In this document: positions 1 to 27,561 of the stretch, one piece after another
Layout: each line of letters opens with the position of its first letter
Numbering within the stretch: the first letter of the stretch is position 1
Origin: a virus
Taxonomy: Duplodnaviria; Caudoviricetes
DNA: 27,561 bases
Strand: one strand, 5' to 3'
IMG/VR virus record: IMGVR_UViG_3300043468_000482
Location: 1 to 27,561 of that record
Notes under the pieces: model-generated
Seen by the model: only the letters and a program-made list of their open reading frames with translations
What the model was told of the DNA's origin: nothing
Database searches by the model: none
Translations under genes and position numbers: made by a program

Positions 1-1
1 C

Positions 2-343
2 CGGTGAGTTCACAAGGAAATCAACGGTGCTGGACGCTGCCGGATACGGACGAACCACCAATACGGAGTAACCCGTATTGCCTGGGGTCAATGCTCCAGC
101 GGTTGGATTCAGCACTCGCACTTTCAGCGTGTTAGCCGCTGAAACATAAGCGCCTAGCATGATGGTTGCATTGCCGGTAGATCCGCTTGCATATACCACA
201 TCGCCAACGGCCAAGCCGTTAACGGTAACAGTGTACTCGGCTGAAAGGTTAGAGCTAATACTAGTACCGGTAATACTAAAACCGATAACTGACTGGGCGC
301 GTATGCCGGATTCGGCTACGATATTTGGGCCTGGATTTGCCAT
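2..343 (-). CDS. Head accessory/decoration-like protein, partial (runs off the window edge)
   Basis: Not in the ORF track. ATG at 343-341 with GGAG RBS upstream; reads MANPGPNIVAESGIRAQSVIGFSITGT...VTVNGLAVGDVV...AANTLKVRVLNPT, beta-rich; directly downstream of the coat gene. Confidence 0.7.
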   Translation of the reverse strand, partial: MANPGPNIVAESGIRAQSVIGFSITGTSISSNLSAEYTVTVNGLAVGDVVYASGSTGNATIMLGAYVSAANTLKVRVLNPTAGALTPGNTGYSVLVVRPYPAASSTVDFLVNSP

Positions 344-360
344 TTTGAGATACTCCTATT

Positions 361-1602
361 TTAACCGGTTACGCGGGTAGCAAGTTCAGGATAGATCGTT
401 GACCAGCCGTAAAGCACGTCAAGACGAGTCGGCAACTGATCGCTGTTAATGTCGTACTGACGTACCAGACGAATAGACAGGCCATCGGCGGAAGCCCGAC
501 CAGCCATGTCAACGCCCTGCGGAAGCAGAAGGTCAGCGGTGCCAAGTGCAAATGCGTCCTTGTGGAACGCCAAAGCGTTAGGAACTGATACAGCCGCGCC
601 GGTAGATCCGGACAATATAGTGGCAGTGCCGGATCCAATGGTGCCGGTGCTGGAAGTCACGTTCTGGAACTGGCCACTGAACACTGGAACAGGGAAGATG
701 CTCAGTGAAGTGCTAGAACCAGGTGCATCAGCGGTAACAACGAAGTTACGCAATGCGCCGGTAGATTGGCGATTCTGCGGGTTGACAGCGTAAACGCCAG
801 GAATCGTGAATACGGTTCCTTTGGTCAGGGTGCCAGAGGTAGAGGAAACCGCCAGCGTGAACGTTGACTGAGCGTTGTTCTGTACGCTTCCGCCAGACTG
901 CGCGGATACAGTGAACGCCGTGGCAGTACCAGAAGTGAAGTTGCCTACGTTTTGATCCATTGCGAAGTTGAAACCTAACGTAGAATCACCCAACGCGCCC
1001 TTGTTGAAGATGCGCGAAATGGTGCCAGCAGGATTAAACAGGTTAGTCAGGCCGCTGACGATGCCAACTTCGATGGTGGGATCAACGATGAAGCTACGAT
1101 CCTCGTCAACCGGAGCGGCTTCTTGATTCAGTCTAGCGCGTGCGTCAAGAATGGCCTTAGTAGCCTGCGCCAAAGTCGGGGTGCCGGTAAGCTGCCCAAC
1201 GGTGCCGGTGAGGTTGTAAACGTTCTTGAACTGCTGCAAACCATCGTAGTCGATTTTGTTTGCAATAGCTGCAACTGCGGGCTTAATGAACCTGTCAGAA
1301 AAGTCTGAGATATTGAGGCTCAAGTCCTGCGTGGTAAACGCCATATCCACACCGAACTGGGTATCCAGCGTCAGCGGAACATAGGTTTCAACTGCGGATT
1401 CAATTTGAAGCGCGGGGCCGGAGCGACCGACATAACGCGGTGGCTTCCTACAGTTTATAGTAGTGCCGATTTTCGCGCCTTCAATAGCGAATTTATTATC
1501 GTATTGACGGTTTACGGCTTTGGTGAAGACTAACTGGTTGGTGAGAACCCGCAGGGCCTCATTAGTAATCATGCTGATAGTCAGCAGATTGTTACTCGCC
1601 AT
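361..1602 (-). CDS. Major capsid protein, P22 gp5 family
   Basis: 413 aa; N-terminal NNLLTISMITNEALRVL..., C-terminal RLDVLYGW; follows portal and scaffold; AGGAG RBS. Confidence 0.93.
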   Translation of the reverse strand: MASNNLLTISMITNEALRVLTNQLVFTKAVNRQYDNKFAIEGAKIGTTINCRKPPRYVGRSGPALQIESAVETYVPLTLDTQFGVDMAFTTQDLSLNISDFSDRFIKPAVAAIANKIDYDGLQQFKNVYNLTGTVGQLTGTPTLAQATKAILDARARLNQEAAPVDEDRSFIVDPTIEVGIVSGLTNLFNPAGTISRIFNKGALGDSTLGFNFAMDQNVGNFTSGTATAFTVSAQSGGSVQNNAQSTFTLAVSSTSGTLTKGTVFTIPGVYAVNPQNRQSTGALRNFVVTADAPGSSTSLSIFPVPVFSGQFQNVTSSTGTIGSGTATILSGSTGAAVSVPNALAFHKDAFALGTADLLLPQGVDMAGRASADGLSIRLVRQYDINSDQLPTRLDVLYGWSTIYPELATRVTG

Positions 1603-1741
1603 GGTGTGACTCCTAATAATAGCGAAAAAAGATAAAGTGATTAGCCTTATGTTTTTTCCCGCAGGTAGGAGCCTATCCTTCGAATGACCAGGGTACTGCC
1701 TGACAGTCTATCTCGGCAAAAAGATAGAAAGACGTGACGCT

Positions 1742-1750
1742 TTTATATCA
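1742..1750 (-). promoter_or_regulatory. Possible extended -10 promoter (TGaTATAAA) for the coat gene
   Basis: Directly after the scaffold terminator; no clear -35 box. Confidence 0.35.
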
Positions 1751-1762
1751 CAAAATCAAAGC

Positions 1763-1790
1763 AAAAAAAAGCCCATCATTGCGACGGGCT
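1763..1790 (-). terminator. Intrinsic terminator after the scaffold gene
   Basis: Minus strand AGCCCGTC-GCAAT-GATGGGCT (one G-U pair) running into a T tract. Confidence 0.85.
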
Positions 1791-1813
1791 AAGAGGGGTA
1801 GGAACGTAAACTT

Positions 1814-2692
1814 TTAACGCTTCATCATCGCCTGGCGACGTGCTAAATCTTCAGCGTTACGCGCTGCGATATATTCCTCGGTACTCATTTCTGAGTAGGA
1901 TTTCTCGTTGCGCGGTGGCTTACCTGTTGCGTTGATCGGGCGTATTGGTTGGGGCGCTCTGCTGGCCTGTTTAGCCGGTGTTCCGATAATTTCGGCTAAC
2001 TTCATGCCAGCTTGAATGGGATTCATGCTTGCAATTTGGTAAGCAACATCCAAATTGCGCCCCAGTGTGTAGGCAATCTCAGGGCCGTTATCCATACCCA
2101 ACAATGCTTGGCGAATCGTTGGGTTATTGGCTAGTCTAGGATCGGATGTAATTTGCTCAATCACTGCGTCATAATCCGCGTGTTTTGCTCTTGTGGAGGC
2201 TTCCGCTTCAACCAATCGAGCCTGAGCCTGCGCTGCTGCTTGCGCTTGTTCGCGCTGTTGATATTCCGCCGCAACTGCCTGCCTTGCTTCTTGAATCGCT
2301 GACTCGCGCGTGTACTGCATCATCGCATCAATGTAACGCGGATCGTACTGACCGCCAGCAAACTGCGACGGGTCAGGCGGCATGAGTCCTTGAGGCTCAG
2401 GAGCCGTCTGCGGCATGTACTGACGCATCATTGACTCTTGTTGCTCAAGTATCTTTTCAAGCCGCTCGGCCTGTCGTCTGGCCTCGTGCTTGTCTCGGGT
2501 CAGTTCATCAATGCGCCGCTTGTACCACGGGTCTTTTTTTGAATCGTCAGCGTCTGCTAATGATTCCTCGTTAGCCTGATCTTGTTCTAGTGATTCCGAT
2601 TCAAGTTCTGACGGATCACTCGCCGCATCTTCTACGGTTTCCGTTGTTAGATTATCGTCTACTGTCTCAAATACTGCATTTTCGTCTGCCAT
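1814..2692 (-). CDS. Capsid scaffolding protein
   Basis: 292 aa, acidic N-terminus, KRRIDELT coiled coil, GPEIAYTLG motif; lies between portal and coat. Confidence 0.85.
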   Translation of the reverse strand: MADENAVFETVDDNLTTETVEDAASDPSELESESLEQDQANEESLADADDSKKDPWYKRRIDELTRDKHEARRQAERLEKILEQQESMMRQYMPQTAPEPQGLMPPDPSQFAGGQYDPRYIDAMMQYTRESAIQEARQAVAAEYQQREQAQAAAQAQARLVEAEASTRAKHADYDAVIEQITSDPRLANNPTIRQALLGMDNGPEIAYTLGRNLDVAYQIASMNPIQAGMKLAEIIGTPAKQASRAPQPIRPINATGKPPRNEKSYSEMSTEEYIAARNAEDLARRQAMMKR

Positions 2693-2716
2693 TATGTTAT
2701 CCCCTGTGTTGTAAAC

Positions 2717-4885
2717 TTATTCAGACTCGCCAGGTTTTGCTTCGCCGGTAAGTGCTTCTGTATCGGCCTCGCGTGTCATGCTGCCAGCACCTCTAGCCGG
2801 TGACGGAGCGCCGCCGCCTTGTGGTTGTGGCTTTTGTACTGGCTGTTCCAGTTGCGCTTCCATCCGCTCAAATTCCGGCTGCTGCTCCAATGATTGTTGA
2901 GTGCCGATGCCCATCATGAGCATGATGTTTTCACGTACAGCCGCTTGCAACTGGCTGTCGGTCATCATTATTTTACCTTCAACTTCCATCCGTTTCGTTT
3001 CAGAATCGAACCACTCGCGTTCCTTTTCTTGCAGCAAAATGGCACGCTGATCGCGTAACTGCTGCATTTCTGCGCTCATCTGTTCCATTTGGTCAGCCAT
3101 CTGTTCAATCATTTGCTGAGCCTGCATAACTTGCGGATCTACCTTGTCACCGCCAGCTATTTGCTGTAACTGCGGAGGCAATAACATCTGAAGCCGTTTA
3201 GATATTTCCTCTGCGCCAGGCCAATCCATGTTTTTCATCATGAGATCGCCAATAGACTGGAACAGTGCGGGATTAGCTTGAGTTAGCGCCAACATCATAT
3301 TGGCCGCTTCATCGCGCTTAGTAGCATAGCTCGGGCCTGAATCGCACACCACGTCATACTGACCAATCGTAGGATTATAAATTGAATCTATTGCAGGGTT
3401 ATCAGTGTTGGCTGAAGCCTGCGGTAGATTAGGATCAAGGTTAACAGTGCGCGGTGTACCATCCTCGCCAAGTATGCGAGCAACGCGAGGCCGATCGTAT
3501 ACTTTTGGAATCATATCAACGATGATTCGACCGCAATGCCTGATTGAGCGGTTAAGATTATCTTGGTAGTGGAAGTTGCCGGTTTCAGATTGCTTTTGTC
3601 TGAGTAGCAGTGCGCGGCCTGACGTTTCATTAGACTGAGCGCCAAGTGACGGCTGATAAATGCCCATTGACTGCATAATGTCATTTTCAGCCAATCGGAT
3701 TGCGTCCATAATTGCGCTGCTTGCTTGCGGCGGCATAGCGCGTTGAGGTGCGCCGACTGGCGTTCCTGCGATGCTGACCGGATCATATTCCAAATAAGCC
3801 ACGCTTTCCTTGTTCGCCCTGCCCCAATTCGGGTCAGTCTCAAACTGACCAGCAACGCCAATAAATGGTGCTTTAGGTGCGAGTGCTACATTTTCCGCGT
3901 TGGCGCTCAAGTAGTAGTTGTACAGGCGCTGTGCGTCCTTGGCGTTACGAATCAAGCCGGACAAATAGCGTTTACCCTGAACCCATATTTCATGACCAAT
4001 GACTGGCACAACTGGAATGTATTTAGTCGGTAGTTCGGTACGCTCAAGCACCTTGTTTCCGGTAACTTTGCACCACATGCAACGCTTAGGCTGTATCGTG
4101 CGAGAGCGCCCTGTTTCCTCGTCGTATATTTCCTGCGCCTCGTCGTACTCAAGATAGTAATACTCTGCAATGCGTACAGAATCCTTGGTATACCAACCTT
4201 GCATGTCCCCATTTCCAGCGGCCTCAAATGAGGTTTCATCCACATCGGGATACATGCGCCTGAATTCATCCTTGCTGATTTCCTCGGCTATGATGCACCA
4301 TTCAGCATCTGAGCCGTCAGGCTGTTTGCTGTGTGGGTCAAAGTAAACCTTCATCGGGTCAGGGATGCGGTCTATAAATATATCCTGATCGAATGAAGTA
4401 TCGTCCACATAATCATTCCGCACTCTGAAATAACCTAAACCAGCGTCAACCTGCCACTCGACGGCGGTGTCGTACGCAATACTGGCATTAGAATTGTCTT
4501 GTATGTGGTGAACCAGTCCCATCAACACTTCGGCGGTTTCTTGGTCTGCGCCATCGTTTACCGGCCTGATTCTAATGCTTGGCGTGTTTTGCCTTATCTC
4601 GTTTACCACTCTATCGCGGAATTGTAGGAGCCGATTGACAACGAGCATGGGGCGCTCTTTGCCTGGCCTATTTCTGTCGTACTTGGCCGATTCGCTCCAC
4701 TGATCGCCGAGCCTTGCAAACCGAATGTCATTGAGCATTTCTTGTCTGACAGTCGCGCTAAACTCCACCGCGTCGCTAAACCGCTGGCGTATTTCTCTTA
4801 GCGTTTCTTGGTCAGTATCGTCCACGTCGGTATCAGCGCCAAGGCCGAGTGAGTTGTAAATGCTGTCAGTGTCAAGGTTTGCCAT
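2717..4885 (-). CDS. Portal protein, P22 gp1 family
   Basis: 722 aa; GDQW, RPMLVVNRL, KDAQRLYNY, SNETSGRA, GPSYATKR motifs; Q-rich C-terminal barrel; follows terL. Confidence 0.95.
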   Translation of the reverse strand: MANLDTDSIYNSLGLGADTDVDDTDQETLREIRQRFSDAVEFSATVRQEMLNDIRFARLGDQWSESAKYDRNRPGKERPMLVVNRLLQFRDRVVNEIRQNTPSIRIRPVNDGADQETAEVLMGLVHHIQDNSNASIAYDTAVEWQVDAGLGYFRVRNDYVDDTSFDQDIFIDRIPDPMKVYFDPHSKQPDGSDAEWCIIAEEISKDEFRRMYPDVDETSFEAAGNGDMQGWYTKDSVRIAEYYYLEYDEAQEIYDEETGRSRTIQPKRCMWCKVTGNKVLERTELPTKYIPVVPVIGHEIWVQGKRYLSGLIRNAKDAQRLYNYYLSANAENVALAPKAPFIGVAGQFETDPNWGRANKESVAYLEYDPVSIAGTPVGAPQRAMPPQASSAIMDAIRLAENDIMQSMGIYQPSLGAQSNETSGRALLLRQKQSETGNFHYQDNLNRSIRHCGRIIVDMIPKVYDRPRVARILGEDGTPRTVNLDPNLPQASANTDNPAIDSIYNPTIGQYDVVCDSGPSYATKRDEAANMMLALTQANPALFQSIGDLMMKNMDWPGAEEISKRLQMLLPPQLQQIAGGDKVDPQVMQAQQMIEQMADQMEQMSAEMQQLRDQRAILLQEKEREWFDSETKRMEVEGKIMMTDSQLQAAVRENIMLMMGIGTQQSLEQQPEFERMEAQLEQPVQKPQPQGGGAPSPARGAGSMTREADTEALTGEAKPGESE

Positions 4886-4898
4886 TGGGATTCCTGTG

Positions 4899-6164
4899 TT
4901 AACTCATCCAGTCGCCGGTACGATAATCGTCAGCGCGTCGTCTTTTAATTATATTATCATTTTTCAACATATCCACACACGTCGCAAGGTATCTAAACGC
5001 ATCAGCGCCGTGTGAATACTCATCATGCAATGGGCCGGTTGGCTGGCCTGTCGTTGAATTGATTGCTCGTCTGTAACGCTTTAAGCACTCTTGCAGGAGT
5101 GTTGTTTTCTCTTTGTCCATCCAAAGACGAGGAAACAACATACGCGCCAGCCGTATGCCGTGTTCGACTTCGCCAATCGGAATAATTTCGCAGTTCCAGC
5201 CGAGCGCCGTCATTATGTCTAGTGCGCTTTTGCCGGTCTTATAGTCTTTTGTAACGCCGTCATGAGGAAGCCACAATTTGCCCCAGTTATAAGGGCGCTT
5301 CTTAAGTTCGTTTGAGTACCAGTCTAGCGTGTGGAATGACTCTTGAATGTAATCAATAATGCGAATTTCTGAGCCTGCGCGTTGCGCCACGATGATAGTC
5401 ATCGCGTCGTTCCAGCCCAAATCGAAGATGCAATGCGCCTTGAGCATGGGATCATGAGTTACCAGATTGATTCGATGCTGATCCACCATCTCTTGAAACT
5501 CATCAGCGTAAATTGCGCCTTCAGCCACTATCAGCGGCTTGCCTTCCCATATGTTTTCATATTCTTTCGGTCTGTATTTCTTGCAGTGTAGCCTTTCTTT
5601 TTCTAAGACTTCTGGAAACCATTTGTTATCGTCATAATTCACTTGCACCACAACGCAATCATCCGGCGGCTGCACAACAAAACGTTGATACACCTCATCC
5701 GTTTCAAGGTTTGGATTTAATGAAAGCCATATTTCTGATCCTGGTTTCCTGATAGTTGGAATTAAAATATCAAGTGATTTTTTGCTGATATTTTGTGATT
5801 CCTCTAACCATACACGATCAACGCCTTCGTAACTTTTGACGCTTTCTACCGTGTGAGTCGCTAAACCAGAAAAATAAAATTCCGATCCGTTTTTGCCGCG
5901 GATTGCTATGTCTGTAACGTCAAACAAATAACCAAAACCCAACTCTTGTATTTGGTCTACCAAAAGTTGATGAACTGATTGTTTAATAGATTTTTGTACT
6001 TCTCTACAGCAAAGAATTCTAAGTTTTTTTTCTACTGATTTAATCAACAGGGCGCGAGCAAAAGCCCAGGATTTCCCTGAGCCTCTGCCGCCATGAAAGA
6101 CTTTGTAGCGATGCGGCTCAAACAATGGCCGCATCTTCGGTGGAAAGTGTGCGATTGTTTCCAT
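4899..6164 (-). CDS. terL: Terminase large subunit (PBSX-like)
   Basis: Walker A GGRGSGKS, CCREVQKSI, Walker B VWLEES, nuclease DLGWND and HGADAFRY; TGATG coupling to the upstream HNH gene. Confidence 0.95.
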   Translation of the reverse strand: METIAHFPPKMRPLFEPHRYKVFHGGRGSGKSWAFARALLIKSVEKKLRILCCREVQKSIKQSVHQLLVDQIQELGFGYLFDVTDIAIRGKNGSEFYFSGLATHTVESVKSYEGVDRVWLEESQNISKKSLDILIPTIRKPGSEIWLSLNPNLETDEVYQRFVVQPPDDCVVVQVNYDDNKWFPEVLEKERLHCKKYRPKEYENIWEGKPLIVAEGAIYADEFQEMVDQHRINLVTHDPMLKAHCIFDLGWNDAMTIIVAQRAGSEIRIIDYIQESFHTLDWYSNELKKRPYNWGKLWLPHDGVTKDYKTGKSALDIMTALGWNCEIIPIGEVEHGIRLARMLFPRLWMDKEKTTLLQECLKRYRRAINSTTGQPTGPLHDEYSHGADAFRYLATCVDMLKNDNIIKRRRADDYRTGDWMS

Positions 6165-6643
6165 CAGGCTATTGTTTGGAATGGATGAAGTTCTTTCTTT
6201 TTTGCCAAATATACTTCATGCGCCTGCTCTGGCGTTGCATACGATCCTAAACCAATTCGTTTTCCATCAATTACGATTTGCGCCCTCCATCTTGTGCCAT
6301 GCAATGAAACGCCCAACAGGCCACATTTATTTGTGCGTCTTGCGCGTTTTTCGTTTTGCATGTTTTGCGCACGAGTCGCTTCTCGAAGATTTTCAAAACG
6401 ATTATCTGATCGTACCCCATTGATATGGTCAATGTCGCCATTAGGATGTAAGCCAGTGAAATAGAGCCAAATGAGGCGATGAGTAGCGTACTCAGTGCCA
6501 TCAACAAACGTGCCGCTATAGCCGTTAGTTCGCGTTCTTTGGCTAATTCTGCCGACAGGTGATGTAGAGCATCGAGACACCTTGTTGATTAAAAATCCAT
6601 TCTTATAATCAAACAGCTCTTTCAGTCGTTCTTGCGTAATCAT
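6164..6643 (-). CDS. HNH homing endonuclease with AP2 DNA-binding domain
   Basis: MITQERLKELF start with GAGAGG RBS (preferred to the ORF-track start at 6733); HRLIW, IDHINGVRSDNRFENLREAT HNH core; WRAQI...LGSYATPEQAHEVY AP2 domain. Confidence 0.92.
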   Translation of the reverse strand: MITQERLKELFDYKNGFLINKVSRCSTSPVGRISQRTRTNGYSGTFVDGTEYATHRLIWLYFTGLHPNGDIDHINGVRSDNRFENLREATRAQNMQNEKRARRTNKCGLLGVSLHGTRWRAQIVIDGKRIGLGSYATPEQAHEVYLAKKKELHPFQTIA

Positions 6644-6674
6644 TGAATTCCTCTCGCTAAGGTTCGCAAATAAA

Positions 6675-6724
6675 AACGCGGCTGTCAGTTGCGAAAATCT
6701 GACGGGATGCCTCCCTGCCGCGTT
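6675..6724 (-). ncRNA. Three-way-junction leader RNA upstream of the HNH gene (C4-like architecture)
   Basis: Closing stem AACGCGGC/GCCGCGTT enclosing GGGA/TCCC and GTCAG/CTGAC hairpins; begins just after a TATAAT box. Confidence 0.6.
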
Positions 6725-6731
6725 GCAAAAC

Positions 6732-6737
6732 ATTATA
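6732..6737 (-). promoter_or_regulatory. -10 box of an HNH-proximal promoter
   Basis: Perfect TATAAT immediately after the terS stop; -35 not clear. Confidence 0.5.
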
Positions 6738-6739
6738 CT

Positions 6740-7024
6740 TTATTCACCAAATTTTATCTGAACCGAATGCTCAACCGGCCCACCGTCCGCGCCGGTCAGC
6801 GTCTGTTCAGTTCGCGCCAGCTTGGGGACGTGGTACTCGACGACAGACTGGAATAGCTGAAACGCCTTCTCTGGATTTTGTTGCGCCACCTCATCTAACC
6901 AGCCCTCAAGCCGATGCGCGTTGTTATCCACAAACATCGCTATTGCTTCGCGGGCTGCTGAAGTTGCTTTATTAGGCTTTCCAGCCCTTGAAACAGGATT
7001 TGGGTTGCCTTTTCCTTTTTTCAT
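6740..7024 (-). CDS. terS: Terminase small subunit (putative)
   Basis: 94 aa, GKGNPNP...AGKPNKAT N-terminus, C-terminal LTGADGGPV tail; upstream of terL. Confidence 0.7.
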   Translation of the reverse strand: MKKGKGNPNPVSRAGKPNKATSAAREAIAMFVDNNAHRLEGWLDEVAQQNPEKAFQLFQSVVEYHVPKLARTEQTLTGADGGPVEHSVQIKFGE

Positions 7025-7200
7025 AATTTTTCACTTTGAACATTCTGAATCGCTAACCACCGCTCACAAGAGTCCGTTGGCTCAACTATTGATTCTTCAG
7101 CTGAACCACAATTAAGAGTGCAAATACCGCTAAAAGTATCAAATCTATCGTAACCATAAAACTCACACGTTGCACAAATCTTTTCGACACCTTTAACCAT
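7021..7200 (-). CDS. Small Cys-rich hypothetical protein (probable metal binding)
   Basis: CATC...GIC...SCERW; overlaps both neighbours; start uncertain (7200 or 7221). Confidence 0.6.
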   Translation of the reverse strand: MVKGVEKICATCEFYGYDRFDTFSGICTLNCGSAEESIVEPTDSCERWLAIQNVQSEKL

Positions 7201-7429
7201 GGCCAGATTCCATGACCTCAATCAGCTTATCAAGATAGTGTTGCGCCTTTTTTATATCCTCAATCGCGTCACCTTTTTTGCCAGCGCGTGCTAGGTATTT
7301 AATTGCGTTGCCGCGCAAAAAGCCAGCTAACTGCTCGGGCGTAAACCATGACTCCATTGCTGTCCATGGTTGGATTTCCATTCGGTTGTAATGCAATCCG
7401 CCAACCTGGTTTGCATCTGCCTTCATCAT
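7193..7429 (-). CDS. DUF3310 (SaV / T7 gp1.7-like) protein
   Basis: QVGGLHY...IQPW...GFLRGNAIKYLARAGKKG..EDIKKAQHYL signature. Confidence 0.88.
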   Translation of the reverse strand: MMKADANQVGGLHYNRMEIQPWTAMESWFTPEQLAGFLRGNAIKYLARAGKKGDAIEDIKKAQHYLDKLIEVMESGHG

Positions 7430-7752
7430 TTATCTAACCTCGCATGCGCGTTAAAGTCGCTGTAAGCCTCAGGATAACGCTTTTTCAGCTTTTCGATGTT
7501 ATCTCTTGCTATGATTTCTAACGGCTCCCCTAAAACCTCACACGCGTAAGCAACATACCACAAAATATCCCCAAGTTCTTCAATCATGTGCTGGCGGTTC
7601 GGAGCGCCTTCATAAATCGCCACGCGCTTTACAGCGTCAGCGAACTCGCCGGCCTCCCCCGTTAAGCCAAGGGCGGCATGAATTAAGCCATCCTTAAAAC
7701 CTAAGTCCTTTGCCGTTCTGTTTGCCAAAAATTGATAGTCACGTAATTCCAT
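7426..7752 (-). CDS. MazG-like NTP pyrophosphohydrolase
   Basis: LGLTGEAGEFADAVKR, EELGDILWYVA and NIEKLKKRYP motifs. Confidence 0.9.
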   Translation of the reverse strand: MELRDYQFLANRTAKDLGFKDGLIHAALGLTGEAGEFADAVKRVAIYEGAPNRQHMIEELGDILWYVAYACEVLGEPLEIIARDNIEKLKKRYPEAYSDFNAHARLDK

Positions 7753-7754
7753 AC

Positions 7755-7988
7755 TTATTCCCCTTTTTTGTTTTGCCAGTATTGTTTCATAAATTTACTA
7801 CACTTTACCTTCTGCTGACAGCCGCATGAGGTTGAGCGGCCTGACGTCAAGTTGTGCAAGTACGATGTTCGGATCGTGCCGCAAGCACACTGAGCCGACA
7901 CGCAGCGAGTGTTGTGTTTCGATTCAACGTCATGAAGTATTCGCCAGCTACCGAATACTTTCCCTGTTACTTCTCGCCTGATACCCAT
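7755..7988 (-). CDS. Stand-alone Cys domain of the type found in HNH/AP2 endonucleases
   Basis: VTGKVFGSW...QCACG...NLTSGRSTSCGC pattern; GGTGGGGTGAG RBS-like sequence before ATG 7988. Confidence 0.7.
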   Translation of the reverse strand: MGIRREVTGKVFGSWRILHDVESKHNTRCVSAQCACGTIRTSYLHNLTSGRSTSCGCQQKVKCSKFMKQYWQNKKGE

Positions 7989-7989
7989 C

Positions 7990-8187
7990 TCACCCCACCA
8001 TGTCATGCTTGTCGTCGCCGCTCAGTTTAGGTAAACCACACCAATGAGTAAAACCGCCTTCTTCATAATACTGGCCTATAACTGCTGTGCCGTATTTCAT
8101 TCTTAATAATATCTTGGTTCCCGTTGGTGGCGGTGTCTTTGAAATCAGTTTCCACGTCGGTTGATATTCTGACTTATACCTTTGCAT
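7990..8187 (-). CDS. DUF551-like protein
   Basis: WKLISKTPPP...ILL...FTHWCGLP resembles the W..LP / THWMPLP pattern. Confidence 0.65.
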   Translation of the reverse strand: MQRYKSEYQPTWKLISKTPPPTGTKILLRMKYGTAVIGQYYEEGGFTHWCGLPKLSGDDKHDMVG

Positions 8188-8554
8188 CTTTAATCCTTGT
8201 TACTTCAACTATCAATCCGCCGTTCTGTGTTGGTACGCCATAACTAGCATGTATTTCCTCAACCTGATTATCGTTTTCGATAATCACGCCTTGAAGCGCG
8301 TCTAACGCCACCTTGAGGCAATTATCAAGATCAAGGATTATTTTGCTGGCCTCGCCTTTTGCCGTGAGTTTCGGAAGTAGTTTTATATTGACACAAATAG
8401 AATCATTGTGCAATACAAGCCCGTCTGTGTGAGCCACGGTCTTGACGTGCTTCTTGTACGCTGTCGCCGCCGCACTAGGCACCATGCGATTGCGAAAACA
8501 GCGCCAATAGCGGTTCGCGGAAGGTGGATAATCTAGTCTTAGGATGATGCTCAT
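8174..8554 (-). CDS. rusA: RusA-family Holliday junction resolvase
   Basis: YPPSANRYWR and DLDNCLKVALDALQGVIIENDNQV motifs. Confidence 0.9.
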   Translation of the reverse strand: MSIILRLDYPPSANRYWRCFRNRMVPSAAATAYKKHVKTVAHTDGLVLHNDSICVNIKLLPKLTAKGEASKIILDLDNCLKVALDALQGVIIENDNQVEEIHASYGVPTQNGGLIVEVTRIKDAKV

Positions 8555-8570
8555 TTTTTGCTCAATTTTC

Positions 8571-8719
8571 GTACTCTCAACACGCCGATCACCGACATCG
8601 GCACCAGTACCTAGCCTCTAAAGAGAGGCTAGGGTACTTGGGTACCGGTCTAAGTCGTTGATTTGATCCTTTTTGGTACCCTGGTACCCAACTATCAAAA
8701 AGGGTACTCATGGGTACCG
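8571..8719. repeat. GTAC/GGTACY iteron cluster with long hairpin; candidate replication origin
   Basis: GTAC at 8571, 8607, 8634, 8642, 8676, 8684, 8704, 8714; inverted repeat 8606-8638; immediately downstream of the primase-helicase. Confidence 0.7.
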
Positions 8720-8721
8720 AT

Positions 8722-10725
8722 CTACAAGGCTAAAAGCCACGCGGAAGACTCAACTTCATCTGTCACAATGAAGCCATTTTCGTACTCCTCAATCATGCCT
8801 GCCGTGACTAAGATGTGTGTCATTTTGTGTTCGCTCTTGGGATTAAGAGCGTTCTTAATAGTCTGCTCTGCCTTGCCATCTTGGCGTAACAAGTCACGCA
8901 AAGCCGAACGGGTAACATAAGGTAAACCCATTCTTATTTCCGTCCCACTGGCCCACCATGCGCGTTCAAAATACTTTAGGTTTTTAAGTAAAACCTGATC
9001 CTTTTTCTCTACTTTTACCGGCGCATCCTCCTCAACCATGACCACACTAGTTACCGGTTCATTATCCTCGTCAAACCATCCGTTAATAGTCACCTTTTCA
9101 AGCCGCATGTGCTTGTCGGGTGCAAGTTCTGAGTCCTTGGCTTTGCGCTGTATAATCTGTATTGGTGTTGACTCTGTAGCGGGGACAACGCTAATGGCTA
9201 TTTCCAAAGCACCGCGATACGCCGAGGAACCGCGACCATCTTTTTGTGAGTTTTCATCTTTTCCGGTATGGTGTACTAATAATACTGATGTATTAAATTC
9301 ACGCATCAATAAACCGCACGCATCAATCATGGTTTTAGCGATTTCCGAGGAATTTTCGTCGCCTTTTAGGAACCGGTGTAAGGTATCTATGACTATTAAA
9401 CGTGGTGTTTCAGGTAGTTTTCTGACAGACTCTAATACTTTGTGATACCCTTCTGATGTATTTAAGTCGCACCCATGACGACTCACATACATATTCATCT
9501 GACTGACTTGGTTATATTGTTTCCACGCGGCGATACGACTACGCAATCCGTGATGACCTTCACCTGCCAAGTAAACAACTGTCCCTGGCGTTACTTTGTG
9601 GCCTTTCCATTCCTGTAATGACGACGCAATCGTGTTGGCTATATCCAGCACAAAAAACGTCTTACCGCCGCCGCTGGGGCCGTGAACCATTATGAAAGCC
9701 TGATCCTGAACCCAATCCTTAACCAACCATTTGATAGGGGCGGGTTGTTGGCTAAATTCATCCGCGTGAATTAACCATTCATCATCATCGGATGGTGGAT
9801 TCAGTAAACCAGCCAAATCATGACCAGCTTGCGCGTAATCGTTTGCATCACCGATTATTGGTGGGATCACTAACCGCGCACCAATCTCTGTAGCGGCCTG
9901 CTCTGCGTATTTCTGGCCGGTTCCAGATTCATCGTTGTCGCCGACAATCACAATGTTCTGCGCTATGCCGTATCGTTCGCGCATGAAACGCGCCACGTGA
10001 ACCACATTCGACGCGCTGTAAGCTATGACGCACGCTTGCCCGGTACACTCGTAGATTGTCGCTGCCGTAGCGTAACCCTCAGCTATATATAAAGAATGAC
10101 CAATCTCACCGATGATCCAGAACTTACCGCTTGTTGCTCCGCCGGTATGGAATAACTTGCGCCCCACATCGTTAATGTATTGGAGTGATGAAAGTGCGCC
10201 GTCATCGCTGTACAGCGGTGTCATCAACCGCCCTGCGCTGTCTACGCGAGCGCCGTGTGGCTGGATGCTTTTGGTTTGCAGGTAGGGATGATCGGGTGAC
10301 GCACCAAGGCCGTTTGACCATATCGTTTCAACAGTTTCCGCCACGTTTTCCTGTTGTTTCTTGCGTTCCTCATCTCTTATTCGCTTGGCTTCTGCCATTC
10401 GCCGCGTTTGCGCCATCTGTTCAGCAACGGTGAGTTGTCTGCCGACATTGGCTACCCAAGATTGCTCATGCCCTGCCCGCCAACAACCGAACCGGCCAGC
10501 GGGTACACCATCATTAAAAGCTATGTACCAACCTGATTTATCGCCCTGTCCTGGCGTTCCTTTGGTGCCGCTTTTAAAACGATGCAGAGCGCCGTCAATT
10601 TGTATGTAATCGGGTGGCTCAAGCCCTGCGCGAATGATCGCATCACGCAACTGATTTTCAGGTGTATCAAATACTTGCGTTGGTGGAGACCATGCGCCGC
10701 CAAGGATGTTAGTTAAGTCCGCCAT
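8722..10725 (-). CDS. Primase-helicase (Toprim + AAA_25/RepA-like ATPase)
   Basis: IAEGYATA and GDND Toprim motifs; Walker A GPSGGGKT, YLAGEG, IVIDTL, VHHTGK, RGSSA. Confidence 0.92.
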   Translation of the reverse strand: MADLTNILGGAWSPPTQVFDTPENQLRDAIIRAGLEPPDYIQIDGALHRFKSGTKGTPGQGDKSGWYIAFNDGVPAGRFGCWRAGHEQSWVANVGRQLTVAEQMAQTRRMAEAKRIRDEERKKQQENVAETVETIWSNGLGASPDHPYLQTKSIQPHGARVDSAGRLMTPLYSDDGALSSLQYINDVGRKLFHTGGATSGKFWIIGEIGHSLYIAEGYATAATIYECTGQACVIAYSASNVVHVARFMRERYGIAQNIVIVGDNDESGTGQKYAEQAATEIGARLVIPPIIGDANDYAQAGHDLAGLLNPPSDDDEWLIHADEFSQQPAPIKWLVKDWVQDQAFIMVHGPSGGGKTFFVLDIANTIASSLQEWKGHKVTPGTVVYLAGEGHHGLRSRIAAWKQYNQVSQMNMYVSRHGCDLNTSEGYHKVLESVRKLPETPRLIVIDTLHRFLKGDENSSEIAKTMIDACGLLMREFNTSVLLVHHTGKDENSQKDGRGSSAYRGALEIAISVVPATESTPIQIIQRKAKDSELAPDKHMRLEKVTINGWFDEDNEPVTSVVMVEEDAPVKVEKKDQVLLKNLKYFERAWWASGTEIRMGLPYVTRSALRDLLRQDGKAEQTIKNALNPKSEHKMTHILVTAGMIEEYENGFIVTDEVESSAWLLAL

Positions 10726-10752
10726 TCTATGTACTCATCGGGTGAAAAAGTG

Positions 10753-10781
10753 TTGACATGATACGCTGCAACCAGCACAAT
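10753..10781 (+). promoter_or_regulatory. Sigma70-type rightward early promoter
   Basis: TTGACA-17 bp-CACAAT with an upstream A tract; the AAAAAGT(T)GTTGAC context is shared with the promoter at 17893. Confidence 0.7.
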
Positions 10782-10785
10782 ACAA
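10758..10785 (-). promoter_or_regulatory. Overlapping leftward promoter for the primase operon
   Basis: Minus strand TTGTAT-16 bp-TATCAT, about 30 nt upstream of the primase ATG. Confidence 0.45.
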
Positions 10786-10786
10786 C

Positions 10787-11067
10787 CACTCCCGAAACTC
10801 AACGGGCGGGAGTGCCGCTAACGCCGGTGCCAGAAGAAAGACTCTGGGAGTGTCGCCGGTGTTAGCAACTAACAACAACACTCCCTACGCCTCTCCACGA
10901 TGCGCACCAAGAGAGTTACTGTTTGGGCAATGTCACGCCGCACCTCACGCGTGATCTGGTTTTCCGCCAAGAAAATTGTCCAGATTGCGCGGGCAAAGCC
11001 CAAAACGTAAGCCGACCGCGTAAGTGTCGGCATCCAACGCTACAACCAGCATTGTGCTGACCGTAGC
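10787..11067 (+). ncRNA. Long structured leader / candidate regulatory RNA
   Basis: Consecutive helices with G-U pairs: 10787-10814, 10817-10866, 10891-10915, 10922-11004 (nested 10948-10991), 11011-11031, 11039-11067. Confidence 0.65.
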
Positions 11068-11086
11068 AATAACACATAGGAGCCTT

Positions 11087-11761
11087 ATGGCTATCAAACT
11101 TAGACGCACCGACGGGTTGTGTGCCAACGGTGTAAAAATTTTAATTTTTGGCGCTGCCGGATCGGGTAAAACCACGTCTATCGCCACACTTCCCGCGCCG
11201 GTTATTCTTTCGGCCGAGGGCGGCTTGCTTTCTCTCGCGGGAGCCGACATTCCGTTCATCGAAATATCTTCAATGGCGGATCTGATGGAAGCCTACACAT
11301 GGCTTACCACCTCATCTGAAGCCAGCGGCTTTGAATCGGTGGCGCTGGATAGCATTTCGGAAATTGCGGAAGTGTGCCTTAACACGGAGAAAAAGGCCAC
11401 CAAAGACCCGCGCCAAGCATACGGCGCGATGCAAGAGCAAATGACTGATTTAATCAGGGCTTTTCGTGACCTGCCTGGTAAGCATGTGCTTATGACGGCT
11501 AAAGTTGAAAAGTCTCAGGATGAAATGGGGCGCATGCTTTACGCTCCGTCTATGCCTGGTCAGAAGTTAGGTCAACAACTGCCCTATTTCTTTGACGAAG
11601 TGCTGGCGCTTCGGGTTGAGCGTGACGCTGACGGCAATACTCAAAGGGCGTTCATGTGCGATTCGGACGGCATGTGGACAGCTAAAGATAGATCGGGCCG
11701 TCTTGAAGCATGGGAAGCGCCGAACCTCAACGACATTATCAATAAAATAGGTGGGAAATGA
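11087..11761 (+). CDS. AAA_24 / Sak4-like ATPase (single-strand annealing recombinase family)
   Basis: AGGAG RBS before ATG 11087; Walker A GAAGSGKT, SAEGG, VALDSISE, YFFDEV, AKDRSG; adjacent DUF669 SSB. Confidence 0.88.
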   Translation: MAIKLRRTDGLCANGVKILIFGAAGSGKTTSIATLPAPVILSAEGGLLSLAGADIPFIEISSMADLMEAYTWLTTSSEASGFESVALDSISEIAEVCLNTEKKATKDPRQAYGAMQEQMTDLIRAFRDLPGKHVLMTAKVEKSQDEMGRMLYAPSMPGQKLGQQLPYFFDEVLALRVERDADGNTQRAFMCDSDGMWTAKDRSGRLEAWEAPNLNDIINKIGGK

Positions 11762-12141
11762 GTATAGAAAAACTGAGCCAAGAATGGCTCATCGCTAAGG
11801 CCAGCGAAAAGGCCGCCACGCAAAAGCGCCGGGCGATTGAAGATGACCTAGCTAAGGCCATGCGGATTCAAGAGGACGAAGAAGGAACCGTAACGCACAA
11901 GGAAGGCATTATCATTATTAAGGCGGTTTGCAGGATGAACCGCAAGATAGATGACGAGCGGTTGCTTGAGATCGCCGCCGAGCATGGCTTGGCGGATCAC
12001 TTGGCTACCCTGTTCAGGTGGAAGCCTGAACTATCAATGACGGCGTGGAAAGCCGCAGATCACACCATCACCGATCCCCTTTTGGATGCCATTACAACAA
12101 CGCCAGGGCGTCCCAGTTTTACCATTACAATTAAGGAGTAA
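11758..12141 (+). CDS. Phage hypothetical protein of the recombination module
   Basis: ATGA coupling; N-terminal coiled coil, FRWKPEL and TTPGRPSF motifs. Confidence 0.8.
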   Translation: MSIEKLSQEWLIAKASEKAATQKRRAIEDDLAKAMRIQEDEEGTVTHKEGIIIIKAVCRMNRKIDDERLLEIAAEHGLADHLATLFRWKPELSMTAWKAADHTITDPLLDAITTTPGRPSFTITIKE

Positions 12142-12146
12142 ACATC

Positions 12147-12626
12147 ATGCTATTAGATGAATCATTTGACCTTGACAGTTTACCAGTCAGCCGACCATCA
12201 TTTGATCCGCTTCCGGCCGGATGGTACATGGCTTCCATTATTCTTGCTGAAATACAACCGACAAAATCGGGCGGCAAGATGATTGCATTGAGATACGAAA
12301 TAATTGGGCCTACGCACGCTGGCCGCATTGTGTTTAACAATCTCAACATTAAAAATGCTAATCCAAAATCCGAGGAAATCGGACGGCAACAACTGGGTGA
12401 CATTATGCGTGCAATCGGCCTGTCACGCTTGAGCGACACTGATGATTTCATCGGCGGTAAACTGAGCATTAAGGTTCAGGTTACGCAATCTGAGCAATAC
12501 GGGGCTGGCAACGATATTCGCGCTTGGAAAGCAATAGAAGGAAGCGCGATACCACGTCCAACTATGCCGACAAGTGCGCCAACGCAAACCGCCAGCACAT
12601 CATCGCCGCCTTGGGCAAAGAAATAA
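12147..12626 (+). CDS. DUF669 protein (putative ssDNA-binding protein)
   Basis: AAGGAG RBS; FDPLPAGWY, GRIVFNNLNI..N, C-terminal PPWAKK. Confidence 0.85.
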   Translation: MLLDESFDLDSLPVSRPSFDPLPAGWYMASIILAEIQPTKSGGKMIALRYEIIGPTHAGRIVFNNLNIKNANPKSEEIGRQQLGDIMRAIGLSRLSDTDDFIGGKLSIKVQVTQSEQYGAGNDIRAWKAIEGSAIPRPTMPTSAPTQTASTSSPPWAKK

Positions 12627-12670
12627 CATAACCAACATAGCCAAGGATGGCTTTTATACAGGGTGAGAAC

Positions 12671-14956
12671 ATGAAATACGATGAGTTCATACAACAAAAA
12701 AGACAACATGAAATCACAATTGGACACGCGCCAATTGCGTTAAACAACAACTTGTTTGACTTTCAAAAATATATTACCGAGTGGGCCGTTAAAAAGGGCC
12801 GCGCTGCTATTTTTGCCGACACGGGACTAGGCAAAACAATCATGCAAACGTCGTGGGCCGATGAGGTTGTGCGGCATACAGGGCAACGCGTGTTAATTGT
12901 TGCGCCATTGTGCATCTCGTTACAAACAGTCAACGAAGCTAATAAATTTGGGATTGACATTCAATACTGTCGAAATCAACAACAAATACAAAAAAACATC
13001 ATCATCACAAACTATGAAATGCTTGATAATTTTGACATTTCTACTTTTGGCGGAATAGTTCTTGATGAATCCAGCATCTTGAAAAGCTACATGGGGAAAA
13101 CCAAGCGTGCATTGATTGAGTTGTGTCAGCCGGTGCCGTACCGATTAGCTTGCACTGCTACACCATCGCCTAACGATTACCTAGAACTTGGCAATCATGC
13201 GGAATTTTTGGGGATCATGCCAAGCAATGAAATGATTATGCGGTTTTTCCAAAACGACACGATGGAAGCCGGAGCATATGTGTTGAAGCCGCACGCGGCT
13301 ACTAAGTTTTGGGAATGGCTGGCGTCATGGGCAATGTGCATTAGCAATCCGGCTGATTTAGGTTATGACGGAAGCGCCTACAATTTGCCGTCATTGAATC
13401 AAGAATTTATTAGAATCAACACTGACGACTTGCCGCCAGCCGAAGGGGAATTGTTCAGGAACGTAACGATAAACGCGACTAGTGTACACAAAGAGGGACG
13501 TTTAACGGTTGATAAACGCGCCGTTAAGGTGGCTGAATTGGTCAACAATTCAGATGAGCCATGGCTCGTGTGGTGCAATACAAATTATGAAGCCGATGCG
13601 TTGAAGGGTTTGATTCCTGATGCCGTTGACGTGCGCGGATCGGATACCATTGACAAAAAAGAACAATCATTGCAGTCATTTATTGACGGAAAAACAAGAG
13701 TATTGATTACTAAACCGTCAATCGCTGGCATGGGATTAAATTTCCAGCATTGCAGAAATATGGCTTTTGTTGGTTTATCGTATTCTTACGAAAACTATTA
13801 CCAAGCAATTCGTAGATGTTACAGATTTGGTCAAACTAAAGAAGTTCACAGCTACGTCATGGCCGCTGACTCTGAAAGTTCAATTCTTGCAATTATCAAA
13901 GCAAAAGAACAAAAGCATAACGAAATGAAAGAAGCCATGGTTGAGGCCATTGCAAACTATCACAAGAGAGAAACTCAAATGAACGACGTTGCATACTTTG
14001 AAACTGTTCAATCAGACAATTGGACTGTGCACCATGGCGATTGCGTTCATGTTGCCAAAATGATTGACAGCAATTCTATTGGGTTTAGCGTGTATTCGCC
14101 GCCGTTTCCTAACCTGTATATCTATTCAGATTCAGAATATGACATGGGTAACAGTACCGATGACGGTCAATTTATGGAGCATTACAGCTACCTAGCGGAA
14201 GAATTGCACAGGATAACAAAACCAGGACGATTGACCGCTATACATTGCAAGGATTTGCCGATGTACAAGGGCCGCGATGGTGCCGCCGGTTTGCGCGACT
14301 TTCCTGGTGAAATTATAAAAATGTATGAATCAAAAGGATGGCAATATCATAGCCGCGTGACAATTTGGAAAGATCCTGTGATAGAAATGCAACGCACTAA
14401 AAACCACGGACTTTTGTACAAGCAGTTGTGCAAAGACTCTAGCGCATCGCGTCAGGGCATGGCTGACTACATAATCGTCATGAGGAAATGGGCAGACGAG
14501 GAAGATTGGGAAGCCGTTACGCGAGGCAAAGAACGGTTTTTTGATTACATTGGATCAAGTTATAACGCTCCACAAACAAAAGATTGGGGACGCGCTAGAA
14601 GTGAAACCGAAAAACAAAGATTGTATTCGATTGCTGTTTGGCAGCGTTACGCTTCGCCGGTGTGGTTTGACATAGATCAAACTAATGTGCTGAATTACAA
14701 ATTAGCAAAAGAAAAAAACGAAGAACGTCATATTTGTCCTTTGCAGTTGGACGTGATCGAGCGGTGTGTTGAGTTGTGGTCTAACCCTGGCGATTTAGTA
14801 TTCTCGCCTTTCACCGGAATTGGTAGCGAGGCCTATGTTGCATTAAACATGGGACGTCATTTTGTTGGCGCTGAATTGAAGAAATCCTATTTTGACATAG
14901 CGTGCAAAAATCTTGATTCAGTGAAGTTAAAAGAAAAACAAAAGGATTTATTCTAA
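12671..14956 (+). CDS. SNF2-like helicase fused to a beta-class N4-C/N6-A DNA methyltransferase
   Basis: DTGLGKT, LDESS, TATP, QAIRRCYRFGQ; then GDCV, SPPF (motif IV), HICPLQ, FSPFTGIGSE (motif I). GGTGAG RBS favours ATG 12671. Confidence 0.9.
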   Translation: MKYDEFIQQKRQHEITIGHAPIALNNNLFDFQKYITEWAVKKGRAAIFADTGLGKTIMQTSWADEVVRHTGQRVLIVAPLCISLQTVNEANKFGIDIQYCRNQQQIQKNIIITNYEMLDNFDISTFGGIVLDESSILKSYMGKTKRALIELCQPVPYRLACTATPSPNDYLELGNHAEFLGIMPSNEMIMRFFQNDTMEAGAYVLKPHAATKFWEWLASWAMCISNPADLGYDGSAYNLPSLNQEFIRINTDDLPPAEGELFRNVTINATSVHKEGRLTVDKRAVKVAELVNNSDEPWLVWCNTNYEADALKGLIPDAVDVRGSDTIDKKEQSLQSFIDGKTRVLITKPSIAGMGLNFQHCRNMAFVGLSYSYENYYQAIRRCYRFGQTKEVHSYVMAADSESSILAIIKAKEQKHNEMKEAMVEAIANYHKRETQMNDVAYFETVQSDNWTVHHGDCVHVAKMIDSNSIGFSVYSPPFPNLYIYSDSEYDMGNSTDDGQFMEHYSYLAEELHRITKPGRLTAIHCKDLPMYKGRDGAAGLRDFPGEIIKMYESKGWQYHSRVTIWKDPVIEMQRTKNHGLLYKQLCKDSSASRQGMADYIIVMRKWADEEDWEAVTRGKERFFDYIGSSYNAPQTKDWGRARSETEKQRLYSIAVWQRYASPVWFDIDQTNVLNYKLAKEKNEERHICPLQLDVIERCVELWSNPGDLVFSPFTGIGSEAYVALNMGRHFVGAELKKSYFDIACKNLDSVKLKEKQKDLF

Positions 14957-15972
14957 TGCAAATACCTGAACCAGAAATTACGCTGGCCGGTTTGATTGAC
15001 CAGCATCATGCCGATACGCAATCACCGCCGCGCCCGCACATGGGTTGCTCAATCTTGGGCCATCCTTGTGACCGCTATTTGTGGCTGTCTTTCCGCTGGG
15101 CGGTTATTGAAAAATTTGACGGACGCATATTAAGGTTGTTTCGTCGAGGCCAACTAGAGGAATCAATTATCTTGCAAGACTTGCGTGCCGTTGGCGTAAA
15201 AGTCAGTGATCGCCAATCATCGGTTGACTTTGGCTGTCACATATCAGGAAGCGTGGACGGTGTTATAACCGCCGGCGTACCGGAAGCACCGCTGAAGTAT
15301 CACGTTTTGGAGTGCAAGACGCACAGCAAAAAGTCATTTGATGACTTGCAAAAGCATGGCGTCGAAAAATCTAAGCCGCAACATTACATACAAATGCAAC
15401 TTTATATGCTTGGGTTAAAGATTGACCGAGCGTTGTATTATGCGATATGCAAAGATAATGACGAAATCTATACAGAAAGATTGCGACTTAATAAGGAAAT
15501 AGCACAAAGGTATATAGATCGCGGTAAACGCTTGGTGCAATCTGACCGTATGCCGGAACCAATGAGCGTTGATCCTAGTTGGTATATTTGCAAAATGTGC
15601 GCGGCGCATGATTTTTGCCACAAAAGCCATACAACGAAGGAAGTTAATTGTCGGACGTGCTGTCATTCAACAGCAACAGACAAAAGCACCTGGACTTGTG
15701 CCAAGCATGATAATTCTGAGATTCCTGTTGAGTTTCAGCGCACAGGTTGCGAGTCTCATTTATTGCATCCTGATTTGGTGCAATGGAAAATGATAGATCA
15801 CAGCGAGCATGAATTGACGTTTGAAGTTGACGGAAAACCAGTGCGTAACGGTGAGCCTGATGCGTTTGTTTTTTCTAGCCGTGAAATACTTGCAAATCCT
15901 GGCGCGTGCGCTAATCCTGACACTACTAGCGAGTCAATCCGTGACGTGTTGAATGGGAGGGTAGTTGGATGA
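14956..15972 (+). CDS. PD-(D/E)xK Cas4-like exonuclease
   Basis: HMGCSILGHPC, GSVDG, LECKT, QMQLYM, CKMCAAHDFC Cys cluster; TAATG coupling. Confidence 0.85.
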   Translation: MQIPEPEITLAGLIDQHHADTQSPPRPHMGCSILGHPCDRYLWLSFRWAVIEKFDGRILRLFRRGQLEESIILQDLRAVGVKVSDRQSSVDFGCHISGSVDGVITAGVPEAPLKYHVLECKTHSKKSFDDLQKHGVEKSKPQHYIQMQLYMLGLKIDRALYYAICKDNDEIYTERLRLNKEIAQRYIDRGKRLVQSDRMPEPMSVDPSWYICKMCAAHDFCHKSHTTKEVNCRTCCHSTATDKSTWTCAKHDNSEIPVEFQRTGCESHLLHPDLVQWKMIDHSEHELTFEVDGKPVRNGEPDAFVFSSREILANPGACANPDTTSESIRDVLNGRVVG

Positions 15973-17648
15973 TGCTGCGCGATTACCAACAACGATCCAT
16001 AAACCAACTTTATGATTGGTTAAACCGCAATTCAGGTAATCCCTGTCTGGTCTTGCCAACCGGTGCGGGCAAAAGTCACGTTATAGCCGCGCTATGTAAA
16101 GATGCGTTGCAATCGTGGCCTGAGACCCGCATCCTGATGCTGACGCATGTTAAGGAATTGATAGAACAGAACGCGCAAAAGATGCGTCAGCACTGGCCTA
16201 ATGCTCCCATGGGCATATATTCCGCCGGTATGGGGCAGAAGATATTAGGAGAACCCATTACGTTTGCAGGAATTCAGTCAATAAGAAAACATGCCGATCA
16301 AGTTGGGCATGTCGATTTAGTAATTATAGATGAGTGTCATCTTGTAAATCACAACGATGAGGGCGGCTATCGGACATTTCTATCGGACATCTATCGGACA
16401 AATCCTAATGTGAGGGTGATAGGATTGACCGCTAGCCCATACAGATTGGGACATGGCTATATTATTGAAAAACCTGCTATTTTTGACGAATTGATTGAAC
16501 CTGTGACAATTGAAGAGTTGATAAACAAGGGTTATTTGATGCCGCTACGATCAAAAGTTACACAAATTCTATTGGACATTACAGGCGTTCATAAGCGGGG
16601 CGGTGAGTACATAGAGCGCGAGTTACAGCAAGCCGTTGATACGGACGCAATCAACCAGCGCGTAGTGTCTGAAATCAAAACACTAGCGGGTGATCGCAAG
16701 GCATGGCTTTTGTTTTGCGCTGGAGTGCAACACGCTGAACACATTGCTGGCGAACTCAAAGCGCAAGGGATAATTGCCGAATGCGTGACAGGAGCCACTC
16801 CAAAAGCCGAGCGCGAGCGAATCTTGTTAGATTTTAAAGCTGGCAAGATTCAAGCACTGACTAACGCAAATGTTTTGACAACTGGGTTTGATTATCCTGA
16901 CATTGACCTGATAGCAATGTTACGTCCCACCATGTCGCCAGGCTTATATGTGCAAATGGCAGGCCGTGGATTGCGTCCGAAGTCACACACGGATCATTGT
17001 TTAGTGCTGGATTTTGCCGGTGTAGTGAAGCAACACGGGCCTATAACCGCCGTAGAACCGCCAAATAAGGCAAAGCAAGGCGACGGGCAAGCGCCAACTA
17101 AAACGTGCGAGGAATGCGGTGAGATTGTCGCCATCTCAACGAGTACATGCCCGTCATGCGACGCGGTTTTTCCCGTTAAAAAAAAGAAAGAACTTAAGCT
17201 AAGTGATGCGGATATTATGGGGCTAGAAGCCACTGAGATGACCGTCATTGATTGGCATTGGCAGAAGTACATTAGTAAAGCCAGCGGTAAGCACATGCTC
17301 TCAGTGCGCTACTACAGCGACCGCATGGACGTTCAGCCAATAACCGAATTTTTCCCTGTTTTGCATGAAGGCTATGCTGGCCATAAGTCACGCTTAGAAA
17401 TAGTCACGATTGCACAACAGGCTGACGCAAGTTTAGATGATGACTTGATTCGCCAAGCTGGCAACTTGAACAAGGGCATTCCGCCAACAACGATCAAGTA
17501 CAAGCGCGACGGGAAATATAACAAGGTGGTGAATCGCTCATGGACTCAAAACAATGCACCAAGTGCAGGACAGTTAAGCCGGTTACAGACTTTTATACAC
17601 AAAAACAGGGAAGATATTTACAGTCCTGGTGCAAACAATGCAAGTTGA
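15969..17648 (+). CDS. SF2 DEAD/DEAH helicase (RadD/YejH-like) with Zn ribbon
   Basis: LRDYQ, PTGAGKS, DECH, GLTASP, QMAGRGLR, CEEC...CPSC. Confidence 0.93.
   Translation: MMLRDYQQRSINQLYDWLNRNSGNPCLVLPTGAGKSHVIAALCKDALQSWPETRILMLTHVKELIEQNAQKMRQHWPNAPMGIYSAGMGQKILGEPITFAGIQSIRKHADQVGHVDLVIIDECHLVNHNDEGGYRTFLSDIYRTNPNVRVIGLTASPYRLGHGYIIEKPAIFDELIEPVTIEELINKGYLMPLRSKVTQILLDITGVHKRGGEYIERELQQAVDTDAINQRVVSEIKTLAGDRKAWLLFCAGVQHAEHIAGELKAQGIIAECVTGATPKAERERILLDFKAGKIQALTNANVLTTGFDYPDIDLIAMLRPTMSPGLYVQMAGRGLRPKSHTDHCLVLDFAGVVKQHGPITAVEPPNKAKQGDGQAPTKTCEECGEIVAISTSTCPSCDAVFPVKKKKELKLSDADIMGLEATEMTVIDWHWQKYISKASGKHMLSVRYYSDRMDVQPITEFFPVLHEGYAGHKSRLEIVTIAQQADASLDDDLIRQAGNLNKGIPPTTIKYKRDGKYNKVVNRSWTQNNAPSAGQLSRLQTFIHKNREDIYSPGANNAS
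16367..16400 (+). repeat. Three copies of CTATCGGACA inside the helicase gene
   Basis: Copies start at 16367, 16380 and 16391. Confidence 0.9.
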
Positions 17649-17881
17649 TCCAGGTACGTCAAATCAAAGCGCAACGCCAATTACCGTTTGAGCGTGAACA
17701 ACGGTTGATGCCGACATACGGCGAAACTCATCACCACGCCAAGCTAACCGCGCATGACGTGGCGCTCATTCGCGGTCTGTTAGATGACGGCATAAGCTGC
17801 GCGGAAGTAGGGCGCAAGTTTGAGGTTTCGCGCACAACCATTAGCGCAATAAAAAACTTTCGTTCCTGGTGGCGAAATTAG
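17540..17881 (+). CDS. Zn-finger + HTH DNA-binding protein (endonuclease-derived, no nuclease core)
   Basis: CTKC..KP..DFY....SWCKQC and GETHHHAKLT..DV..IR...SCAEVGRKFEVSRTTISAI. Confidence 0.75.
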   Translation: MDSKQCTKCRTVKPVTDFYTQKQGRYLQSWCKQCKLIQVRQIKAQRQLPFEREQRLMPTYGETHHHAKLTAHDVALIRGLLDDGISCAEVGRKFEVSRTTISAIKNFRSWWRN

Positions 17882-17892
17882 CAAAAAAGTTG

Positions 17893-17921
17893 TTGACGAC
17901 ACTTTGGTGTAGTTGTATTGT
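17893..17921 (+). promoter_or_regulatory. Sigma70-type promoter of the accessory operon
   Basis: TTGACG-17 bp-TATTGT preceded by an A tract. Confidence 0.75.
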
Positions 17922-17969
17922 ACTCACCAAGCCGAGGCAATACCGCTGAAGCAAATACAGGAGACTCAG

Positions 17970-18422
17970 ATGAAGTTCGTGCGGTGGCTTGGTGCTTTCG
18001 GGTCAGGATCAAGCCTGACAGAAGCCGCTGCTTGGGAAACCAAGCAGGTTGAGCGCCAAGTCGCAGCCGAGCCGCTTTATCGTGGGAAATCTTATATTTC
18101 CCACGCCAAGATCGGATTGGCAATAGCCAATCCAGAGTCCACGTTTGCACGTGGTTGGCTATACGATGCCTGGACCGTCATTGACGGCGACGGCATTTTA
18201 AAAGCCAAACGTCGCGGGTATGGTAAGCAGCGCCCATACCGTGACATGAACCGATTCCTGAGCGCGTACAGCCGTTGCGTTCACGAAGGCCATCACGCTG
18301 AGGCGGCCTTCAACGCGCCGCTGTATGACGCGGTGGTTGTTAAATCAACCGCCAGCGAACGCGGCAAACGTCGCGCTAATCGTCTGGCTCAACAAATGGG
18401 ATTGCCGCTAAAGATGATCTAA
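17970..18422 (+). CDS. Hypothetical early protein (150 aa)
   Basis: AGGAG RBS before ATG 17970; first gene after the promoter. Confidence 0.8.
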   Translation: MKFVRWLGAFGSGSSLTEAAAWETKQVERQVAAEPLYRGKSYISHAKIGLAIANPESTFARGWLYDAWTVIDGDGILKAKRRGYGKQRPYRDMNRFLSAYSRCVHEGHHAEAAFNAPLYDAVVVKSTASERGKRRANRLAQQMGLPLKMI

Positions 18423-18468
18423 GTAAAACAGCCGGTTCCATATCACCGGCTATAAATGCAAAAAAATG

Positions 18469-18613
18469 GGCGGCTATGCGTGACCATAGATATGACAGTG
18501 AGCCTGTCCGGTAGTTGAGAACCGATAGCTTGAGGCCTCAAAACGGAAATCCCACCGTAAAAATAGGATAGGCACACCGCCGCATACCAAAACATTGTTA
18601 TGTGTTTTGGTAT
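18469..18613 (+). ncRNA. Candidate multibranch structured RNA followed by an 11-bp hairpin
   Basis: GGCGG/CCGCC closing stem, GCCTGTCC/GGATAGGC inner stem, several small hairpins, then ATACCAAAACA/TGTTTTGGTAT. Confidence 0.5.
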
Positions 18614-18637
18614 TTACCTAACGTTAGGAGATACAAC

Positions 18638-18937
18638 ATGCGTTTTGCTTTCATTTCTAGACACGCTCCAACCTCTGGCCAGTTTGCGCTGGCCTACAAC
18701 CAAGATATTGTCTTGGTTCCAGTAGGCGACCGCGACGCATTCAGCGTCAACGTCACCGACATCATGGGCCATGAAAACGGCCCGTTTGACGGCGTTGTTG
18801 TCGTTCATCCATCCGCTGCTATGCGGCTGTGCGGTAGCTTTTTGATTGGCGTATTTGAAAACGCCAATCGCGCCCCAGAAGGCGAAAAGCCTTCCTTCGA
18901 GGCCGTAGATTTCTATATCTACGACAACAGGGACTAA
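18638..18937 (+). CDS. Hypothetical protein, small alpha/beta fold with N-terminal SRH motif
   Basis: AGGAG RBS; MRFAFISRHAPT...GVVVVHPSAA. Confidence 0.8.
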   Translation: MRFAFISRHAPTSGQFALAYNQDIVLVPVGDRDAFSVNVTDIMGHENGPFDGVVVVHPSAAMRLCGSFLIGVFENANRAPEGEKPSFEAVDFYIYDNRD

Positions 18938-18938
18938 G

Positions 18939-19094
18939 ATGATTATTGTAATTATCTTAGTTGCCACACTGGCGGCCTCAATCGCCGCCGGTACGTTTGG
19001 ATACGCCATGGCGGGCTACGTCATGGCTGGCAGAATCACAGACATTGACCGGATCCATCGCGATTTGGCAATCACAAAAACACTCAGGGGATAA
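18939..19094 (+). CDS. Small membrane protein (51 aa)
   Basis: Not in the ORF track; MIIVIILVATLAASIAAGTFGYAMAGYVMAGRITDIDRIHRDLAITKTLRG; packs tightly between neighbours. Confidence 0.65.
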   Translation: MIIVIILVATLAASIAAGTFGYAMAGYVMAGRITDIDRIHRDLAITKTLRG

Positions 19095-19098
19095 AATC

Positions 19099-19185
19099 AT
19101 GAAGGAAGCATTACTACTGGCCGCCGTTCATCTTGTAGTGGGCGGATCATTCGGAATCATCATAGTCCTGTGGGCGACGCAATGA
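19099..19185 (+). CDS. Hydrophobic peptide (28 aa)
   Basis: AGGGGA RBS; MKEALLLAAVHLVVGGSFGIIIVLWATQ; ATGA overlap with the next gene. Confidence 0.55.
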   Translation: MKEALLLAAVHLVVGGSFGIIIVLWATQ

Positions 19186-19361
19186 GTCGCCTGCCAATGA
19201 AGGGGGATTTGCTGGACACCTACGGCCTTTTGATACCCAAGGCCGTTAAACCGGCGCCATGGATACGCGCTATCCGCCGCCGCATTTTGTGGTGGCAAAT
19301 TGAGCGAACTATTAGCCGATTAGATCACTTATTACAAAAGTCTCGGCACATGGAGCCTTGA
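19182..19361 (+). CDS. Small basic hypothetical protein
   Basis: ATGA coupling at 19182-19185; 59 aa. Confidence 0.6.
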   Translation: MSRLPMKGDLLDTYGLLIPKAVKPAPWIRAIRRRILWWQIERTISRLDHLLQKSRHMEP

Positions 19362-19488
19362 CTGTATCTCTGATGCAAGGACACGGATAAGCCAATAGAG
19401 TCCGCACAATCATTGGAGCCAGTCGAGTGCGCTGCGTGAGTCGCAGAAGGTGAGGGGCTGGCAACTTATTTAACCAAGGGGAATACTG

Positions 19489-19851
19489 ATGGCTCAATCG
19501 ACGATATATGATTTGTTAGAAAAGACATTAAGAACAATGCCGTTACCGGCAAGTACAAATGACGTTTATGTAAAATTGACGGAAAACGGCGCTTATAAAC
19601 ATATGAGTTCAATCAAAGCGCGTAAGATTATTAGTGCTAAACTTTGTTACATGAGAGACAAAGGTTTGCTTGTTAGTCACATTCGTGCCGACGGCAAAAC
19701 CGCATGGAATTTTACAATAACAAACAGACCTGAATGGAAACCTGATATTTTTGAACAACAACCAGCCGACAACACACAAGTATTACATAATCTTTTCTTA
19801 GATATATCAGCCGCTTTTGCGAAAGCCGCTAACGGACTTCGTCATGAGTAA
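19489..19851 (+). CDS. Hypothetical protein, winged-helix-like
   Basis: AAGGGG RBS; ISAKLCYMRDKGLL followed by a beta-hairpin ending in W. Confidence 0.7.
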   Translation: MAQSTIYDLLEKTLRTMPLPASTNDVYVKLTENGAYKHMSSIKARKIISAKLCYMRDKGLLVSHIRADGKTAWNFTITNRPEWKPDIFEQQPADNTQVLHNLFLDISAAFAKAANGLRHE

Positions 19852-20119
19852 CGGAAAAACCAATCAAGCCACGCAACGTGTATTAGCCGCAATCAATCAA
19901 CTACCTGGCGTTGAAGTGTCAATTCGCAAAGGATTGATTTGTATATCTAAGGATGACTTTTATGTCAGGTGCGTAGTGCCGAGCGGCACCATTAAATACC
20001 CGTCGTACCGGCGACTGTGGGAAGAAAAGCAATGTTCTGTACCAACTAAAGCGTGGCACTTTAATCTGCGCTATGCGGTTTCACAGGCGCTTACGGAGGC
20101 TGATAACAATGCACGTTGA
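19844..20119 (+). CDS. Hypothetical protein
   Basis: ATG 19844 overlaps the upstream stop; the 3' end overlaps the thyX start. Confidence 0.65.
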   Translation: MSNGKTNQATQRVLAAINQLPGVEVSIRKGLICISKDDFYVRCVVPSGTIKYPSYRRLWEEKQCSVPTKAWHFNLRYAVSQALTEADNNAR

Positions 20120-20756
20120 ATTACTAGATCACATGGGAGACGATAGGAGCATAGTTAATGCGGCGCGAGTTTCTTTTGACAAAGAATCTGAATTGGAATT
20201 TGACTGGAATTGGGCACCTATTTTGTCAGAAAAAGACGAGAAGCTTATCCACTACTTAGCAAAACATAAGCATTGGACGCCTTTTGCCCATACCGCACTC
20301 AAGTTCAGGATAACGATGCCGATCTACGTCGCTAGGCAGCTAGCCAAGCACCAAGTTGGGGGCGTGGTGAATGAGATCAGCAGGCGGTATGTGTCAACCG
20401 CGCCTGTGCTTGATGTGCCTACCAAATGGCGTAAAGCCGCAGAGAATGTAAAGCAAGGCTCAAGCGATGAGTTGGTAGAAGTCGATCAGGAACACATAAA
20501 TCAAGCAATAGAAGTGTGTTTGACCACATATGATTATCTCATTACCAGCGGTGTATGCCCCGAGCAAGCGCGTGCTGTTATTCCAGTGTGTTCGGAAACC
20601 ACATGGATTTGGACAGGTTCATTGGTGTTTTTTGCTAGAGTTTGTAAGTTGCGGCTTGATCCTCACGCACAGAAAGAAACGCGCGACGTGGCGCAAGCAA
20701 TCAGCGCGTTAATAGAGCCATTGTTCCCCGTAAGCTGGGCGGCACTGATGGCTTAG
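20109..20756 (+). CDS. thyX: FAD-dependent thymidylate synthase
   Basis: GGAGG RBS; MGDDRSIVNAARVSF, HWTPF, ARQLAKH...NEISRRY, PEQARAVIP, LRLDPHAQKE. Confidence 0.95.
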   Translation: MHVELLDHMGDDRSIVNAARVSFDKESELEFDWNWAPILSEKDEKLIHYLAKHKHWTPFAHTALKFRITMPIYVARQLAKHQVGGVVNEISRRYVSTAPVLDVPTKWRKAAENVKQGSSDELVEVDQEHINQAIEVCLTTYDYLITSGVCPEQARAVIPVCSETTWIWTGSLVFFARVCKLRLDPHAQKETRDVAQAISALIEPLFPVSWAALMA

Positions 20757-20822
20757 GTTTAATGCCGCCCTTACCTATTTTAACGGGAGTATTGGAACTA
20801 CTGGGGCGGCTCCCATTCGCTC

Positions 20823-20843
20823 GCCAGCCGCGTTAGTGCTGGC
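20823..20843 (+). promoter_or_regulatory. Second copy of a conserved 21-nt hairpin (first copy at 11011-11031)
   Basis: GCCAGC-CGCGTTAGT-GCTGGC versus GCCGAC-CGCGTAAGT-GTCGGC. Confidence 0.65.
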
Positions 20844-20864
20844 GCTTTAATGAGGTATGTAGAA

Positions 20865-21179
20865 ATGAACGACAGAGAACTATTAGAACTGGCGGCGAAA
20901 GCTGCGGAAATAAGTGCGGATTATTGGACGGTTGACGGTTGGAACCCCCTATATGACGATGGTGACGCTTTTCGCCTTGCGGTGAAGCTTTGGATAGACG
21001 TTTCTTTTCCACCCTACATGATGAAGCATGACCGCCCAGTTGTTCATGCCGGTAAGTATTGGGACAACAGCGATGATTGCTGGTATCCATTTGAAGAATT
21101 GCGAGACATAAACCCCTACGCCGCAACTCGTAGAGCTATAGTCAGAGCCGCTGCCGAAATTGGGAGGGGGATGAAATGA
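20865..21179 (+). CDS. Phage protein (ABA-sandwich / NinX-like)
   Basis: GAGGT RBS; DRELLELAAKAA, WNPLYDDGDAFRLAVKL, ATRRAIVRAAAEIG. Confidence 0.75.
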   Translation: MNDRELLELAAKAAEISADYWTVDGWNPLYDDGDAFRLAVKLWIDVSFPPYMMKHDRPVVHAGKYWDNSDDCWYPFEELRDINPYAATRRAIVRAAAEIGRGMK

Positions 21180-21289
21180 ACGATACTATTACGTCTTTAT
21201 TAGGAGCTGTATTCCTTGGTGCGTTAACTGGCGCTTTTGCAGGAGCCGTGTACGTAGTCGTTAAATTTTTCGTATGGTTGATTTCATGA
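21176..21289 (+). CDS. Small membrane peptide (37 aa)
   Basis: Not in the ORF track; GGAGG RBS, ATGA overlaps at both ends; MNDTITSLLGAVFLGALTGAFAGAVYVVVKFFVWLIS. Confidence 0.7.
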   Translation: MNDTITSLLGAVFLGALTGAFAGAVYVVVKFFVWLIS

Positions 21290-21510
21290 ACAAAGCACCG
21301 AAGAAGATTTGGGTCGAAGTTGCTGAAACCGGGAAACTACTCGCTGGATATGTAGCCTTCAGATCTAGAAATAAGTACATTCGCGCAGACTTAGTAGAGG
21401 AATTAGCCAGTCTACTAAAAGAATGGCTTGAAAACGCAGATGATGATAAGGATTGGATTGATTACGAGGATCGCGTAACCGCCGCACTGAAAGCGTTGGA
21501 GGAAGAATGA
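21286..21510 (+). CDS. Hypothetical phage protein
   Basis: ATGA-coupled; APKKIWV...YIRADLV pattern. Confidence 0.75.
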   Translation: MNKAPKKIWVEVAETGKLLAGYVAFRSRNKYIRADLVEELASLLKEWLENADDDKDWIDYEDRVTAALKALEEE

Positions 21511-21566
21511 GTAATGCAACCGAACTGCTGAGGCGGGCCGTTAAAAATAAAACATCACGGCATTAG
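21507..21566 (+). pseudogene. Probable truncated gene (19 aa)
   Basis: GGAGG RBS and ATGA coupling; MSNATELLRRAVKNKTSRH runs into the stop of the convergent lysis gene. Confidence 0.4.
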
Positions 21567-21754
21567 CCCACGCTGTTAGAACTCTTAAACCATTCAAACA
21601 ACTTGTCGAAGCCGATAAACACAACGATTGCAAACACTAAACTCATAAACACTCTGGCGGATTTTGACAATGCCGCCAGTTTCTTAAGTTCTTGCAATTC
21701 CTCTTTGGTCAGTGATTCGCTAGTGTCTATAATCTTAAGGTTTTCATCGGACAC
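21563..21754 (-). CDS. Small single-TM lysis-cassette protein
   Basis: GTG start with GGAGG RBS; one C-terminal TM segment; directly after the endolysin. Confidence 0.65.
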   Translation of the reverse strand: MSDENLKIIDTSESLTKEELQELKKLAALSKSARVFMSLVFAIVVFIGFDKLFEWFKSSNSVG

Positions 21755-21757
21755 TAG

Positions 21758-22189
21758 CTAATCCTCCAAATATAACGCACGTTCGGCTTGTCGCCGTTTG
21801 GTCAAGCCATTCAATACTTTGCCGCCAGCCTTGTTCCAAAGCAAGAACGCATCGGCGGCTTTTGCATAATCACCGGCTTTGTGGTGACGCAACATTGATG
21901 ATTTTACAAAGTTTCCCGCGCCGATGTTATAGCAAATGCTTACAAGTGCTGAAAATTGGTTACTCGTGGTTGAATGTGCGCCGATTGCTGATTGCACCGC
22001 GTTCTCGTATTGATTTAATCCTTTTACCAGCATCTCCTCGGCCTGGGCCTGCGTCCATTGGTCAGTTGATTTAACGCCATGCGTCCATCCGTAGCCAATA
22101 GTCCACACGCCAGCCGGACACTTGTACGCTTTTAACCGACAACCTTCAAACTGACGAATTAGCGCCAATCCTGCCTCATTGGTTTTCAT
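21758..22189 (-). CDS. Endolysin, GH24 lysozyme
   Basis: FEGCRLKAYKCPAGVWTIGYG, YNIG, GLTKRRQAERALY; ATGA overlap with the holin. Confidence 0.95.
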   Translation of the reverse strand: MKTNEAGLALIRQFEGCRLKAYKCPAGVWTIGYGWTHGVKSTDQWTQAQAEEMLVKGLNQYENAVQSAIGAHSTTSNQFSALVSICYNIGAGNFVKSSMLRHHKAGDYAKAADAFLLWNKAGGKVLNGLTKRRQAERALYLED

Positions 22190-22350
22190 TTGTCCTTCCA
22201 AAAGACTGAAATCAGGCCAGCAATCCCAGCGCCTGCAATCTCAATGGCGTGCGACTGTTCTTCGTCTAACGCCACACCAGCGGCTGTCAAAAGCCACACG
22301 ATGCCGCGCCAGGTAGAAGGTTCAGAAAACGCCACGCCAAATTTAGACAT
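22186..22350 (-). CDS. Putative holin
   Basis: 54 aa, EPSTWRG motif, two hydrophobic segments, charged C-terminus; upstream of the endolysin. Confidence 0.7.
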   Translation of the reverse strand: MSKFGVAFSEPSTWRGIVWLLTAAGVALDEEQSHAIEIAGAGIAGLISVFWKDK

Positions 22351-22807
22351 TGGGCCACACCAAAACAGGCAGATCCGCAATCAGTTCTGCATCAGTCCAC
22401 ACGGGCGCACCTGCGGCGACAGTCTGAACGTAAATCAAATAATGCTCCCAACACGCATCCCGCCAAGGAATACACGCATCCGCATCAGCCTTGAATACAA
22501 TGTTCGTGCTAGTTGAATAGCTGCACACGGTGGTGATGCTGTCATAATGCCGTTGAGCCGCGCCAGCGTTCAGATAAGCGCGTACTACTGACTCTTGAGC
22601 CGTTACAATCTCGCTTGGCGTTGGCGCCGGTGGATTGACTAGCGTAGGTACGCCGTCAATAACATCAATTAACTGACCTGCGGCTTTTCCGTTTACTAAC
22701 TCAGTCCATTTCTGTTCGGTAATAATGATTGCATCGTCTGGGATGTGTTGATTCAAACCATCAAGATAAAAGCCTTGAGTGGATGGTGCATAATAATATG
22801 TAGACAT
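22343..22807 (-). CDS. Tail fibre assembly chaperone
   Basis: YYAPSTQGFY...IPDDAIII...ELVNG..AG...GVPTL pattern; ends LPVLVWP; follows the fibre gene. Confidence 0.82.
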   Translation of the reverse strand: MSTYYYAPSTQGFYLDGLNQHIPDDAIIITEQKWTELVNGKAAGQLIDVIDGVPTLVNPPAPTPSEIVTAQESVVRAYLNAGAAQRHYDSITTVCSYSTSTNIVFKADADACIPWRDACWEHYLIYVQTVAAGAPVWTDAELIADLPVLVWPNV

Positions 22808-22809
22808 GG

Positions 22810-23841
22810 TTAGTATCCTATAGCGATATAATGCACTGTAACCGAGCCAGCGGTATTAGTGCCTACAAAGGTAGTTGTCGTATATGAACCAGTTGTTATA
22901 ATTTGTGGTGTTATATTTGGCGTTGCAATGACTGCCGCACAAAACACATCAAAAGCCAAAGGAAAAGTAATGGTTGTTGCACCAGTTAAAGTAACTACAC
23001 CCCATCTAATTTGAAATCCATTGGCAAAGTTTATGTAACCGTTGCTTAATTTTGATATTGGATTATTGCTATTTGCCCATACTTGACTTGTTAACAAAGT
23101 CAAAGCACTAAAGTTGGTTTGGCTAGTGGTGGTGGCATTGCCGGTGACGTTGCCGGTGACGTTTCCTACCAAATTACCTGTAACAGTCGGAATCGTAGCA
23201 CTAGAAAACGTCGGCGAACTAGTTGTAAATAACCTCTGATTGAGCGGAATACTAGGATTGCTACCAACTTCAATCAAGCCATAGTCAACACTATTGAGGC
23301 CAACATCTAGCACGCCAGAGTCGTTAACGACAGTGACAGTTGTTAAGGTAGTATAAACTGACGCCGTGATTGTGCTGTAACGCACGCCGCCGCTGTTTTG
23401 TGTGCGGATTCTGCGATTGACTTGGAACGTGCTTGTTTGATCGCCGGTTAACGTGAATTGAGTTCCAGACACAAAAACCGGAGAGCCTGCAAAGGTATAC
23501 CAATTCTGAGCCGTTCCGCCGGTAGGTGAGGCCGGATCGTTGACGCCCTGCACGTTGTCAAACGTAGATATAACAACGCCGTGCGTGTCACCGTATTCGG
23601 GTGGGCTTTCCAACACTATTTTGTAAGCTTGACCAGCGGCCAGCCATATTGTGCCGCCAGTTTCACCGCGTGCGTTTAGCACTATTGGATTAGTCCAAGT
23701 TGATACACCTGATTGCGTTGTGTAAGCCGCTAGTGGTGTAGTTGAACCGGCCTCATAAAACCAGATTAAACCAGACGCAAGGAAGTTACCGTTATCGGTG
23801 AATTGGGAATCCTGAAGAATGGGGCAAAGGTAGGTTGTCAT
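22810..23841 (-). CDS. Tail fibre protein
   Basis: N-terminal virion-attachment-type segment (FYEAGSTTP...NPIVLNARG), GNVT repeats, C-terminal gp53-like NGYINFANGFQIRWG...TITFPLAF. Confidence 0.85.
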   Translation of the reverse strand: MTTYLCPILQDSQFTDNGNFLASGLIWFYEAGSTTPLAAYTTQSGVSTWTNPIVLNARGETGGTIWLAAGQAYKIVLESPPEYGDTHGVVISTFDNVQGVNDPASPTGGTAQNWYTFAGSPVFVSGTQFTLTGDQTSTFQVNRRIRTQNSGGVRYSTITASVYTTLTTVTVVNDSGVLDVGLNSVDYGLIEVGSNPSIPLNQRLFTTSSPTFSSATIPTVTGNLVGNVTGNVTGNATTTSQTNFSALTLLTSQVWANSNNPISKLSNGYINFANGFQIRWGVVTLTGATTITFPLAFDVFCAAVIATPNITPQIITTGSYTTTTFVGTNTAGSVTVHYIAIGY

Positions 23842-23845
23842 TGGT

Positions 23846-25516
23846 TTACCTGTTAGTAGAATAAGCGGCGCCGATAGTAGATGCTGGACGTGCCATGCCA
23901 GCCAATCCCATAGCCGCCTTAGCGCGTGTCGGGCCTGGTTGCCTCATAGCTTGCTCAACCAGAAAATCTTGCACTGCTGGCGACCAGATTCCCTTTGATA
24001 CAGCATAAGTTGCTAACGCTTCAGGCAGCACGCCTAACTGATGCCCAACGCCAGCAGCAAACAAATCAGCAATAGAAGATCGAGCAGCGGTTCCTGACTC
24101 TGGAAACTTATTCCCCATCAACTCAAGATTCTGACGCGCCCAATCCGTCCACGGCGCTTTGTTCATTGCAAACCCGCCTTTCCAGGATGAAGTGTCCTCA
24201 GCGCGTAACTGCTGCAAAAGATTAGCTGGAGTAGCTAATTCACTGCCGACGGAACTAGTTGACGCTTTGCCAATCAACGCCAGTTTGCGATAAGCCGCAT
24301 CCGCATTGCGCAAAATATCGGCATAGCCTGGATTCTGGTTTTCCATCATCCCAATCATTTCAGCCTTGACTTGCTCAAAAGCCTTGCCAAGTAAGTTATC
24401 GGTTGAGCCTTTATTTGGGTTTTCTAGACTAGCAATCAGCTTATCCAGATCGCGGTCAATCAATTTAAAAGTTTCGCCAGGTATCCGCTGACCATCTTTG
24501 ATTTTACTTAAAACAGTATCCTTCAACAACGCATCAAATTTTGATTGCGCTTTTGGCTCAATCTGTCCCGCCATATCACGCAACTGCAAAAAAGAGTTCT
24601 GCAATTCTGGCGTCAATTCGCCGGATGAGTTTTTAGCAAGATCATTGTAAACATCGCCAACGGCTTTATAGACTTTTTCAAAGCCTTTAGAGCCTGGCTC
24701 AATGTCGCCAATGTTAGTAAACTTTTGCGCCAATCCTCTCAATTGTGGCGACATGACAGCGGTTGAGGATGATGTTGATTGCAATCCCGTATTGAGTTCA
24801 TCAATAACGCCTTGCAATGATGCCGTGTTAAACGATTCAAGTGAACGTCTTTGCGCCTTTTCAATTGCTGAACCAACCAGCGGGACTGATGTTAACTTTT
24901 CCTCGGCTGTTTTCCACCCACCGCCTAACGCTTGCGCTAGAGTGGGTTTAACGCCCTTTTCCCAGAGCGGTTTTACATATTCCTGAGCGATTGGGCCGCG
25001 CATTGCTTTTGCTGCCATGCCGGTTAAACCTTCGCCAATCATTGAACCACCAGCGGCTAATCCTGCCTCTGTCATTCTGTTTTCAGGCGCTAACAATCCG
25101 CCGACAAGGCCAGAACTGACCGCACGCCCAATCATTGAAGCAGGGCCAAGACTGGTTGCTGCTGCGTATTGCGGTATTTGCTCAAGCGTTTGACCGAGGA
25201 CGGCTGGCCATCCGGCTTCTACTGTATAAGCCTTCATCCGGTCAAGTTCAGCAATATCAGACGGAGTTAGTTCAGCGCCAGGAATAAAACCTGCCATCAA
25301 GCCTTTCAATCCTTTGCCGCTCGCGCGTAAGCCAATGAGTGCGCCTTTGCCTATACGCTCCATTGTGGTATCGCTGCGCGGGGACGATATATCAACCTGA
25401 AACTCATATTTGCTTGGTTGATATTCTGGTTTTGGCAATGGCTCAACGAACGGTTGTTGATATTGCGTCCAAGGGCCGGTTGATTGAGTTTTGTATTGTT
25501 CCCAAGGTTTAGCCAT
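23846..25516 (-). CDS. DNA ejection / internal virion protein
   Basis: MAKPWEQY start TAATG-coupled, GGAGG RBS; Gly/Ala-rich hydrophobic segments; third of three ejection-type genes. Confidence 0.7.
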   Translation of the reverse strand: MAKPWEQYKTQSTGPWTQYQQPFVEPLPKPEYQPSKYEFQVDISSPRSDTTMERIGKGALIGLRASGKGLKGLMAGFIPGAELTPSDIAELDRMKAYTVEAGWPAVLGQTLEQIPQYAAATSLGPASMIGRAVSSGLVGGLLAPENRMTEAGLAAGGSMIGEGLTGMAAKAMRGPIAQEYVKPLWEKGVKPTLAQALGGGWKTAEEKLTSVPLVGSAIEKAQRRSLESFNTASLQGVIDELNTGLQSTSSSTAVMSPQLRGLAQKFTNIGDIEPGSKGFEKVYKAVGDVYNDLAKNSSGELTPELQNSFLQLRDMAGQIEPKAQSKFDALLKDTVLSKIKDGQRIPGETFKLIDRDLDKLIASLENPNKGSTDNLLGKAFEQVKAEMIGMMENQNPGYADILRNADAAYRKLALIGKASTSSVGSELATPANLLQQLRAEDTSSWKGGFAMNKAPWTDWARQNLELMGNKFPESGTAARSSIADLFAAGVGHQLGVLPEALATYAVSKGIWSPAVQDFLVEQAMRQPGPTRAKAAMGLAGMARPASTIGAAYSTNR

Positions 25517-26928
25517 TACTGTACTGCCTCCCAATTGACCTCTTCACCAGGATCACCGCCTTTGAATTTATAACCATCTTTAACAGTGCCGATTGCTATG
25601 CCGGATGCTGTTTTAGATCGTTCTAATCTTTGTAAAAGATCCGGATATTTTGCTATGGCTTTTTGATTGACGTCATACACCACACGCAACGCCGCCTTGC
25701 GTGCTTCCGTTGGTGTGCGAGGATCGGCAATAGCACCCGCTGCGCCTTCCATCATTTTCTGCTCATAATCGGAAATAGCGCCAGCGCCAACTAATGATTT
25801 GGCCAATCCTTTGATTTGCGCTTGAATGGGTTGCAGTTCAGCCGTAGCAGTAAAGGATTCATCTTGTTTACCAAACTCCCCAGATGTAATGCCTTTCACT
25901 CTAGCTTCTAAACCGCTAGACATAGATTTATCAATCAAAGCGTTAATTGATTCAATCGGCGGCAATGTCTCTAGCGTTGAAACTTTGGTTTCTGCTGTTT
26001 CCTTTTTGCCTGCTGCGCTTTTAGCTTCTTCAATTGCGGTGGTTTCCTCAACCTTAGCTTTGCGCTCCATTTCTTTACGCTGTTCTGACGTTATAAATTG
26101 ACCGGAAGGTAGTCTTTGTTTAACCGCATCTGCCAACATAGCGCCGATCCTGACTTTTTCAGGGCTGCCATTTGGCAATGCTTGAAACTGTTGTTGCATC
26201 ATTTGAATATCTGCATCCGTAAGCGCCTCAGAGCGTGCGCCTTGCGGGATTTCAGCGGGTTGCAATGCCGGTGCGCCTTGTTTTGGAATGCCAGGCTTTA
26301 TCATCGGTCCTTGCGGAGTCATGTAAGTTTCTGGCAACTCACGCATACCGGTTTCCTTTGCAATAGCCGCCTGTTGTTCCATGTATGGAGATTTATAATC
26401 AAATCCAATTGCTGCATTTAAGATTGCGTCTGGCGTCGCTTCTTCAGGATCAAAATTTTTCGGCATTTTTATGCCTGACTTTTCCAATCCGGCAATAGTT
26501 CTGCCAATTTCAACATTAAATTTTGCGCGCGCCTGTTGTTCGCCCATGGTTGCCACATCGCGCTTATATTGTTCTGCAATCGGTGCGAAAGTATGCGCTC
26601 TTATTTTAGATTCTTCATATAATTGCCTGCGCTGCCGCTCTTCCATTTGGCTTGCAATGTTTTGCATGTCAGCTTGTTGCTTCATCATATCAAACTGACT
26701 TTTGCTGTATTGCTGGGCAAATTGCGGGCTAATTGCGCCGATTTCAGACAAGTTCGGGTTTGCGCTACGCTGAAACAATTCGCGTAATTGCTGCTCTGCT
26801 TCAAACTGTCTACGCTTGTCTTGCAGTTCCAAATTGCGAACTTCCTGTTCTTGCATGACACGATAACCGCGCATCGGGTCAGCGGCTTGGCTTAACAAGT
26901 TACTATACAATTCAGTTAAATCGCCCAT
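25516..26928 (-). CDS. DNA ejection protein (P22 gp20-like position)
   Basis: 470 aa, Q/A/E-rich and helical; GAGAISDYE and C-terminal DGYKFKGGDP...W motifs. Confidence 0.7.
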   Translation of the reverse strand: MGDLTELYSNLLSQAADPMRGYRVMQEQEVRNLELQDKRRQFEAEQQLRELFQRSANPNLSEIGAISPQFAQQYSKSQFDMMKQQADMQNIASQMEERQRRQLYEESKIRAHTFAPIAEQYKRDVATMGEQQARAKFNVEIGRTIAGLEKSGIKMPKNFDPEEATPDAILNAAIGFDYKSPYMEQQAAIAKETGMRELPETYMTPQGPMIKPGIPKQGAPALQPAEIPQGARSEALTDADIQMMQQQFQALPNGSPEKVRIGAMLADAVKQRLPSGQFITSEQRKEMERKAKVEETTAIEEAKSAAGKKETAETKVSTLETLPPIESINALIDKSMSSGLEARVKGITSGEFGKQDESFTATAELQPIQAQIKGLAKSLVGAGAISDYEQKMMEGAAGAIADPRTPTEARKAALRVVYDVNQKAIAKYPDLLQRLERSKTASGIAIGTVKDGYKFKGGDPGEEVNWEAVQ

Positions 26929-26942
26929 GTTTTTACTCTAAG

Positions 26943-27560
26943 TTATGTGCCAATGCCATATTGCCAATTATCGCCTCGCATTCCCCATGGTAACTGACTG
27001 TTGGGAGTGCTTCCGCTAATTGAGCCAGTATTCTGAGTGGCGTCGTAAATACCGCGACCAGCGTTATAAATTGATCCAGCGTTAGATAAAATGCCGCCTA
27101 TGGCCGCATATGGGGCCATTGCGCCAACGCCACTCGCTTCTGTAAGTGACCTATACGGCGCTGCCATTTCAGCCGCTGTGCCGGCTCCTATGCGTCCTAG
27201 ATTAGCTGCTGATTCAGCGCCTAAAGTAGCCGCGCCGCCATAGATATTAGCTGCTTGGCCGCGTGATCCTAACCGTTGCGCGTAGTTCTGTTGGTTCTGT
27301 TGTAATTGCGACATGCCATATTGCTGCTGTTGGCTAAGATTCTGCTCAAATGCTTTACCGTACGCTTGCTGCGCACGCTGCCACGCATTCTGAAAGCCAG
27401 TCGATGCAACGCCCTGCCCGTATTTCATAGCGGCTTTTTGTTGAGCGCCGGACAACAAACCACCGCGTGCTGCTGCACCCTGTCCCAACGCCTGCAATCC
27501 TTGCTCCAATTCAAATTGATAGCCAGGAGTCGCTTGCAGTTCGGCCAAATTGCGCACCAT
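26943..27560 (-). CDS. DNA transfer protein, P22 gp7-like (5' partial)
   Basis: PGYQFELEQG...AAARGGLLSG signature; G/A/Q-rich. Confidence 0.8.
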   Translation of the reverse strand: MVRNLAELQATPGYQFELEQGLQALGQGAAARGGLLSGAQQKAAMKYGQGVASTGFQNAWQRAQQAYGKAFEQNLSQQQQYGMSQLQQNQQNYAQRLGSRGQAANIYGGAATLGAESAANLGRIGAGTAAEMAAPYRSLTEASGVGAMAPYAAIGGILSNAGSIYNAGRGIYDATQNTGSISGSTPNSQLPWGMRGDNWQYGIGT

Positions 27561-27561
27561 G

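Follow-up and report, generated by a model that had tools for sequence, protein, structure and literature searches.

A 26-nt hairpin that occurs twice in the phage DNA analysed here is a real, conserved phage RNA motif that is apparently undescribed so far. The motif comprises CGUAA, a G-N4-Y stem of six covarying base pairs and a near-invariant 9-nt loop, CGCGUNAGU; upstream of CGUAA there is no further conservation. Among its possible roles we favour that of an RNA decoy titrating a protein of the host, most probably one involved in anti-phage defence, and we give this reading slightly less than an even chance of being correct.

The window, by which we mean the whole stretch of 27,561 nt, covers part of the genome of a tailed phage resembling P22. 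Its minus strand encodes capsid, scaffold, portal and terminase, and a plus-strand early operon, from which the primase diverges, encodes Sak4, SSB, helicases, a Cas4-type nuclease, thymidylate synthase and small unknown genes. One helicase (12647-14956) is fused to a DNA methyltransferase domain, and a homologue lies downstream of the hairpin in locus L523. Nested long inverted repeats between the primase and RusA genes (8575-8720) are possibly a replication origin or terminator, and a long intergenic stretch with several predicted hairpins (18428-18615) was found, among the compared loci, in one relative only (L158). The two copies and the features discussed with them are:

11006..11031, plus strand: copy 1 of the motif (CGUAA, 6-bp stem, 9-nt loop), unit 5 of the early leader array
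19432..19446, plus strand: a separate conserved hairpin with a 5-nt UGAGU loop atop a longer stem, not a motif copy
20073..20756, plus strand: thymidylate synthase gene (phrog_85), upstream of copy 2
20818..20843, plus strand: copy 2 of the motif, with a degenerate 5' flank (CGCUC), at a junction between variable genes
20865..21179, plus strand: gene of unknown function (phrog_5086), downstream of copy 2

The initial annotation had described the pair as two 21-mers, and these were found with the sequences it gave at 11011-11031 and 20823-20843. Stem pairs 4 and 5 are indeed exchanged on both sides between the copies, the loops are identical at eight of nine positions, and both copies are intergenic and on the sense strand; their predicted folding gives z of about -2.8 and -3.0. 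The description of both as lying shortly upstream of a ribosome-binding site fits copy 2, which ends 21 nt before the ATG at 20865 and has a Shine-Dalgarno-like GAGG 8 nt downstream, better than copy 1, because a gap of 55 nt that contains another hairpin separates the end of the latter from the Sak4 ATG. The hairpin at 19432-19446, which had been taken for a related copy, is real and shows compensatory changes in the relative L086, but it is rejected as a family member since a 33-copy covariance model did not match it among 18 window matches (E up to 10). That model recovered only copies 1 and 2 in the window, the next match scoring 9.6 bits; copy 1 scores 44.6 bits with covariance model R1, in whose training set it is included. 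The intergenic region around the 19432 hairpin (19340-19465) is itself conserved and structured, again with compensatory changes in L086, and just upstream of copy 2 a further hairpin (20764-20810) carries TAACGGG in its loop, like leader unit 1.

A comparable hairpin pair (6 bp, 9-nt loop, loops alike at eight of nine positions) arose in 4 of 300 dinucleotide shuffles of the window; despite this, a chance origin is ruled out by pattern scans outside it. Each scan of IMG/VR left a different part of the motif free. With two stem pairs free, 31 of the 61 distinct matches had Watson-Crick pairs at both; freeing the 3' arm gave all six pairs in 20 of 30, and freeing the four inner pairs gave pairing there in 32 of 38. 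When the loop was free, 9-nt-loop matches either departed from CGCGTAAGT by at most one change (8 of 17 and 9 of 10) or did so at four or more positions. A metagenome scan gave full pairing in 14 of 108 among the matches listed. These pattern scans found further copies with a covarying stem beyond the window.

Alignment A2 contains 36 rows, some of them related and five uncertain (L026, L050, L074, L259 and L475); L024, L033 and coding-context matches were omitted as probable chance, and L499, L546 and L556 are treated as candidate members only. In A2, 99.3% of cells are paired and five stem pairs change on both sides, which was matched by none of 500 shuffles. Covariation support is limited to the lower six pairs, which close the 9-nt loop. 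Two upper pairs (G-U and C-G) closing a GUNA tetraloop are predicted by folding, but they show no two-sided change, are broken in the loop variant and were rejected; an alternative register scores similarly. A kissing-loop role for the CGCG palindrome was likewise discarded, as a CGGG variant breaks it. The G-U pairs seen on the sense strand fit an RNA. The covarying stem, the fixed loop and the 5' CGUAA bear out the earlier view of a structured RNA element that is probably bound by protein. Rfam 15 gave no family over 11006-11031 or 20818-20843 in the window at E<=5, none over copy 1 at E<=10 (326 nt) and none at the hairpin of 17 loci at E<=1. No description of the motif was found in the literature covered; subscription papers and supplementary motif catalogues lay outside that scope and may hold one.

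By our grouping, the carriers of the motif fall into at least 17 lineages of phages, prophages or metagenomes, two Bacteroidota prophages among them. Three of 36 genome matches look real, the rest being mostly chance: a Mu-like prophage in Niabella, a prophage in Paraflavitalea and a CRISPR spacer in a Chloroflexota genome. Four complete distant phages have one copy each. No hairpin match was obtained in 400 further Bacteroidota or 401 Gammaproteobacteria genomes, 151 Pseudomonadota genomes gave only weak matches (27 bits or less), and 50,697 records of cultured phages held no meaningful match to either copy. A host copy beside a toxin gene was not found with exact or one-mismatch patterns in the genome samples. 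Metagenome copies in L496 and L499 follow stop codons among non-phage genes. In L499, an IS1595 transposase lies close to an acidic 202-aa protein (831-1439, minus strand) that has its own promoter and no Pfam match and that ends at a terminator and the hairpin copy.

A tie to the Sak4 or phrog_5086 families was rejected, as the hairpin is kept by close relatives only: Sak4 relatives at about 75% identity have leaders without hairpin or array, and distant homologues of the phrog_5086 gene are without the hairpin. In all-against-all blastp of 14 records or prophage stretches from 11 carrier groups, protein clusters were shared by three groups at most. This makes a shared phage regulator unlikely, although blastp could miss a short diverged one, and points to a host partner. 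No transcript over the hairpin was seen; 5% of the words were present in a freshwater RNA run, whose contigs span units 1, 2 and 4 in the leader of a relative but miss the hairpin and cannot serve as proof of transcription.

Copy 1 belongs to a leader of about 300 nt that lies between Sak4 and a sigma-70-like promoter. Linkers rich in A and C separate its six structured units, of which copy 1 is the fifth:

10753..10781, plus strand: sigma-70-like promoter (TTGACA, 17 nt, CACAAT), a consensus match only, kept in 10 of 10 leaders compared
10787..10814, plus strand: leader unit 1, an 8-bp hairpin with a conserved YAACGGG loop end
10817..10866, plus strand: leader unit 2, a long hairpin with a 6-nt bulge
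10880..10916, plus strand: leader unit 3, an orphan abiF-type antitoxin RNA motif, optional among relatives
10926..11001, plus strand: leader unit 4, a branched or long hairpin with a variable top
11039..11067, plus strand: leader unit 6, a hairpin between copy 1 and the ribosome-binding site
11087..11761, plus strand: Sak4-like ssDNA annealing protein (phrog_124, E 1.8e-58), the first gene past the leader

The promoter is predicted to drive the leader and the early operon. Single units are gained and lost one by one among relatives, and in several of them Sak4 is replaced by another gene; copy 1 also occurs in relatives whose flanking units and genes differ. Units 1, 2, 4 and 6 belong to no known family.

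Unit 3 matches the abiF RNA family (Rfam RF03085) at 27 bits, under the gathering cut-off of 37, and is present in 5 of the 10 leaders compared. At least 119 viral stretches of IMG/VR (78 distinct contexts) contain its core, with varying outer stems. None of 49 phage records with this core (15 of them at least 90% complete; 50 of the at least 119 loci submitted) had an Abi_2 gene over the cut-off, and none of the window proteins scanned, from a partial genome, was annotated as Abi_2. Among 401 Gammaproteobacteria genomes, six contain the core, and in four of these an Abi_2 gene lies downstream, at 14-17 nt in three (full genes) and at 432 nt in one. The abiF RNA is described as neutralising its toxin in C. 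difficile (10.1101/2025.04.15.648962), and a lone phage abiF RNA is mentioned for cyanophage S-CREM1 (PMC9964418). Given these precedents and the core directly upstream of host Abi_2, the most plausible reading of unit 3 is a putative orphan antitoxin RNA of the AbiF type. The abiF motif is borne by the unit at 10880-10916, a neighbour of the hairpin; the hairpin itself has no similarity to abiF RNA. The abiF motif is found in 1 of 35 hairpin carrier records and weak hairpin matches in 1 of 49 abiF carriers; the two RNAs travel together only in the window's clade.

For the hairpin, the position of the unit in a row of structured modules, including a stand-alone antitoxin RNA, argues for a decoy role. 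The early promoter would transcribe the leader with the hairpin unit, which may then be released or displayed from the early transcript. The loop and the 5' CGUAA would be presented to a host protein that binds them, and titration of this protein, most likely part of an anti-phage defence, would benefit the phage, a role comparable to that outlined for pseudo-ToxI of phage PhiTE (PMC3475682). The decoy reading is supported by a fold that is kept when the stem is left free and by the kept loop, by the spread of the hairpin in unrelated phages, by its neutral position and by its nature as a removable unit. Counting against it are the co-occurrence with abiF being limited to one clade, the steady distance of distal copies to start codons, as expected of a cis element, the rarity of CCA near the stem and the lack of a host copy beside a toxin gene in the genomes searched. 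Few cases of RNA-based counter-defence are known, and since this short, synthesisable RNA is common to unrelated phages whose hosts belong to several phyla, its target in the host is likely to be widespread. The same leader would supply the orphan AbiF antitoxin RNA of at least 119 viral records, and its other units are possible baits for RNA-controlled defence systems.

What follows the hairpin varies between unrelated genes, a promoter and a tRNA-like RNA. In another phage family, outside the window's clade, the hairpin follows a stop codon and precedes a promoter or gene; nearly all copies of that family (L437, L441, L449, L481) have a second conserved module upstream, with a 5-bp stem and a 14-nt loop. 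In RNA arrays of Bacteroidota prophages and phages (L289, L310, L249), the hairpin is closely preceded by a further common short motif, GATGA/AATGA-CAGA. A tRNA-like RNA begins 3-6 nt past the stem in seven lineages, compared with 1.1% at random positions; two of these calls were confirmed by ARAGORN or Rfam and the rest were made by a heuristic that fires at 138 of 12,600 random positions and gave one false call on a CRISPR repeat. The tRNA-like RNAs of L262, L451, L505 and L516 have normal acceptor stems and T-loops and enlarged or odd D and anticodon arms, and that of L262 is overlooked by ARAGORN.

These contexts bear on the main rival reading, possible but less likely than a decoy, that the hairpin is a cis-acting processing or stabilising signal. 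A host nuclease would cut at or near the single-stranded CGUAA, and the hairpin would protect or define the end of a neighbouring mRNA, tRNA or small RNA. Consistent with this, the hairpin is always on the sense strand and at unit boundaries, it keeps a fixed gap of 5-6 nt ahead of most tRNA-like RNAs, distal copies lie at a steady 13-31 nt before many start codons, and several copies have U-rich tails. However, protective stems do not need an invariant loop, the L078 leader works without the hairpin, and a general signal would be expected in host chromosomes, where it was not found (the 400 Bacteroidota and 401 Gammaproteobacteria genomes). If the hairpin were such a signal, it would still be a new phage RNA motif doubling as a gene-exchange hot spot.

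In this phage group, distal copies are also crossover points for the gain and loss of single genes. The window's clade has up to three distal copies with one gene after each (567-1000 nt apart in L163), and at least 11 different genes lie downstream of copies in the clade. L156 has two copies 609 nt apart; the 5' flank of copy 2 in the window matches that of the first and its 3' flank that of the second, and the gene between the two is absent from the window. L243 shows a fusion of a full hairpin with a look-alike half site, and the intervening genes are deleted; in the window, the look-alike of the hairpin 3' half lies inside a small ORF (21218-21240), the point of the L243 fusion. The motif might then be mainly a cassette-boundary repeat, its copies kept for recombination, perhaps helped by Sak4, that shuffles accessory genes like PeSL in T4-type phages. 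Exact exchange of flanks at the hairpin, the tandem copies of L163, the variety of downstream genes and the PeSL precedent (PMC2839356) agree with this. As the sole role it is nevertheless improbable, since the four complete distant phages have a single copy and loop and stem are conserved in single-copy lineages; in addition, stem covariation and sense-strand G-U pairs indicate selection on the folded strand, not on identity.

Copy 1 has the same six stem pairs as the start of the acceptor stem of E. coli thrU. A G1-C72-type pair is present in 35 and a C2-G71-type pair in 34 of the 36 A2 rows, G1 and partly C2 being fixed by the search patterns; both acceptor pairs are listed in the tRNA-Thr identity set of PMC9976931. 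Four of 15 stem types from the unbiased scans equal a Thr acceptor hexamer, versus 4% of 585 control hairpins (p ~0.002, post hoc, with similar z for Leu, Gly and Trp), and six equal any acceptor hexamer of 120 tRNAs from four genomes, versus 9% of control hairpins. The loop and the 5' flank CGUAA both read NGU-AA, and one loop variant there gives GGU. The likeness to tRNA-Thr and to the thrS operator, as sketched in PMC9976931 and PMC11088916, lies in the G1-C and C2-G pairs, the NGU-AA loop and, for 4 of 15 types, a stem equal to Thr acceptor strands. In contrast to these RNAs, no more than 6 bp separate the acceptor-like from the anticodon-like features of the hairpin, the loop closed by covarying pairs has 9 nt in place of the 7 nt of a tRNA-Thr anticodon loop, and only 5 of 29 copies have a CCA no farther than 5 nt from the stem. 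Together, the features are suggestive of a tRNA-Thr mimic, an idea that was formed post hoc and, although the best lead to a partner, is a lead only.

According to the accounts in PMC12409363 and 10.1101/2024.07.05.602228, tRNA-Thr is the target of AriB and of FaRel2, respectively; against an AriB link, AriB prefers UAAU and needs distal contacts. A broader form of the decoy reading would be that phages carry modular RNA-decoy libraries in early leaders and tRNA clusters, here an orphan AbiF RNA and a 26-nt tRNA-Thr mimic that jams a tRNA-targeting toxin (AriB or of the FaRel2/CapRel type) in hosts of several phyla. This extension is speculative and, taken as a whole, unlikely.

The same likeness could also reflect a translational operator bound by host threonyl-tRNA synthetase, resembling the E. 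coli thrS leader and tying the downstream gene to threonine supply. The CGU to GGU change in the clade variant connects both Thr anticodons, a second CGUAA lies 5' of the stem, distal copies abut Shine-Dalgarno sites, and the thrS operator is described as having two anticodon-like hairpins (PMC9976931, PMC11088916). We consider such an operator highly improbable, as the thrS leader folds with a 7-nt loop and not one of 9 nt, many copies precede tRNAs or promoters, and the downstream genes are unrelated to threonine.

The boxB-like antitermination site or operator of the initial annotation, read by a phage-encoded regulator and defining a regulon, is the least probable role of all: copy 1 does lie in the promoter-proximal leader of a 10-kb operon and some tails (GCACTTTAAC) resemble boxA, but copy 1 is without a boxA-like tail, the motif precedes tRNA-like RNAs, promoters or unrelated genes, the distant phages hold single copies, and the leaders of the 75%-identical Sak4 relatives are without the hairpin. 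A lambdoid nut/boxB is a single site near the promoter that includes boxA and is recognised by an N-type phage protein; distal tandem copies and copies upstream of promoters are unlike it, as is the lack of a protein common to the carrier phages in blastp, a method that may overlook short diverged regulators.

Among other known systems, integron attC sites have paired R boxes and the type I-E CRISPR repeat mimic (Racr) is a full repeat with a 3' handle; neither was found, with flanks judged by eye and no CRISPR repeat family in the Rfam scans. Bacterial Y RNA is characterised in PMC4201824 by a GNCGAAN(0-1)G motif and a nearby Ro60 gene. The hairpin resembles a Y RNA or Ro60 ligand in a bulged C, C-G and G-U, but this candidate was rejected because GNCGAAN(0-1)G is absent from A2; a TROVE domain occurred in none of 35 carrier records and in one of four genomes, far from the hairpin. 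The Aca-bound 5' UTR hairpins outlined in PMC13551039 are likewise covarying phage hairpins of about 20 nt upstream of small genes, whereas the motif is not directly at a transcription start, has no shared regulator gene and occurs in tRNA arrays.

Closer likenesses are to PeSL cassettes and to pseudo-ToxI. PeSL, as presented in PMC2839356, is also a repeated intergenic stem-loop at crossover points where accessory genes are gained and lost, and gene exchange of this type between repeats is seen here as the exchange of flanks at the hairpin. A PeSL cassette holds a promoter plus a terminator in its repeat; no promoter- or terminator-like site was called at either copy, and the hairpin differs from PeSL in having no promoter inside the repeat, no consistent U tract, an invariant loop and mostly a single copy elsewhere. 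Pseudo-ToxI of phage PhiTE is likewise a small phage non-coding RNA unit of variable copy number, proposed in PMC3475682 to neutralise a host defence, and leader unit 3 fits the class so outlined through its abiF RNA homology. The hairpin differs from pseudo-ToxI in having no known host antitoxin counterpart and no tandem pseudoknot repeat, and it spans unrelated phages of several host phyla.
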